Below are positions 1 to 64,000 of a stretch of DNA of 64,000 nucleotides, in pieces. The position numbers and the translations under genes were made by a program. Numbering within the stretch: position 1 is the stretch's first letter; each line of letters opens with the position of its first letter. The DNA comes from an uncultured Subdoligranulum sp. (GTDB lineage Bacteria > Bacillota > Clostridia > Oscillospirales > Ruminococcaceae), in the NCBI RefSeq assembly GCF_904374465.1, contig NZ_CAJFFY010000002.1. One strand, 5' to 3'. The notes under the pieces are model-generated. The model saw nothing but the letters and a program-made list of their open reading frames with translations, ran no database searches and was not told the DNA's origin.

Positions 1-996
1 GACGGCGGGCACAATCTCATGCAGGCGGGTGTAGCAGGTGTGCCGCTGGCAGTAGCTGCCAAGGGGGCGAATGCCGGCGCGCTGCACCATGTTTTTCCAC
101 TCGGAATAGTAGGCGTTCTCGTCCCGGTCTACCAGGCCATACCGGGCGCGGGGCAAAAGCGCCTGCAGCACGGGTACTATCGGCTCGGCGATGGGGATTT
201 CCCGGTCACGGCCGGCAGCGGTTTTGATACCGCCCACGATGCACCGGCCGGGAATATCAACACGGGAAACATCCTGTGCAAACAGTTCCCCGGTGCGCAT
301 ACCGGTGTAGGCCATGACAAGAGCATACCCGGAAATGGAGGGCTGGCCGTTCTGCCAGTCATTCCAGATCGCCTGCATCTCCTGGCAGGTGCGGGCGTCC
401 TTGGAAGTGAGGGGCTTGCTGGGCAGCTCGATGTGGGAAACAATGGTTTCCCGGCCGGGGTCGATGACGTTCTCCAACACGGCCATATCAAAGATTTTCT
501 GCAGGATGGTTTTGGCGTCCCGCTTTGGGTAAAAGGCACCCTCGATACCGTCCACCAGGTTCTGCAGCTCGGAATAGCGCAGGCTGGCCACATCGCGCTC
601 CTTGATGGAATCCAGACGTTTATAGGCCGTCAGGTAATGGCTGCGCTTGTCAGGGGAAATTTCCTGCCACTTGCGGGAAGCCTGCACCAGCGTGAACAGC
701 TGGTCAACGGTGCGGGTCACCGGACCGCCCTCCTGGCCGGTGCGCAGATTGGGCAAATAGTTGATAGCATCGGCACGGGTTGCAAAGCCGCCCTTGGTGA
801 CGGTGGACACGATGACACCGCCGCGCTTCATCCGAACCTTGGCCGTCCAGGTAGAACCGCGCTTATACACGCTGCCGGTGCCGTTGGGGTTATGGGTTTT
901 CTTGGAAGCACGTGGAGTGGTGGTCTGCTTTTTACCGCAGTACCGGCAGTAGAGATCACCATCGTCTATTTCTTTTTTGCACTTGACGCACAGCAT
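1..996 (-). CDS. int: Tyrosine recombinase / phage integrase, C-terminus cut by window edge
   Basis: Absent from the ORF track because there is no stop inside the window. Reverse translation from ATG 996 (AGGAG RBS) gives MLCVKCKKEIDDGDLYCRYCGKK (Zn-ribbon), then MAYTGMRTGEL (box I Arg) and QRHTCYTRL (box II HxxR). Open for 332 codons to position 1. ORF 19..1470 on + is its antisense shadow. Confidence 0.85.
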   Translation of the reverse strand, partial: MLCVKCKKEIDDGDLYCRYCGKKQTTTPRASKKTHNPNGTGSVYKRGSTWTAKVRMKRGGVIVSTVTKGGFATRADAINYLPNLRTGQEGGPVTRTVDQLFTLVQASRKWQEISPDKRSHYLTAYKRLDSIKERDVASLRYSELQNLVDGIEGAFYPKRDAKTILQKIFDMAVLENVIDPGRETIVSHIELPSKPLTSKDARTCQEMQAIWNDWQNGQPSISGYALVMAYTGMRTGELFAQDVSRVDIPGRCIVGGIKTAAGRDREIPIAEPIVPVLQALLPRARYGLVDRDENAYYSEWKNMVQRAGIRPLGSYCQRHTCYTRLHEIVPAV

Positions 997-1002
997 ATAA
1001 AA

Positions 1003-1701
1003 TCACTCCTGGAATTCAACGCCGGAAAAAACGGGCAAGGTATTGATGTCACCATCCCAGAAATAAGTGGCAGTGAAAACTGTTCGGACAGTGGCACCAA
1101 AAGAATTCTGGGAATCCACATAGGAAGTAACGGTCCAGGAATCTCCCTCCCGCGTTACGCTGTACTGGTCGAGATCAAGAATAGTACCGGGGAAGCTGGC
1201 GGTGGAGGGGGATTTGAGATAAGAAGGAACATCACGGCTGATGGAACTGGCCAAGATTACCCGCTGAGAATCCGTCACAAAAAGATCGGAGAAGGTAGCA
1301 ACCACCTGATTGTCACGGTACAAGTATATGTCAAGATCACCCTCGTACAAATCTTTGACAGTAGAAGCATCGGTAGAAAAAGCCACAAACCGGTAGCCCT
1401 CATAGGGGATAAACACAAGGTCGGAATCTTCGGTATAACAATCCGACAAATCATCAATGCCAACCTGTGAAGTTACGTCCATAAGGCTTTGCGCAAGTGA
1501 TTCAGATATACCAATGTCAGAAGCAAGTACTTGCGCAGGGCTGGGCGTGGGGGACGGGGTGGGACTTGGAGTGGGAGAAGGCGTTGGGGATGCAGTAGGC
1601 GTAGGAGTTGGAGCGGGCGCAATAATGCCGGCCTGTTGACACCGGGACATTACAAAAGTGAAGCACACAATTACAAAAATAATGACAGCTAGTTTTTTCA
1701 T
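1003..1701 (-). CDS. Secreted or membrane-anchored protein with Pro/Thr/Ser-rich linker
   Basis: ORF 1003..1767; best start is MKKLAVIIFVIVCFTFVMS after a GGAG RBS. Hydrophobic N-terminus, then APAPTPTPTASPTPSPTPSPTPSPTPSP. No canonical lipobox. Confidence 0.7.
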   Translation of the reverse strand: MKKLAVIIFVIVCFTFVMSRCQQAGIIAPAPTPTPTASPTPSPTPSPTPSPTPSPAQVLASDIGISESLAQSLMDVTSQVGIDDLSDCYTEDSDLVFIPYEGYRFVAFSTDASTVKDLYEGDLDIYLYRDNQVVATFSDLFVTDSQRVILASSISRDVPSYLKSPSTASFPGTILDLDQYSVTREGDSWTVTSYVDSQNSFGATVRTVFTATYFWDGDINTLPVFSGVEFQE

Positions 1702-1942
1702 GGGAACTCCTTTCAATAACAAAAGCCCCGGCGCACGGCCGGGGCTGATGGTACAGGTATAGAACAACTGCGCACACCCGCCCCATCAGATGCACACAGT
1801 ATCTTTATAGACACTATATCATAGAAAGCTAGTTGTAGCAAGTAGAGTAGCAAGTGAATAGATAAAGAAAAGCACCAGGACCCAAAAGCCCTGGTGCTTT
1901 TTCAGTTGGAGCGGCGATGCCGATCAGCGGCAAGATCAAGCA

Positions 1943-2410
1943 CTATCCGGCGGAAGTAGAGGATTCGTCCATGTTGTTTTTTTCGTCGGCCACCATATCC
2001 ATGTAATCGCGGGCGGCGGCCACCGCCTCGGCGGCGGTATCGCTGACGGAAGCGGGGGAAAATTTTTCAACAAGATTGTCCACATACCGCATGATGGCGG
2101 CCCGGTCGGATTCGGACAATTCCAAAAACGCAGCCAGAGCGGACTGTTCGCGTGCGGTCAATTTGTATTCGTCGGCCAGCCGGGAGAGGATGGAGGACTG
2201 GTCCTGATCGAACATGTCCCCATCGCCGGTGCGAAGCCAAGTTTCGTTGACGTTGAACTCACGGCAGATAGAAAGAATTGTCTGCTCAGACGCACCAGAC
2301 AATCCGCGCTCAATTTTGCTTAGCCCAGAACTGGTAATACCAATGCGAGAACTGAAGGAATCAAGCGTAAGGTGCAAATGCTTCCGTACGATTTTAATGC
2401 GCTCATTCAT
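1943..2410 (-). CDS. XRE-family HTH repressor (cI-like)
   Basis: MNERIKIVRKHLHLTLDSFSSRIGITSSGLSKIERG fits an HTH_3 pattern. Divergent from the rightward early operon and adjacent to the integrase module. Confidence 0.85.
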   Translation of the reverse strand: MNERIKIVRKHLHLTLDSFSSRIGITSSGLSKIERGLSGASEQTILSICREFNVNETWLRTGDGDMFDQDQSSILSRLADEYKLTAREQSALAAFLELSESDRAAIMRYVDNLVEKFSPASVSDTAAEAVAAARDYMDMVADEKNNMDESSTSAG

Positions 2411-2482
2411 TATGTTCACCACCTTTCTGATAATAGAATATCACAAAAAATGTAGTAAGTCAAATTATTTTGAAAAAATACG

Positions 2483-2511
2483 TTGACAAAATGGAGTAAG
2501 TACGCTATAAT
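2483..2511 (+). promoter_or_regulatory. Consensus sigma-70-type rightward early promoter
   Basis: TTGACA (2483-2488), 17 nt, TATAAT (2506-2511), 70 nt upstream of CDS 2581. Operator-like words: GTAGTAAGTCAA (2452-2463), CTGACTAC (2529-2536), TTGACTAC (2555-2562). Confidence 0.7.
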
Positions 2512-2580
2512 GAGACTGTAAAAATCAACTGACTACAAATTAAGAGAAAATAATTTGACTACGGAAAGGCGGAGGAAAGC

Positions 2581-2898
2581 ATGTGCGAACAGATGCAACT
2601 GACTTGCACCAAACACAAGCTGTATGACCTTTTGGTGTCAATTCGTGGAGCCGGAGGTATGCCGTCGTTCGGAAAGTGCACTTTCAAAAAGGCATATCGA
2701 AAACGGTCGTGGTGGATGGAATGGAGCACAAAGTGGGCAGATTTTGAGGTGTATTTTTCGACCGTAGCAGGTGACCCGGTCATAGTCACAACTGTGAGAA
2801 ATTACAGTCGGGACGGAAGTGTTGAGAAAACGATGCGGTACACCAGAAAGGTTGCGGTAGAGGTACTGAAAAAGTACGGAATGCTTGAATGTACTTGA
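2581..2898 (+). CDS. Hypothetical early phage protein
   Basis: ORF with GGAGGAAAGC RBS; first gene after the early promoter. Confidence 0.6.
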   Translation: MCEQMQLTCTKHKLYDLLVSIRGAGGMPSFGKCTFKKAYRKRSWWMEWSTKWADFEVYFSTVAGDPVIVTTVRNYSRDGSVEKTMRYTRKVAVEVLKKYGMLECT

Positions 2899-3157
2899 AT
2901 GTAAAGGTACAGCAGAAAGGGGCGTGGTACGCATGGACAGGGAAGAAGTATTTGCCCACTATGGCAAAACATGCCCGAAAGAAAACGGGTTCGGCTACGG
3001 GTTATGGCCGAGAGAAAAAGCGATGGAAAATCTGAAAGAGCTGCCAGAATTTCTACCGTACCTCAACCCAAAGAAGAAAATCCGAATCACATTTGACTAT
3101 GACCCGGATTTCCCGTTCGCACTGTTTACAACCGAAAACCTGAGAGAGGACGACTAG
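2885..3157 (+). CDS. Hypothetical early phage protein
   Basis: ORF 2885..3157; an alternative start at 2933 (MDREEVF) is possible. Confidence 0.5.
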   Translation: MNVLECKGTAERGVVRMDREEVFAHYGKTCPKENGFGYGLWPREKAMENLKELPEFLPYLNPKKKIRITFDYDPDFPFALFTTENLREDD

Positions 3158-3363
3158 TTGCCCAGCTTTGTGCAGCGGCAGCCGGGCGGGATGATGCCAA
3201 GGGATAAAACATCCTCTTTTTTATCCCATAGGAACTCGACGCCAACAAGGCCGGAAGAACTGTACTGCGGGAACGATTCCCATGCATAACGGTGGATGTT
3301 TTCGCAGACGGAGATACGCTGTTCGACCGGTAGTGAAGTGAGATCGACTGAATAGAACGGCAC
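3154..3363 (-). CDS. Hypothetical small protein (69 aa, GTG start)
   Basis: C-terminal part of track ORF 3154..4185. GGGAGG RBS 8 nt before GTG at 3363; sequence VPFYSVDLTSLPVEQRISVCENIHRYAWESF looks protein-like. The upstream part of that ORF is rejected. Confidence 0.4.
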   Translation of the reverse strand: MPFYSVDLTSLPVEQRISVCENIHRYAWESFPQYSSSGLVGVEFLWDKKEDVLSLGIIPPGCRCTKLGN

Positions 3364-3459
3364 AAAATTCACCTCCCTCCTATTGGAAATAGCGGCCGGA
3401 CGGGGCCACTGATTCCAGTATAACAGAGAGAAAGAGGAAACAAAAGGAGAAGTACAGCA

Positions 3460-3615
3460 ATGAGCAAGAAAGAACAGGATGCGCGCTGGATGGCGGAGCA
3501 GCTGGAAAAGCTGCCGGAGACAGCTCAGGAGCATGTTCGCGGCGTAATCGTAGGGGTGAAACTTGCGACAGAGGAACGTCAGAAGCAGAAAGAAGATGCC
3601 CGCGAGGGCGCCTGA
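3460..3615 (+). CDS. Hypothetical small protein (51 aa)
   Basis: AAAAGGAG RBS then ATG 3460; MSKKEQDARWMAEQLEKLPETAQEHVRGVIVGVKLATEERQKQKEDAREGA. Below the track length cutoff. Confidence 0.5.
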   Translation: MSKKEQDARWMAEQLEKLPETAQEHVRGVIVGVKLATEERQKQKEDAREGA

Positions 3616-3645
3616 TATACCGCCCGGCGGATGCCGGGCACCCTT

Positions 3646-3721
3646 GCCGGCGAAGCACAAATGGCTGTGCAGCTGATTTGTAATCAGAAGGCTACGGGTT
3701 CGAGGCCCGCCGCCGGCTCCA
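3646..3721 (+). tRNA. tRNA-Thr (anticodon TGT), phage-encoded
   Basis: 76 nt with canonical numbering. Acceptor GCCGGCG/CGCCGGC, D stem GCAC/GTGC with G18G19, anticodon loop TTTGTAA, T loop TTCGAGG, encoded CCA. Atypical A8 and mismatches at 27:43 (G.A) and 49:65 (A.C). Confidence 0.8.
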
Positions 3722-3724
3722 TAT

Positions 3725-3799
3725 GCGAGGGTCGTATAACGGCTAGTACACCAGCCTTCCAAGCTGGGAGCGGGGGTTCGATTCCCCTTCCTCGCTCCA
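3725..3799 (+). tRNA. tRNA-Gly (anticodon TCC), phage-encoded
   Basis: 75 nt. Acceptor GCGAGGG/TCCTCGC, anticodon stem CCAGC/GCTGG with loop CTTCCAA, T arm GGGGG-TTCGATT-CCCCT, discriminator T, encoded CCA. Confidence 0.9.
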
Positions 3800-4280
3800 T
3801 GGTAAACCTGGATGCCAAAGAAAACCTGCTTCGACAGGGAAGTGAACGGTTGAGCCGGACACACCAGGATAGAGCGTGACAGGTGGAAACGCTCACCGTC
3901 CTTGCCCCAACCAAGCACCGGGACGGCCCTGCAATGTGAGGCGATTGCCCAAACGTTCGGGGGTATGAGCCTCGTCCATGTTCCCTGTCTGGCCTGGGTG
4001 AGTGGCCAGAACCGCCGCGGGTGAAGCGGGACCCGGCCCTGACATTCGTCCGCGTGGGTGCCCCAAAATGCCCACCAGGCCGGGATATAAGGGGAACGCG
4101 CCCGCGCGAGGACGCGGACCCCGTGGGGTGATGGCCGCCGCGCAGCCATAATCAAACCTCCTGTTTTTGCATTTTTCTCCTTCACAGTTTTTCACGAAGC
4201 AGCGCGGCGGCCTTTATATGGTGCAAGGGCAAGGCGATACAACGTACCGTCGCCCGGTTCAACTCCGGGATGCGCCACCA
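3800..4280 (+). ncRNA. Candidate large structured noncoding RNA, ending in a tRNA-like T-arm/acceptor/CCA module
   Basis: 495-nt gap with no credible ORF. It is dense in local and nested GC helices (coordinates in findings), sits directly 3' of two tRNAs, and has a 61-nt tRNA-like module at 4220-4280. Confidence 0.5.
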
Positions 4281-4294
4281 GAAAGGAAAAGACA

Positions 4295-4537
4295 ATGGAC
4301 AAGGTATTGGGACCACAGATCACGGTTGACGATGCCGTGAAAATCCTGCGGAAGAACGGATTCAAAACCAGCGTGGACAAGCTGCGCGCCGGTCTTGTGC
4401 AGGGAATCTACCCGTTCGGGGATGTGGTGCAGCGGTGTGACGGACTGATCAAGAACGATTGCTACGACGTGTACACCCTGCAGTTGAAAAAGTGGATTGA
4501 AGAAAGGACGGGAAGCAACAATGTGTTGGGCATGTGA
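4295..4537 (+). CDS. Hypothetical small phage protein (possible DNA-binding)
   Basis: ORF with GAAAGGAAAAG RBS. Function not recognised. Confidence 0.6.
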   Translation: MDKVLGPQITVDDAVKILRKNGFKTSVDKLRAGLVQGIYPFGDVVQRCDGLIKNDCYDVYTLQLKKWIEERTGSNNVLGM

Positions 4538-4772
4538 AGCGGCACTGGCCGCGCTGAAAGCTGCCGCACTGTGCGGTTTGCTGCTGGCTGTGATGGCGGT
4601 GGACGCCGGAGCACAGAACGCCCCCGGCGGGATGCTGTACACGGCGGCGTGGCTGGTGGGAATTACACTGGCAGAAAACGCCCTGCTGGGGTGGATGGAA
4701 AAAGTGAAGAAAGCACAAGCCGCGCAGTTGGCGCGGCAGAAAGGAAGGACACTTGCAGAACAGATCAACTGA
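4521..4772 (+). CDS. Small membrane protein
   Basis: MCWACEAALAALKAAALCGLLLAVMAV plus a second hydrophobic segment; overlaps the upstream stop. Confidence 0.5.
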   Translation: MCWACEAALAALKAAALCGLLLAVMAVDAGAQNAPGGMLYTAAWLVGITLAENALLGWMEKVKKAQAAQLARQKGRTLAEQIN

Positions 4773-4832
4773 CGGCAGAGGCGCCGGGTTTCTGCCCGGT
4801 GTCTATTTTTTTTACCCAAAAAGGAGGAACTG

Positions 4833-5111
4833 ATGGATTACCAAGTGAATTTATCTCTGCCCGAGATAGAGTTTCTGGAAAACCACCTGCTCTGCTTGAT
4901 GAAGGAAAACTTTGAAGCACAGTATTTCATCGTAGCAGAGGCGGAGACAATCATGACCAGTCCGTGCTTTGAAAACGGAACGCAAATGGCCAATCTCCTG
5001 ATGGCTCATGCAACCAGCAGGATGGAGGGAAGAACCAGACTGTATAACTCCATTCTGGAACATATCCGGGCGGCCAGGCTTCGCGCAGAACAGTGCCGCA
5101 CAGAAGAGTAA
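4833..5111 (+). CDS. Hypothetical phage protein
   Basis: AAAAGGAGG RBS; 92-aa ORF. Confidence 0.65.
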   Translation: MDYQVNLSLPEIEFLENHLLCLMKENFEAQYFIVAEAETIMTSPCFENGTQMANLLMAHATSRMEGRTRLYNSILEHIRAARLRAEQCRTEE

Positions 5112-5126
5112 GGAGGTGAGAAAATC

Positions 5127-5354
5127 ATGGATGTGAAGAACTGCCGGATTTGCGGCGCAGCGATTACCTTTATCCGCACGGAAAAGGGAAAGTACATGCC
5201 CTGCGATGCCCAGGCTATGCCCTACAAAAAAGCCCAGGACGGACCGGAAAACATCATTACCCCGGCGGGGAAGCTGGTGCGCGGCCGATGGCTGCCCGGT
5301 GGCCAGGGGGATGGCGTAGGATACCGGCCGCACTGGGCCAGCTGCCACAAGTAA
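5127..5354 (+). CDS. Small Cys-containing (Zn-finger-like) phage protein
   Basis: TAAGGAGG RBS; MDVKNCRICGAAITFIRTEKGKYMPCD ... HWASCHK. Confidence 0.65.
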   Translation: MDVKNCRICGAAITFIRTEKGKYMPCDAQAMPYKKAQDGPENIITPAGKLVRGRWLPGGQGDGVGYRPHWASCHK

Positions 5355-5399
5355 GTGCGCAGTGGAGCGGAAAAGCAGTGTGTGGGAAAAGCTATGGTC

Positions 5400-5900
5400 A
5401 GCCGCGCAATGGAAGTGAACTGCCCCGGGAAGCATTGGAAAAGAAAAGCCTTGCAGCGGAGGGGAATAGATTGACAGGAAACGAATTGGAAAAGAAAGGG
5501 AACTGCTTGGATTCGATAAGATAGGGCGGGGAGATGAACAGACCTGGACCGAGCTGATATGGAGCAGATGGAAAATGAACAGATAAGGCTTCGACCAGAG
5601 TACCTCAGCGCAGAATAGGAACTGCTGTGATAAGCGTGGATTGATAAGCGGAGAAAAAGCTGAGCATTGATATGGTGTGCGAAGGAATAGCGGCGAATTG
5701 AATAGGAAGTTTCAAAGAATCGGAATGGAAATGATTGGAAATACCTAGAGAGGGCACAGCATTGAACTGACTAGCAGCGGAGAGGCGTAGACTGCTTGGC
5801 ATGGAATTGGATTTGCAGTGAATAGATCGGAACCGAACGGAAAAGCAAGAGAAATGCAAGCCCTGGCTATGCGAAGGCAATTTGAAAACCGAAAGGAGAA
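5400..5900 (+). repeat. Purine-rich (~70% A+G on the + strand) noncoding region with degenerate direct repeats
   Basis: No credible ORF. Recurring words: GAATAG, GATAAG, AACTGCTTGG / AACTGCTGTG / GACTGCTTGG, GCAGCGGAG. Confidence 0.7.
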
Positions 5901-5906
5901 ACCACC

Positions 5907-6587
5907 ATGAAAGTCAGACTGACATTTATTGAAGAATCGCTGGGGTCAACCCCCGCCAAAGAGAACCTGCTGCGGGAGTATATTGTCAGCAAATCCAGTG
6001 ACCCGGTGAAGATCGAGGAAGAAATTGCGGCCCATGGTGTGCAGGCGGTGGAAGATGACCGAATGACCGTATTCCCCCGGCTGGCAGACGGGCGCCCGAT
6101 CTTCTGGGATTACCAGATCAAGGGATTTCTCAAAGACTCCTGGCAGATGCTGGCGAAAGCAGGAAAGGCCGGGTATGAAGGCGGCTGGGCATGTTCCTGC
6201 ATCAAAGCATACAAGAAAACCATTGACGGGCTGATTTTTGTTTTCCCCCGGCAAATACCCATAGAAATGCACGGAATGAAGATGGATACCTGCGAACGTC
6301 CTCTGCGGGCATCCACCCCGATGGGTGAGCGCGTGTCCATCGCAAAGAGCGAAACGGTGCCGGAGGGGAGCACCCTGCAGTTTGAGATCACCTGCCTGGA
6401 CCCGCACCTGGAAGAATGTGTGATCGAGTGCCTGAACTACGGAAAACTGCGCGGCCTGAGCCAGTGGCGCAACAGCGGCAAGGGCCGGTTTACATGGGAG
6501 CGGCTGGACGAACCGGCCGAGAAGCCAACAAAGAAGCGGGGAAAAAAGAAGGCTGACGAAACTGCGGAAGATGACGGAGAAGCATGA
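5907..6587 (+). CDS. Hypothetical phage protein with Lys/Glu-rich C-terminal tail
   Basis: GAAAGGAG RBS; 226 aa; family not recognised. Confidence 0.7.
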   Translation: MKVRLTFIEESLGSTPAKENLLREYIVSKSSDPVKIEEEIAAHGVQAVEDDRMTVFPRLADGRPIFWDYQIKGFLKDSWQMLAKAGKAGYEGGWACSCIKAYKKTIDGLIFVFPRQIPIEMHGMKMDTCERPLRASTPMGERVSIAKSETVPEGSTLQFEITCLDPHLEECVIECLNYGKLRGLSQWRNSGKGRFTWERLDEPAEKPTKKRGKKKADETAEDDGEA

Positions 6588-6684
6588 AGCGAGGATGTAA
6601 ACATGTGGGTATTCCTGGGTGTGGGGTTGTGCATCGTATGCGGCGGAATACTGGTGGGACTGAACCGTCGGGAAGGAAGGAGCA

Positions 6685-6942
6685 GTGAAAAGCGAAATGT
6701 CCATCGTTGATATGGTCTGCGGAGCAGTTAAGTGGGCCTGCCGGGCGGTGAGCCGGGTACTCCATGCGATCGACCGTGCGGAAAAGGCGCTTGAAGGGGT
6801 CTTGACGGATACGCTGAACAACCAGGTGGAAACGCTGGCAGCGGCAGCCGGATGGAACAGCTATATGGAGGACGCCATCATGCAGGAAGTCATGAAACAG
6901 GTGCACGACGAAATCGGAAGCCTGTCGTCCCGGCTCCAATGA
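6685..6942 (+). CDS. Hypothetical phage protein
   Basis: GTG start after GGAAGGAAGGAG. Confidence 0.5.
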   Translation: MKSEMSIVDMVCGAVKWACRAVSRVLHAIDRAEKALEGVLTDTLNNQVETLAAAAGWNSYMEDAIMQEVMKQVHDEIGSLSSRLQ

Positions 6943-7310
6943 GGGGTACAGAGACACCCGGCAGAGAGCTGGAACGGCGGTATGACCAGATCGACAAGCT
7001 GAAAGCAATCATCCTGGAAATGGTGAGGCAGGTATGCACCCTCATTACAGCTGCCAGGGTTTTCCCGTGGATAACCGAATACATACAGCTTGCGTTTGAT
7101 GATCAGATGGAACGCATCAAAGAACTGCCGGAAGATAAATACATCGAAGCGGTTGCAACCATGAGCCTGAGAATGGCGGATGTTGGAATGACAATGGCCG
7201 AATGTGCCAACGCAATGGCAGGGTTGGCCGACCTGGCCGTCGCAGATGATGAACCGCCCAGGAAGAAACCGCCGCGCCCGGCGGCGGAGCTGAAAACGAA
7301 GGAGGAATGA
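6939..7310 (+). CDS. Hypothetical phage protein
   Basis: ATGA start/stop overlap with the upstream gene; part of track ORF 6852..7310. Confidence 0.55.
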   Translation: MRGTETPGRELERRYDQIDKLKAIILEMVRQVCTLITAARVFPWITEYIQLAFDDQMERIKELPEDKYIEAVATMSLRMADVGMTMAECANAMAGLADLAVADDEPPRKKPPRPAAELKTKEE

Positions 7311-7313
7311 AAG

Positions 7314-7787
7314 GTGCTCGAAAAAATCAGGGAAGCCGTGAAGGGCAAGGCGCGGCGAAAGCATAGCCCAAGGGCGCAGGAACTGGAAGCGCAGCTGCAG
7401 GCTATGCACGACAAGGCAGACCGGTATAAACAAGGGCTTGTGCGGGAGCGTGAGGCACACGGGCAAACCGAAGCGGAGCTGGTGGAAGAACGGCGCTTTG
7501 CTTTCAAGGCGTTTTGCAGGCTCGCCAAAAGACTACTCAGGGGGAAAATCGAGAATGTCAGCATAGAATACAGCGGATTCGGATGCCGCCACGTTCAACT
7601 CGATCTGATGCCGACAGAGGGAGAAGCAAAGGCGCTCGCGGACACGGTATGGGGAACCAAAGAACGTGATCTGCTGGACAGGGATAAGCTGTACCGTGCG
7701 CTGAACGAAGGCATTGAGCGGGGGCAAATTAAGGACCTGACCGATGCCGCGCGCCTGGTACTGGATATGCCCGGAGAGGACGAATAG
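7314..7787 (+). CDS. Hypothetical coiled-coil phage protein
   Basis: GTG start 8 nt after GGAGG; charged, helical composition. Confidence 0.6.
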   Translation: MLEKIREAVKGKARRKHSPRAQELEAQLQAMHDKADRYKQGLVREREAHGQTEAELVEERRFAFKAFCRLAKRLLRGKIENVSIEYSGFGCRHVQLDLMPTEGEAKALADTVWGTKERDLLDRDKLYRALNEGIERGQIKDLTDAARLVLDMPGEDE

Positions 7788-7801
7788 AAAGGGATGGCTT
7801 C

Positions 7802-8008
7802 ATGAACGCTCTTTATTTTGTGATTGCAATGCTGGCCGCGGCCATTGGGCTGCTTGCTGCGTGGTGCAGCGGGAGAGATGTGGGAATGCGGAATGCCGCC
7901 ATGCTGCAGGAGGATAGCGACCCCACGGTCGTGCTGATAATCAGAGAGGGGCCGCGGCCGGGAGAAGGAAAGGAAGAACGGGAGGAACAAGATGGAGCAG
8001 AATTTTGA
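7802..8008 (+). CDS. Small membrane protein
   Basis: MNALYFVIAMLAAAIGLLAAW is a TM helix. Confidence 0.45.
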   Translation: MNALYFVIAMLAAAIGLLAAWCSGRDVGMRNAAMLQEDSDPTVVLIIREGPRPGEGKEEREEQDGAEF

Positions 8009-8561
8009 GGACATGAGCAGGAAGGCCCAGTACAAGCTGCTGTGGGACGAGTACCTTGGAAAGCGCGAAGGCGCAAAAAAACTGATGGAATGGATGGAGG
8101 AAGCCGGATTTTTTGAGTCGCCTGCCAGCACAAAGTACCATGGGAGCTACCCCGGCGGGCTGTGCCAACACAGTCTGAACGTGGCTTTCAACGCGCTTGA
8201 TCTGTGCAGTCTGCCTGCGTTTGAAGGAGTCAGTCGGAACGAGGCCGTGACAGCGGCCCTCCTGCATGATTTGTGCAAAGTCGGTTGCTACTGGCTGGAC
8301 GACAACAGAAGATACCATTACACCGAAGCCTGGGGACTGGGCCATGGAACCGGAAGCGTGACCCTGGCGCAGAGATACATGAAGCTGACCGACGCGGAGC
8401 AGGTGGCGATTCGCTGGCACATGGGAATGTATGGCGACGCGGACAAGGCGGGAGAACTGGCCAGCGCTTACAAGAAGTGCCCGCTGGCCATGCTGCTTCA
8501 CCACGCTGACATGATGGCTACATACTACTGCGATGGGAAAAAAGGAATGGGCCTGGTATGA
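7992..8561 (+). CDS. HD-domain metal-dependent phosphohydrolase
   Basis: Motifs KYHG ... CQHSL ... LLHDLCK ... GHG ... HHADMMA, typical of the HD superfamily. Confidence 0.75.
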   Translation: MEQNFEDMSRKAQYKLLWDEYLGKREGAKKLMEWMEEAGFFESPASTKYHGSYPGGLCQHSLNVAFNALDLCSLPAFEGVSRNEAVTAALLHDLCKVGCYWLDDNRRYHYTEAWGLGHGTGSVTLAQRYMKLTDAEQVAIRWHMGMYGDADKAGELASAYKKCPLAMLLHHADMMATYYCDGKKGMGLV

Positions 8562-9317
8562 AGCACATCCTTTCGCTTTCCTACGGAAAAGACAGTCTTG
8601 CTTGCCTGGGAGCAATTGAACAGTTGGGATGGCCGCTTGACAGCATAGTGCACGCCGAGGTATGGGCAACCGACACGATACCAGCAGACTTGCCGCCGAT
8701 GGTGGAGTTTAAGGCCAAGGCGGACAAGATCATCAAGGAGCGGTGGGGTATTGAGGTTGAGCACATCCGGCATCGGATGAACTACGAAGAAATGTTTTAC
8801 CGACCAATTTGCAGAGGACCGGCAAAGGGAACACTGAAAGGCTGGCCGCTGATAAAAGGCGGATGGTGCAGACACCTAAAAGTTACCGACAAGTTAAGCC
8901 CAAAAGGAATCGTTTCATACATTGGCATAGCCGCGGATGAGCCGAACCGTTTTCACGTTCTGTCTGAAACAAAGAGATCCCCTCTTGTAGAGGCTGGATG
9001 GGATGAACCTTACTGTCGCCAATGGTGCGAGGAAAACGATCTGCTTTCTCCAATATACACAACCGCAACCAGGGGGGGGGTGCTGGTTCTGCCATAACCA
9101 GGGAGTCGGGCAACTTCGATTGCTGAGAAGGAATTACCCGGAACTATGGGCGCTCATGCTGAAATGGGACAATGACAGCCCGGTTACATTCCATGCAGAT
9201 GGCCACACGGTGCACGACTTCGACGAACGCTTTGCACTGGAAGATCAAGGAATCGTGAGCGCAGACGAGCCGTGGAAATGGTCGTATCTGGAAGAAGTAC
9301 AGCTGAAATGGAGGTAA
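8558..9317 (+). pseudogene. PAPS-reductase-like PP-loop protein interrupted by a frameshift in a G9 tract
   Basis: N-terminal ORF 8558..9097 has the PP-loop variant SLSYGKDS. The C-terminal continuation (CWFCHNQGVGQLRLLRRNYPELW...) is in the neighbouring frame (ORF 9003..9317). The frames meet at the G run 9072-9080; eight Gs would fuse them. Confidence 0.7.
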
Positions 9318-9319
9318 CG

Positions 9320-9442
9320 ATGACAATTGTTGAAGCAATAGCAAGTGGGGTGCTATGTATTTTGCAAGGGGTTGCCTACGGAATAGTTATAGTCGCATTC
9401 TTTTTGCCGTGGGTGGCAATCTTATGGATTTTAAGAAAGTAG
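9320..9442 (+). CDS. Small membrane peptide (40 aa)
   Basis: MTIVEAIASGVLCILQGVAYGIVIVAFFLPWVAILWILRK; GGAGG upstream. Confidence 0.35.
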   Translation: MTIVEAIASGVLCILQGVAYGIVIVAFFLPWVAILWILRK

Positions 9443-9515
9443 AAAGACATATCCCGGAACCAGCAGGAAATAACGGGTAAGGACATTAGTGTCCGTAGCA
9501 GAAAGGAAAAGAAAA

Positions 9516-9902
9516 ATGAAAAATATTAAAAGAAAATGGCGTTGGTGGATGATCTGTTTCGTGATGTTTCTGATGGTCGCCTGGGTGGCATTTCTGGTGG
9601 CGACACCCCTTGTGGGAACGTTCAACACTCACACCGCCACCGTAACGGTCACGGATAAGGATCGCATTACCACCTCGACCGATAGCAAGTACATGATCTT
9701 CGGAAAAGACGAGAACGGCCAGGCCGTGGTGTATGAAAACACCGACAATATGCTGCGTGGGAAGTGGGATTCCTCAACACTGCAGGCCGAGATGGAAGTC
9801 GGCAAAACCTATGAGGTACAACTGGTGGGATTCCGCAATCCTGTTTTCAGTTGGTATGAAAACATTTTGGATGCGGAGCCGGTGGGGGTGCAAGAACAGT
9901 GA
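9516..9902 (+). CDS. N-terminally membrane-anchored hypothetical protein
   Basis: MKNIKRKWRWWMICFVMFLMVAWVAFLVA is a TM anchor; a GTG alternative start lies at 9489. Confidence 0.6.
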   Translation: MKNIKRKWRWWMICFVMFLMVAWVAFLVATPLVGTFNTHTATVTVTDKDRITTSTDSKYMIFGKDENGQAVVYENTDNMLRGKWDSSTLQAEMEVGKTYEVQLVGFRNPVFSWYENILDAEPVGVQEQ

Positions 9903-10276
9903 CCATACAAGAGGTCCAGCAGCTGGCATTTGATCTGAAACAGAATATCAACGGCTGGGGCACGATGAACAGCCAGAGAAAGAGAGCGGCAGCTGCAATC
10001 GAAAACCTGGTGGAAATGATCTGTGATCTGCGCGTGGATAACGCCGAGCTGCTGCGAACCATCATTGAAATCCAGAGAATGGATAACCCGATGAAAAATA
10101 CTGTGACATATACGATGACCTATTCCAGCGTGCTGGGGCACAGCCAGGTATGGGACATTGCATGGATGGTGTTTTTTGGGCTGATGCAGGAGGACCAGGA
10201 GCGCCGCAAAGAGATGGCGGAAGAACAGAAACGCAGGACAAGGAAACAATTTGAGAATGAAAATCGGGCTGATTGA
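9899..10276 (+). CDS. Hypothetical phage protein
   Basis: GTGA overlap with the upstream stop. Confidence 0.5.
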   Translation: MTIQEVQQLAFDLKQNINGWGTMNSQRKRAAAAIENLVEMICDLRVDNAELLRTIIEIQRMDNPMKNTVTYTMTYSSVLGHSQVWDIAWMVFFGLMQEDQERRKEMAEEQKRRTRKQFENENRAD

Positions 10277-11180
10277 CGTGGACGGGCACCGGTTCCCAAA
10301 CCTGGCGCTGATGCGAATATCCGCATACCACAAAGCGCGGGGGGATACCGTGGAATGGTGGTGGAGCGACTTTGTACATTACGACATTGTCTACATGAGC
10401 AAAATCTTTTCGGATTCTTACAGCCCGGATGTGCCGGAGCCGATCAACGCAGACAAGGTGATCAAAGGCGGCACCGGATATGCCATTTCAATGCGGGGTG
10501 GGAGAGAGGTTTTTCTGAAAGACCATGACAGGGAGCTTCCGCCGGAGATTGAAAGAATGTTCCCGGACTACAGCCTGTATCCGCAATACCCGTTCGCAGT
10601 AAGCATGACCAGCAGAGGATGCCCGCGCGGATGTGCTTTTTGTCATGTGGCGGCAAAGGAGGGGCGCTGCTCCCGCAAGGTGGCAGATGTGAAGGACTTC
10701 TGGTGTGGACAAAAAGAAATAAAAGTGCTGGACCCCAACATCACCGCCTGCCCGGAAAAGCGGGATTTGATGAACCAGTACAAAGAAACCGGCGCACTGA
10801 TCGACTTTACACAGGGCCTGGACATTCGGCTGCTGGATGTGAAAGACATTCGGGATGTCAACGATATGCGGATAAAAGAAATTCATTTCGCATGGGATAA
10901 CCCGGCGGATGATCTAAGAGAGAAGTTCTATCTGTATACAAAGCTGGCAAAACACAGACCGCACGGAAGTTTTGGAACCGTGTACATCCTGACAAACTAC
11001 CAGAGCACCATGGAAGAAAACCTCCACAGGATATACACCTTACGTGATCTTGGATATGACCCCTATGTCATGATTTATGATAAACCGAACGCGCCGAGAG
11101 AAATCCGGAGGTTACAGCGCTGGTGCAACAACCGATTTATTTTCAAAACGTGCAGGGACTTTAATAGCTACATGGGGTGA
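10257..11180 (+). CDS. Radical SAM protein with N-terminal B12-binding-like domain
   Basis: CX3CX2C motif (SRGCPRGCAFCHV) about 120 aa from the N-terminus MKIGLIDVDGHRFPNLALMRISAYHK. Confidence 0.75.
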   Translation: MKIGLIDVDGHRFPNLALMRISAYHKARGDTVEWWWSDFVHYDIVYMSKIFSDSYSPDVPEPINADKVIKGGTGYAISMRGGREVFLKDHDRELPPEIERMFPDYSLYPQYPFAVSMTSRGCPRGCAFCHVAAKEGRCSRKVADVKDFWCGQKEIKVLDPNITACPEKRDLMNQYKETGALIDFTQGLDIRLLDVKDIRDVNDMRIKEIHFAWDNPADDLREKFYLYTKLAKHRPHGSFGTVYILTNYQSTMEENLHRIYTLRDLGYDPYVMIYDKPNAPREIRRLQRWCNNRFIFKTCRDFNSYMG

Positions 11181-11195
11181 GGAGGGAAATGGAGC

Positions 11196-11552
11196 ATGAA
11201 ACCTGAAGGCGACTACGTGGCGAAATCGGAAGATGTCCAAAGCTTCTTTGCGTGGACGGGATTGAAGGTGATAACTACTTATTCGCTAGGACGATGGGTA
11301 CAGAAACGACGGCACAAGAAGAAGCGCATCAATAAAAAATGGTTGAAGCGGTTCGGGATGGTCAATGTATCAAACGGTTTCTTCACGCTTATAGACGAAA
11401 CCAATGGCGTAATGTACGTCCACCCGGACAACTGGGAAAAAATAGTTAAAGCGATGCAGGAAAGAGAAAAGCGGCTGGGCATAAGCCCGTACGAAACGGG
11501 CGGGGCTCCCGGGGGAACAACCGGAGGGAAAAGTCAATGCTGGATGAAGTGA
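11196..11552 (+). CDS. Hypothetical basic phage protein
   Basis: GAGGAGGG RBS; contains KRRHKKKRINKKW. Confidence 0.55.
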   Translation: MKPEGDYVAKSEDVQSFFAWTGLKVITTYSLGRWVQKRRHKKKRINKKWLKRFGMVNVSNGFFTLIDETNGVMYVHPDNWEKIVKAMQEREKRLGISPYETGGAPGGTTGGKSQCWMK

Positions 11553-12376
11553 ACGAAACAATCATGTACCTGGATATGTGTGATCTGGACCAGATCGCAG
11601 AAAGCGGACAATGCTTCCGCTGGATGCCGTGCCGTGAAGGAGGATACCTCGTGCACGATGGCGCAGACCAGGCGTACATAAAGCAGATCGGGACTGTACT
11701 GGTGGTGCGGTACGCGGGCAACACGTTGGCCAAGTGGTTCCGATACCTGGATGCCGGAACGGATTACAGGCACATCCTGGAAAGCATTCCCGACGACGAC
11801 AAGTATCTGCGCGCCGCTGCTGATCGGGGGTGCGGGCTGCGGATTCTCAGAGCGGACCTGTGGGAAACCATGGTTTCTTTCATCATTTCCCAGAACAACA
11901 ACATCCCCCGTATCAAAGCGAGCATCTATGCGCTGTGCCGCAAGCTGGGGAAGCCCCGGCGGTCATTGTTGGGAGAAGTGGGAAAAGACCTGGGGAAAGA
12001 TTTCTATTTCACATTCCCCACCCCGGCGGATATGGCCGATCTGGATGCGCTGCAGGGGCTGGGACTGGGGTACCGGGATAAGTACCTGGCCGAACTGGCG
12101 CGGGATGTAATGCTGGGACGATTCCGGCCGGACAAGCTGCAGGATATGTCCACCGATGAGGCCCACCGTTATCTGAAAAGCGTGCGGGGAATCGGGGACA
12201 AGGTGGCCAACTGCATTTTGCTGTTTGGCCTGGGTCGGCATGATGCGTTCCCGGTGGACACCTGGATGAAGAAGATCATCGACCGGGAGTACGGCGGGAA
12301 GTTCCCACTGGAACGATACAGCGGAACTGCAGGAGTAATTCAGCAGTATATGTTTTACGCAGAAAGGACTCGGTGA
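11537..12376 (+). CDS. HhH-GPD DNA glycosylase, 8-oxoguanine glycosylase (Ogg)-like
   Basis: SGQCFRW N-terminal motif; LWETMVSFIISQNNNIPRI; HhH segment LKSVRGIGDKVANCILLFG followed by AFPVDTW (catalytic Asp region). Confidence 0.75.
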   Translation: MLDEVNETIMYLDMCDLDQIAESGQCFRWMPCREGGYLVHDGADQAYIKQIGTVLVVRYAGNTLAKWFRYLDAGTDYRHILESIPDDDKYLRAAADRGCGLRILRADLWETMVSFIISQNNNIPRIKASIYALCRKLGKPRRSLLGEVGKDLGKDFYFTFPTPADMADLDALQGLGLGYRDKYLAELARDVMLGRFRPDKLQDMSTDEAHRYLKSVRGIGDKVANCILLFGLGRHDAFPVDTWMKKIIDREYGGKFPLERYSGTAGVIQQYMFYAERTR

Positions 12377-12948
12377 AGAAAATGGACTTAAAGAAGCTCG
12401 CAGCACTGTGCAAACGAACGGGAACCCTGCGCCTGGTGCATATGGGGAGTACTCTGTTTGCCGGAACTGACGCCGCGCTCTATAAGCTGCCTGGCACGCT
12501 GCCGGTTATCCATAATCCGGAGGAGCTGATGGCGGTGCTTGGGTACACAGATAAGGTGGCCGGGAAAATGTACACCAAAAGTGACATCTACGACGAACTT
12601 CTGAAAAACGGCGGGCCTTGTTTGGAGGATGCTCTGGAAGGAGAACGGATTTGCGATGAATCCAGGTACGACCTGATTGCTGGAAACTATGTGCTCCACG
12701 GACTGGAATGCGACGATGCCACAATAGACTTCATCGACAATGCGATACTGGCGCCGGTATCGGATGAAATTGGCGGGTACACAGAGTTCTACCGACGGGA
12801 GATGCCGTCGGGAAAACACTACTATGTACTTAAAGACGGTATGGACCTGCTGGCCATGGTACTGCCGTTGCAGGTACTGAGCGACGAGCTGGCCGGGAAC
12901 CTGGAAGAAATGGCAAACATGGTATACCGCGCCATGGGCAAAAAGTGA
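12373..12948 (+). CDS. Hypothetical phage protein
   Basis: 191-aa ORF overlapping the upstream stop. Confidence 0.55.
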   Translation: MKKMDLKKLAALCKRTGTLRLVHMGSTLFAGTDAALYKLPGTLPVIHNPEELMAVLGYTDKVAGKMYTKSDIYDELLKNGGPCLEDALEGERICDESRYDLIAGNYVLHGLECDDATIDFIDNAILAPVSDEIGGYTEFYRREMPSGKHYYVLKDGMDLLAMVLPLQVLSDELAGNLEEMANMVYRAMGKK

Positions 12949-13087
12949 AAAGCTGAACACAAGTCTAAAACCATGCGGCCTTCGGGCCGCTGGGGGGCTT
13001 GTATAGGGTTTTATCTTTACGCCCTTCTACCATATATTTCCAGACATTTGAAAGCACACTGGGGGAGCCTGCAAAGGCTGGGGACGA

Positions 13088-13978
13088 ATGAAACAGAAAA
13101 CCTACATCCGAGAACAGAAAACCGTATGCGGAAAAGAATACATGGAGGTAGACCTTTTCCGAGTGACAGAAGCGGAACACAAGGCATCCCGCCGAGCCAA
13201 AAAAGAAAAGGCAAGCAGCATTGCCATGCAGAACTGCAACGAGCGATACTCCCGGCGTTATCTCAACCAGCTTGTGGCCACAAATTTCAGCCGAGAAGAA
13301 GGGGCGATGGTGCTGCACCTGACCTACGAGGACGGCTATCTGCCGGGTACCTGGGAAGAAGCAGGACGGGACCTGTCGAATTTCGTGAGGAAGATCAACC
13401 GACGGTGCAAGAAAAAGGGGCTGCCAAAGGCCAAGTGGATAGGTGTCACGGAACACCAAGACAAAAAGCTGACGGAAAACGTGAAAGAAGTGCGGTTCCA
13501 TCATCACATGATTTTGCAGTGCGGGTTGGGTCTGGACGAAATCAAAGACAGCTGGAGCACTGGGCGCGGATTGTGGCAGGAGCCATTGGGCCTAATCACA
13601 GCCGACCGGGCCGAGTTCAAACACGGGACGTTGGACGCCTTCTGCCAGTACATAACCAAGTACCCCCGGCGGAAACGCCGGTGGCGCCAGAGCCAGGGAC
13701 TAAAAAAGCCGGAACGGCCGGTGCCGAACGACACAAGGTACAGCCCCCGGAAATTGGACCAGGTAGCGCGGGAGAGAATCGATGATCGCGAGTTCTGGGA
13801 AAGTCGGTACGGGAAACAGAAGCGCTGGGACGGAGAGCGGGAATACCGGTTCGTGGAAGCGGAAGCCAGGTATAACGACGTAGCCGGGACATGGCACGTT
13901 ACGGCGAAGTTTTGGGCAGACCCCCGGCGGCAGCCCGGAAAGCGGAAAGGCAAAAAGGGGGCAGATGCGTGTCGGTGA
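13088..13978 (+). CDS. HUH-superfamily rolling-circle Rep-like protein (phiX174 gpA / P2 gpA type)
   Basis: HUH-type motif VRFHHHMIL and a two-tyrosine motif FCQYITKY (YxxKY). Confidence 0.55.
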   Translation: MKQKTYIREQKTVCGKEYMEVDLFRVTEAEHKASRRAKKEKASSIAMQNCNERYSRRYLNQLVATNFSREEGAMVLHLTYEDGYLPGTWEEAGRDLSNFVRKINRRCKKKGLPKAKWIGVTEHQDKKLTENVKEVRFHHHMILQCGLGLDEIKDSWSTGRGLWQEPLGLITADRAEFKHGTLDAFCQYITKYPRRKRRWRQSQGLKKPERPVPNDTRYSPRKLDQVARERIDDREFWESRYGKQKRWDGEREYRFVEAEARYNDVAGTWHVTAKFWADPRRQPGKRKGKKGADACR

Positions 13979-14430
13979 GATTAGAACTGGACGACCTGCC
14001 ACCGCGATACCGGGAGCAAGCCTTAAAGCAGATCGCCGACCGAGAAAGGCGCCGGGCAAAAAGGGTTGAGCCGGTAGCCAAGGTACAAATGACGGGGATT
14101 TTGCCGCAGAATGCACCGAAAAGCGAACAGGACTACTACCTGACGGTGATCCTGCCGAAAATACAAAGCGGAGAGGTCGTGAAGGTACTGCCGAGGGAAA
14201 CATTTTTGCTATTGCCCCGGCGAGTGTTCTGCGGAATCAAACTGCCGGCCGCACACTACACCCCGGATTTTTTGTTGGAGCACCGTGACGGGAAGATTGA
14301 GGCGGTGGAGGTTAAGAGCAAATTCACGCGGGCCGCCCAGCGGGATTATATCTATCGCCGCCGCCTTTTCATTGACCTTATAGCCGAGCCGAGAGGGTGG
14401 ACGTTTACCGAGCACATAACGGAGGAATAG
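13969..14430 (+). CDS. DUF1064-type (PD-(D/E)xK-like) phage nuclease
   Basis: YTPDFLLEHRDGKIEAVEVKSKFT pattern; GTG start 7 nt after AAGGGGG. Confidence 0.55.
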   Translation: MSVRLELDDLPPRYREQALKQIADRERRRAKRVEPVAKVQMTGILPQNAPKSEQDYYLTVILPKIQSGEVVKVLPRETFLLLPRRVFCGIKLPAAHYTPDFLLEHRDGKIEAVEVKSKFTRAAQRDYIYRRRLFIDLIAEPRGWTFTEHITEE

Positions 14431-14433
14431 CAC

Positions 14434-15024
14434 ATGAAACAGGTGCCGAGATTTTACCAAAAAAACATAGCGCGCGGAGCTGTAAAAAAGACGGGGACAG
14501 ACCCGGAGCAACGCAGAGAAGCAGTAGCACAGGCGGTATACTGGTGCATGGTCATTGCAATGCACGAAGAATTGCGGCTGGGAAAGGAAACCTTGGAAAG
14601 GTTCGGGGCGGTGATGCAAACCGTTGTAACCAGCTACGAGAATAAGATCAATGCTGTTGGAAGGAAACGGGCGGACGCCTGGCTTGACGAGCAAACAAAG
14701 GGATTGCGGTTTGTGCTGCCGGCCATTAGGCCGATTAAAAAGGCGAGGGACCGGGAGGAATTGGCCAGAAAACGGCAGGATGCAGACCCGGTGTGGAAAC
14801 TGTGCTCGGTTTCGCTGAGAGAGATGGGATATGGAACGCTGCGACAGCAGCGGTGGCTTGATAGGGCGGAAGAAGAGTACCGGTGGTTCGGAGAGTGGGC
14901 GAAGGATGGCGACCTTTACGGGTTTGAGCGCCTGCGCGCTGCGCTGGAACAAATACTGCGCGAAAGCATGGAGCTTGTCATCCAGCCGGGAGAAAGCCCG
15001 GTGTTCTCGAACAGAATTTGGTGA
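14434..15024 (+). CDS. Hypothetical phage protein
   Basis: 196-aa ORF packed tightly after the upstream gene. Confidence 0.55.
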   Translation: MKQVPRFYQKNIARGAVKKTGTDPEQRREAVAQAVYWCMVIAMHEELRLGKETLERFGAVMQTVVTSYENKINAVGRKRADAWLDEQTKGLRFVLPAIRPIKKARDREELARKRQDADPVWKLCSVSLREMGYGTLRQQRWLDRAEEEYRWFGEWAKDGDLYGFERLRAALEQILRESMELVIQPGESPVFSNRIW

Positions 15025-15034
15025 GGTGGTCAAA

Positions 15035-15517
15035 GTGAGTGGAGCAGATGCAGAAATCGTCATGCAATACTATGGCCAGATCAAGGCCATGCGCCGGATT
15101 TTGAGGAAAGAACGGGAAGAGCTGGAATCCGGGTACAACACCATCCATGGAACAGGAATGGACGGAATGCCGAAAGCGCCTGGCGCTGGTGACGTTGTGG
15201 GAGAAACTGCTACAAGACTGGCGGAAGAAGGGGTAGCAGATCGCCTGCAAGAGCTGGACGTAAGGGATGAGGTTCTGCGTCAGGACATGGAGGACATCGG
15301 GAGGGCGCTGCGGGTGCTGCGCGATGTATACAGCCAGGCGTTGACGATGCATTACCGGGACAGACACAAATGGAGAGAAGTGGCCGGGATTATGAAGTAC
15401 AGCGAAAGTCATATACTGCGGCTGCGCAGGAGGGCGTTGGAAATGCTTGGGGAACAGCTGGAAGAAGTGCCGATGTCAGGAGAACTCCTCGCGCGCGCAC
15501 GCGACGCGCGCGCGTAA
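15035..15517 (+). CDS. Sigma-70 region-4-like / RinA-ArpU-type transcriptional regulator (putative late activator)
   Basis: C-terminal HTH: ALTMHYRDRHKWREVAGIMKYSESHILRLRRRALEML. It is the last + strand gene before the inverted block. Confidence 0.5.
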   Translation: MSGADAEIVMQYYGQIKAMRRILRKEREELESGYNTIHGTGMDGMPKAPGAGDVVGETATRLAEEGVADRLQELDVRDEVLRQDMEDIGRALRVLRDVYSQALTMHYRDRHKWREVAGIMKYSESHILRLRRRALEMLGEQLEEVPMSGELLARARDARA

Positions 15518-15712
15518 AAAGAAACGCCAAGATCACGGGCAGGATGAATGGGTCCTGCGCGGCCGTTGTGCAGGCAACCAAGAAATTGAAAAAAGACCGG
15601 AGCCATATATTGCAGCCAAGAAACAAAAAATATTTTATCGGGTGCGCGATTTCGTTTCCACGAATCGAAAAAGCGAAGCCGAGAAAAACAACTTGCGAAT
15701 AGACAAAGAAAA

Positions 15713-15749
15713 GCCCCCAACTTGTAAGTGGTTCTTACAGGTTGGGGGT
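15713..15749. terminator. Hairpin terminator between convergent transcription units
   Basis: GCCCCCAACTTGTAAG / CTTACAGGTTGGGGG stem. On the minus strand it is followed by CTTTTCTTTGTC. Confidence 0.65.
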
Positions 15750-15819
15750 ACTGCGTTTGGCAATATTTTTCTAGGCAGGGAGATTTATTTAGCACCTACT
15801 TTCTCGGCCGGCTGGCTGT

Positions 15820-16041
15820 TTACTTGTGTATCGTCGAACCACTTCTGCGACACAATTCCGCTTTGATGTCAAATACTTTTTGGCGGGCACGTTCCCACGA
15901 CTTCAATGAAGGCAGTTTGGAAAGCCTCATGCCGGCGCCCCATCCAAGATCGGATTTTACAGTTTCGGCATAGTATTTTCTTTCGGCGGCAGAGAGCATC
16001 TTTTGGAGGGTTTCGGTTTTATATCTTGTGTAGTCGGCCAT
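15820..16041 (-). CDS. Hypothetical protein (73 aa)
   Basis: GAAAGGAGG RBS. Confidence 0.6.
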   Translation of the reverse strand: MADYTRYKTETLQKMLSAAERKYYAETVKSDLGWGAGMRLSKLPSLKSWERARQKVFDIKAELCRRSGSTIHK

Positions 16042-16055
16042 AGCAATGCCTCCTT

Positions 16056-16283
16056 TCAGTTATGGGGATAATAGGCCACGACTTCGCCGGTGATGCTGTC
16101 GTGACGGCTGATGATGGTATAGCCGAATTGCTCCACATCGGAGTTGGCGGATTGCAGCACAGCGGCGATGTACTCCGGGCCGCGATGAGCGAAACGATCA
16201 GGCTTTGTGTAGCGTCGGCGGAAATCTTCGACGCTGGCGGCAGGGACCTGGTATTTCTTGAAAACATCGTGCAGATTTTTCAT
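16056..16283 (-). CDS. Hypothetical protein (75 aa)
   Basis: GAAAGGAG RBS. Confidence 0.6.
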   Translation of the reverse strand: MKNLHDVFKKYQVPAASVEDFRRRYTKPDRFAHRGPEYIAAVLQSANSDVEQFGYTIISRHDSITGEVVAYYPHN

Positions 16284-16313
16284 GCGGAAATCTCCTTTCG
16301 TTTTGTGCTATCT

Positions 16314-16362
16314 GGCTGGGGTCGGGTCGCTTTGTTTCCGGTGCGGCCCGCGAAGGTGTCCG
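16314..16362 (-). repeat. Intergenic repeat family A, copy 1
   Basis: GGCTGGGGTCGGGTCGCTTTGTTTCCGGTGCGGCCCGCGAAGGTGTCCG; near-identical to the copies at 17682-17730 and 17961-18009. Confidence 0.9.
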
Positions 16363-16395
16363 GGCGTCATTTTCGTGGGGTCACGAAATTGGTTG

Positions 16396-17415
16396 TTATT
16401 CAAGGCCCAACGCTCGGCGGGCGGCGCGCTCGGCGTTGTCTGTCAACTGCCGTTGCCATGCGTTGTTACGGGGCGACCAGCGGAAACCGTTGGATTTGAG
16501 GGCGGAGCGGGTGGCCTCGTCGGGCTTGCCGTCGAAAATGATTTGCAGACGGTTTTGCTCGGCGTTGCGAACGATCTGAAAGCCGTCATGCTCCTCGGCC
16601 GGCACCGGGGTGGACTGTTGAGCTTGCAGCCTGTCCAGTTCTTCAATGCGGGCCTGTACTCGCTTGATCTTGCCGCGTAGGCTGGCAAGCTCAAAATCAG
16701 GCATGGGGCGCTGCGCAAAGGCCGGGGCGCTGGCAATGGCCGCATCGTTGCGGGCGGCGGCTTCGTCGCTCATGCCGGGAAAGCCGCGGAGGGTCTTGTG
16801 CTTACGATACCAGGCATTCATGGCTTTGCCTTCGTCAAGCTGGTGTTGCAGGCGGTGGAGTTGGTCGCCCAGCATTTCGCGTGCGTAGGGGTCGGTCAGA
16901 TCGACGGGGCCCGTGCCAACGCTCTTGATTTTGTACAGAATGGCCTCGATGTCCTTGTACTCGGCCCACAGGCTGTCCTCGCGGGCGTTTTGCCGGGCCT
17001 TTTTGCGTACTGGGAAATTACCGGCACCGCACACCAAAACGCTGGGGCAGCTCGCCCCGTTGCGGTTGTAGTCGTTTGTCCACTGGGCCAGGCGGCGGGC
17101 GTACCGGTCCAGCAGCGTGTCCAGCTTGTTGTGGTAGTAAGGGCTGGTGGCTGCTTTGCGACGCTCGACCAAAGCAGAAGCCTTGTCAACGGCAGCCCGA
17201 TATTCGGCGGTAGCACTGCCGGCCTCATAATCAGACATCGACATCATATCGTGTGCCCGGCGGGCGGTGTTTTCGTCGATGGGGTAATAGAATCCCCCAG
17301 CCGCTTTTTGGGGCGAAGCCTCGGCGGGCTGCTCGGTTATCGGCTGGGCGACCGGCTTGTTGTCTGCGCCCGGGGCGGCTGCGATGTCATCAAAAAGGCT
17401 CATTTGTTCGCGCAT
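16396..17415 (-). CDS. DUF3560-like protein typical of conjugative elements
   Basis: C-terminal QIIFDGKPDEATRSALKSNGFRWSPRNNAWQRQL pattern; AAGGAGG RBS. Confidence 0.55.
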   Translation of the reverse strand: MREQMSLFDDIAAAPGADNKPVAQPITEQPAEASPQKAAGGFYYPIDENTARRAHDMMSMSDYEAGSATAEYRAAVDKASALVERRKAATSPYYHNKLDTLLDRYARRLAQWTNDYNRNGASCPSVLVCGAGNFPVRKKARQNAREDSLWAEYKDIEAILYKIKSVGTGPVDLTDPYAREMLGDQLHRLQHQLDEGKAMNAWYRKHKTLRGFPGMSDEAAARNDAAIASAPAFAQRPMPDFELASLRGKIKRVQARIEELDRLQAQQSTPVPAEEHDGFQIVRNAEQNRLQIIFDGKPDEATRSALKSNGFRWSPRNNAWQRQLTDNAERAARRALGLE

Positions 17416-17444
17416 GGTGTTTCCTCCTTGCTGTGTGGTGTGGC

Positions 17445-17606
17445 TTACAGGTTGAGAAGCAGACGGGCCTTGTCGTCGTCAACGAAGTTTGACCATCCGG
17501 CCTCGTGAAGCTCCTCGGCGGCCTGGTGGAGCGTAAGCACGCCGGATTTCACATCGTCGCGCAAGCTCTCTAAAATGCCCTTGATTGGGAGCGGGTCTTT
17601 GCACAT
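17445..17606 (-). CDS. Hypothetical small protein (53 aa)
   Basis: Internal start MCKDPLPIKG of track ORF 17445..17771, after AAAGGA. Confidence 0.45.
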   Translation of the reverse strand: MCKDPLPIKGILESLRDDVKSGVLTLHQAAEELHEAGWSNFVDDDKARLLLNL

Positions 17607-17639
17607 GGTATCAGATCCTTTCTGTGTTTTGGGTTGTGG

Positions 17640-17730
17640 CCCATGAGCGCCCCGCCTTGATGGAGCGGGGCCGGCCTTGTGGGCTGGGGTCGGGTCGCTT
17701 TGTTTCCGGCGCGGCCCGCGAAGGTGTCCG
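17640..17730 (-). repeat. Composite intergenic repeat: family-B-like hairpin fused to family A copy 2
   Basis: CCCATGAGCGCCCCGCCTTGATGGAGCGGGGCCGGCCTTGTGG followed by the family A unit. Confidence 0.85.
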
Positions 17731-17748
17731 GCGGATTGTGGTGCAGGG

Positions 17749-17907
17749 TCAAAGCATGGCCCAGTAAACATTCAGGGCCTTTTGTATCCAGTGCAGGGGA
17801 GCCATGCGCTGTTCCAGGTCTTGCGCAATCTTGCGGACATCCTCGGCGGTTTTGGCAGCACCCAGTGCGGCGTCAACGGCAGATTCGTTCTCGTAATAAG
17901 TCACCAT
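17749..17907 (-). CDS. Hypothetical small protein (52 aa)
   Basis: GAAAGGAGAAC RBS; MVTYYENESAVDAALGAAKTAEDVRKIAQDLEQRMAPLHWIQKALNVYWAML. Confidence 0.5.
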   Translation of the reverse strand: MVTYYENESAVDAALGAAKTAEDVRKIAQDLEQRMAPLHWIQKALNVYWAML

Positions 17908-17952
17908 GAAAAGTTCTCCTTTCTAAGCTGCTTTGTTATGTAGATTCGGCCC

Positions 17953-18009
17953 TCCTTGTGGGCTGGGGTCGGGTCGCTTTGTTTCCGGTGCGGCCCGCGA
18001 AGGTGTCCG
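17953..18009 (-). repeat. Intergenic repeat family A, copy 3
   Basis: CCTTGTGGGCTGGGGTCGGG...GAAGGTGTCCG, ending 5 nt from the stop of the upstream gene. Confidence 0.9.
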
Positions 18010-18014
18010 ATATA

Positions 18015-18578
18015 TTATAATTTCCAGTTTTTTGTGGCGGGGAGTTGGTCGCCGTCGGGAAATGCTGCGCCGTGAAATGTGCCGTTATGATCGACACCCT
18101 CCCAGCGGTCGAGATACAAAAGGGCTTTGTCGTTGGCCTCTTGTTCGGTGAGGCGGTAAACACGAGTCAGCTTGAGCCATCCACCGGGCCATGCGTAGGT
18201 TTGACCCTTGCGGGCGGTTTGCTTAGTAAGGGACGGCAATTTGTCAAGCATCCGCTGGCGTGCGGCGCGGTATTCTGCTGTTGCCTTGTTCTGTGCGATG
18301 GCAGCAGAGAGGCGGAAGATCAAGCCAGGGTCGTCTGTGACAAGCCGGAAGGCATGGGAGAAGGTGAGAAAGTTCCCGAAAATGATTGTGCATCCGGCGT
18401 ATTTGGCGGCCGCTTCATCGGATAGCCATTCCGGAGACGGGTTGACGAAATTCCCGTAAAGCTCAAAAACGGGGTCGAGGGTGTAGCATTCCAGATCGTG
18501 CAGAATGTTTTCCTCGGTGTCAGAGATAAAAGACCACGGCGCGGCGGGATTGGTGACGTGATTTAGATATTCTGTCAT
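18015..18578 (-). CDS. Hypothetical protein (187 aa)
   Basis: Start MTEYLNHV after GGAGG; the rest of track ORF 18015..18734 is 5' UTR. Confidence 0.6.
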   Translation of the reverse strand: MTEYLNHVTNPAAPWSFISDTEENILHDLECYTLDPVFELYGNFVNPSPEWLSDEAAAKYAGCTIIFGNFLTFSHAFRLVTDDPGLIFRLSAAIAQNKATAEYRAARQRMLDKLPSLTKQTARKGQTYAWPGGWLKLTRVYRLTEQEANDKALLYLDRWEGVDHNGTFHGAAFPDGDQLPATKNWKL

Positions 18579-18613
18579 GGTGAAAACCTCCGGTTTATGT
18601 TTTGGGGCTGTAA

Positions 18614-18697
18614 CCCTTGAGCGCCCGCCCCGGTGTGGAGCGGCTGGGCTTGCACCAGCGGCGGCGGCTGCCGTCGGCCTTGCGGGCGTTGTTATGC
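18614..18697 (-). repeat. Intergenic repeat family B, copy 2
   Basis: 84 nt, aligns end to end with 19698-19780; includes the last Ala codon and TAA of the upstream gene. Confidence 0.85.
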
Positions 18698-19642
18698 GCA
18701 GCGGATGTAGTAGGCGGAGCGCTTGGCGGACCATTTGCCGCCAGCCTTTTCAATGGCGGCTTTGTTGTGCTCCACGTCACCGGACAGCCAAACGATGGGG
18801 ATGCTTGTCTGGGCGCCCTTGATCGTGGCGGTGATACCAGCCAGCGCGGAAAACTTCTTGGCCAGGTCCTGGGCGGCCGCGGCCGGGGAACTGTTCGACT
18901 TGGCCGAACAGTTGGCGGCGGGCTTGGCCTGCTGCTCGGCAGCTACCCGGGCGGCGTGTTCGTCCTGCAACTGACGGCGAAGCCGGCGCGCGTCCTCTTC
19001 CAGCTGGGCCTGCTCCTGTTGTGCGGCGTTGAGCGCGGCGCGCAGGTTTTTGACTTCCTGGCTCTCAACTACTTCGGGGGCGTCTGAAAACCAGGCGCGG
19101 ACGGCCCGAAGATGGGCGGCGCAGCGGGGAGAATCGGCATTGAAGTTGATCGGAAGCACAAACCCGACAGGGGACTTCTCGAAAATCGCCAGTGCGCCGG
19201 CGGTTTTGTGCGCGGAAATGAAGATACAATCGCTGAAAACGCTTGTGTATTCCTGGTCATAGGATTCCAGACCGTCGCCGTTGGGGTTGTGGTAGAACTC
19301 TACAAGACGGCGGGCACCCTTGTCCTGCAACACCAAGGGGCAAGGCTCCAAAATGCCGCCGTTGGTGTTCTCGCTGACGATGCGGGAAAACAGCGCGGCA
19401 ATGTCCAGCGGCTTGCAGTCTTGTTCATCGCCGTTGCGATAAAAATAATCCGATGGGGCGCGGTGTGTGACGGGGGAGACGTGGTTGTTGTACTGCTCTG
19501 CCGTGAGGATAACGGCCAGATGGTCAGTGGCGGCATAAATAACGCCGCTTTTGACGTTCACGGCCAGCTTCCCGTGTTTGAACGACGCACGGAAAACTTT
19601 CGTGAGGGACGCGGTAAAGGGCTGGGGAATGATTTTTTTCAT
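18692..19642 (-). CDS. Hypothetical protein with coiled-coil and conserved C-terminal module
   Basis: Start MKKIIPQPF after CAGGAGG; C-terminal WLSGDVEHNKAAIEKAGGKWSAKRSAYYIR. Confidence 0.6.
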   Translation of the reverse strand: MKKIIPQPFTASLTKVFRASFKHGKLAVNVKSGVIYAATDHLAVILTAEQYNNHVSPVTHRAPSDYFYRNGDEQDCKPLDIAALFSRIVSENTNGGILEPCPLVLQDKGARRLVEFYHNPNGDGLESYDQEYTSVFSDCIFISAHKTAGALAIFEKSPVGFVLPINFNADSPRCAAHLRAVRAWFSDAPEVVESQEVKNLRAALNAAQQEQAQLEEDARRLRRQLQDEHAARVAAEQQAKPAANCSAKSNSSPAAAAQDLAKKFSALAGITATIKGAQTSIPIVWLSGDVEHNKAAIEKAGGKWSAKRSAYYIRCA

Positions 19643-19670
19643 GTGGGGTGCCTCCTGTTGTGTTGTTGTG

Positions 19671-19690
19671 CCCGGCGGGGTGTTGCCGGG
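19671..19690 (-). repeat. Leader hairpin family C, copy 1
   Basis: CCCGGCGGGGTGTTGCCGGG, just 5' (gene sense) of the RBS of CDS 18692..19642. Confidence 0.8.
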
Positions 19691-19697
19691 ATGGTTA

Positions 19698-19780
19698 CCC
19701 ATGAGCACCCGCCCCGTTGTGGGGCGGCCGGGCTTGCACCGGCGGCGCGTTGTGCGTCGGCCTTGCGGGTGTTGTTATGC
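19698..19780 (-). repeat. Intergenic repeat family B, copy 3
   Basis: 83 nt; contains the CCGCCCC-GTTGT-GGGGCGG hairpin. Confidence 0.85.
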
Positions 19781-20452
19781 CAGGACGTTGGAGGCCAGGG
19801 TGGCAAAATCGAGCTGCTGAGGAACCGCCAGAATCACGCCGGTTTCGGTGGTGTTGTCGTTCAGGTCCTTGTGCGCGGTCTGGGCAATGACAACCGGCGC
19901 GGACTGCTGTGCAGCTGCTGCCCGGCGGGCCTTGCGCTGCGCGGCCAATTGGGCGTTATAGGCCCGGATTTCCTCGGCGGTTTTGACGTGGACGGCCGGC
20001 CGCTCTGCGGGAACCTCTACCTGGTCACGGTGGAACAGGTAGGACAGCTTCTTGTAGTAATGCGGGTCGTTGGGGTGATCGTCAACCAGTTTCTGCTCGG
20101 CGGCTGAAACGGCCTTGACCGCCTTGGCTTCGGCCATTGCCTTGCGCTGGGCAACGCTGGGCTTGTCGGTGAAGCGCCAGAGGGGGACGGCCAGGGCAGC
20201 TTTCTCGCCGCGCTTGACCTGCAGGCCCTGCTGCTTCCACTCGTTGTAGGTGTGGAACATGCCGGCAACACTCATTGCCTCGGCAATCTGCAGGGGGTCA
20301 GCGGTGTTGCCGTTCTTGTCCGGCTTAACCTGGATGTGAGCGGCCATGCTGGCCAGCTGCTCAGCGCTGTGATGGGCGGCCGCCATGGTGTGAATCTGCT
20401 CAGGGGAAAATGCGGTTTTGATGGCTTCCAGAATAATCTCGTTATTGGTCAT
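19775..20452 (-). CDS. ArdC N-terminal-domain-like ssDNA-binding (antirestriction-type) protein
   Basis: FHTYNEWKQQGLQVKRGEKAALAVPLWRF resembles the ArdC-N/DUF1738 signature; CAGGAGG RBS. Confidence 0.6.
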   Translation of the reverse strand: MTNNEIILEAIKTAFSPEQIHTMAAAHHSAEQLASMAAHIQVKPDKNGNTADPLQIAEAMSVAGMFHTYNEWKQQGLQVKRGEKAALAVPLWRFTDKPSVAQRKAMAEAKAVKAVSAAEQKLVDDHPNDPHYYKKLSYLFHRDQVEVPAERPAVHVKTAEEIRAYNAQLAAQRKARRAAAAQQSAPVVIAQTAHKDLNDNTTETGVILAVPQQLDFATLASNVLA

Positions 20453-20488
20453 GATAGTGCCTCCTGTATATTTTTTTATTGCTTGATA

Positions 20489-20508
20489 CCCGGCGGGGTG
20501 ATGCCGGG
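20489..20508 (-). repeat. Leader hairpin family C, copy 2
   Basis: CCCGGCGGGGTGATGCCGGG, in the same position relative to the RBS of CDS 19775..20452. Confidence 0.8.
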
Positions 20509-20657
20509 CGGTGGTGGCGGGCTGCTTTAGGGTGCAGCCTGCGAGAGTGTCCCGGGTGCGGTAGTGTGTCCCGCCGGCCCTTGGCTCTTGGCTGCCAGGT
20601 TAGCCCCGAACCATCGGCCCCGGTTCGGTAGGTGCTTGCGTGTCGCTTGCTGTGCTT

Positions 20658-20775
20658 GCATGGTACCACGCCAAAAGCGCAGATGTCAAGCATGGCACCA
20701 TGTTTTCTACGGATTGCACAAACAGCATGGCGCCACGCCGGGAAAAAGTTGTGCGAACTGCGCATGGAACCACGC
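20658..20775. promoter_or_regulatory. Array of four operator-like near-palindromes, GCATGG-NN-CCAYG
   Basis: Copies at 20658-20671, 20690-20702, 20725-20738 and 20762-20775 (spacing 32, 35, 37 bp), followed by TATAAT at 20781-20786, upstream of the RHH gene. Confidence 0.6.
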
Positions 20776-20814
20776 TGAAATATAATATATAATTTACATA
20801 CAGGGGGTATTATT

Positions 20815-21000
20815 ATGGCAATATCAGAGAAAAAAGCTATATCAGACAAGAGGCATCTGGAAAAACTGGACAAAATCAAAATCCAGCCGTACAAGGCCGA
20901 GGGGCAGCAGATCAGAGAGGCCGCCCAGGCTGCCGGGCAAAGCCTGCAAGGATATATTTTGCAGGCTATCCGGGAGAGGATGAACAGAGAAAAGCAATAA
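20815..21000 (+). CDS. Ribbon-helix-helix (CopG/Arc-like) DNA-binding protein
   Basis: 61 aa, with SLQGYILQAIRERM typical of RHH helix 2; GGGGGT RBS. Confidence 0.55.
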   Translation: MAISEKKAISDKRHLEKLDKIKIQPYKAEGQQIREAAQAAGQSLQGYILQAIRERMNREKQ

Positions 21001-21004
21001 AGCA

Positions 21005-21047
21005 AAAGCCGCGCGGTTCAAAAACCACGCGGCTTTTTATTTTTTTA
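21005..21047 (+). terminator. Rho-independent terminator
   Basis: AAAGCCGCGCGG / CCACGCGGCTTT stem followed by TTATTTTTTT. Confidence 0.8.
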
Positions 21048-21050
21048 TAT

Positions 21051-21278
21051 CACACACCCGCATATACGCACACCCACATACCCGCATACCCGCATACGCA
21101 CATACCCGCATACGCACACACCCGCATACGCACACACCCGCACAGGCCCACACACCCGCACAGGCCCACACACCCGCACAGGCCCACACACCCGCACAGG
21201 CCCACACACCCGCACAGGCCCACACACCCGCACAGGCCCACACACCCACACACAGGCCTACACACCCACACACAGGCC
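21051..21278. repeat. C/A-rich tandem repeat: six perfect 18-mers plus degenerate flanks
   Basis: CACACACCCGCACAGGCC x6 at 21131-21238, two 20-nt variants at 21239-21278, and degenerate CGCATAC(C/G)C units at 21051-21130. All three minus-strand frames are open only because of composition. Confidence 0.95.
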
Positions 21279-21299
21279 CGCGCACTCGCACAAGCCGAG

Positions 21300-21440
21300 G
21301 GCAAAAATATAATAACGCGCGATTCCAACGCACGCGCGCAATTCCAACACGCACGCGCGTGCGATCACGCGCGTGCCAGGCGCACACGCGCGGGCGCGCA
21401 TAGGTACTGTGCGCGTATGCGCGCGCAGTGCGGGTTCGGA
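21300..21440. promoter_or_regulatory. CG-alternating palindrome cluster (candidate cos / terminase recognition region)
   Basis: CACGCGCGTG palindrome at 21352-21361 and 21366-21375. The 9-bp inverted repeat GCGCGCATA (21394-21402) / TATGCGCGC (21416-21424) has a 13-bp spacer. Direct repeat ATTCCAAC..GCACGCGCG x2. Confidence 0.35.
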
Positions 21441-21579
21441 AGCGCAAAAGTTTCGCAGGTATCAACATTTTTTTAGGGCTTCCCCCGCCCGGACCGAAAA
21501 AACAAGGCCGGGGTCAAAAAAGCGAATGATGATAGTTTATGATAGTTTTTTTATGATATATTGATATAAAGAAAGCTGC

Positions 21580-21614
21580 AAAGCCCGAAGGCGAAAACGC
21601 CTGCGGGCTTTTTC
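21580..21614 (+). terminator. Strong intrinsic terminator immediately upstream of the packaging operon
   Basis: AAAGCCCGAAGGCG-AAAA-CGCCTGCGGGCTTT (13 of 14 pairs) followed by TTTC; ends 20 nt before ATG 21634. Confidence 0.75.
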
Positions 21615-21633
21615 TATGCACGGAGGGGGAAAG

Positions 21634-22383
21634 ATGGCGCGGCGGAGTGAAAAAAGAGATGCCGCCAAGGCCAAGTATTGCGCCCGAAGGGCAAATGGGG
21701 AACACGTTGTCCTAAAGGATTTCGCTGCGGAACTGGGCGTAAGCTATGATCTGGTGCGCAAGTGGAAGGCGGAAGATAAATGGGAAGCGGCGGTTCCACG
21801 CAAGAGGGGCGGACAGCCTGGAAATAAAAACAGCCAGGGAAAGAAAAACGCTAAAGGGAATACCGGCGGCGCACCGAAGGGAAATAAAAACGCGGAAAAA
21901 GATGGAGCTTATAGCACCATCTTTTTTGATTTCCTGAGCGAAAGCGAAAAAAAGCTGATTGAAAGCACGCCCAAAGATGGTGTGGAAGTTTTGGAGCATG
22001 AACTGCAGGTACTGAAATTACGAGAGAAAAAAATCCTGGACAAGATTTCCAAATACGAAGAAATGGACAGGGAGAATCAGGACACGTTGCTGCTGACCAG
22101 CCTAATGGATATGCGTGGACCGAAAAAAGAACAGGATGGCGCGGTGCAAAATCTGGGTATGTACACAAAGGAAACCCCGTTTGCCAGAATCTTGAAACTG
22201 CAGGAAGCTCTATACAAAGTACAGGGGAGAATAGCCACCGTAGCCAATGCACTGCGGCAGGCCAAGGAAAACCAGGAACGCATGGACCTGGAAATCAAAA
22301 AACTGGAACTCATGCGGATGCGCGCCCTAGGAGCGGTTGAGGTAGACGACGATGACACTATTCACGAGCAAGAGGATAGCTGA
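21634..22383 (+). CDS. Terminase small-subunit-like HTH protein (YjcR-type)
   Basis: Start MARRSEK after GGAGGGGG. N-terminal HTH (LKDFAAELGVSYDLVRKWK), a Gly/Asn/Lys-rich linker and a coiled-coil C-terminus. Confidence 0.6.
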   Translation: MARRSEKRDAAKAKYCARRANGEHVVLKDFAAELGVSYDLVRKWKAEDKWEAAVPRKRGGQPGNKNSQGKKNAKGNTGGAPKGNKNAEKDGAYSTIFFDFLSESEKKLIESTPKDGVEVLEHELQVLKLREKKILDKISKYEEMDRENQDTLLLTSLMDMRGPKKEQDGAVQNLGMYTKETPFARILKLQEALYKVQGRIATVANALRQAKENQERMDLEIKKLELMRMRALGAVEVDDDDTIHEQEDS

Positions 22384-22825
22384 ATACCTGGATGTTACCG
22401 AACGCCGGGTACGCCAGCTGCGAGATGAAGAAGTCATACGGGAAAACCGGCCGGGACTTTACGAACCCATGGATACCATGAAGCGATACATCCGTTACCT
22501 GCACAGCAACGGAAACGGACTGAACGATGAACGGGCCAAACTGCTGGGAGTCAAGAGGGAGAAGGCAGAAATTGAGCTGGAAGAGATCAAAGGCGGACTG
22601 CATCGGACCGAAGATATTGAGCGGGCGCTGAGCACCATGTTGATGAACTTCCGCACGAGGATAACGGCGATTCCTGCGAAGCTGGCAGGGGACCTTGCGA
22701 AAATGGACAATCAGATGGATGTTTTCGACAGGCTAAAGCAAGAAACGGACGAAGCCTTGGATGAATTGAGCAACTACGATACGGCGTTTGCTGCCGAGGA
22801 GCGTGGCGATGAAACAGAAGAATAA
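22352..22825 (+). CDS. Nu1-like terminase small subunit
   Basis: N-terminal winged HTH (TSKRIAEYLDVTERRVRQLRDEEVI) and acidic C-terminus, directly upstream of the GpA-type large subunit. Confidence 0.65.
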   Translation: MTLFTSKRIAEYLDVTERRVRQLRDEEVIRENRPGLYEPMDTMKRYIRYLHSNGNGLNDERAKLLGVKREKAEIELEEIKGGLHRTEDIERALSTMLMNFRTRITAIPAKLAGDLAKMDNQMDVFDRLKQETDEALDELSNYDTAFAAEERGDETEE

Positions 22826-22908
22826 TTGCCGGGGTTGCGTATGGGGAAAACAGATCAATCAGAAAATTGTTTTGTGCCCGTTCGGAAATTGCGTCCGGGG
22901 AAAAGACA

Positions 22909-24744
22909 ATGAAAAGGAAAACCATAGACCTACCACGAAACACAGCCGACCTCCTGGCAAAGATCGTCGCCAAACTTAGACCGCCACCGAATTTGACGCT
23001 GAGCCAGTTTGCTGATAAGCACAGAAGGCTAAGCCAAGGAACAAGCGCCATGCCAGGCCGGTGGAAAACCGACCGGGCACCATACCAGCGCGAGATCATG
23101 GACGCCATCAGCGACAACCATGTGCGCAAAGTTGTCGTCATGAGTGCGGCACAGATCGGTAAAACGGACGCGCTGGTGCTGAATCCGCTGGCCTACTACA
23201 TGAAATACGCGCCGGCACCCATCATGGTGATGGAGCCAAGTATTGACATGGGGCAGGGGTTCAGCAAAGAGAGACTGACACCGATGCTGCACGATACCCC
23301 CTGCCTGCGCGGTCTGGTGGATGACAAAAGCCGCATGAGCGGAAACACTATCTTACAGAAGAAATTTCCCGGCGGATTGGTGGTTATTGTTGGAGCAAAT
23401 TCGCCGGCAGGGCTGGCAAGCCGCCCCATCAAAGTTCTACTGGCGGACGAGATCGACCGATACCCGCCAAGCGCCGGAAAAGAAGGAGACCCGTTGAGCC
23501 TGGCTGCCAAGCGGCAAACCACCTACTGGGACCGCAAAGAAGTATACATAAGCACGCCCACCATACGGGGGCAGAGCCGCATCGAAGTGGAGTTTGAGCA
23601 CAGCACACAGGAAGAATTCTATGTGCCGTGCCCGAATTGCGGGCACTACCAGCCGCTAGTGTGGGCCAATCTGGTATACGACAAGCCAAAACCCGGAGAC
23701 ATCCACTATGTATGCGAAAAGTGCGGCACAGCGGATGTGGAATACAGATGGAAAGCACAGGAGATCAAAGGCAAGTGGGTAGCCAAAAAGCCAGAAGAAA
23801 AGGCCAGAGGTTTCCACTTGAACACGCTGGCCAGCACGCTTTGCAGCTGGGAACAAGTGGTGGAAAAATTCAAAAAGGCAAAGCAGCAACTGGACATTGG
23901 CGACCCGGAGTTGATGAAAACCTGGGTAAACACCGAGATGGGGGAAACCTGGGAAGAACGCGGAAAGACAGTGGAAAGCGACAGCCTGCTGGCACGCCGG
24001 GAACTGTACGAAGCTGAGGTGCCGGACGGTGTCCAGGTGCTTACTGCAGGAATTGATACACAGGATGACCGTTTTGAAATTGAGGTTGTGGGATGGGGCG
24101 CCGGAAAAGAAAGCTGGGGCATCCGTTACCAAAAAATCTATGGAAACCTTCAGGAGGAAACCATCTGGAATGATCTGGACGAGTTCTTGAAACGAACCTG
24201 GAAAAAGAAAGACGGAACGGCGATGCACCTGCTGGCAACCTGCATGGACAGCGGCGGACACTACCCGGACCAAGTGCTACGGTTTTGCGCTGCGCGCTGG
24301 GCGCGGCGCATTTTTGCCATCAAGGGACGCGGTGGCGCGGCGGTGCCCTTTATTTCCAACCCGACTAAAAACAACCGCGTGAAAGCGCCGCAGTTTACCC
24401 TGGGCGTTGATACAGGGAAGGTTTTGCTGTATGAACGGCTGAACGTAAAAGAACAGGGACCAAACTACTGCCACTTCCCGATCAATGAGGACAGAGGTTA
24501 TGACGAAAAGTATTTCCAGGGTCTAACGGCAGAAAAAATGGTGCTGCGGTACAAAAAGGGCCGGGCAACATTCAGCTGGGAGCTGAAAGAGGGAATCAAA
24601 CGAAACGAACCGCTGGACATCCGAAACTATGCCGGGGCTGCACTGGAAATCGCAAACCCGCCCCTGACACCGGAAGAAGCAGAACAAAAGTCGGTAGCGC
24701 AGGCAAAACCGCGCGGCCGCAGACAACTGAGCGGAGGAATCTAA
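22909..24744 (+). CDS. Terminase large subunit, lambda GpA family
   Basis: LSQFADKHRRLSQGTSAMPGRWKTDRAPYQREIMD and SAAQIGKTD (Walker A-like) are typical of GpA; start MKRKTIDLPRN. Confidence 0.9.
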   Translation: MKRKTIDLPRNTADLLAKIVAKLRPPPNLTLSQFADKHRRLSQGTSAMPGRWKTDRAPYQREIMDAISDNHVRKVVVMSAAQIGKTDALVLNPLAYYMKYAPAPIMVMEPSIDMGQGFSKERLTPMLHDTPCLRGLVDDKSRMSGNTILQKKFPGGLVVIVGANSPAGLASRPIKVLLADEIDRYPPSAGKEGDPLSLAAKRQTTYWDRKEVYISTPTIRGQSRIEVEFEHSTQEEFYVPCPNCGHYQPLVWANLVYDKPKPGDIHYVCEKCGTADVEYRWKAQEIKGKWVAKKPEEKARGFHLNTLASTLCSWEQVVEKFKKAKQQLDIGDPELMKTWVNTEMGETWEERGKTVESDSLLARRELYEAEVPDGVQVLTAGIDTQDDRFEIEVVGWGAGKESWGIRYQKIYGNLQEETIWNDLDEFLKRTWKKKDGTAMHLLATCMDSGGHYPDQVLRFCAARWARRIFAIKGRGGAAVPFISNPTKNNRVKAPQFTLGVDTGKVLLYERLNVKEQGPNYCHFPINEDRGYDEKYFQGLTAEKMVLRYKKGRATFSWELKEGIKRNEPLDIRNYAGAALEIANPPLTPEEAEQKSVAQAKPRGRRQLSGGI

Positions 24745-24981
24745 ATGGCGGGAATTACGATTGAAATTGCCCAAAAGCACCTGGACACCTGGCTGGATGC
24801 AGAAATGGCTATCGCTACCGGACAGAGCTATACCATAGGGAGCCGACGCCTGGACCGCGCCAACTTAACCGAAGTACGCAACGCAATCACCTATTGGCAA
24901 AATCAGCTGCAGAAAGCGCAGAACGCAGAAACACAGAAAGGACGAAACGCAGCGTACCGGGCAGTATACCGGGACCTGTAA
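24745..24981 (+). CDS. Head-tail joining protein, lambda gpW-like
   Basis: 78 aa between terminase and portal; TWLDAEMAIATGQSYTIGSRRLDRANLTEV. Confidence 0.75.
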   Translation: MAGITIEIAQKHLDTWLDAEMAIATGQSYTIGSRRLDRANLTEVRNAITYWQNQLQKAQNAETQKGRNAAYRAVYRDL

Positions 24982-24993
24982 GGAGGCGGACAG

Positions 24994-26574
24994 ATGGGAA
25001 AAAGGCTTGAAAAGGCTATTGCCGCTGTAGCGCCGCAGCTGGCGTTGAAACGTGCTGCCGCACGGCAGGCCCTGAAAATTGTTGATTCGGGATATGACCA
25101 CTATGGAGCAAACCTGTTAAAGCGCAGCATGGTGGGGTGGAACTTCACCAGCCGGGACGCGACTTCGGACATAGAGGTAAACCTGGACATACTGAGGCAG
25201 CGAAGCCGGGATGCGTACATGGGCGTGCCGCTGGCCACCGGCGCCCTGCGCACGCTGCGCACCAATACAATTGCCAGCGGATTGCAGCCCACACCGCAGA
25301 TTGATGGGGACTACCTGAACATGAACCCGGAACAGGTAGGAGAGCTGCAAGCGCAGATCATGCGCGAATTCAGACTGTGGGCAAACTCGCCGCTGTGCGA
25401 TGCAGATCGCATCGACACTTTCTACCAGTTGCAGCAGCTGGCATTCCTTGGGTGGCTGATGAACGGTGATTCTTTCGCCCTGATGCCTATGCGCCACGAT
25501 ACGGGAATGCCCTACGATTTGCGCGTGCGGGTGATCGAAGCAGACAGAGTATGCAGCCCGAATACGACGGACGTGCTGGAACCAACCACCGTACAGGGAT
25601 ATGCCGTGTACCGCATCATGAACGGTGTGGAAACCGACGAAAGCGGGGCAGTGAAAGCCTACTGGGTGTGTAATCGGCACCCCGGTTCGGTGCTGAACAC
25701 GGCACCCATGAAGTGGACCCGCGTGGAGGCTTTTGGTGAAAAGACCGGACGCCCGAATATCCTGCATGTTATGACGCGGGAAAGAGCCGGGCAGGTACGC
25801 GGTGTGCCGTTGCTTGCGCCGGTACTGGAAGTGCTGAAACAGTTGGGGAGGTACACGGAAGCAGAACTTTCGGCCGCAGTGATCACGGCAGCGTTTACCG
25901 TTTTCATCGAAAAAGAAGAAGCCGGAGCGCCGCCGCCGATTGGGGAAGTTGTGCCGGACCCGTTAAAACTGCCCACTACCGACAGTACCAACATCGAACT
26001 TGCCCCGGGGGCCATCATCGACTTGAACCCGGGCGAAAAAATTGAAACAGCTTCCCCCAACCGGCCCAATGCCAAATTTGAGGCATTCTACGACGCCATG
26101 GTAAAGCAGATCGGAACAGCACTGGAAATCCCGCCGGAAGTGCTACACAAGGCGTTTAACTCCAACTACTCGGCAGCGCGCGGCGCGTTGAACGAATTTT
26201 GGCGGGTTTGCGATATGAACCGCGGATGGTTTGTGGAAAAGTTCTGCCAGCCGATTTATGTGGCCTGGTTCAGTGAGGCCGTAGCCAGAGGACGCATCAA
26301 CGCCCCCGGCTTTTTTAATGACCCGCTGACGGCGCAGGCCTACACCAACTGCCGTTGGAACGGACCGGCCAGAACCAACCTGAACCCTGTGCAGGAAGTG
26401 GATGCTGCCGAACGCCGGGTAGCCGCCGGATTCAGCACAGCAGAGGAAGAAACCGCCCAAATGACAGGGGGGAGCTACGCAGCCAATATCCGGCAGAGAA
26501 AGATTGAAGCACAGATGAGAAAGGAGGTCGATGACATTGCCGATGCACAGCAAAACACCCAGGGCAACAAATAA
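24994..26574 (+). CDS. Portal protein, lambda family
   Basis: 526 aa, with position and sequence typical of lambda-type portals. Confidence 0.85.
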   Translation: MGKRLEKAIAAVAPQLALKRAAARQALKIVDSGYDHYGANLLKRSMVGWNFTSRDATSDIEVNLDILRQRSRDAYMGVPLATGALRTLRTNTIASGLQPTPQIDGDYLNMNPEQVGELQAQIMREFRLWANSPLCDADRIDTFYQLQQLAFLGWLMNGDSFALMPMRHDTGMPYDLRVRVIEADRVCSPNTTDVLEPTTVQGYAVYRIMNGVETDESGAVKAYWVCNRHPGSVLNTAPMKWTRVEAFGEKTGRPNILHVMTRERAGQVRGVPLLAPVLEVLKQLGRYTEAELSAAVITAAFTVFIEKEEAGAPPPIGEVVPDPLKLPTTDSTNIELAPGAIIDLNPGEKIETASPNRPNAKFEAFYDAMVKQIGTALEIPPEVLHKAFNSNYSAARGALNEFWRVCDMNRGWFVEKFCQPIYVAWFSEAVARGRINAPGFFNDPLTAQAYTNCRWNGPARTNLNPVQEVDAAERRVAAGFSTAEEETAQMTGGSYAANIRQRKIEAQMRKEVDDIADAQQNTQGNK

Positions 26575-27676
26575 GCCTTTTTGGCGGTTTGAAAATAACG
26601 CGGACGGAACCGCGGAACTGTATTTATACGGAACGATCTCGGAAACGACATGGTGGGGAGATGAAGTGACACCCGCCATTTTTTTGAGCGATCTGAAAGC
26701 ACTGGGGCAAATAAGCAAACTGGTGGTGCGCATCAACTCCGGCGGAGGGGATGTTTTTGCAGCTCAAACCATTGGCAACAACCTGGAAACGTGCGGAGCT
26801 TATACGGAGTGCCACATAGACGGCGTATGCGGAAGCGCAGCCACAATCGTGGCAAGCCACTGCAAAAAAGTGGTCGCGGCGTATGATGCTACCTACATGA
26901 TACACAAGCCACAACTGGGATTGGATGACTACTTTGAGGAACACGATCTGCGGGCGCTGGCGGATGCACTGAAAACGGTACGCACAAATATTTTGAGTGC
27001 GTATCAGATTAAAACAGGAAGGCCGGTAGAAGAACTTGCCCAGGAAATGGATGCCACGTCGTGGTGGACCGCTTCGGAAGCAAAAGAGCATGGGTTTATA
27101 GACGAAGTAGATACTTATGCGCGTGTGGGACAGGTAGAAAATCGGGCGGGAGTGCTGTTTGTGAACAGCGTGAGCACCGGAATCCCCTATGCAGAAGCAG
27201 AAAAACACTTTGGGAAAACCCCGGAAACCACCGGGGTTTCTAATACATCGAAATTGCCGAACAACGAGGAGGAAAGCCAGATGGCAGAAAAAATCATTCG
27301 GACAGTGGACGAGCTGTGTGCCGCCTATCCCGACCTGGTGAATCAGATCATCCAGGACGCGACCACGCAGGAGCGCCAGCGCATCCACGACATCGAGGAC
27401 ACCATGCTGCCCGGCGGTGAGAACATCGCCAACGACGCCAAGTATACGCATCCCATGAGTGCTGCCGATTTTGCGGTAGCGCTCATTCGTGACCAGAAGC
27501 AGAACGGCGCCCACTACCTGCAGAACGTCAATGACGACGCCAAGAACGGCGGCGCCAATGGCGTGGGACAGGCTGCGCCCGGCAGCAACCCGAAGGAAGA
27601 TACCCCGAAGGACAGCGAGGGCAACGACTTCATGGCATCGTTGAAGAAAGCCGCCCGCGACCCTTCCAAGGCGTAA
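26531..27676 (+). CDS. Head maturation protease / scaffold (ClpP-S49 type, lambda C-like)
   Basis: VVRINSGGGDVFAAQTI is a ClpP-like motif; AAGGAGG RBS. Confidence 0.8.
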   Translation: MTLPMHSKTPRATNKPFWRFENNADGTAELYLYGTISETTWWGDEVTPAIFLSDLKALGQISKLVVRINSGGGDVFAAQTIGNNLETCGAYTECHIDGVCGSAATIVASHCKKVVAAYDATYMIHKPQLGLDDYFEEHDLRALADALKTVRTNILSAYQIKTGRPVEELAQEMDATSWWTASEAKEHGFIDEVDTYARVGQVENRAGVLFVNSVSTGIPYAEAEKHFGKTPETTGVSNTSKLPNNEEESQMAEKIIRTVDELCAAYPDLVNQIIQDATTQERQRIHDIEDTMLPGGENIANDAKYTHPMSAADFAVALIRDQKQNGAHYLQNVNDDAKNGGANGVGQAAPGSNPKEDTPKDSEGNDFMASLKKAARDPSKA

Positions 27677-27688
27677 AGGAGGACCACT

Positions 27689-28036
27689 ATGGAGTACGAT
27701 CTGACCCCGAAAACCTTCACCCATGAACCCAAGCAGTTTATTGCCGGTATGGCGGAAATCATCACCGCCGTGAAGCCTGCCTCGGCTGCGCTGAAAGAGC
27801 ACGCACCGGTTATTCTGGATTCTTCCGGCAAGCTGGCCCCCGTGACGGACAGCGCCGGGACTGCCCAGGTAACGGGCCTGTACGGTATTACCGCAGGACC
27901 GGCCGCCAAAGCGGATGACGAAGTGGTTGTGTACCTGACCGGCGAATTTTTTGCCGACGGCCTGCAACTGGAAAGCAGCGTGGAAGTAGCCGACGTGGAA
28001 GTGCCCCTGCGCAATCTGGGCATTTTCTTGAAGTAA
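27689..28036 (+). CDS. Head decoration protein (gpD-like)
   Basis: 115 aa between protease and major capsid. Confidence 0.65.
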   Translation: MEYDLTPKTFTHEPKQFIAGMAEIITAVKPASAALKEHAPVILDSSGKLAPVTDSAGTAQVTGLYGITAGPAAKADDEVVVYLTGEFFADGLQLESSVEVADVEVPLRNLGIFLK

Positions 28037-28055
28037 GAAAGGAGGAATACGAACT

Positions 28056-29108
28056 ATGGCAGACAACCTGATCAGCATTTATGACCCCCGGACCCTGGCG
28101 GGTGTTGTGCGGATGAACCCGCCCACCCACACGTTCCTGAAAGACACCTTCTTCACCAACCTGCGGCTGTCTCCCACTGAAAGCGTGGACATCGACCTGG
28201 TGAAGGGAAACCGCAAAATGGCGGCGTTTATCCATCCGCTGGTGGGTGGCGAGATCGTGCGCGAGATCGGATATGAAACCAAGAGCTATGTGCCCCCGCT
28301 GCTGAACCCGGAAACCATCACCACCGCCGACAGCCTGATGAAGCGGATGCCGGGAGAAAGCCTGTACAGCGGCCGTACCCCGGCGGACCGTGCTGCCGAA
28401 AAGCTGACCCAGGATTACAACAAGCTGAACGACATGATCACCCGCCGCGAGGAATGGATGTGCGCCCAGGTACTGACAACCGGCAGCGTGCCCGTGAAAG
28501 GCAAGGGCGTCGATGATGTCATCGACTTCGGCCTGACCAACAAGGAAACCCTGCAGAATACCAAAAAGTGGGATGGAACGGCAAAAAACATCCTGGGCGA
28601 TCTGCGCCGCTGGAAAAAGACGGTGCAGCAGAACGGGTTTGCTAATGTGGACGTGGCTATTCTGGGTTCTCTGGCTGCCGATGCGCTGCAGAGCGATGAC
28701 AAGATCATGAAGCTGCTGGACAACCGACGCATCGAGATCGGCAACCTGGGATTCCGGGAAATGCCCAACGGTGTGACCTGGATTGGCTATCTGGCTGACC
28801 CCGGCCTGAACCTGTACATGTACAACGAGGTTTACCTGGACGACTGGACCGAGCCGGAGTCGCCCACCACCAAGCCGCTGATCCCCGACAACATGTGCCT
28901 GCTGCTGCCCCGCAATGCCAACTTCATGCGCGCTTACGGCATGTGCACTTACCTGGATGACAACGGCCTGTGGGTGACGGCTGACGCTGACCGCATCCTG
29001 CGCAGCTATGTGAAGCACGGGCCTGATCGCCGGATGCTGGAAGCCCAGAGCCACCCCCTGATGATTCCCGACAAGGTGGACAGCTGGTTCGCGGCAACTG
29101 TCCTGTGA
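28056..29108 (+). CDS. Major capsid protein (lambda gpE-like)
   Basis: 350 aa; MADNLISIYDPRTLAGVVRMNPPTHTFLKDTFF. Confidence 0.85.
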   Translation: MADNLISIYDPRTLAGVVRMNPPTHTFLKDTFFTNLRLSPTESVDIDLVKGNRKMAAFIHPLVGGEIVREIGYETKSYVPPLLNPETITTADSLMKRMPGESLYSGRTPADRAAEKLTQDYNKLNDMITRREEWMCAQVLTTGSVPVKGKGVDDVIDFGLTNKETLQNTKKWDGTAKNILGDLRRWKKTVQQNGFANVDVAILGSLAADALQSDDKIMKLLDNRRIEIGNLGFREMPNGVTWIGYLADPGLNLYMYNEVYLDDWTEPESPTTKPLIPDNMCLLLPRNANFMRAYGMCTYLDDNGLWVTADADRILRSYVKHGPDRRMLEAQSHPLMIPDKVDSWFAATVL

Positions 29109-29128
29109 TCGAGCCGGGAGGAAGCACT

Positions 29129-29521
29129 GTGAGTGTCGAGATTGACCAGGAACTCCCCGAAAGCGGTATGAATACAAAACGCCTTACCTTCAAAGAGGCC
29201 GTAGCCGCAGACATCGACGCCGTGTTTTTTAACGAAATGGAACACGCGACGCTGCACTCGGTTGACGGGAAGGAACTGTGGATTATCACGGATGAAAACA
29301 TCTTGAAGGACCGGCAAGCGCACTGGGAAGGGGGCGCCAAGCAGAGCTTTGATAGTGGGCTGTATGTTGGTGACTTCCTGTTCTTTGTGCGCGTGAAGGA
29401 CTTTGGAGCGCGCCCGAAAATCGGAAGGACACTAATACTGGACGGCCGGAGATATTCCGTTCTGAACGTAGAAGAAGATGCGGGAGTATATTCGATTACG
29501 CTGCAGAGGATACGACAATGA
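29129..29521 (+). CDS. Putative head-tail connector protein
   Basis: GTG after GGGAGGAAG; assigned by position after the capsid gene. Confidence 0.45.
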   Translation: MSVEIDQELPESGMNTKRLTFKEAVAADIDAVFFNEMEHATLHSVDGKELWIITDENILKDRQAHWEGGAKQSFDSGLYVGDFLFFVRVKDFGARPKIGRTLILDGRRYSVLNVEEDAGVYSITLQRIRQ

Positions 29522-30228
29522 GCATGGTGTTTTATGATGCCGGCAGCATGACAATCGGTGTAGATTCGTCACAAGTAGAAGAACGGCTGGGAGAAATTCG
29601 CAACAAGGCCCCGGCGGTTATCAAGGTGGCAGCAAACTATACCGCACGCGAAACGAGAAAAGAAATGCTCCGGCGAGCGCTAAACCGATACGCCGTGAAC
29701 GCCAAGGGAAAGGAAAAGATCCAGGGACTAAAGCAGAGGGTGAAAGCGACGAACGCAAATCCGGCTGCGGTGCTTTGGATTGGTGGAAACGCGGGTATGC
29801 GATCTGACCTGGCGTATTTCCGTCATCAAGACACAGCCGCACACAGCGGAAGGGATTGGAAAAACGGACCGGAGGTATTCCGAGCACAGGTTCTGAAACG
29901 CGGCGGAATGAAAAAACTATCCGGCAGCGACGGCGGAAGCAAGGGGTTCTTGGCACATTTTTCCAGCGGGCATATCGGAATGATACAGAGAGTGATCGGG
30001 TCGAGCACGAACCGAATGACGACATACACAGGCGCGGCGCGGTGGAAAAACGCGCAGGGGAAGGTTGAGAAAACCAGGACCTACTCCGCTCCGTCCGGAA
30101 CGGCAATGCACCGGACCGTGTGGTACAAGGAAGAAGCGGCCCAATATGCCCAGGATACGTTGCAGAGAAAACTTGAAGATCAGATCGAAAAGGTGATTGC
30201 TCGCGCAGCAGCAAAGTCGGGAAGGTGA
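29518..30228 (+). CDS. Putative head-tail / neck protein
   Basis: 236-aa ORF in the morphogenesis operon. Confidence 0.45.
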   Translation: MSMVFYDAGSMTIGVDSSQVEERLGEIRNKAPAVIKVAANYTARETRKEMLRRALNRYAVNAKGKEKIQGLKQRVKATNANPAAVLWIGGNAGMRSDLAYFRHQDTAAHSGRDWKNGPEVFRAQVLKRGGMKKLSGSDGGSKGFLAHFSSGHIGMIQRVIGSSTNRMTTYTGAARWKNAQGKVEKTRTYSAPSGTAMHRTVWYKEEAAQYAQDTLQRKLEDQIEKVIARAAAKSGR

Positions 30229-30232
30229 CACG

Positions 30233-30748
30233 ATGGCAAAAGGGTATACGGCGCGCATGATGCAGCTGGCGATGATCGAGGAACTGGAAGGTCTGTTCAA
30301 GGACAAAAAGTTCAACGGCCAGCAGAGCAAAAAAAGCCTGAAAGTGTTCAAACAAAATTTGCCAATCGACGACGGAAACGACGAGGACGCCGATACTGAC
30401 GCAGCAGCGTCGCCGTATATTGTGGTGATTCTGGGAGAAGGAAGCATCAAAGACCCGGACAGCCCACAGATCGTAAGCGTGATGCTGACAATCTGCTGCT
30501 ATGACGAAGGAAAAGAGCGCGAAGGGTACGAGGATGTCCAAAACATCATTGAGGACATTCTGCAGCATTTTTGCGTGTCACCGCAGTTTGGAGCGGCTTT
30601 TGAGGTCATGAGAGAAACAGACCACGAAATGCAGTGGGCTATACAGCAGGACGACACATACCCGTACTACTTTGGGGCGGTGTTGTTGGACGTAACCGTC
30701 CCGGCAATGACGGGAGATCAGAACAAAAATTGGGGGGACATGATATGA
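30233..30748 (+). CDS. Putative tail completion protein
   Basis: Start MAKGYTARMMQ; assigned by position. Confidence 0.45.
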   Translation: MAKGYTARMMQLAMIEELEGLFKDKKFNGQQSKKSLKVFKQNLPIDDGNDEDADTDAAASPYIVVILGEGSIKDPDSPQIVSVMLTICCYDEGKEREGYEDVQNIIEDILQHFCVSPQFGAAFEVMRETDHEMQWAIQQDDTYPYYFGAVLLDVTVPAMTGDQNKNWGDMI

Positions 30749-31014
30749 GCGAAAAGACCGTGCCGGCTGCGCAGAAGGCAGCGGCAAAGAAGGCCAAAGG
30801 CCCGCTGGTTTACTGCGGGCCTACGGTGAGAGGGGTGGCAAAACAATTTACCGTGTACACCAACGGAATCCCCTCTGCACTGGAAAAGTACATGACGGAA
30901 CGCCCGGAAGCGCGGAGCCTGCTGGTGCCCGTTGAACGGATGCCCCAGACTCGCGAGAATCTGCGCAAGAAGGGAACCGCGGAAGCGGTTATTTTTGAAA
31001 AGCTGATGAAGTAA
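30745..31014 (+). CDS. Hypothetical structural protein
   Basis: ATGA overlap; 89 aa immediately before the sheath gene. Confidence 0.5.
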   Translation: MSEKTVPAAQKAAAKKAKGPLVYCGPTVRGVAKQFTVYTNGIPSALEKYMTERPEARSLLVPVERMPQTRENLRKKGTAEAVIFEKLMK

Positions 31015-31027
31015 GGAGGAAGCAAAG

Positions 31028-32479
31028 ATGCCTTACAAACATGGAGTATACATCACCGAGAATCCGACGGCTATTTCCGCCCCTGTTGAAACGAATGCCG
31101 GAGTGCAGATCGTGATCGGTACGGCGCCGGTCAATCTGCTGGCGGACCCTGCGGGCGCGGTAAACAAGCCGATTTTGGTCAATACATACGCGGAAGCTGT
31201 GGCGGCAGTTGGGTTTTCCAAAGACTTTGCCAGCTACACGCTGTGCGATGCCATCAGCGCAAGTTTCCAGGTGGTTGGAGCTGGGCCGCTGGTGCTTATC
31301 AACGTGCTTGACCCGGCAAAGCATACGACGGCGCTTGAGGAAACCACTGTGCAGGTCAACAACAAGGCCGCTCTGCTGGAACAGACTGGAATCCTGCTGA
31401 ACGAGCTGAAGGTCAAGAAAGAGGAAACGCCGCTGACTGCAGGCCAGGATTATACAGCGACCTTTGACGACGACGGTTATGTCGTTATTGCCTTGCTGGA
31501 AAGCGGTGCCGGGACGGGCGCCACCACGTTGAAGGTGAGCGGAAAGCGTATTGACCCCGACAAGGTCAGCGAGGAAGATATTGTCGGCGGCGTGGATGTT
31601 TCGTCCGGAGCCGAAACCGGAATGGAGGTTATTCGCCAGGTCTACCCCAAGCTGGGCATTGTTCCCGGACTGCTGCTGGCACCGCGATACAGCAGCAAGG
31701 CGACAGTCGCGGCGGCGCTGCAGGCGAAATGCACTGACATCAACGGGTGTTTTAAGGCTTTCTGCATCGTAGACATCGACAGCGGAGAAACCGGAGCCAA
31801 AAAGTACACCGACGTGAAGAAGAAAAAAGAAGCTGCGGCGGTCAGCAGCGAGTACAGCGCAGCGGTGTGGCCGTTTGCCAAGGTTGGAGATGTGATCTAT
31901 GCAGGCAGCTCTATGCTTGCCGCTGCGCTGGCTTACAGCGACGCGCAAAACGACGACACTCCCAATGTCAGCCCCTCCAACCAGAGCGTTGCCATCAGTG
32001 CGGCTTGCCTGGAGGACGGGACGGAGGTGTACCTGGACCAGCAGCAGGCCAACGAGGTCAACGGCATGGGAGTTGTGACCTGGCTTAACTTTAACGGCTG
32101 GCGCGCCTGGGGCAATAATACATCGGCGTACCCCGGAACCACGGACCCGAAGGACCGGTGGATTGGGTGTCGGCGCTTTATGAGCTATGCGGCAAACACC
32201 TTTGTTACGAGCTATTTCCAGAAGGTGGACGGCGTACTGAACAGCCGCCTTATCGAGAGCATTGTGGACAGCGAAAACATGCGTGGGAACGCATTTGTGG
32301 CGCGGGGCGTTTGCGGCTCTTACCGTGTGGAATACAACGAAGCCGAGAACCCTGCTTCCCAGCTGCTCGACGGGCACCTTGTGCTGCATATGTATATGTC
32401 CCCCTTCCCGCCCGCGGAAGTCATTGAGGACATCATCGAGTATGATGCCAGCGCCCTGGAAACTGCGATGGCACAGTGA
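31028..32479 (+). CDS. Contractile tail sheath protein
   Basis: 483 aa; MPYKHGVYITENPTAISAPV is a typical sheath N-terminus. Confidence 0.9.
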   Translation: MPYKHGVYITENPTAISAPVETNAGVQIVIGTAPVNLLADPAGAVNKPILVNTYAEAVAAVGFSKDFASYTLCDAISASFQVVGAGPLVLINVLDPAKHTTALEETTVQVNNKAALLEQTGILLNELKVKKEETPLTAGQDYTATFDDDGYVVIALLESGAGTGATTLKVSGKRIDPDKVSEEDIVGGVDVSSGAETGMEVIRQVYPKLGIVPGLLLAPRYSSKATVAAALQAKCTDINGCFKAFCIVDIDSGETGAKKYTDVKKKKEAAAVSSEYSAAVWPFAKVGDVIYAGSSMLAAALAYSDAQNDDTPNVSPSNQSVAISAACLEDGTEVYLDQQQANEVNGMGVVTWLNFNGWRAWGNNTSAYPGTTDPKDRWIGCRRFMSYAANTFVTSYFQKVDGVLNSRLIESIVDSENMRGNAFVARGVCGSYRVEYNEAENPASQLLDGHLVLHMYMSPFPPAEVIEDIIEYDASALETAMAQ

Positions 32480-32492
32480 GGAGGGATGACGA

Positions 32493-33017
32493 GTGATTAG
32501 CAACAACTTTGTACCTGAGAAAATCAATGAGTACAACGTCTACACCAACGGAACCAAGATGATCGGCCTGACCGAGGAGGTGGCTCTCCCCGAGATCAAG
32601 ATGAAGAGCAGCACTGTGGAGGGGCCTGGAATCAAGGGCGAAATCGACAGCCCTACGATTGGACAGTTCGAGAGCATGGAAGCCACGCTGAAATTTCGCA
32701 CGCTGTATTCCAGCGCTACCGATTTGCTGGACCCCACGGCCACACAGAACCTGACCCTGCGCGCGGCACAGCAAGTGCTTGACCGCACGAGCGGTTACGC
32801 CTTTAAGAGCCTGCGGGTGGTGCTGGGCGGGCGCACCAAGAGTTTCAACCCCGGAAAAGTTCAGCGCGGCGAGTCGATGGACGCCGAACTGACCGTCGAG
32901 GTTACCTACTACATGGTCGAGGTAGACGGGCAGCAGGTGCTCTTGATCGACAAGCTGAACGATGTCTACATTGTGAACGGAAAAGACCTGCTGGCAACCA
33001 TCAACTCTATGATCTGA
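32493..33017 (+). CDS. Tail tube protein
   Basis: 174 aa following the sheath; P2 FII-like. Confidence 0.8.
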   Translation: MISNNFVPEKINEYNVYTNGTKMIGLTEEVALPEIKMKSSTVEGPGIKGEIDSPTIGQFESMEATLKFRTLYSSATDLLDPTATQNLTLRAAQQVLDRTSGYAFKSLRVVLGGRTKSFNPGKVQRGESMDAELTVEVTYYMVEVDGQQVLLIDKLNDVYIVNGKDLLATINSMI

Positions 33018-33073
33018 ATGCCCGCCCTGGCGACTGAGCCAGGGCGGCTGTTTTGTAAGAAAGGAAAAACACC

Positions 33074-33655
33074 ATGGAAAAAATCAAACTGTGCAAGCCG
33101 TTCTCCTTTGAGGGCAAGGAATACACCGAAGTTGAGCTGAAGCATCTGGACGAAATGACGGTGAAAGATGTGATCGAGGTCCAGAAGGAAACCGCAGCAA
33201 ACGCTTCGGCGACGTTGGCAACCGTGTCCAGCACAGCCTTCATCATTGGGCTGCTGGCTCGCGCCGCCGAAATGCCGGTGGAATTCTTCAAGCTGATGCC
33301 CATGCAGAGCATGAAAGAAGCGCGAATGGAAATCATGAAGCGCTTCGGAAGCAACGAGAAAAAACCGCATGACGGGAAACTGGAACTGGAAAAGCCTTAT
33401 ACCTACAAGGGCAAGAGCTACACCGTGGTGGAGTTTCCGGGCGCGTCGAAGCTGTGCGGAATGGACATGATGGAGGCCGAAGATACCATCGCAGAGGAAG
33501 GGTTTGTGGCGCCGTACCCGCAAGGAAACTACCTGTATTGCTGCGTTCTGATGGCACGCGCAAGCGGGCTTCCGGAAGAGTTCTTCACCGGCCTGCCGAT
33601 GAACGAAGCCACAAAGATCAAGAACGCGGTCGAGAGCAAAGATTTTTTCGAGTAA
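33074..33655 (+). CDS. Tail assembly chaperone (short form)
   Basis: Lies between the tube and tape measure genes. Confidence 0.75.
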   Translation: MEKIKLCKPFSFEGKEYTEVELKHLDEMTVKDVIEVQKETAANASATLATVSSTAFIIGLLARAAEMPVEFFKLMPMQSMKEARMEIMKRFGSNEKKPHDGKLELEKPYTYKGKSYTVVEFPGASKLCGMDMMEAEDTIAEEGFVAPYPQGNYLYCCVLMARASGLPEEFFTGLPMNEATKIKNAVESKDFFE

Positions 33656-33816
33656 GGGGCGGGGGAAAAGCACTTCGGAAGTGTGCGCTGCAGCTTTCAC
33701 AAGCAACGCATAGTGGATTTCTTGAATACATGAAGCTGCCCGCCCGCCAGCTCGTCGAAATCAATAACGAGGTAGCGGACGAATGGCAAAGACAACGGAA
33801 CTTGAACTTGCGATAA
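33074..33816 (+). CDS. Tail assembly chaperone, -1 frameshift-extended form
   Basis: A slip at T_TTT_TTC joins frame 33074 to the frame of ORF 33454..33816, adding ...FFRVRGGGKALRK...GFLEYMKLPARQLVEINNEVADEWQRQRNLNLR. Confidence 0.6.
33643..33649 (+). promoter_or_regulatory. Programmed -1 ribosomal frameshift slippery heptamer
   Basis: T TTT TTC in X_XXY_YYZ register, 2 codons before the zero-frame stop. Confidence 0.6.
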
Positions 33817-36800
33817 AGATTGCGGGAAGCGTTGACCCGAGCCTTTATAAGAGCATCGGAACGGCGCAATCGCAAGTAAGCTCTATCGCAAAGGGGATGC
33901 AGACTGCGGCAAAGGTTGCTGCGACAGCAACAGTGGCCGCGGTAGGAATTATCGGCGCCGCATTCTGGGACGCAACCCAGGAAGCAATCCAGTTTGAATC
34001 CGACATGGCCGGAGTCGTAAAGGTAACGGAAGGGCTGCGGGACGAAAACGGGCAGCTGACCGATACCTACTACGAAATCTCCGATGCCATACAGGACCTA
34101 TCAACACAGGTGCCGGTATCGACAGAACAGCTCACGTCCATGGCTGCCATAGGAGCGCAGAGCGGCGTGCCGGTAGACGAACTGGTGCAATACTCGGAAG
34201 ATGCTTCCAAGATGGCAATAGCCTTTGAAATTGACCCGACACAAGCCGGGGAAATGATGGCAAAGTGGCGCACCGCATTCCGAATGGACCAGGACGAAGT
34301 GGTCCTGCTGGCCGACGAAATTAACTATTTGGCAAACCGAACATCGTCAAGTGAGGAACAGATAGCCGATGTGGTTACCCGTATCGGAAACCTGGGAGAA
34401 ATTGGCGGTGTAAGCACGGAAACACTCGCAGTCCTGGGGTCTATGCTTACTTCTGTGGGCATGGAAAGCGAAAACGCGGCCACCGCGGTTAAGCGGATGA
34501 TCCTGGAAATGACATCCGGTGAATCCGTGACACAGCGACAGGCAGATGTGCTTGATAAGCTGCACATATCGGCAACCGACCTTGCGCAGGGAATGCAGGA
34601 TGACTCCGTGCAAACAATGCAAAATTTCCTGCAAGCAATTCTTGCCCTGCCGAAGGCAGAACAACTTTCGGCCTTGAACGATTTCTTTGGAAGCTGGGCA
34701 GTACAGGGCGTATCTTCTTTGGCAAATAACCTCCCCGAAATGATGGGGTGGCTTGAAAAAGTCAGCGACATCAATACCTATGCAGGAAGCATGGAACAGG
34801 AGTACGCCGGATTTGCAACCACAACCGAAAGCGCCATGATGATGTTGCAAAACACATGGCAGGTTTTGAAACAAGATGCCGGGGGATATGAGTTAGATAA
34901 CGTGCGACTCATAATCCTGGGAATCCGAGATGCGTTGCTGCAGGTGAGGGATAACCTGCCGACCATCATGGGACGGCTGGATGAAGCCTTTGGGAAGCTG
35001 GCGCAAAACGCCCCGTGGGATGAAATAGTCGAAAAAATTCCGGGGGCCATTGAACAAATTGGCGATGCGATAGACTATCTGCTTGACCATGGAGAAACTG
35101 TCGCTGCCGTGCTGAAAGGGATTGCGGCAGCATGGGCGGGCATGATGTTCGCTCCTCAAATCGAAATGGCGGTGAAGGGGGCAAGCGGTATTGCCACGGG
35201 CGCTGTACGCTTATTGGCGGGAAGCCCGGCCGGAACGACAATACCGGGCACAGCTGCAAAAGCGGCAAGCGCCGCTCCCGGCGGGCTGATCGGCGCTGTT
35301 GCAGACTACGGAGCGGCGAGCATAAAGCGAGCAAACAATATCGGCAGTGCGGCCGGCACAATCCAACAGACCATCCGAGAAAACGGGTTAGGTGCTGGAA
35401 TTTCGGCCATCATGCCGAACCTGGGAGCGCTGCTTGGAGGAAATGACATCGTCGTAAACGATAAAGCAAGGGGCGTTGCCCGGCGGGCCAGCGCTGCAAG
35501 CGTCATCGCCGGAACAGCGCAAAGCCTTAAAGTGGAAAAGGCACTGTCAGGGGCGAGCAGCCTGCAGATGATTCGACAGACGGCGGGAGGAATGCTGTCG
35601 CAAACACCGGCCGGGAAAGCAGCCGGTGCGATTGGCAATTACTTCGGCGGAATCAAGGCTGCCGCGGATAACGTCGCAAGTACAAAAATCGGCGGCGGGA
35701 TTCTGAACGGAGTCAGGGGAACCGGACAGGTCAGCAAGGAAATCTTGCTTGGCATATTGGGGCCGGAAGGAACTAGATTTGGTGATCTTGCAAAAGGAGC
35801 CTTTGGCGCCGTGAAGGGCGGGGCCGGATGGGTTTCCGGAAAAGCCGGATTGGCGGCGTCGAACTTTGCAAACAGCGGAGTAGGACAAGCACTGGGAGGT
35901 GCGGCGACGATTGCAGGAGCCGCAGGAAAGAAAGCCATAGGAATTGGAGGAACGGCCCTTGGTGCTATAACCAGCTTCGGAGGAGCAGGAGCGGGCCTTG
36001 TCGGGTCCGTACTCGGACCGGCCGCCGGAATATTTGGCACGATTGCTACAAGCGCACTCCCGGTCGTGGCAGTGCTTGGCTCTATTGTGGCCGTCGTGTC
36101 AATACTGGGTGAAAACCTGGACACAATCAGAACAGCAATCGGGAGCATCTTTGGAGATCAGGGAGTCGCGATATTCGACGGATTCCTTGCCACGGTTACA
36201 AATGTCAAAAACGCGGTAATGCAAGCATTCAGCCCTCAAAACATCGCCGCTGTTCGGCAGAGTATAGTGGGGGTTTTCGGGGAAGGAGCAGGAAGCGCAT
36301 TTGACGGGCTGGTTGGAATCGGCGCCAGCATCGCTTCTCTTGGGCAACAGATCGTACAATTTGGCACGGGAACGGTAAGACCAATTTTTGAAAGCGCGTT
36401 TGGCTATATTTCTGGTACGGTTGTGCCGATGGTGATAAACGCATTCTCGACCATAGCGCCCTATATCAGCCAGATCATAAGCACTGTGGGCGGGAGCATA
36501 ATGCAAATCGCAACGGCTATCGGGCAAGGAATTTTGACGATTATGCCCGCCGTACAGCAAATCACAACCATCTTGCTTGCCGTCGGAAGCGTGGTTGGAC
36601 CTGCGCTGCTGGGCAGCCTGTCCGCCATGTTCACAACCATAAGCAATGTAGTGAGCAGCTTGATCGGAGTGTTCCAGGGGCTGATTCAGTTTATCAGCGG
36701 TGCATTTACGGGCAACTGGGCGCAGGCGTGGGAAGGTGTAAAGCAGATTTTTGGGAACGCCTTTAACGCACTGGTCGAGCTGTGCAAGGCACCACTGAAC

Positions 36801-37289
36801 GCAGTGATCGGGCTCATCAATGGGGCGATTGATGGCATCAACAGCATTTTCGGCGAAGGAATTACCATACCGGAATGGGTACCCATGGTAGGCGGGCAAA
36901 GCTATGCTTTGAATTTGCCTAAAATTCCGATGCTGGCAACGGGCGGATTTACGAACGGAGTGAGCATCGCAGGTGAAGCGGGGACAGAAGCGGTGATCTC
37001 TTTCAACCCTGCATATCGCAGCGCGAATATCGCCACATGGCAGACCGCGGGACGTATGCTGGGCGTGTCTGGACCTGAAGTTGTAGCGAAAGACATATAC
37101 GGAGAGGAAGAACCTGCAGGCGGAAATGAATACTGGAATGCGCGAACCTCTTTTACATACGCACCGCAGCTGACAATTCAAGGAAATGCCGACCGCCAGG
37201 AAGTGGAAAGAGCACTCGACGATAGCTACGAGAAATTCAAAGCCAACGCGGAACGGTGGGAACGAGAACGTCGCCGGAGAAGCTATTGA
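33783..37289 (+). CDS. Tail tape measure protein
   Basis: 1168 aa with Ala/Gly-rich TM-like central repeats. Confidence 0.9.
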   Translation: MAKTTELELAIKIAGSVDPSLYKSIGTAQSQVSSIAKGMQTAAKVAATATVAAVGIIGAAFWDATQEAIQFESDMAGVVKVTEGLRDENGQLTDTYYEISDAIQDLSTQVPVSTEQLTSMAAIGAQSGVPVDELVQYSEDASKMAIAFEIDPTQAGEMMAKWRTAFRMDQDEVVLLADEINYLANRTSSSEEQIADVVTRIGNLGEIGGVSTETLAVLGSMLTSVGMESENAATAVKRMILEMTSGESVTQRQADVLDKLHISATDLAQGMQDDSVQTMQNFLQAILALPKAEQLSALNDFFGSWAVQGVSSLANNLPEMMGWLEKVSDINTYAGSMEQEYAGFATTTESAMMMLQNTWQVLKQDAGGYELDNVRLIILGIRDALLQVRDNLPTIMGRLDEAFGKLAQNAPWDEIVEKIPGAIEQIGDAIDYLLDHGETVAAVLKGIAAAWAGMMFAPQIEMAVKGASGIATGAVRLLAGSPAGTTIPGTAAKAASAAPGGLIGAVADYGAASIKRANNIGSAAGTIQQTIRENGLGAGISAIMPNLGALLGGNDIVVNDKARGVARRASAASVIAGTAQSLKVEKALSGASSLQMIRQTAGGMLSQTPAGKAAGAIGNYFGGIKAAADNVASTKIGGGILNGVRGTGQVSKEILLGILGPEGTRFGDLAKGAFGAVKGGAGWVSGKAGLAASNFANSGVGQALGGAATIAGAAGKKAIGIGGTALGAITSFGGAGAGLVGSVLGPAAGIFGTIATSALPVVAVLGSIVAVVSILGENLDTIRTAIGSIFGDQGVAIFDGFLATVTNVKNAVMQAFSPQNIAAVRQSIVGVFGEGAGSAFDGLVGIGASIASLGQQIVQFGTGTVRPIFESAFGYISGTVVPMVINAFSTIAPYISQIISTVGGSIMQIATAIGQGILTIMPAVQQITTILLAVGSVVGPALLGSLSAMFTTISNVVSSLIGVFQGLIQFISGAFTGNWAQAWEGVKQIFGNAFNALVELCKAPLNAVIGLINGAIDGINSIFGEGITIPEWVPMVGGQSYALNLPKIPMLATGGFTNGVSIAGEAGTEAVISFNPAYRSANIATWQTAGRMLGVSGPEVVAKDIYGEEEPAGGNEYWNARTSFTYAPQLTIQGNADRQEVERALDDSYEKFKANAERWERERRRRSY

Positions 37290-37304
37290 GGAGGAAAAAA
37301 CGAA

Positions 37305-37508
37305 GTGGCCTACACAACTATTGCGGGGGACACATGGGATTCGGTATCGCGCACTGTGTACGGGAGCGAACTGCAAGCAGGATTCCTCATGGAAGCAAAC
37401 CCCGCGTTTCTGAACGTGTTCCGGTTTGATTCCGGAACGGAGCTTGAAACACCAGAACTGCCGGCCGCAAAAGACGGGCTGGCACCGCCTTGGAAATTCG
37501 AGGGATAG
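37305..37508 (+). CDS. LysM-like tail protein X (P2 gpX / XkdP-like)
   Basis: YTTIAGDTWDSVSRTVYGSELQAGFLMEANP. Confidence 0.75.
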   Translation: MAYTTIAGDTWDSVSRTVYGSELQAGFLMEANPAFLNVFRFDSGTELETPELPAAKDGLAPPWKFEG

Positions 37509-37512
37509 CGCA

Positions 37513-38868
37513 ATGGGAACGGTAGTAGCAGGGCGATACGCAGAGTTAAAACTGCAGTATAACAACACGGACATCAGCGAAGAAATTCAAGGGGACGTGG
37601 AGAGCTTCACTTTTACCGATACCGCCGGAGATATGTGCGACAGCATCGACATCGTCATCAACGCGAGAGAAGAAAAGTGGTTGACAAGCTGGTGGCCGAA
37701 AACGGGAACGACCCTCCATCCAAAAATCATAGGGCATAACTGGAATGTAGAGGGAGATCGGTTTGAAATGGACTGTGGAACCTTCATCATGGACAGCATG
37801 ACCTATGGAGATGCCCCTGGTCAGTTGACACTGAGCGGGGTTTCAAAACCGGCGGATACGGATTTTAGCGACAGAGATCGGGGGGACGTGTGGCAAAACA
37901 CCACGATTAAAAACATCGCCCAGACCATCGCCGGACGATACGGTCTGGGGCTGGGGTACGATGGCGACGATTACGACATTGCGAAGCGAGAGCAGAACGG
38001 ACCGGACGGGAGTTTTCTTCAAGAGCTGTGCAGCGACTACGGAATGGTTCTTAAAGCATACTCGAATAAACTGTGGATATTCGATAGGGAGCGGTATAAA
38101 GGCAAACGCGCAGTACAAGATGTCCCGAGAAAAAGCATGATTCCTGGGTCGTACAGCTGGACACAAGACATGGCAGGGACTTATACAGGAGGGCAATTCT
38201 CGTATACGGACCCTGACAAAGATGCCGACATTACGGCCAGCGTCGGAGGCGGAAAGCGGGTACTGAGTCTTAACCAGTATGCCAGCAGCGTTGCCGACGC
38301 TGCCGTACAGCTGGCATCCGCCTTGAATAATCAAAATCACAAAATGGTGAAAATGAACTTCAAGGTGGGAGGAAATTTCCATCTTGTCGCCGGAGGAAAT
38401 GTTCGCATAGAGGACTTCGGAGAGAAGATGGACGGGAAGTACTACTGCGAAACTGTTACGCACACCATGACACGAAGCGGGGGATTTGAAACCAGCGTTG
38501 AATCGGTCGGAATACGGGACCCCTTCTATTCTTGGCAAGTCGGCGGGAGCATTGTGTATAACCAAAAAACCGCATCCGAAACGCCGGAATATGAGAGCAC
38601 CTATGAAACCACCAGCCCGGCAGCCGGGTCTGCAAGTGCGGCGGCGGGCGGAGAGGGAGGACAGGCAATACAGCTGAACAACTGCCCTCTGTATTACACA
38701 AGCATCGCGAAAACCAAAAGCAACACGGTGTCTGGGACTTACTACCTATACGACGGAATCCTTGTTGCCGGCCGGTACAGAATTACCAATACGCCGAGCA
38801 GGTGCGGAAAACTACCGGTCGGAAAGAATGTGACAGGATGGGTTGACGCAAGCCAGATCGGAGGGTAA
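37513..38868 (+). CDS. Baseplate hub / late control D-like protein with C-terminal SH3-like module
   Basis: P2 gpD/XkdQ-like body. The C-terminal 60 aa resemble the endolysin middle domain. Confidence 0.8.
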   Translation: MGTVVAGRYAELKLQYNNTDISEEIQGDVESFTFTDTAGDMCDSIDIVINAREEKWLTSWWPKTGTTLHPKIIGHNWNVEGDRFEMDCGTFIMDSMTYGDAPGQLTLSGVSKPADTDFSDRDRGDVWQNTTIKNIAQTIAGRYGLGLGYDGDDYDIAKREQNGPDGSFLQELCSDYGMVLKAYSNKLWIFDRERYKGKRAVQDVPRKSMIPGSYSWTQDMAGTYTGGQFSYTDPDKDADITASVGGGKRVLSLNQYASSVADAAVQLASALNNQNHKMVKMNFKVGGNFHLVAGGNVRIEDFGEKMDGKYYCETVTHTMTRSGGFETSVESVGIRDPFYSWQVGGSIVYNQKTASETPEYESTYETTSPAAGSASAAAGGEGGQAIQLNNCPLYYTSIAKTKSNTVSGTYYLYDGILVAGRYRITNTPSRCGKLPVGKNVTGWVDASQIGG

Positions 38869-38881
38869 AGGAGGACACGCT

Positions 38882-39868
38882 ATGGCCAATTCGGGACCGC
38901 AAGTGAGAACCGGCCGGGTGAGCAAAATCAACTATGCCGCAGGAACCTTCGAGGTTACATACCAGGACCGTGGCGGCGCAGTAACGTGCCAAATGAATGC
39001 GGTGTCAAATGGACGGTACAAAATGCCGGAGATCGGGGACATCGTGAATGTGGAGCACAACGGAAACGGAACGGTAGCCGGAACCGCGATGGGCACGATT
39101 TGGAATAAATCCAATTTGCCTGTGAACGGACGGCAGGGACTGTTTCGGCAGGATTGGGGGAGAAGCAAGGGGCGGGCGTATGAAGAATACGACGACACCA
39201 CAGGAACGTACATCGCTTATGCCCCCAGCCGACTGGGGAGGAACAGCGCCGGAGAAATATTCGATGAATGCGCAGGACCGGCAACCATAACAGCAGGCGG
39301 ACAGGTGATGGTGCGAAGCAGCAAAAGCAGCGCATCAATATCCGCAGCCGGAGGCGTGGGAATCGCGGCTGGGAAAGCCGTGACGGTAGATGCGGGAACA
39401 TACCTTGCGGTGAGCTCAACGGGCGACTCTACATTCGAGTGCGGCGGAGATGCCAACGTGAATGTAACGGGAGATACAACCGAGGAGTTTGACGGAAAGG
39501 TTGAAAGGACCCACAACGATGATGTCACCGATGAAATAACCGGAAATGTCAAAAAAACCGTAGAAGGAGATGTAGAGGAGAAAACCACGGGTGACATAAC
39601 CAGGAGCGTGGAAGGTAACACGGAAGAATCCCTCAACGGAGATCTGACAATGACGGTTACAGGAAATGTCGAAATCACCGTAGGCGGTACAGTAATCAGC
39701 ATTGACAGTGGTGGAAACGTCACGATCAGCGGCGCAGCCAACGTGGACGTTGAGGCGGCCGCAAATTTGAACATAACGGGCGCGACAGGAGATATAACCG
39801 TAGACGGAATAAGCCTGGTTCACCACAAGCACAAAGATGGAGGAACAGGGGAACCTGAAAAGGGGTGA
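38882..39868 (+). CDS. Baseplate central spike (gpV / Mu gp45-like)
   Basis: N-terminal OB-like GRVSKINYAAGTFEVTYQD, then beta-helix repeats (GDxxxxV.G). Confidence 0.75.
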   Translation: MANSGPQVRTGRVSKINYAAGTFEVTYQDRGGAVTCQMNAVSNGRYKMPEIGDIVNVEHNGNGTVAGTAMGTIWNKSNLPVNGRQGLFRQDWGRSKGRAYEEYDDTTGTYIAYAPSRLGRNSAGEIFDECAGPATITAGGQVMVRSSKSSASISAAGGVGIAAGKAVTVDAGTYLAVSSTGDSTFECGGDANVNVTGDTTEEFDGKVERTHNDDVTDEITGNVKKTVEGDVEEKTTGDITRSVEGNTEESLNGDLTMTVTGNVEITVGGTVISIDSGGNVTISGAANVDVEAAANLNITGATGDITVDGISLVHHKHKDGGTGEPEKG

Positions 39869-39874
39869 TCTTTT

Positions 39875-40267
39875 TTGACGGTAGCAACACTGGGGAATAT
39901 CGCATTTCGTGTGGACTCCGCGCGCATCTTCACCCCGAATAACATCAGCGGCTCCACGGGGAGCGATTGGGCCACACATGACGTTGTGCACGGGAAAACG
40001 ACAAGGGAATGGATTGGACCAAAGGCAAAAAAATATACGTTTGAGGTGCTGCTGCGCGCACAGGACGGGGTACCGCCCAGAAGGATGCTGCAGGAACTGC
40101 AAAACATGGCGGAAAGCAACGGTGCATACTGGTTTGTTGTAGGCGGGGAAACCGTGGGGAATCTGCCTTTTGTGCTGTCGGAGATAAGTGACACATGGGG
40201 AGCGACAATCCGAAACGGAAAGCTCATTGAGTGCAAAGTGGAACTGACTTTGGAGGAATACCGATGA
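39875..40267 (+). CDS. GpU-like tail/baseplate protein
   Basis: TTG start; P2 GpU-like pattern (SDWATHDVVHGKTTREWIGPKAKKYTFEVLL). Confidence 0.6.
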   Translation: MTVATLGNIAFRVDSARIFTPNNISGSTGSDWATHDVVHGKTTREWIGPKAKKYTFEVLLRAQDGVPPRRMLQELQNMAESNGAYWFVVGGETVGNLPFVLSEISDTWGATIRNGKLIECKVELTLEEYR

Positions 40268-40581
40268 ACATGGAAGCTCCGTACATAGAAATCGAGCCGG
40301 GGCGCGCTGACGCAGAACTAAAAGCAGATGTCCTCCGCTGCTTGACGATGCTGTATAGCGCCCATCCGGGAGAGCAAGCCCTGGACCGAGATTTTGGGAT
40401 TGACGCAAGCGCGCTGAGCAAACCGATTACCACAGCGCAGGCTTTGATGGCGGCCGAGTTTGTGGCGAAAACGGCCAGATACGAGCCCCGCGTGAGGGTG
40501 AAAAGAGTGGAGTGGCGGGAAGGGGACGCAGAAGAAGGCTTGGTAAAACCGAAGGTGGTGGTGGAAATTGTCAATGATTGA
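40264..40581 (+). CDS. Baseplate wedge protein (gpW / gp25-like)
   Basis: 105 aa, GGAGG RBS, positioned before the J-like gene. Confidence 0.7.
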   Translation: MNMEAPYIEIEPGRADAELKADVLRCLTMLYSAHPGEQALDRDFGIDASALSKPITTAQALMAAEFVAKTARYEPRVRVKRVEWREGDAEEGLVKPKVVVEIVND

Positions 40582-41722
40582 AGCCTTGAAGTCGGTACCA
40601 GAAGTGAACCATATCGGGAACTTGGAACTGCAAGAGGTTGTAGAGCAGGTGTCGGCTTGGTATGAACAGAAATACCAAGCGCTGACGGGAAAAACGCCAG
40701 CGCTGAGCGACGCATCGCCGGAGCGACTGCTGCAATACAGTATCGCAATGCTGGGATACCAAGCGCTGCAGTACATCAACGACAAGGGAAAAGGAGAACT
40801 TCTGCCGACCAGCTATGGAGAATACTTAGATGGATTGGCCGCAAACGTAGGGGTCATTCGCAGACAGGCAGAGAGAGCCACGACATTGATGCGCTTTACA
40901 CTGGCGGCGAAAAGGCCTCAAGCCACAGGCGTGCCGGCCGGGACCAGAATCCGCACAGAAAACGGGCTGTATTTTAACACGGTCGATTATGCAGAAATCC
41001 CCGCAGGGAAAACGACAGTGGATGTTGTGGCGCAGGCGGAAGAAACCGGGGCCGCAAGCAACGCCTTGGCTGCCGGGGAGATCAATGTCCTTGTGGACCC
41101 CATCCCTTACATGGGGAGCGTGGAAAATGTAACGGAGAGCAGCGGCGGAACCGATGTGGAGGACGACGACAGCTTGACGGAAAGGACGTTTCTTGCCCCC
41201 AGCGTGTTTAGCTGCGCTGGTCCGGCGGACGCCTACGAATACTATGCGAGAGCATGGAGGAATGACGTGGACGATGTCCGAGTGAGCAGCCCGTCCGCAA
41301 GCAGAGTGGATGTGTATTTTGTGCTCGACGGAGGAAAACTTCCGACAGAGCTGGAATGCCAGGAAATGGAAACCTACTTCATGGACGAAGCAAGGGTGAA
41401 ACGCCCGCTTACCGACCTTGTGGAGTGTAAAGCACCGGAAGAAGTTGAGTACACCGTTGAGGGAGTATATTACATCGGCGGCGGTGATCGAAACAACGTG
41501 GCCGCGATTCAAGCGGCTGTGCAAAATGCGGTTACGGCATACCAAGAATGGCAACGAAAGCTGGGACGTGACATCAATCCTACGGAACTGATTGCAAGAA
41601 TCAGAGAGGCCGGAGCCAAACGGGTGCGCTTGTCGGCCCCGGCGGATGCCGTGGTTACTGAAACCCAGATCGGGAAATGCACATCGGTGAATATGGAATA
41701 CGGAGGGCTTGAAGATGATTGA
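40574..41722 (+). CDS. Baseplate J-like protein
   Basis: About 382 aa with a typical baseplate J pattern and position. Confidence 0.8.
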   Translation: MIEALKSVPEVNHIGNLELQEVVEQVSAWYEQKYQALTGKTPALSDASPERLLQYSIAMLGYQALQYINDKGKGELLPTSYGEYLDGLAANVGVIRRQAERATTLMRFTLAAKRPQATGVPAGTRIRTENGLYFNTVDYAEIPAGKTTVDVVAQAEETGAASNALAAGEINVLVDPIPYMGSVENVTESSGGTDVEDDDSLTERTFLAPSVFSCAGPADAYEYYARAWRNDVDDVRVSSPSASRVDVYFVLDGGKLPTELECQEMETYFMDEARVKRPLTDLVECKAPEEVEYTVEGVYYIGGGDRNNVAAIQAAVQNAVTAYQEWQRKLGRDINPTELIARIREAGAKRVRLSAPADAVVTETQIGKCTSVNMEYGGLEDD

Positions 41723-42755
41723 GTTCCGGGATGCGCGGCTTACGGACGCAGTACCCGCATCCCTGGCGGCACAACCGTGGGCGCAGGCTCTTGCCTACGC
41801 AGAAGGAAAGCTGCGGGAACAGATACTCTACTTTGCAGAGCAAAGTCAAATATACACATCGCTGGACACCTGCCCGGAAGAAATTCTGGATGCCTTGGCC
41901 GTATGCTGGAAGGTTGACTGGTACAGCGCGAGCTACCCGTTGCAGACAAAGAGAAATGTGATCAAAAGCAGCGTTATGGTGCGTCGATACCTTGGAACAA
42001 AGTGGGCGACCCAAGAAGCGCTGCGGAGCATTTGGCCGGATAGCGACATTGAGGAATGGTTTGACTATGACGGAAAGCCCGGGTGCTTCCGGGTCGTATG
42101 TAATATTACAGACCCCAGCGTGACAGCGGATGTTGAAACGGTGCGCAATAACGTCATGCTCTACAAACGTGAAAGCGCTCACCTTGACGACATCAGCTTC
42201 ATGTTGCGGCGCGGAATCAAAATCGGGCACAGCGTAGATGCGTGGCGTGCCAAGCTGCCGGAATGCGGGACGCTCCGGTGCGGAACATGGTGGATGACAA
42301 GCACACGGGGATACAGTGCCGGAACAGGACTCTCTTTGAGAGGGCACACTGGCGCCTATACTGCAGAACAGCCGGAATGCGGAACAATCCCCGAAACGGC
42401 CACCAAAGGTTGGAGTACCCTGGCCGAGATTGTGGCTGAACCCGCAACGGAAGCCTGGTCTGCAACACCGGAGGAAACAGGAATTGAGCGGGCTGGACGG
42501 ATACCGGAGCAAGCAACATTGGGCCAGACCGTAAAAGCAGAAATTGCAGCACGGCCTACGGCGGATGCTTGGATACCGGAGCCGTTTGAAGCCGGAAAAG
42601 CCGACAGCGGGACATTGCCAGGACCTGCGCAAAAGGGCCTTTCGCTCAAACTGCAGGAAACGGCAGCGGCTGCAGCCAAGGCATACAGGACCAAACCGGT
42701 GTCGTGCGGAATGATTCGATGCGGCACCGTTTCGGAAATCAAAGACGGGAGGTGA
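41715..42755 (+). CDS. Tail protein I-like (gpI / XkdU) with C-terminal repeat extension
   Basis: N-terminal LDALAVCWKVDWYSASYPLQTKRNVIKSS is typical of gpI. The C-terminus has five A[WY]xxxxPExG-type repeats. Confidence 0.7.
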   Translation: MIEFRDARLTDAVPASLAAQPWAQALAYAEGKLREQILYFAEQSQIYTSLDTCPEEILDALAVCWKVDWYSASYPLQTKRNVIKSSVMVRRYLGTKWATQEALRSIWPDSDIEEWFDYDGKPGCFRVVCNITDPSVTADVETVRNNVMLYKRESAHLDDISFMLRRGIKIGHSVDAWRAKLPECGTLRCGTWWMTSTRGYSAGTGLSLRGHTGAYTAEQPECGTIPETATKGWSTLAEIVAEPATEAWSATPEETGIERAGRIPEQATLGQTVKAEIAARPTADAWIPEPFEAGKADSGTLPGPAQKGLSLKLQETAAAAAKAYRTKPVSCGMIRCGTVSEIKDGR

Positions 42756-42761
42756 TAAAGG

Positions 42762-43076
42762 GTGGCTTTTTTCACAGAGAATTTTCTGAACGCACGCCGT
42801 AATGAATTGCTCCGCAGCGTCTGCAGGTTCCAGTATCAGATCAACAACGGTAGCTGGTTTGATGGGGAAATCAACAGCAAAGAAGTGGTCGGAACTGCCG
42901 TGGTAGTTTTCGTTTCGGCGCCCAGTTCGGGGAAGGACGATACGATCACGGCCGTTCGCATTTTCGACCAGAACGATGCGCTGGCCGGAAGCCAAAAAGT
43001 AAGTCTGACGCGCAGCAGCCTGAACTCCGCGCTTCTGCGTTTCACGCTGCCGCTCACCGAAGCACAGGCGGAGTAA
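42762..43076 (+). CDS. Hypothetical tail-fibre-region protein
   Basis: GTG after GGGAGG. Confidence 0.5.
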   Translation: MAFFTENFLNARRNELLRSVCRFQYQINNGSWFDGEINSKEVVGTAVVVFVSAPSSGKDDTITAVRIFDQNDALAGSQKVSLTRSSLNSALLRFTLPLTEAQAE

Positions 43077-43086
43077 AGGAGGAACA

Positions 43087-43521
43087 ATGTACAATCGCAC
43101 ATTCTGGCTCGACCATGTCGAGGATGAAGATGGCGAGGTCATTCAGCAAGGCACGCTGATGGACCAGGCACACTTCAACAACATGGAGGTGGGCATATCG
43201 GACGTTGCGCTGGCAGCGCAGATCGAAGCGTTCCGCAATATCCAAGAAGGGTATGAGATGGTGGGAGAAACCACCACTGTGACGCTGACGACAAACAGCA
43301 ATCCGTGGCCGTTCTGCAATACGGAAAAAGCCGTGGCGCTGAGCGTGATGCGCAACACCAAAAACTATGATGTGGAGGTCACCGTCAAATCTTACAGCGG
43401 CGGGCAAATCGGAAACTTTGAAATTCTGGACAAGGCCCTCAACGGTTTCAAAATCCTGCACGATGGAACGGCAAAGAGCGTGACAGTCATGCTCAAAATT
43501 ACGGGAGGTATGATTGCATGA
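43087..43521 (+). CDS. Hypothetical tail-fibre-region protein
   Basis: AAAGGAGG RBS. Confidence 0.6.
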   Translation: MYNRTFWLDHVEDEDGEVIQQGTLMDQAHFNNMEVGISDVALAAQIEAFRNIQEGYEMVGETTTVTLTTNSNPWPFCNTEKAVALSVMRNTKNYDVEVTVKSYSGGQIGNFEILDKALNGFKILHDGTAKSVTVMLKITGGMIA

Positions 43522-43898
43522 AAATCGAAGAAATGAACGCCGGCAAGAAGATTGCCTATGATGTGGACGGCACCAGACTGGACTTTGCAGGCGGCGCGCT
43601 GACCATGGACCTGGACCGCTACCGGCGGGACTATCCTGTGACCAAGGATGTGATGGCCGACGGTGACGGCAATCTGACGCTGGGCAGCGGTGGTAGGTAC
43701 TATGTAGCCCAGGTCGAAATCCCCGCAAACACCTACACGGAGGTGCAGACGGAAGCGGAAGAGGAACCTGTTGGAACGCTGGCGGCTTCTGAGGAACAGC
43801 CCACCGCGCCGGACAATGCGACCATGCAGCTGGACCCCCTGGACATGGAAAAGGTTGTGCTGCGCCTGTGGAGCGTCGCCGGCATTGAGATTTTTTAA
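43518..43898 (+). CDS. Hypothetical tail-fibre-region protein
   Basis: ATGA overlap. Confidence 0.55.
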   Translation: MKIEEMNAGKKIAYDVDGTRLDFAGGALTMDLDRYRRDYPVTKDVMADGDGNLTLGSGGRYYVAQVEIPANTYTEVQTEAEEEPVGTLAASEEQPTAPDNATMQLDPLDMEKVVLRLWSVAGIEIF

Positions 43899-43912
43899 GG
43901 AGGTAAGAAACG

Positions 43913-45010
43913 ATGGCCAATTTTGAATTTTCTGCCCTGGCCCTCAAAGCCGTGGCCCCCAGCAATGATCTGCTCATGGACGACAAAGGTATGCCCAGCT
44001 GCATGGTTTTTGTCCCCAAATTCAAGCTGTCCGATGTGCTTTCCACGGACGACGACAGTACCCACCCGGCGTTCATCGTGAACGGAACGGAGCGCCCTGG
44101 ATTCTGGATTGGAAAATTCCAGAGCAAGAGCATTAACGGCCGGCCCTATGCACTGCCCTGCGAGGATCCCACGGCAAGTATGAACCTCGATACTTTTGTG
44201 GCGCAGGCTCGCGCAAAAGGCACGGGATGGCATGAAGTCACGGCTGCCGAGTGGGCTGCACTGGCGCTGTGGTGCCACAGAAACGGGTGTGAACCGAAGG
44301 GCAACAACAACTACGGAAAGGACGTATCCGAAAGCACCTACAAAGCTATCCCGACGTTCTACGACACAGGCGCTGGTGGAAAGATCGGGCGCGTGGCTAC
44401 CGGTTCCGGGCCGATCAGTTGGAGCCATGACGGCACGCTGGCCGGAATCTGGGACCTTAACGGCAACGTTTGGGAGTGGTGCACGGGAATCCGCCTTGTC
44501 AATGGCGAAGTGCAGGTTATTGACAAGAACAATGCCTGCGACAACGCCACGGACTTGAGTGCCACCAGCGGGGCATGGAAGGCCATCAAAGCGAGCGACG
44601 GCACCCTGGTTACGCCCAACGGCAGCGGCACCACCTCCGGCACAGTGAAGCTGGACTACGTTTCTGGAAAGTGGCAGTACAACACCACTATTTCTAGCCA
44701 GGAGGACAGCAGCCGCAGCTGCTCCTTCAAGGACATCACCTGCGCAGAGGGCGTGGGAGCCGCCGCAAAGCTGCTCCTGCAGAGCCTGGCTATGATGCCC
44801 GACACCGATCTGACCGGAGAAGGCATCGACGCTACATACGGCGGCGACACGTTCTGGGTGAACAACGCCCAGGCGGAGCGGTGCCTGTGTCGTGGCGGCT
44901 ACTGGAGCCACGGCGGCAGTGCCGGTGTGTTCGACGCGAACCTCCACCACCCGCGGTCCGACGTCAGCGCGGCCGTCGGCGGGCGCGTCGCTTTTATCGA
45001 AAACCCGTAA
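43913..45010 (+). CDS. DGR target: FGE-sulfatase / C-type-lectin-fold receptor-binding (tail fibre) protein
   Basis: GNVWEWC motif; the C-terminal 39 codons are the VR; AAGGAGG RBS. Confidence 0.85.
   Translation: MANFEFSALALKAVAPSNDLLMDDKGMPSCMVFVPKFKLSDVLSTDDDSTHPAFIVNGTERPGFWIGKFQSKSINGRPYALPCEDPTASMNLDTFVAQARAKGTGWHEVTAAEWAALALWCHRNGCEPKGNNNYGKDVSESTYKAIPTFYDTGAGGKIGRVATGSGPISWSHDGTLAGIWDLNGNVWEWCTGIRLVNGEVQVIDKNNACDNATDLSATSGAWKAIKASDGTLVTPNGSGTTSGTVKLDYVSGKWQYNTTISSQEDSSRSCSFKDITCAEGVGAAAKLLLQSLAMMPDTDLTGEGIDATYGGDTFWVNNAQAERCLCRGGYWSHGGSAGVFDANLHHPRSDVSAAVGGRVAFIENP
44877..44994 (+). repeat. DGR variable repeat (VR)
   Basis: 104/118 identity to the TR; all 14 differences lie opposite TR adenines. 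Confidence 0.9.
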
Positions 45011-45116
45011 GCTGCCAGGCTGCAAAGCTGGACGGCTGCGCGGTAGCGCGGCCGCTTAAATAACGCGGACGGGAAACCTGCGCCGCACTGACGCCGCACC
45101 AAGGAGGGAATGAAAG

Positions 45117-45500
45117 ATGGCGAACGATGTGCCGCCCCAGGAGGGGCCAAAGCCGTTCTACCTGCGCGAAAAGATTGGCGAAATGGTGAAATATGGATAC
45201 CCGCTCACCATGAGATTCAGCAGAAAGGACCGCGAACTGGCCGACCAGTTGCGCGTTAGTATGCTGACGGTCTACCGTCTGAGCGTGGAGATCGACAAAA
45301 AATACTACAAGAAAACGACAGTCCAAAACCTGGACGTGGAGCTTGCTGTCCTACGACAGCTGGTACAAATGGCGGCGGATAAAGACTTTTACGGCGGGAA
45401 GCATCCGCCGCCGCTGACAATCCAACAGTATGAGGTTTGGGCAAGATTCAATAATGAAATCGGGCGGTTGCTGGGCGGATATATCAAGAGCCTGGCATAG
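45117..45500 (+). CDS. avd: DGR accessory variability determinant (Avd, four-helix-bundle type)
   Basis: 127 aa, basic and helical, placed between VR and TR. Confidence 0.75.
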   Translation: MANDVPPQEGPKPFYLREKIGEMVKYGYPLTMRFSRKDRELADQLRVSMLTVYRLSVEIDKKYYKKTTVQNLDVELAVLRQLVQMAADKDFYGGKHPPPLTIQQYEVWARFNNEIGRLLGGYIKSLA

Positions 45501-45526
45501 TCCTTTTTCTATGGGAGCAAGCCGAT

Positions 45527-45644
45527 AACGGTGCCTGTATCGTGGCGGCAACTGGAACAACGGCGGCAGTGCCGGTGTGTTCAACGCGAACCTCAACAAC
45601 CCGCGGTCCAACGTCAACACGAACATCGGCGGGCGCGTCGCTTT
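45527..45644 (+). repeat. DGR template repeat (TR)
   Basis: Noncoding copy of the VR, rich in AAC in the VR frame; 26 adenines, 14 of them changed in the VR. Confidence 0.9.
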
Positions 45645-45812
45645 GCTCCCCGGCCTTTTGGCGGAACCCCGCGCCTGATATGTGGGCCGCGCCCTACGGG
45701 GAGCGGTCGGTGCGAAGGGGATCAAAGGGGCTTGTTTCCATTCCGGGCAGACAACCCGGAAAAAATGTGAATTGCCGCGAAGGCGGGAACGCCACGCGCG
45801 GCGGGTAGTAGA

Positions 45813-46940
45813 ATGAAGAAAATACCTGAAGGAAGTTTTGCTACGATCAGTAGCTTTGGATGGATGCTTGCTGCACATCGAAATGCGAGGAAGGGAAAGC
45901 GGTACCGGGGCGATGTATTACGGTTCTCGGCAGAGCTGGAAAAGAATCTGCTTTCGCTGCAAGAAGAACTGCGCAGCGGAACATATAAGACCGGAGAATA
46001 CCGAAGAATTTGGGTAAGCGTACCAAAACGCCGCCTGGTAATGGCACTGCCTTACCGCGACCGGGTTGTGCAATGGTGCATCTACTTGCTCCTAAATCCA
46101 TACTTTGACAAGCGCTTTATCGAAGATAGCTATGCTTGCCGCGTGGGAAAAGGGAGCCACAAGGCCGTTGAACGCCTTCAATACTGGCTGCGGCAGATAA
46201 ACCGTCGGCCAGAAACTGGGTGGTACTACCTAAAACTGGACATCTCAAAGTATTTCTATCGAATCGACCATAAAGTGCTGCTGGAAATCCTCCAACGGCA
46301 CATAGAGGACCGGCAGCTGATGGAACTGCTGCGCGGAATTATCTGCAACCCTAAAGAGCCATTTGGCCTTCCCGCCGGAAAGAAACCGGATGAAGTAAAG
46401 AAGGACGAATGGCTCTATGACGTGGGAATCCCTATTGGGAATCTGTCAAGCCAGCTGTGCGCGAACATCGTGCTGAATGAACTTGACCAATATGCGAAGC
46501 ACAAAATGCACATTCATTACTACATCCGGTATATGGATGATGTGTTGGTACTGGGGCCGGATAAAAGCACTTTGAAACGGTGGAAAGCTGAGATAGAAAC
46601 CTTCTTGCACGATAGGCTAAAACTGGAACTAAACCGGAAAACAACAATACGTCCTATAAGCATGGGTATGGAATTTGTGGGATACCGGGTTTGGGCAACG
46701 CATATCGAGATGCGAAAATCTACCACGCGCCGAATCAAGAGAGAGGTCCGTGCTATTTCCAGAAAAACGGCAAATGGAGAAATGGGCAGGGAGGATTTTG
46801 CCAGGAGAAAGGCAAGCATCGAGGGGCTGCTCAAACACGCGAATACTGCATCCCTCCGGTGGAGGCTCAACAAAATTTACACAAGAGAGATGGCCAAGAC
46901 CAAGGAGAAACACGATGTCGAAAGCGACGATCATTGGTGA
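45813..46940 (+). CDS. DGR reverse transcriptase
   Basis: 375 aa with RT motifs, including IRYMDDVLVLG (YMDD). Confidence 0.9.
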   Translation: MKKIPEGSFATISSFGWMLAAHRNARKGKRYRGDVLRFSAELEKNLLSLQEELRSGTYKTGEYRRIWVSVPKRRLVMALPYRDRVVQWCIYLLLNPYFDKRFIEDSYACRVGKGSHKAVERLQYWLRQINRRPETGWYYLKLDISKYFYRIDHKVLLEILQRHIEDRQLMELLRGIICNPKEPFGLPAGKKPDEVKKDEWLYDVGIPIGNLSSQLCANIVLNELDQYAKHKMHIHYYIRYMDDVLVLGPDKSTLKRWKAEIETFLHDRLKLELNRKTTIRPISMGMEFVGYRVWATHIEMRKSTTRRIKREVRAISRKTANGEMGREDFARRKASIEGLLKHANTASLRWRLNKIYTREMAKTKEKHDVESDDHW

Positions 46941-47091
46941 TTTGGAAGCTGTGGTTGAAACACAGGCACGGGCCATTCGTGTTCTGGCGGGCCGCCTTGC
47001 CGAACTGGGGGATACCCAGACGGGCAGGGATGAAATTGAAGAAGCGGATAAAGCATACGACCGGATGCTCGGGGCGGAGAACTGGCCGTAG
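46915..47091 (+). CDS. Hypothetical small protein (58 aa)
   Basis: AAGGAGAAAC RBS; MSKATIIGDLEAVVETQARAIRVLAGRL. Confidence 0.5.
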   Translation: MSKATIIGDLEAVVETQARAIRVLAGRLAELGDTQTGRDEIEEADKAYDRMLGAENWP

Positions 47092-47114
47092 AAACCGCGA
47101 AGGGGAGAACACGG

Positions 47115-47645
47115 ATGGATGAGATTATTCAAGCGTTTGGGGGGCTAACAGTTGGCACGGTGATGGTGCTGCTCGCTGGCCTGGCTGCCATGTGGCGGCT
47201 TTATAAAGCGACCAAGACGGGAATGATTCAGAAATACAAGGAGGAGGAAAAGGAGAAGAAAAAACTCCAAGATGTTGTAAATCAGGTGGCCGAGTACCCG
47301 AAATGGCACCAGCAAAGCATTGAAATTCGGGACAAGCTGGCTGATAGCGTTGAGGAAATCAAGAAGGCGGAGCAGGAAAACGCTACACGCCTGGCGGAAA
47401 TGAGCCGAATCATCTGCGAAAACAATGCCACCACGGCGCGGTACCGGATTTTGAGATTCAATGATGAGCTCTTGCACGGGACGCGCCACTCCAAGGAGCA
47501 TTTTGACCAGGTGCTCGGCGACATAACCAGTTACGAATCGTACTGCGCGGGACATCCGGAGTACGAGAACAACAAGGCCGTCCTGGCAATCCAGCATATC
47601 AAGCGGATTTACCAGCAGTGCATAACAGAAAACGACTTTTTGTAA
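47115..47645 (+). CDS. N-terminally membrane-anchored coiled-coil protein (lysis-region accessory)
   Basis: TM segment GGLTVGTVMVLLAGLAAMW, then a charged helix. Confidence 0.55.
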   Translation: MDEIIQAFGGLTVGTVMVLLAGLAAMWRLYKATKTGMIQKYKEEEKEKKKLQDVVNQVAEYPKWHQQSIEIRDKLADSVEEIKKAEQENATRLAEMSRIICENNATTARYRILRFNDELLHGTRHSKEHFDQVLGDITSYESYCAGHPEYENNKAVLAIQHIKRIYQQCITENDFL

Positions 47646-47734
47646 AGGAGGAATACCCATGGACGAAAAGGAAACCGAGATCATGACGGAAGAAATGGAC
47701 CAGGAAATGCGCAACGGAAAGGGGGTCGAGGACG

Positions 47735-48745
47735 ATGAGTAACAGCGCTCTTGTCAGCTACACCCAGATTAGCCCCAACTGCAACATTCCCCGGCGGTAC
47801 CCGATCACCAAGATCACCCCGCACCACATGGCCGGAGCCATGTCGCTGCAGAGTTTCGGTGCGACGGTGGCAAAGAGTTCCCGGGCAATGTCGGCAAACT
47901 ACGCCATCGACGTAAAGGGAAACATCGGCCTGTTCTGCAACGAAGCCAACCGCAGCTGGTGCAGCAGCAGCCCGGAGAATGATCACCGCGCCATCACCAT
48001 CGAAGTGGCCAACGACGGCTATGCGTCCACCGGATGGCATGTAAGCGATGCGTCGATGGAAGCACTGGTCAATCTGTGCGTGGACATCTGCCAGCGGAAT
48101 CCTGGACTGGCCAACGGTCTGAACTACACCGGCGACGCCCGTGGAAACCTGACCAAACACCAGTATTTCACCGCGACGCAGTGCCCCGGTACATATCTCG
48201 GCGGAAAGTTCAGTTGGCTTGCCCAGGAAGTCAACAAGCGCCTGGCTGGTGGACAGGCTGCGGAGGCAGACGCGCTGCGCACGGGCATGGCCCTGCACCT
48301 GCAGCGCGTCAATCTGTATGTGGCCAGCACGTCCCTGACCCCGGCGGCATCCCGCACGGGCACCTACTACCTGTGGGGCACTGAGGTGGTCAGCGGACGG
48401 GTGCGCATTACCAACACCCCGGCCAACGCGGGCCGCAGCGGCCAGGTGACGGGCTGGATTAACCTGGCAGACGCCAAGGCGGCCGCCGGCATCAAGGACC
48501 AGGTGGACGACAACCGTGGCCTGACCACGGTGTTCATCCCGTATGCCAGCAGCCTGCAGGCTATGGCCATCTTTGAACTGGCAAAGAAGCTGGACCTGGT
48601 GGACCCCGGCTACTATCGGTCGAAGTACATTGACCCGGCCACCAAGTCTACCCAGAAGATGGAGATCGGCCAGATTTCGGCCGGGGATACAAAGCAGATC
48701 ACTGACCTGTGTGACAAGATCGGCGTGGAGTACACCCGCGCCTGA
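47735..48745 (+). CDS. N-acetylmuramoyl-L-alanine amidase endolysin (amidase_2/PGRP) with SH3-like and extra C-terminal domains
   Basis: ITPHHMAG ... HRAITIEVAN ... TKHQYFTATQCPG. Confidence 0.85.
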   Translation: MSNSALVSYTQISPNCNIPRRYPITKITPHHMAGAMSLQSFGATVAKSSRAMSANYAIDVKGNIGLFCNEANRSWCSSSPENDHRAITIEVANDGYASTGWHVSDASMEALVNLCVDICQRNPGLANGLNYTGDARGNLTKHQYFTATQCPGTYLGGKFSWLAQEVNKRLAGGQAAEADALRTGMALHLQRVNLYVASTSLTPAASRTGTYYLWGTEVVSGRVRITNTPANAGRSGQVTGWINLADAKAAAGIKDQVDDNRGLTTVFIPYASSLQAMAIFELAKKLDLVDPGYYRSKYIDPATKSTQKMEIGQISAGDTKQITDLCDKIGVEYTRA

Positions 48746-48858
48746 ATCCCAAGAAACCGCGACGCGGCCGGCGGGTGCCGGGGAGGAAAGTTTTTATCCG
48801 TAAATTCACAAAGGCCGGGCACAAGCCTGGCCTAAAATTTTGAAAGAGGTGTGTTCTC

Positions 48859-49188
48859 ATGACGAGTATTCCTGTTATCGTTTCGCTGGCCATCGTGCTG
48901 GCCATGGTAACCGAAGCGCTGGTGGAGTATGCCAGCACCGTGGTGAGCCTTTTCCTGGAAGGCAACAAGAAGAAGGCCATCAAGCAGGCGGGTGCCATCA
49001 TCGTGTCGGTGGCGCTGTGCCTGTTCATGAACCTGAACGTGTTCACGGCGCTGGGCGTGTCGTTCAGCTTCCCGATCATCGGCGTGGTGCTCACGGGCAT
49101 CTTTGCCAGCCGCGGTGCGAATTATTTCAGTGACTTCGTCAAGCGCCTGACCACGGCGCGGCAGCCTGCCGATAGCTCCAAACAGTAA
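48859..49188 (+). CDS. Holin
   Basis: 109 aa with three hydrophobic segments and a charged C-terminus, adjacent to the endolysin. Confidence 0.7.
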   Translation: MTSIPVIVSLAIVLAMVTEALVEYASTVVSLFLEGNKKKAIKQAGAIIVSVALCLFMNLNVFTALGVSFSFPIIGVVLTGIFASRGANYFSDFVKRLTTARQPADSSKQ

Positions 49189-49195
49189 TTGAAAA

Positions 49196-49238
49196 GGCCC
49201 CCAACTATCTGGTATTCCCGGATGGTTGGGGGCCTTTT
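49196..49238 (+). terminator. Rho-independent terminator after the lysis genes
   Basis: GGCCCCCAAC / GTTGGGGGCC stem followed by TTTT. Confidence 0.8.
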
Positions 49239-49255
49239 GCTGTATATATGCATAC

Positions 49256-49300
49256 GTTGACACCACCGTTGACACCAGTGTAGACACCGACGTTGACACC
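49256..49300. repeat. Four 12-bp-phased direct repeats of GT(T/A)GACACC
   Basis: Copies at 49256, 49268, 49280 and 49292; three of them contain TTGACA. Confidence 0.9.
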
Positions 49301-49368
49301 GCACAAGATTTTGCAGCGTTTTGAGGGAAGAAAGCGGAACGGAGAAAGTCGTAAATGACAAAGAGAAA

Positions 49369-49406
49369 GAGCCATAAATTAACGGGTTATCGTTAATTTA
49401 TGGCTC
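49369..49406. terminator. Perfect 16-bp AT-rich hairpin, bidirectional terminator abutting tRNA-Ser
   Basis: GAGCCATAAATTAACG-GGTTAT-CGTTAATTTATGGCTC, with T runs on both strands. Confidence 0.75.
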
Positions 49407-49409
49407 TTT

Positions 49410-49500
49410 TGGCGGAGTAAGAGAGATTTGAACTCTCGCGGCCCTTTCGGACCCTACGCCCTTAGCAGGGGCGCCTCTTCGACCTCTTGAGTATTACTCC
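49410..49500 (-). tRNA. tRNA-Ser (anticodon GCT)
   Basis: 91 nt, reverse complement GGAGTAATACTCAAGAGG...; anticodon loop CTGCTAA, long variable arm, encoded CCA. Confidence 0.93.
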
Positions 49501-49539
49501 ACAGTCAAAGTGAGAAAATGATTCACTTGTTATACAAAA

Positions 49540-49630
49540 TGGCGGAGAGGATGGGATTCGAACCCATGGTCCGCTCGCGCGAATCGCTGGTTTTCAAGAC
49601 CAGTTCCATAAACCACTCGGACACCTCTCC
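49540..49630 (-). tRNA. tRNA-Ser (anticodon TGA)
   Basis: 91 nt, GGAGAGGTGTCCGAGTGG...; anticodon loop CTTGAAA, long variable arm, encoded CCA. Confidence 0.93.
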
Positions 49631-49658
49631 ACAGTGGCTGCCGCCAAATGCGAGTATT

Positions 49659-49687
49659 ATTTTAGCATGGAAAAGCGGGCTTGTCAA
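49659..49687 (-). promoter_or_regulatory. Promoter of the tRNA-Ser pair
   Basis: Minus strand: TTGACA (49682-49687), 17 nt, TAAAAT (49659-49664). The -35 lies in the loop of the upstream operon terminator hairpin. Confidence 0.6.
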
Positions 49688-49705
49688 GCCCGCTTTGAAA
49701 AAAAC

Positions 49706-50401
49706 TCAACTTTTTTTATCGTGCTTTGCAGTGCGCCGCCATTCCCAGGCCGCCCATACCGCAACCAGCAGGCAAAGCCAGACACCATGGGTCGTCAGCG
49801 AACTCAGCAGATAGGCACCGGCAAGGGAACCCAGCATCCTCTGCAACAGAAAGCCGGTAACCCCCTGCTGCAAAATCCCCGCCAGGCCCAGCAAGAGTGG
49901 AAGGGCATAGCGCTGTGCAGCCCCTCTGCGGCACCATCCCGCCATTAGGAAGCCGCCGGCACAACCCAGGAACCAGGGAAGGGTTTCCCACAGGGTGGAG
50001 GAAGCGGTCGTCGTGACAAAGATGGCGGTGGGGCCGTCGGCTCCCCCAATGATGCCCAGGTTGCCGGATTGCGGCAGCAACAGTCCGGGCAGAAGGAACC
50101 GGGTAAAAGCGATGGCTGCCGCCAACGCTACGAAAGCCCAGCGCCAGCGGCTGGCCGTGCGCCCGGAGGTGCCCAGGGAAGCGTTGAATTCGGCGGCAAT
50201 TCCCTCCGGTGTGCCCAGCTCTTGCATGATGGATTCGTCGCTTTGCCCGCTCTCCCGCCGGCTCTGAAAATCGCTGGCCAACTCGGTCATGATCCGCACA
50301 CGGGTTTTGCGGTCTACCCGCAGCCGGTGTTCAATGGCGTTCATGTACCGTTTTACCGGCGGCAAAATATCCAGGGTGACGTTGCCCATTCTCCATTTCA
50401 T
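49706..50401 (-). CDS. Membrane protein co-transcribed with PadR (DUF1700-like)
   Basis: ATGA overlap with the padR stop; start MKWRMGNV; multiple TM segments. Confidence 0.7.
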   Translation of the reverse strand: MKWRMGNVTLDILPPVKRYMNAIEHRLRVDRKTRVRIMTELASDFQSRRESGQSDESIMQELGTPEGIAAEFNASLGTSGRTASRWRWAFVALAAAIAFTRFLLPGLLLPQSGNLGIIGGADGPTAIFVTTTASSTLWETLPWFLGCAGGFLMAGWCRRGAAQRYALPLLLGLAGILQQGVTGFLLQRMLGSLAGAYLLSSLTTHGVWLCLLVAVWAAWEWRRTAKHDKKS

Positions 50402-50766
50402 GGCGATTCTCCTTCCAAAGATTGTTCCACGCAGTCCACAAAGCGGTGCCAGGTTTCCCGTTGCTTCGTCAGTACGGCGCGTCCCGCTTCGGTTACCGTG
50501 TAGACCCGGCGCGGGATTTTCCCCGGAGAAACCGTTCCGTTCGGGCTGTTCCATTCCGAGGTAATGCAGCCTTCTTCTTCCAAACGGTAGAGAATGGGGT
50601 AAAGCGTTCCTTCTTTCAGATCCAGAAGTCCGCCGCCCTTTTCGCACAGCCGCACAATCAATTCGTACCCATGACTGGGTTTGAGGGACAAAAGCTGCAA
50701 AACCAGCATTTCCAGCACACCTTTTTTCAATTGTTGGGCAAACCGTTGCTCGCTGGTCGCTGCCAT
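50398..50766 (-). CDS. PadR-family transcriptional regulator
   Basis: LEMLVLQLLSLKPSHGYELI ... EGTLYPILYRLEEEG. Confidence 0.9.
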   Translation of the reverse strand: MAATSEQRFAQQLKKGVLEMLVLQLLSLKPSHGYELIVRLCEKGGGLLDLKEGTLYPILYRLEEEGCITSEWNSPNGTVSPGKIPRRVYTVTEAGRAVLTKQRETWHRFVDCVEQSLEGESP

Positions 50767-50924
50767 GGCAAAACCTCCTTTGCTTAGTATTTAGTATTGC
50801 TAAATACTATATAACACAAATGGTCCGCTCTGTCAAGAGCCTGTGCAGGGTGGGGCGGCCCTTTACATTTTTTCTGGCTGTGCTATACTAGGGGCAGTCT
50901 ACATTGATAAGGGGAGGTACTTCC

Positions 50925-52322
50925 ATGAACGATCCTCGTTGGGCGTCCATCGACGCCTTTGCGGAACAAAACCGTGACAATATTCTGCGGGACATCACCC
51001 GCTTGGTGGCTGTGCCCAGTGTGGAGGGCACGCCGGAACCCGGCGCACCTTTTGGCGCCGGGCCCAAAGCGGCGCTGGACAAGGCGCTGGAAATTGCGGC
51101 TGAACTGGGGTTGCAGACCTACAATGCCGACGGCTATATCGGGTGGGCCGAAACAGGCTCCATCGCCGAAGGGCAAAAATTCCTGGCTACCATCACCCAC
51201 ACCGACGTGGTGCCCGAGGGCAACGGCTGGGATGCAGACCCCTATACCGTGCGGGTGCGGGACGGCTGGATTCTGGGCCGCGGCGTGGCCGACGACAAGG
51301 GCCCCAGCATTCTGTGCCTGTACGCCCTGAAATACCTGAAAGACAACGGGGTCCCGTTGAAGTATCCCGTCCGCGCGCTGTTGGGAGCCAACGAGGAAAC
51401 CAACATGCACGACGTGGACTATTACGCCGAACATTATCCTATGCCTGTGTTCTGCTTCACGCCGGACGCGGAGTTCCCGGTCTGTAACGGGGAAAAGGGC
51501 GGCTTCAACGGCGAGATTGTCAGCCCCAAACTGGAAAACGGTGTGATCGCGGACTTCTCCGGCGGTGTGGCCCATAACGCGGTGCCTGACCGGGCCAGCT
51601 GCACCGTGCATGTTGCGATGGACCAGATCCACCTGACGGAGGGCGTTACCGCCGAAGCCGGGGAGCAGGGGACCACCGTGCTGCATGGCTGGGGCAAGAG
51701 CGGCCATGCAGCCATGCCGGAAGGCACCGTCAATGCCATCGGCCTGCTGGTGAACTGCCTGCTGGAAAATGACATCTGCACGCCGCAGGAGCAGGCCTAT
51801 CTGAAGGTACTGCAGACACTGCACGCCGCCACCGATGGCAGCACGTTGGGCATTGCCGCCAACGACGGTCTGTTTGATCCTCTGACCATCATCGGCGGAA
51901 CCATCGAGATGCAGGACGGCGTTATCCGTCAGAGCTTCGACTGCCGTTACCCCACCAACACCGACCCCGAAAAGATGACCGCCGCGCTGGAAAAGGTCTG
52001 CGGTACGGCGGCTCACCTGGAAAATCTCACCAGCCGTGTGCCGTTCTATATTGCCGCGGACAGCCCGGCCATCCAGACGCTGATCACCACCTACAACGAT
52101 GTAACCGGTGAAAACAAGACGCCTTTCACGATGGGTGGCGGTACCTATGCCCGGCACTTCCCCTATGCGGTCAGTTTCGGCCCCGAACACACCGACCTGG
52201 CCATTCCGGAATTTGCCGGTCCTATGCACGGCGCCAACGAGGGCGCGCCCTTCGAAAAGATGATCGAGGCGCTGAAGATTTATATCCTGGCGCTGCTTCG
52301 CCTGCAGGAAATCGATCTGTAA
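50925..52322 (+). CDS. M20-family dipeptidase (PepV/Sapep-like)
   Basis: AVPSVEG...; THTDVVPEG; GRGVADDKGP motifs; GGGGAGG RBS. Confidence 0.85.
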   Translation: MNDPRWASIDAFAEQNRDNILRDITRLVAVPSVEGTPEPGAPFGAGPKAALDKALEIAAELGLQTYNADGYIGWAETGSIAEGQKFLATITHTDVVPEGNGWDADPYTVRVRDGWILGRGVADDKGPSILCLYALKYLKDNGVPLKYPVRALLGANEETNMHDVDYYAEHYPMPVFCFTPDAEFPVCNGEKGGFNGEIVSPKLENGVIADFSGGVAHNAVPDRASCTVHVAMDQIHLTEGVTAEAGEQGTTVLHGWGKSGHAAMPEGTVNAIGLLVNCLLENDICTPQEQAYLKVLQTLHAATDGSTLGIAANDGLFDPLTIIGGTIEMQDGVIRQSFDCRYPTNTDPEKMTAALEKVCGTAAHLENLTSRVPFYIAADSPAIQTLITTYNDVTGENKTPFTMGGGTYARHFPYAVSFGPEHTDLAIPEFAGPMHGANEGAPFEKMIEALKIYILALLRLQEIDL

Positions 52323-52334
52323 ATACCAAAAATA

Positions 52335-52366
52335 CCCCGGACGCATTGTGGCGTCCGGGGTATTTT
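52335..52366 (+). terminator. Rho-independent terminator
   Basis: CCCCGGACGC / GCGTCCGGGG followed by TATTTTA. Confidence 0.8.
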
Positions 52367-52502
52367 ATGCTTCCTCATAATCATACAGCGTCAGATAGGA
52401 AGCCTGTTTGCGACGTCTGTGACGGCCGCAAAGCCATGCCATCAGGGTTAGCAGCCCGCCGGCTGCGGCCAGCAGTGCCAGGATTTTGCACAGGTGTTTC
52501 AT
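52365..52502 (-). CDS. Small membrane protein (45 aa)
   Basis: GGGAGG RBS; MKHLCKILALLAAAGGLLTLMAWLCGRHRRRK. Confidence 0.45.
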   Translation of the reverse strand: MKHLCKILALLAAAGGLLTLMAWLCGRHRRRKQASYLTLYDYEEA

Positions 52503-52787
52503 AAGGACCTCCCTTGTTGAAAAAAGTGCTGCACAACGTATATTTGTATCATAGTATCACAAAAACGGACGGGATGCAAGGGCCGCGCAGCTTTTGCTAC
52601 CTCCGGCGTGGATTGTTGCAGAAATTGCGGGATCCTACAAAAGGGCCGGATTGTCAGGCTGCAAAACTTGACTTGTCGCTTTAAAATGGTAAAATAGTTA
52701 GGTATATAATTCGACGTACTGTGGGCAGAGGTACCGCATCTGCGGAAAGGCCCACCGTGCAGAAAACAGAGAAATGGGGGAAATAGA

Positions 52788-54125
52788 TTGTTCAAATCCC
52801 TGAAGCGTTCCGCAAAAGGTGCGAGCGTGCCGCATGTGAAGGCGACGGCAGGGCAGCCGACGGTCAAGATGCCGGTGCCCGAACACGTCATCATTCCCAT
52901 GTCGATGCACATCGGCGCCCCGGCGGAACCCGTCGTCAAAAAGGGCGACACCGTCATGGTTGGCACTTTGATCGGCAAGGCCGGCGGCTTTGTCAGCGCC
53001 AACATCCACTCCAGCGTGTCGGGAACCGTCCAGGACGTGGCACCCATGCGGATGGTCAACGGCGTGATGACCACGGCTGTGGCCATCAAGGCGGACGGAC
53101 AGCAGACGGTGGACCCGGCCTGTGTGCCGCCCACCGTCACCGATAAGGCCAGCCTGCTGGCGGCCATCCAGGCTTGTGGCCTGGTGGGTGTGGGCGGTGC
53201 CGGCTTCCCGACCCATGTGAAGCTGGCGGCCGATACGGTGGACACCCTGCTGATCAATGCGGCCGAGTGTGAGCCCTTCCTGACCACCGACTGCCGGGAA
53301 ATGCTGGAATGCAGCGATACCATCATCTCGGGCATTGCCGCCGTGATGAAGTATTGTAACATTCCCAACTGCATCATCGGCATCGAGCGCAACAAGCCGG
53401 AGTGCATCGACCTGATGTGCTCGCTGGTGCGCCAGATGCCCGGCGTCAGCGTCAAACCGCTGCCCACCCGCTATCCCCAGGGTGCAGAAAAGACTCTGGT
53501 GGAGACCTGCACCGGCCGGGAAGTGCCCCAGGTCGGACCTTCCGGCAAGCCGGGTCTGCCCGCCGATGTGGGCTGCATCATTATGAACGTCACCAGTGTT
53601 TCCACGCTGGGCAAGTTCCTCAAGACCGGTATGCCGCTGACCACCAAGCGGGTCACGGTGGAAGGGGATGCCATTGCCAAACCGCAGAATGTGGAAGTGC
53701 CCATCGGCACGCTGTACCGGGATGTGATCGAGGCCTGCGGAGGCATCAAGCCCGACGTGGAACTGGGCAAGATTATCTTCGGCGGTCCCATGATGGGCGG
53801 CGCGGCTCCCAGCGCGGATTTCCCCGTTCTGAAGCAGAACAACGGCCTGCTGCTCTTCAGCAAGAAGGCGGCCGATCTGCCCGAGGCATCGGCCTGCATC
53901 CGCTGCGGCCGCTGCATTGACGCCTGCCCCATGGGTCTGGAGCCCGTGGTGGTGGCCGAAGCATTCAACAACCGTGACTTTGACGCCCTCAAGGCGCGCT
54001 GTGTGGATCTGTGCGTGGCTTGCGGCAGCTGCAGCTATGCCTGCCCGGCCAAGCGCCCTGTCAGCCAGACTATGACGCTGGCCAAGGCGTGGTACATGTC
54101 CGAACTGCGGAAAGGAGGCAAATAA
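52788..54125 (+). CDS. rnfC: Rnf electron transport complex subunit C
   Basis: TTG start; GLVGVGGAGFPTHVK; two CxxCxxCxxxCP ferredoxin motifs. Confidence 0.9.
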   Translation: MFKSLKRSAKGASVPHVKATAGQPTVKMPVPEHVIIPMSMHIGAPAEPVVKKGDTVMVGTLIGKAGGFVSANIHSSVSGTVQDVAPMRMVNGVMTTAVAIKADGQQTVDPACVPPTVTDKASLLAAIQACGLVGVGGAGFPTHVKLAADTVDTLLINAAECEPFLTTDCREMLECSDTIISGIAAVMKYCNIPNCIIGIERNKPECIDLMCSLVRQMPGVSVKPLPTRYPQGAEKTLVETCTGREVPQVGPSGKPGLPADVGCIIMNVTSVSTLGKFLKTGMPLTTKRVTVEGDAIAKPQNVEVPIGTLYRDVIEACGGIKPDVELGKIIFGGPMMGGAAPSADFPVLKQNNGLLLFSKKAADLPEASACIRCGRCIDACPMGLEPVVVAEAFNNRDFDALKARCVDLCVACGSCSYACPAKRPVSQTMTLAKAWYMSELRKGGK

Positions 54126-54128
54126 CCC

Positions 54129-55091
54129 ATGGAAGAGCGTTTGCTTGTCACCGCCTCGCCGCATATCCGGGACCATTCCACCACCCGCGGCCTGATGGGC
54201 AGTGTGGTGGTTGCCCTGCTGCCCTGTGTGCTGGCTTCGGCCCTGATCTTTGGCGTGCAGGCTCTGATTCTGGTGGTGGTCACCACCTTTGCCTGCGTGG
54301 CGTTTGAATATCTGTACGAAGTGCTTCTGCACAAGCCCAACACGGTGGGGGATCTCTCCGCCGTGGTCACCGGTATCATTCTGGCGTTGAATATGCCGGT
54401 GGGTATGCCCCTGTGGATCGCTGTGGTGGGTGCCTTTGTGGCCATTGTCATCACCAAGCAGCTGTTTGGCGGTCTGGGCTATAACTTCGCCAACCCCGCC
54501 CTGGTGGGCCGTATCGTGCTGTTCCTGGGCTTTACCTCCCGCATGACGGCCTATGTTTATCCCGATATGGCGGTGGACGCGCTGGCTTCCGCCACGCCGC
54601 TGTCCTCTTCGGTGGATCTGGCTGCCGTCAATTTCACCGATATGTTCCTGGGCCTGCATGGCGGTATGATGGGTGAGACCTGTGTGCTGGCCATCCTGGC
54701 GGGCTTTGCCATTCTGCTGGCCACCGGCACCATCCAGGCTACCATTCCCGTCAGCATCGTGGCCACCTGCTACGTCCTGACGCTGCTCTACACCCGGGAT
54801 CCCTATGTGGCGCTGATGGAATGCATGGCCGGCGGTCTGCTGTTCGGTGCGGTCTTCATGGCCACCGACTACGTCACCAGCCCCTTCACCACCAAGGGCA
54901 AGATCCTGTACGGCATCTTCATCGGCCTGGTGACCTTCCTGATCCGTCACTTTGCCAGCATGAACGAAGGCATGAGCTTTGCCATCCTGCTGGGCAACCT
55001 GATCACCCCGGGCTTCAACGCTGTGGGGCATCAGATCCCGCTGGGCTACAAAAAAGCCAAAAAAGCCAAGAAGAAAGGGGGCGCTGACTGA
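54129..55091 (+). CDS. rnfD: Rnf complex subunit D
   Basis: Polytopic membrane protein; FMATDYVTSP motif. Confidence 0.9.
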   Translation: MEERLLVTASPHIRDHSTTRGLMGSVVVALLPCVLASALIFGVQALILVVVTTFACVAFEYLYEVLLHKPNTVGDLSAVVTGIILALNMPVGMPLWIAVVGAFVAIVITKQLFGGLGYNFANPALVGRIVLFLGFTSRMTAYVYPDMAVDALASATPLSSSVDLAAVNFTDMFLGLHGGMMGETCVLAILAGFAILLATGTIQATIPVSIVATCYVLTLLYTRDPYVALMECMAGGLLFGAVFMATDYVTSPFTTKGKILYGIFIGLVTFLIRHFASMNEGMSFAILLGNLITPGFNAVGHQIPLGYKKAKKAKKKGGAD

Positions 55092-55666
55092 TGGCGAACA
55101 ACCAGACCCCGGAAAAGCAGAGCGCCTTTAAGGAGCTGATTCTGCCGGTCATCGTGCTGGTGGTTATCTGCCTGGTGTGCAGCGCCCTGCTGGCGGTCCT
55201 CAACGATGTGACCGCCCCCATCATCGAAGAAAACACCAAAGCCGAGACCCTGGCGGCCTATCTGTCGGTGCTGCCGGAAGGCACCACCGATGCCGACATG
55301 ACCGAGCTGGAAGGGTTGACCACCCCCGATGTGGAGGGGGCTGTCACCACCACCTCCGGCGCGGCGGCGGTCAAAGCCGCTTCCAGCGGTTACTCCGGCA
55401 AGGATGTCACCGTTTACGTGGGCTTTGACAACAACGGCGCCATCTCCAACATCAGTGTGGACGCTTCCACCCAGACCACCGGCATCGGCTCCAAGGTGGC
55501 CGAAGAGAGCTTTACCTCCGGCTTTGTCGGCTGGAACGGCGGGGCCGTGTCCAGCGGCAACCCGGTGGACGGTGTGGCCAGCGCCACCTACTCCAGCAAT
55601 GCGGTCTTTACTGCCGTCAATGCGGCCATCGACTGCTATACCAACGAAATCAAAGGGGGTATGTAA
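55091..55666 (+). CDS. rnfG: Rnf complex subunit G (FMN-binding)
   Basis: N-terminal TM; DGVASATYSSNAV FMN-attachment motif. Confidence 0.85.
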   Translation: MANNQTPEKQSAFKELILPVIVLVVICLVCSALLAVLNDVTAPIIEENTKAETLAAYLSVLPEGTTDADMTELEGLTTPDVEGAVTTTSGAAAVKAASSGYSGKDVTVYVGFDNNGAISNISVDASTQTTGIGSKVAEESFTSGFVGWNGGAVSSGNPVDGVASATYSSNAVFTAVNAAIDCYTNEIKGGM

Positions 55667-55668
55667 GG

Positions 55669-56361
55669 ATGGCTGAAAAACCGAGCAAATGGCAAGTATT
55701 TACCGCGGGTATCATCCGCGAAAACCCCGTCCTGCGTCTGGTGCTGGGCTGCTGCTCCGCGCTGGCCGTCACCACCACGGTGTCGGGCGCCGTGGGTATG
55801 GGTCTGTCCATGACCTTCGTGCTGGTCTGCTCCAACATCGTCATTTCGGCCCTGCGCAAGGTCATTCCCGCCAAGGTGCATCTGCCGTGCTACATCGTCA
55901 TCATTGCCACCTTTGTTACGGTGGTGCAGATGGTACTGCAGGCCTTTGTGCCGGAACTGTACAAGTCTTTGGGCGTGTTCCTGGCTCTGATTGTCGTCAA
56001 CTGCATCATCCTCGGCCGTGCCGAGATGTTTGCCTGCAAGAACACCGTGGTGGACTCTGCCCTGGACGGCCTGGGCATGGGTATTGGTTATATCCTGACC
56101 ATGGCACTCATGTCCTCCATCCGTGAAATCATCGGCAGCGGTACCTGGCTGGGCATCACCATCATTCCCGAAAGTGTGGACCGCATGACCATCATGAACT
56201 CCGCACCCGGCGGTTTCTTCGTCTTCGGCTGCCTGATGGCCGGCTGTGTCTGGCTGGAGCGCAAGCTCAATAAGCCCATCGAGCGCAAGACCTGCGGCGA
56301 TGTGATGCTGGACCAGATCGACGCCGCCAAGGCAGAACAGAAAGGGGGCGCGGCTGAATGA
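55669..56361 (+). CDS. rnfE: Rnf complex subunit E
   Basis: NPVLRLVLGCCSALAVTT, NqrD/RnfE type. Confidence 0.85.
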   Translation: MAEKPSKWQVFTAGIIRENPVLRLVLGCCSALAVTTTVSGAVGMGLSMTFVLVCSNIVISALRKVIPAKVHLPCYIVIIATFVTVVQMVLQAFVPELYKSLGVFLALIVVNCIILGRAEMFACKNTVVDSALDGLGMGIGYILTMALMSSIREIIGSGTWLGITIIPESVDRMTIMNSAPGGFFVFGCLMAGCVWLERKLNKPIERKTCGDVMLDQIDAAKAEQKGGAAE

Positions 56362-56999
56362 ACTCTCAGATTGCAACCTTCGCCACGATCTTCTTTAGCA
56401 TGATCCTGGTCAACAACTATGTGTTGGTACAGTTCCTGGGCATCTGCCCCTTCCTGGGCGTTTCCAAAAAGCTGGACTCCTCGGTGGGCATGGGCCTGGC
56501 CGTTATTGTGGTCATGGTGATTGCCACGGCGGTGACCTTCCCGCTGCAGATCTTCCTGCTGGACGCCTTTAACCTGGGCTACATGCAGACCATCATCTTC
56601 ATCCTGGTTATTGCGGTGCTGGTCCAGCTCATCGAAATTACCCTCAAGCGGTACGTCCCGGCGCTGTATCAGTCCCTGGGCGTGTATCTGCCGCTGATCA
56701 CCACCAACTGCTGCGTGTTGGGCGTTACCATCCTGGCTGTGCAGGATTACTCCGCCGTGGTGGAAACCTCCGGCTTCGGCTTGGCCTATGCGGAGGCGCT
56801 GATCTGCGCCGCCGGTGCCGGTGTGGGCTTCCTGGTGGCCATGCTGCTTTTCTGCGGCGTGCGTCAGCGCGTGGAAAACTCCAACCCGCCCGAGAGCTTC
56901 AAGGGCCTGCCCATCACGCTGGTCTCTGCGGCCATCACCTCGCTGAGCTTCATGGGCTTTGGCGGTCTGGTGGAAAACATCATCAACGCGATTCTGTAA
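56358..56999 (+). CDS. rnfA: Rnf complex subunit A
   Basis: NNYVLVQFLGICPFLGVS, NqrE/RnfA type. Confidence 0.85.
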   Translation: MNSQIATFATIFFSMILVNNYVLVQFLGICPFLGVSKKLDSSVGMGLAVIVVMVIATAVTFPLQIFLLDAFNLGYMQTIIFILVIAVLVQLIEITLKRYVPALYQSLGVYLPLITTNCCVLGVTILAVQDYSAVVETSGFGLAYAEALICAAGAGVGFLVAMLLFCGVRQRVENSNPPESFKGLPITLVSAAITSLSFMGFGGLVENIINAIL

Positions 57000-57008
57000 G
57001 AAAGGGGA

Positions 57009-57854
57009 ATGGAGAGAATGAACCCTATCGTATTTGCTATCGTCGTGCTGGTGGTGCTGGGTTTGGTCGGCGGTTTTATCCTGGTGCTGGCCTCCAAGTT
57101 CATGGCGGTGTATGAGGATCCCCGCATTGCACAGATCACCGACTGCCTGGCCGGCGCCAACTGCGGCGGCTGCGGCTATGCCGGCTGTGCCGACTATGCC
57201 AAGGCCATTGTGGAGGATGGCGCCCCCACCTTCAAGTGCGCCCCCGGCGGTGACAAAACCACCGATGCCATCAACCGCATCATGGGTGCCGAAGAATCCG
57301 ACCGTCCCAGCATGCGCGCCACCGTCATCTGTGCCGGCGGCGAAAACTGCGGCAAGCGGTTTGACTACAAGGGAATCCGGACCTGTGCTGCCGCCGCGGC
57401 GGTGGCCGGTGGCCCCAGCGCCTGCTCCTATGGCTGCCTGGGCCTGGGAGACTGCACCCGTGCCTGCAAGTTTGACGCCATTCATGTGGTCAAGGGTGTG
57501 GCTGTGGTGGACCGCAGCAAGTGCACCGGCTGTACGGCCTGTACGGCGGTATGCCCGCGCAATGTCATCCAGATGAAACCCATTGCACCGCAGCCCGCCG
57601 TCAAGTGCTCCAACAAGGATAAAGGCGCTGTGGTCAACAAAACCTGTAAGGTCGGCTGTATTGCCTGCGGCCTGTGTGTGCGTAACTGCCCCCAGCAGGC
57701 CATCTTCCTGAAGGACAATGTGGCGGTCATCGACTACACCAAGTGCAATGGCTGCGGCACCTGTGTCACCAAGTGCCCCAAGAAGGCCATCCAGTGGGTG
57801 GAAGGCGCCCCGCGTCCCATGGACGCTCCGGTTCCGGCCCACGAAGTGCATTAA
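57009..57854 (+). CDS. rnfB: Rnf complex subunit B (polyferredoxin)
   Basis: N-terminal TM, CGGCGYAGC motif and several 4Fe-4S CxxCxxCxxxCP motifs. Confidence 0.85.
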   Translation: MERMNPIVFAIVVLVVLGLVGGFILVLASKFMAVYEDPRIAQITDCLAGANCGGCGYAGCADYAKAIVEDGAPTFKCAPGGDKTTDAINRIMGAEESDRPSMRATVICAGGENCGKRFDYKGIRTCAAAAAVAGGPSACSYGCLGLGDCTRACKFDAIHVVKGVAVVDRSKCTGCTACTAVCPRNVIQMKPIAPQPAVKCSNKDKGAVVNKTCKVGCIACGLCVRNCPQQAIFLKDNVAVIDYTKCNGCGTCVTKCPKKAIQWVEGAPRPMDAPVPAHEVH

Positions 57855-58002
57855 GCATTTGCCCAGGATTCCCCGCCACCCGGCGGGGAATTTTTGATTT
57901 TCTTTGCATTTTTTTGAAAAAAACAGGGGACAGATCGCGGCAACTATGCTATACTGTTCTCCGTAGGTAGATTGGTAAGAAATCGCAGGGAGGTTTACCA
58001 CC

Positions 58003-59157
58003 ATGGAAATCACCAAGGATATTTTGTACGTAGGCGTCAATGATCATGACGTGGACCTGTTCGAAGGGCAGTATAAGGTGCCCAACGGCATGGCATACAA
58101 TTCCTATCTCATCCGGGACGAAAAGGTGGCCGTCATGGATTCGGTGGATGCACATTTCACCGATGCCTGGCTCACCAACATTGCTTCGGTTCTGGGCGGC
58201 CGTGAACCGGATTATCTGATCGTCCAGCATATGGAACCTGACCATTCCGGTTCGGTCTATTCCTTTACGCAGGCCTATCCCGACACCAAGATCGTGGCTT
58301 CCGCCAAGGCGGTGGCCATCATGCAGCAATTCTTTGACACCGACTTCACCAGCCGTTGCCTCATCGTCAAGGAAGGTGACACCCTGGAACTGGGCGCCCA
58401 TACGCTGCACTTTATCACCGCGCCGATGGTGCACTGGCCGGAAGTCATCATGACCTATGATGCGGCCGATAAGGTGCTGTTCAGCGCGGATGCCTTCGGC
58501 AAGTTCGGCGCCCTGGATGTGGACGAACCGTGGCTGCCCGAGGCCCGCCGCTACTATATCGGCATTGTGGGCAAGTACGGTCCGCAGGTGCAGGCCGTAC
58601 TGAAGAAGGCCGCCGGTCTGGAGATCGAGACTGTCTGCTCGCTGCATGGTCCTGCGCTGCACAAAGAGCAGCTGGGGGATGTTCTGGCCGTTTACGATGC
58701 CTGGAGCGCTTACCGACCCGAGACGGAAGGCGTCCTGGTGGCGTACAGCTCCATCTACGGTCACACCAAGGAAGCCGCCGAGATGCTGGGCGAAGAACTG
58801 CGCACCAAGGGTGTGGATGTCACGGTGATGGATCTGGCCCGCAGCGACATGTCGGAGGCCGTGGCACAGGCTTTCCGGTACAGCAAGTTGGTGCTGGCTT
58901 CCCCCACCTACAATGGCGAGGTTTTCCCCTTCACCCGCAGCTTTATCGAGCACCTGACCGAGCGCAACTATCAGAACCGTACGGTGGGCATCATTGAGAA
59001 CGGCACCTGGGCCCCCACCGCCGGCCGTGTGATGCGTAAGATGCTGGAGGGTAGCAAGAATCTGACCATCCTGGACGAGACGGTCAGCATCAAGAGTGCC
59101 CTGAATGCTGCCAGCAAGGCCCAGCTGGAGCAGCTGGCCGATGCGCTGAGCAAATAA
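58003..59157 (+). CDS. FprA-type flavoprotein (metallo-beta-lactamase fold plus flavodoxin domain)
   Basis: ILYVGVNDHDVDLFEG ... VQHMEPDHSG, with a C-terminal flavodoxin-like SSIYGHT. Confidence 0.8.
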   Translation: MEITKDILYVGVNDHDVDLFEGQYKVPNGMAYNSYLIRDEKVAVMDSVDAHFTDAWLTNIASVLGGREPDYLIVQHMEPDHSGSVYSFTQAYPDTKIVASAKAVAIMQQFFDTDFTSRCLIVKEGDTLELGAHTLHFITAPMVHWPEVIMTYDAADKVLFSADAFGKFGALDVDEPWLPEARRYYIGIVGKYGPQVQAVLKKAAGLEIETVCSLHGPALHKEQLGDVLAVYDAWSAYRPETEGVLVAYSSIYGHTKEAAEMLGEELRTKGVDVTVMDLARSDMSEAVAQAFRYSKLVLASPTYNGEVFPFTRSFIEHLTERNYQNRTVGIIENGTWAPTAGRVMRKMLEGSKNLTILDETVSIKSALNAASKAQLEQLADALSK

Positions 59158-59235
59158 TAAATCTGCAAAAAAATCCCAAATGGGGTTGACAAAACGGCAC
59201 CTATGCCGTATAATGTATAGCGTTGACCCCATTAT

Positions 59236-59312
59236 GGATGATTAGCTCAGCTGGTTAGAGCGCTGCGTTCACATCGCAGAGGTCGAGGGTTCGAGTCCCC
59301 CATCCTCCACCA
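59236..59312 (+). tRNA. tRNA-Val (anticodon CAC) with two stem mismatches
   Basis: GGATGATTAGCTCAGCTGGTTAGAGC; anticodon loop TTCACAT; encoded CCA. T4:C69 and A50:C64 do not pair. Confidence 0.75.
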
Positions 59313-59315
59313 AGC

Positions 59316-59350
59316 AAAATCCGAACCCGGAATCCGGGTTCGGATTTTTT
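59316..59350. terminator. Bidirectional rho-independent terminator
   Basis: AAAATCCGAACCCGG-AAT-CCGGGTTCGGATTTT followed by TT. Confidence 0.85.
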
Positions 59351-59458
59351 GTTACAGGAAGGCCTGTAAGGAAAAACCATAACGCCGGAAACAGAAAACA
59401 AAGGGACACCCCTGGAAAATCCCCCAGAGGCGTCCCTTTTCTTGCGGGCAAGATAGTT

Positions 59459-62400
59459 TTATTCGGTGCGCAGTGCGGTTACCGGATCGCTTTTTGCTGC
59501 TTTTTTGGCAGGAATCAGTCCGCCCAGGAGCGTCAGCAGTACGCTTAACCCGATCAGAAGCAGCGCGCCGCCCACCGGCAGGAAGGCATTGATCTCCTGG
59601 GAGTTTGCCAGGTGATGAATCAGCATATTTCCGGGAATCAGAATCAGCAGGGTCAGGCCGATGCCGATCAAACCGGAGGTCAGACCGATGATGAAGGTTT
59701 CGGCATTGAATACCTGGGAAATGTTCCTTTTGGAGGCACCCATGGCACGCAGAATACCGATTTCCTTCTTGCGCTCCAAAACGCTGATATAGGTGATTAC
59801 GCCGATCATGATGGAGGAGACGACCAGGGAGATGGCCACGAAGGCAATCAGCACATAGCTGATGACGTCAATGATATCCGTTACCGAGGACATAAGGGTG
59901 CCTACGGTGTCGGTGTAGGTGATGGCCTGCTCATCCTTGCCTTCAGCCTTCATACGGTCGTTATAGGCTTGCAGGATTTCCGTTACCTGCTCTTTGCTCT
60001 CGAAATCACGGGGATAGATGCTGATAACACTGGGATTTTCAAAATCCACATAATCCAGGGAGCTCAGATTGCTTTCGTAGGTATCGCTCTGGGTCAGCCG
60101 CAGGGATTGCAGCAACTCGGAAAGATCCTCTGCATCCATCTGGATGGAGAATGCCTGGGCGAAATCCTCCGGATCGAACTGGAAGGCCTGTGCAAGGTTA
60201 TCGCCCAGGGAATTGACGGCTTTTTCCATAATGGATTGCATATTTTCCGCCACCTGCAGCATCACCTGGCCCATAACCTGTTCCATGGCCTCCTCCATCA
60301 CGGAGTCGAGCCCCGTCTGCAGGGAAGTGCCCAGAGACTCCGCAAGGGAAGTACCCACCGTTTTCATATAGCTTTCCATGACGGTGCCCAGTTGCTGCTG
60401 CAACCCGGAGGCATCCACCATGGAAACCACACCGGCGCTCAGGTTGTTCTGCGCGGAGGCGGTTGCCATATAATCGGTAAAGTAGGCGCCGATTTTGGAA
60501 GGGTCTGGCAACCCGTTGGCCACAGCATAGTCCCGATATCCGGCCGTCAGATCGGCGACCAGCTTTTCCAGTTGGTCCTGGGTGATTTCAAAATCCTTTG
60601 CGGTCGGGAACGTGCGGTTCATCCAATCGGTGATGATGGCCTGTGCCCGGTCGGTACCCAGATATTCCGTCAGATACGCCTGAAGCTGGGACTCCGGAGC
60701 CGGAGTGGTTTCCACCTGTCCGCTCTCGGGCGTGCTCGGCTCCGGCGGCGGGGCAAACATTTCCGGGTGTACCTCCTGGCAGTATGCCAGGAAGTCCGAC
60801 AAGACCAGACGAAGCATTTCCTGCACCTGTTCCTGGGTGGGAGCGACAATCCCGTTGGTTTGCAAAATATCCTGGAGATTTTCCTTCAGAATGCGGCAAC
60901 CCGCATCGGTATGCAGGAAGGCAAGAAAATTCTCGCTCATGCCGGAGTAGTCCGCCTCCGGATGGGCCTGGGTGTATTCCTTCCAACCATCCATCAGCCC
61001 GGTGACCAGCGTCTCCAGAGAATCCGCCGAGACATGGAATTGTACGCCCTGCATCAGGCTGGCCATATCCATCTGGGGGAAGGAAGGCAAATCCAATTGC
61101 AGATCTTCCGGACGGATCATACCGGACAAATCAATCTGCTCCAAATCGATCTTGCTCAGGTCCAGATCGCTGGGATTTATCTGCCCCATATCCTCCCAGG
61201 AGAATGCGCCCTCCAGGCTGTCGCTCAGATCGCTTTCATCGAAGGAAAACATCTTGCGCAGGGCCTCTTCGTCAATATCCACCAGAGAATCCAGCGAAAA
61301 GTCGTTTGCTCCCTGTTTCTGGCCAAAGGGCTCGTTGGTGAATACGTTGGTATGCGGGTCTGCCAGCTGATCCTGCACAATTTTGCTGGAGGCGGCTTTC
61401 TCGGCCAGGTGATGGGTGAGGGCGGTGGGATACGCGATGCCGGATTGCATGATGGCGGTGCCGCTTTCGGTGGGCTGCACGATGCCCACAATGGTCAGGT
61501 CATCGCCCTGTTCCACCAGGGTACGCATATAGGCTGCGTCCTCCCGCTTGTCACGCCAGACGCCGTATTCGCTGTCATATTCGTAGTAATCCGGGCTGCT
61601 CACAACCTTAAATGTGATGCCCAGAATATCGTCATAGGCATAGGACTTCGGATGGGACGGCGTCGTCACGTTCTCCTCGTGGACAAACTGCTGGACCATC
61701 GTGTCCAGTTCCGTGGCATCCCGCAGACCCAGCGTGTAGAGCATAAAGTCGCTCATGCTGCCGCCCGGCGTCAAAACCAGCACACATTCCATGGCATTTT
61801 CCGGCCAGCGGCCAGCCTTTACTTCGTACTGATTACGGTAAAGCGCCTCCTCGCTGGGCATTTCGTGGAAAACATCGGTGCCCATCATCGTGGACATGAT
61901 ACTGCTGGAACTCATGGAGGAGCCCAGGCCCAGGGCGGCGAAGGAACTGTCGGGGTTGACCTGACGGACACCGTCTCCATCCAGGCGGTAAATCTGGGGC
62001 TTACAGTCGTAAGCGTATTCCACCGCGCTGGCATAGTTGTCGATGCCGCTTTGCCCGCTGTCCAGATAGGCTTTCAGGGATTTCAGATCGTTGGAATTCA
62101 TGGTGGAAAATAACTTTGTCACCATTTCAAGAATGCCCACCTGTCCCGGGGACTGATCGGATTGCTGGGACATACCGCCCAGAAGGGCGGTGGAATCAAA
62201 CCCGGTGCTTTGAATCTGCAGTGGATACTCGGAGAGGGTATCCCGCTCCACATTCTGGATGTAGACGTTTACGCCGCTGGACAGCGAGAGGATCAGCGCA
62301 ATGCCGATGATGCCGATGGAACCGGCAAAGGCCGTCAACAGCGTCCGGGCCTTTTTGGTTTTCAGGTTGTTGAAGCTCAAGGAAAGGGCGGTCAAAAAGG

Positions 62401-63130
62401 ACATGGAAGCCCTGCCCATGTTTTTGTGTGTCGGGGCCTTCTGCTCCGCCGGTACGAACGGGTCGGAATCCGCACAGATTTTTCCGTCGCGCAGATTCAC
62501 AATCCGGGTGGCGTACCGTTTGGCAAGTTCCGGGTTGTGGGAAACCATAACCACCAGGCGGTCTTTTGCGACTTCCTGAAGCAGGTCCATCACCTGTACA
62601 CTGGTGGCGCTGTCCAATGCACCGGTGGGCTCGTCGGCCAGCAAGATGTCCGGGTTGTTGACCAGGGCACGGGCAATGGCCACCCGCTGCATCTGCCCGC
62701 CGGACATCTGGTTGGGCTTCTTGTGGAGCTGCTTGCCCAGTCCCACTTCCTCCAGCGCCTGGATGGCGCGCTGCCGCCGTTCGGACTTGCTCACGCCGGA
62801 AATGGTCAGCGCCAGTTCCACGTTTGCCAGGACCGTCTGGTGGGGGATCAGGTTATAGCTCTGGAACACAAAGCCGATGGTATGGTTCCGATAGGAATCC
62901 CAGTCCCGGTCATTGTACTTTTGGGTGGAGATACCGTCGATGATCAGGTCCCCGGAGTCGTAGCGGTCCAGACCGCCGATGATGTTCAACAGAGTGGTTT
63001 TTCCGGATCCGCTGGGACCTAAAATGGCAACAAATTCATTGTCGCGCAAGTTTAAGGATACATGATCCAAGGCCTTCTGCACAAAACCGTTTGTCCGGTA
63101 TTCTTTGCAGATATCTTTGATTTGAAGCAT
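59459..63130 (-). CDS. Fused ABC transporter: MacB/LolD-type ATPase plus FtsX-family permease with a very large extracytoplasmic domain
   Basis: Start [11 protein letters not shown]; Walker [10 protein letters not shown]; [15 protein letters not shown]; C-terminal FtsX TM bundle. Confidence 0.85.
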
Positions 63131-63281
63131 GGGTGATTCTCCCGGACAGTCCACAGGGACTGTTGCCTGTATGATGTAATAATTGACTTTACATTTGTAA
63201 CAGTGTAACACCTGCCCGGCGCGGTGTCAATGACTCCATTCGGAAAAGGGAATGCGGACATTGTCACAACCGCCCGAAAAC

Positions 63282-63312
63282 AAAAGGAGCCTCGCGTGGC
63301 GAGGCTCCTTTT
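63282..63312. terminator. Bidirectional terminator
   Basis: AAAAGGAGCCTCGC-GTG-GCGAGGCTCCTTTT. Confidence 0.8.
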
Positions 63313-63319
63313 GGCTGTA

Positions 63320-63985
63320 TCATGGGGTTTCCCGTTTCATGGCGGTGTAGCCGATCAGGACGGTCCACACATAGGCGCAGGTTTTCGGGATCATCAGCAT
63401 GCCGATCATCGGAACCACATCTGCCCAAAGCACAACCGGAATATAGAAGGCAAAACTCAGTACAATGGTCAGCCACATCCAGCGGAAGGCGCGGTCCTGT
63501 TGTGCCCGGGCGCTGCGGTAAAACAGCACAATCATCAAAAGCCCCAACAGTGCAAAGGGAATGTTGCGGTAGATTCCCCAGGACAGGGGAGCGTCGGCTT
63601 CCAGCCACCTGTTTTGCGGCATCAGGCAGAGCAGAATCCGCAGACCGGCCAGCAGGTAGACGGTACCGGTCAAGGATTTTTGCCCCTGTACCCGGTAACG
63701 CTGCCGCCATACATAGTAGAGCAGCACGTAAAAGACCGTCATTGTCACCGAAGTAATCGCTTTGCCCAGGCCCAGGGCAACGGCATAGTTTTCCAGGCCG
63801 GTGGTGCACAGGGCCCAGGCGCGGGGGACCAGGTGGAAGGCATCGCCGGCCCCCAGCACAACGGCCATCCAACCAAACAGATGAAATTGACGTGCGGCGC
63901 CGGGCTGCCGGATCATTCGGATGCCCAGTGTCAGAACGGTGATCAGATATACCGCGTCGAAAGCGGTTTCCATAATGGCTTGCAT
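63320..63985 (-). CDS. Polytopic membrane protein of unknown function
   Basis: 221 aa with about 7 hydrophobic segments; GAAAGGAAC RBS. Confidence 0.7.
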   Translation of the reverse strand: MQAIMETAFDAVYLITVLTLGIRMIRQPGAARQFHLFGWMAVVLGAGDAFHLVPRAWALCTTGLENYAVALGLGKAITSVTMTVFYVLLYYVWRQRYRVQGQKSLTGTVYLLAGLRILLCLMPQNRWLEADAPLSWGIYRNIPFALLGLLMIVLFYRSARAQQDRAFRWMWLTIVLSFAFYIPVVLWADVVPMIGMLMIPKTCAYVWTVLIGYTAMKRETP

Positions 63986-64000
63986 GGTGTGGTTCCTTTC

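Follow-up and report, generated by a model that had tools for sequence, protein, structure and literature searches.

The 64,000-nucleotide stretch analysed here (the window) carries, with a probability that we put at roughly 0.93, a complete diversity-generating retroelement (DGR) within a Lagaffe-like prophage whose host is a gut Clostridium of Subdoligranulum type, an estimate that includes the BPP-1-like mechanism proposed below. The cassette lies on the plus strand in the order VR-avd-TR-RT, with the variable repeat (VR) in a target gene, the accessory variability determinant avd, a noncoding template repeat (TR) and the reverse transcriptase (RT) gene. All three open reading frames (target, avd and RT) are intact, none of the family's conserved cis elements is missing, and the cassette is an ordinary DGR of the published type, with all defining parts present and undamaged. 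The first-pass annotation had proposed a complete DGR cassette, and each component that it named tested positive: Avd, RT, the target, which is TaqVP-like, and the TR/VR pair.

The VR (44877..44994) spans the last ~39 codons of the target gene except the final five before the stop codon and aligns without gaps over 118 nt to the TR (45527..45644), which contains 26 adenines and, in the VR frame, 10 AAC codons. The two repeats differ at 14 of the 118 positions, and 14/14 mismatches are located at TR adenines, an outcome that has a probability of 1.9e-11 if 14 random mismatches are to land on the 26 A positions [C(26,14)/C(118,14)]. The first-pass annotation had listed these same 14 adenines, which we recovered exactly, coordinate by coordinate, and its peptide readings of the AAC-rich TR and of the VR are both right, the TR in the VR frame giving RCLYRGGNWNNGGSAGVFNANLNNPRSNVNTNIGGRVA. 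The changed adenines occupy codon positions 1 and 2, with the exception of 45528; the 5' edge of the TR (45527-45528) is a soft boundary, and 45528 also belongs to the A sites that vary in relatives. A repeat search recovered the pair independently (116 nt, 89% identity), and only one VR-like copy was found within the 64-kb window by repeat search and tblastn.

The 127-aa avd gene (45117..45500) is located between the VR and the TR, as had been noticed from the letters, and its product matches Pfam family PF22296 (bAvd; 8e-20, 71.8 bits, cut-off 40) and phrog_3206, ‘Avd protein of DGR’ (1e-23); against the NCBIfam DivGenRetAVD equivalog it scores 71.7 bits, just below the cut-off of 80, and a PDB sequence search with Avd returned nothing significant. 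The RT gene (45813..46940) encodes 375 aa, the predicted length, with the expected YMDD at residue 240. It further contains IGNLSSQ at residues 208-214 and the conserved R74, and thus carries the DGR-clade signature, in which [I/V/L]GxxxSQ replaces QGxxxSP (PMC7826257). Among solved structures, the enzyme is closest to the Bordetella phage bRT (8ub7; 7e-47), well ahead of group II (3e-20) and retron-type (4e-17) enzymes, and the protein matches phrog_1423 at 8.5e-130; the grouping with retron or group II RTs that the first-pass annotation had named as evidence against its reading is not what we found.

The target gene (43913..45010) encodes 365 aa with GNVWEW at residue 184, both as first annotated, and its product is identical to WP_295416134.1 of ‘uncultured Subdoligranulum sp.’. 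The protein has no Pfam or NCBIfam match and was identified by searching PDB sequences and folds; it also matches phrog_2889. In the PDB sequence search, it is a full-length homologue of the Thermus aquaticus variable protein TaqVP (5VF4; 2e-58), and its AlphaFold model (pLDDT 81) has TaqVP as the best Foldseek match (TM 0.83), followed by Mtd, PvdO and TvpA; model confidence is low in the region corresponding to TaqVP insert 1' (residues 130-184). The structural alignment with TaqVP (35% identity, TM 0.83/0.80) covers a C-type-lectin (CLec) core of the FGE subtype, inserts and a C-terminal VR that ends in an invariant beta-strand. TaqVP is chromosomally encoded by a thermophile and has 9 variable residues, whereas the window protein is encoded in the tail/baseplate module of a phage and has 14 variable codons. 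The structure prediction thus bore out the lectin fold announced in the first-pass annotation, and the remainder of that description needs qualification. ‘Tail fibre’ rests on the position of the gene after baseplate J/I and on a partial PHROG ‘tail protein’ match limited to the C-terminal 58 residues, and the Pfam FGE-sulfatase match that the proposed FGE signature would imply is absent from the window protein, although it is present in some homologues. Moreover, the whole protein resembles the monomeric TaqVP and not the trimeric Mtd of BPP-1 (Foldseek TM 0.28-0.29, E about 1e-2): only the CLec part is common to both, and the beta-prism and beta-sandwich trimerisation domains of Mtd have no counterpart in the single-domain window target. 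The target, whose gene directly follows the baseplate genes, is probably a receptor-binding protein.

Comparison with related loci, most of which came from exact-protein look-ups and cluster members, revealed the same adenine-restricted pattern across the population. Among 10 cognate pairs of TR and VR taken from other samples, changes affect 127 of the 243 A sites (52%) but just 2 of the 917 non-A sites (0.2%); variation in related copies is thus nearly confined to positions facing TR adenines, as the first-pass annotation had anticipated. Sixteen near-identical cassettes contained 9 distinct VRs versus 2 TRs; the TR was invariant in 14 of them, while the VRs were 76-89% identical. All 40 close relatives of the target (40/40) had distinct VR peptides, which varied at the 14 A-containing codons. 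One TR substitution, G79A, is found in the loci L149 and L155, and the corresponding position is A in the L155 VR and C in the L149 VR, which indicates that the new adenine was both transferred and mutagenised. The VRs of L158 and L159, which have other TR alleles, follow their own TR. A scan of metagenomes with the VR-independent anchor 45036-45073, chosen to avoid a bias towards A-only VRs, yielded one extra locus, L156. Taken at the level of sequence comparison, these patterns indicate that mutagenic retrohoming with adenine mutagenesis has occurred many times in this phage lineage.

Three other explanations deserve weighing. The repeat pair could be a plain partial duplication of the 3' end of a gene, diverged by mutation or selection beside an unrelated RT from a group II, retron or defence system. 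Pfam indeed assigns the RT to the generic RVT_1 family only, and the best NCBIfam match is a group II RT/maturase (TIGR04416), but its 139.6 bits are far below the cut-off of 300, and the protein is likewise far below the cut-offs for retron St85 (48.5 bits versus 235), Drt2-5 and AbiA, while an Rfam scan of the window found neither group II intron RNA nor retron RNA. Together with bRT as the nearest solved relative, the adenine-only pattern and its recurrence in the 10 cognate pairs, and the presence of an A-biased TR/VR pair in 105 of 140 RT relatives (about 27-56% identity), mostly in the same layout, these results refute the duplication account, to which we attach practically no weight. 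Alternatively, the VR diversity among samples might stem from recombination between pre-existing alleles, a form of cassette shuffling, rather than from ongoing reverse transcription. Module exchange does occur, since target bodies of two types, ~97% and ~81% identical to that of the window, are found beside a nearly constant avd-TR-RT module. Furthermore, the VR of L151-L153 (ERZ21549426, ERZ21549435 and ERZ21549436) is unlike the resident TR, with 10 non-A differences, a mismatch that might also reflect chimeric assembly; derivation from the TR allele of L159 was considered and rejected, as 7 non-A mismatches remain. Recombination, however, cannot keep the differences to those positions at which a separate, noncoding template has A, and it leaves unexplained why, in L148, L149 and L155, whose target bodies are of the 81% type, the VR and TR agree at every or almost every non-A site. 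The distinct VR peptides, with near-random residues at the AAC codons, fit mutagenesis, and we regard shuffling as a very improbable source of the diversity. The near-constant avd-TR-RT module may move between diverged target genes and then overwrite their VRs.

A more serious contender is a DGR by descent whose window copy is now silent, the VR being a frozen allele in a domesticated prophage. Six loci, drawn from five samples, have in common a 3.6-kb region that includes the VR and shows 100% identity, and 20 contigs encode exactly this target protein; the window's VR allele has therefore undergone no turnover on that time scale. Carriers of the allele include, for example, ERR3414578 and the samples behind ERZ27234798, ERZ28573923, ERZ4883062 and ERZ1478580. 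The Faecalibacterium study also encountered DGR prophages without read-level variation. Against silence stand the intact reading frames and the full set of family-conserved cis elements, as well as the sister copies, which bear different VRs next to avd-TR-RT modules at least 98.6% identical; besides, assemblies give the majority allele only, and low-frequency variants would stay hidden. On balance, we consider silence of the window copy unlikely, by a much narrower margin of belief than shuffling, and the copy may well still be active. The description ‘recently active’ from the first-pass annotation accordingly holds for the phage lineage, with its 9 VRs against 2 TRs, and less securely for the window copy itself.

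With DGRs that diversify lectin-fold receptor-binding proteins in temperate gut phages already well documented, the cassette itself matters little, and its value lies in a clean natural data set of one nearly invariant template and dozens of independently rewritten VRs. The set includes cases of the module adjoining a diverged target gene; it makes TR-to-VR transfer visible without experiment, and per-site mutation frequencies can be read from it: 52% of A sites are changed, with A to G commoner than A to C or T, after selection. The changed fraction in the window lineage equals the in vitro misincorporation rate of bRT.

The DGR RNA is covered by no family in an Rfam gathering scan, and a promoter scan found no promoter-like site, but folding and comparison with relatives delineated several elements in and around the spacer (Sp) between the TR and RT (45645..45812), which is 98.8-100% identical across 16/16 close copies. 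In the MFE fold, a strand 3 nt upstream of the TR (ATGGGAGCAAGCC; 45511..45523) forms a 13-bp ungapped long-range helix, the stop duplex, with 45729-45741 in Sp. Across 31 loci (the window and 30 relatives), 8 of 11 pairs of this helix are compensatory and 99.7% of cells are paired, in an alignment that was fitted to the helix, with its register anchored on GGG and with L001 and L004 (bulged helix) and L118 left out. Sp additionally contains a 9-bp hairpin with a UACG tetraloop (45685-45708), found in 33 of 39 loci, and a stem-loop (45743-45759) followed by a run of six adenines (45760-45765), the two occurring together in 21 of 39. A candidate primer strand (GGGGATCAAAG; 45717-45727) could pair with CTTTGCTCCCC (45641-45651); such a TR:Sp primer duplex is plausible, with weak discrimination by energy (-9.8 vs -7.5 kcal/mol). 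These elements have published counterparts in the BPP-1 RNP and in 207 other DGRs, and their presence here extends the structurally defined BPP-1 set to a clade of Clostridia phages, with covariation in the case of the stop duplex.

At its 3' end, the VR has a GC-rich, A-free segment of 19 nt (TCGGCGGGCGCGTCGCTTT; 44976..44994) identical to TR 45626-45644, immediately after which the two sequences diverge completely. The segment is invariant among relatives with a cognate TR, except for position 112 in L155, and by analogy with BPP-1 it probably plays an IMH-like role. In contrast to BPP-1, IMH and IMH* are thus the same within the repeat, and according to Wu et al., cases with identical IMH/IMH* need recognition downstream. 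Two elements occupy this flank. The first, located between the VR and a hairpin and beginning at the target stop codon, is a tandem array of four 7-8-nt repeats, each with CTG at its end (TAAGCTG, CCAGGCTG, CAAAGCTG and GACGGCTG; 45008..45038). A chain of four CTG at 7-8-nt spacing is found in 22 of 39 non-redundant loci (the window and 38 relatives), whereas 0 of 3900 shuffles reached even three spaced CTG; phage Lagaffe and most RT relatives of about 42-56% identity share both position and periodicity with the window. We found no description of such an array in selected DGR literature on cis elements and RNA structure. Tentatively, and with some doubt on our part, the repeats might be a cis element of DGR target recognition, equivalent in function to the distal half of the IMH in BPP-1. 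If so, the array would tell VR from TR in a clade where IMH equals IMH*, perhaps by serving the RT-Avd RNP or a host factor as an array of binding sites, and it offers a testable candidate relevant to the engineering of DGRs for directed evolution. Pairing of the CTG/AACTG repeats with the conserved CAGTT of the spacer was rejected, as CAGTT is retained in some loci with AATCTG or GCTG repeats and absent from others, with no co-variation by eye.

The second element is a GC-rich hairpin/cruciform (GGCTGCGC-GGTA-GCGCGGCC; 45034..45053) with an 8-bp stem, including one T.G, and the GRNA loop GGTA. It fits the rule of Guo 2011 (a GC-rich 7-10-bp stem and a 4-nt GRNA loop). The hairpin was recognised by comparison with relatives only, its single-sequence DNA folding energy being non-significant (z = -0.37). 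Most of the 38 relatives have a hairpin between +32 and +45, with the loop context GC-GNNA-GC, and 45036-45073 is unchanged in 16/16 close copies.

By homology to BPP-1, these elements suggest how the cassette would work. An RNA that runs from the end of avd through the TR and the spacer would fold around the RT-Avd complex, with the template bracketed by the duplex 45511-45523/45729-45741. The end of the TR would pair with the conserved spacer motif GGGGAUCAAAG, which makes cis-primed cDNA synthesis at the last TR bases (about 45641-45644) probable, with the priming nucleotide predicted to lie in AAAG (45724-45727). The RT is expected to be faithful at C, G and U and to misincorporate at about half of the adenines, after which the cDNA would replace the VR, targeted by the shared GC-rich A-free end and possibly by the VR-specific flank comprising the CTG repeats and the GRNA hairpin. 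The predicted outcome is up to 1.5e14 variants of 14 residues on the C-terminal face of a lectin-fold protein.

Several likenesses to the prototype, Bordetella phage BPP-1 (mtd-avd-TR-brt), underlie this proposal: the order of parts is the same, Avd and RT are homologous, with equivalents of R74, I181 and Q187 conserved in the latter, and the VR is in both cases at the C-terminus of a CLec fold. In both systems, moreover, the VR is followed by a GC-rich GRNA-loop hairpin, and the spacer RNA contains a stop duplex, tetraloop hairpin, stem-loop and A-run. There are differences as well. The window hairpin starts 40 nt past the VR, the gap being filled by the CTG repeats, compared with 4-34 bp in the published set, and TR-VR homology in the window ends at about the predicted priming site, whereas BPP-1 primes 17 nt inside its TR.

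The closest known system is the published DGR of Faecalibacterium phage FP_Lagaffe (MG711461; Lagaffevirus), with which the window is fully syntenic: both have baseplate J-like and I-like genes, three small ORFs, a 365-aa Mtd-like/TaqVP-like target, Avd, TR, RT, small ORFs and an amidase endolysin, in this order. The identity is 54% for the target and 47% for the RT; neither the 3-kb cassette nor a 20-kb part of the prophage had a megablast match among 50,697 phage records, and there is no nucleotide-level similarity to Lagaffe. Faecalibacterium phages are known to be rich in DGRs, and the Lagaffe host and Subdoligranulum, the presumed host in the window, are gut Clostridia of one family. Whereas the window has one VR, tblastn located two target-like places in Lagaffe, and a published study reported two variable regions in Lagaffe_CP. 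The Lagaffe target gene, like that of the window, is trailed by four CTG-ending repeats and a hairpin.

Gapless alignment of the variable repeat (VR, 44877-44994), located within a 365-aa target ORF (43913-45010), with the noncoding template repeat (TR, 45527-45644) extended over 118 nt and contained 14 mismatches, every one of them at one of the 26 TR adenines. Under a random distribution of differences along the 118 nt, the probability of all 14 hitting the 26 adenines is 1.9e-11. The adenine-only pattern and the coordinates in the first-pass annotation are exact. The same pair was recovered by an independent repeat finder, and no third repeat copy was detected in the 64-kb window. The VR covers ~39 codons near the 3' end of the target, stopping five codons short of the end of the ORF, and the TR, read in the VR frame, is RCLYRGGNWNNGGSAGVFNANLNNPRSNVNTNIGGRVA, with 10 AAC codons.

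The 127-aa ORF between the two repeats (avd, 45117-45500) scored above the cut-off of the Pfam bAvd model and just below that of the NCBIfam equivalog, and also matched 'Avd protein of DGR' in PHROG. The 375-aa ORF located 3' of the TR (45813-46940) encodes a reverse transcriptase (RT). Among solved structures, its closest relative by far is bRT of the Bordetella phage diversity-generating retroelement (DGR) (8ub7, 7e-47, versus 3e-20 for group II and 4e-17 for retron-type enzymes). The motif IGNLSSQ corresponds to the DGR signature [I/V/L]GxxxSQ, and the protein retains R74 and an isoleucine equivalent to bRT I181, both of which have been shown to favour mutagenesis at adenines. Assignment of this RT to the group II, retron, Drt or AbiA types was considered and rejected, given that it scored under the curated cut-offs of all these models and that no intron or retron RNA was identified by Rfam. 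The initial proposals of a DGR-type RT and of an Avd-like gene between the repeats therefore both hold.

Exact-protein look-ups recovered the cassette 15 more times in other samples, with 3 copies added later. Over 3.6 kb, including the VR, six loci from five samples matched the window with 100% identity; in nine other copies, avd-TR-RT was at least 98.6% identical, with VRs only 76-89% identical. The close copies comprised nine distinct VRs versus two TR variants. Across ten cognate TR/VR pairs, 127 of the 243 A sites (52%) were changed, compared to 2 of the 917 non-A sites (0.22%), bearing out, almost without exception, the confinement of variability to positions opposite TR adenines that the first-pass annotation had set as its refutation test; changes from A to G (71) outnumbered those to C (35) and to T (21). 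At the protein level, each of the 40 members in the closest clusters at 90% identity had a VR peptide of its own, with variation at the 14 A-containing codons. That the transfer proceeds from TR to VR follows from three observations: a substitution of A for G in the TR of two copies (L149 and L155) reappears in their VRs, as A in L155 and as C in L149; the VRs of L148, L149 and L155 depart from the TR at few or no non-A positions despite target bodies only 81% identical to that of the window; and in L158 and L159, which possess other TR alleles, the VRs follow their own TR. Together, the population and direction-of-transfer data show that this lineage has been diversifying by mutagenic retrohoming. 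The suggestion of recent activity is best confined to the lineage, the VR allele of the window copy being fixed across five samples.

Comparison of the window (43518-46940) with L146-L155 revealed a mosaic. Every copy has nearly the same avd-TR-spacer-RT block (98.6-100% identity), the target gene body comes in two types (~97% and ~81% identity), and identity in the gene upstream of the target (43518-43898) drops to 67-88%, a pattern suggestive of a recombination boundary close to the VR. In L151-L153 (VR 3261-3378, TR 3911-4028), the VR and the resident TR disagree at 15 A and 10 non-A positions. The TR allele of another lineage, L159, is a closer match but still leaves 7 non-A mismatches, which points either to natural exchange of avd-TR-RT among phages whose targets have diverged or to a chimera of metagenome assembly.

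The target, identical to WP_295416134.1 ('uncultured Subdoligranulum sp.') and found in exact form on 20 contigs, had no match in Pfam or NCBIfam. It is a full-length homologue (2e-58) of TaqVP, the DGR variable protein of Thermus aquaticus (5VF4), on which its AlphaFold model (pLDDT 81) superposes with a TM score of 0.83; the next matches, Mtd, PvdO and TvpA, all with FGE-type C-type-lectin folds, were not significant (E 0.013-0.18). The C-type-lectin-type fold ascribed to this protein is hence supported, and its description as a tail fibre is better trimmed to a probable receptor-binding protein of the tail module. Several clusters in the target family, built at 90% identity, contain up to thousands of distinct members (P0091, 13,829; P0083, 3,462; P0116, 606; P0112, 294), as would be expected of DGR hypervariation in a protein database.

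All four RNA elements described for the BPP-1 DGR have counterparts in the window. The stop duplex is formed by ATGGGAGCAAGCC (45511-45523) and GGCTTGTTTCCAT (45729-45741); across 31 non-redundant loci, pairing was kept at 99.7% and 8 of 11 pairs showed compensatory changes, far in excess of shuffled and slid controls, in a mini-alignment fitted to the helix. A 9-bp hairpin with a UACG tetraloop (45685-45708) has equivalents (UACG, CAAG, CACG or UAAG) in 33 of 39 loci, and a stem-loop (45743-45759) is followed by six adenosines. The candidate primer duplex joins CTTTGCTCCCC (45641-45651), comprising the TR end and the first spacer bases, with the conserved GGGGATCAAAG (45717-45727); its geometry recurs in relatives, with energy discriminating weakly. 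By analogy, cDNA synthesis would begin at the last TR bases, where the TR-VR homology ends.

Because the A-free, GC-rich 19-nt segment at the VR end (44976-44994) is identical in the TR and VR, the mark of the VR must lie downstream. A hairpin 40 nt past the VR (45034-45053; 8-bp GC-rich stem, GGTA loop) has the GRNA loop expected of hairpin/cruciform elements in DGRs; its position is conserved in relatives. Between the VR and this hairpin lie four CTG-ended tandem repeats of 7-8 nt (45008-45038), with RGCTG units at exact 8-nt spacing in the window and [A/T]AACTG or AATCTG units in relatives. Such repeats directly follow the VR in L010, L047, L070 and others, with four also in Faecalibacterium phage FP_Lagaffe (~6085-6120 of locus L157). 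Of 39 loci, 22 contain the four-unit chain, and even a chain of three was absent from all 3900 shuffles. No description of this array was found in the DGR literature examined, and it may represent a VR-specific recognition element of the clade.

An A-biased repeat pair was present in 105 of 140 loci encoding relatives of the RT (~27-56% identity), with the VR-avd-TR-RT layout common to nearly all of the 105 and most of the rest lacking the upstream flank. No phage record showed nucleotide similarity to the window; the closest annotated phage is FP_Lagaffe, with a published DGR that is fully syntenic (54% identity in the target, 47% in the RT), and Faecalibacterium prophages were recently found to be rich in DGRs of such type. 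The original reading of the cassette as a DGR is supported, and the cassette is a textbook element of an already published phage type.

The target is preceded by baseplate J and P2-I-like genes and three small ORFs, and the RT is followed by two small ORFs and an amidase endolysin. The 58-aa ORF (46915-47091) overlaps the RT stop codon, and the 176-aa ORF (47115-47645; phrog_37604, unknown function), just 5' of the endolysin, has a hydrophobic N-terminal segment; kept in all sister copies and lying outside the DGR, both are possible lysis genes of holin or XhlA-like type. Two twister-sister self-cleaving ribozymes (18608-18690 and 19692-19773; 73 and 84 bits in Rfam) are clustered with three RAGATH-5 ribozyme motifs (16310-16363, 17678-17731 and 17957-18010; 51-58 bits) within 3.5 kb on the minus strand, ~25 kb upstream of the DGR, with which they apparently share a prophage. 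Sister contigs of ~50.2-52.3 kb are consistent with a ~50-kb phage. Two tRNA-Ser genes (49410-49500 and 49540-49630, minus strand), ~0.7 kb past the endolysin, and a tRNA-Thr/tRNA-Gly pair (3646-3799, plus strand) near the left end of the window may mark the prophage ends or an attachment site.
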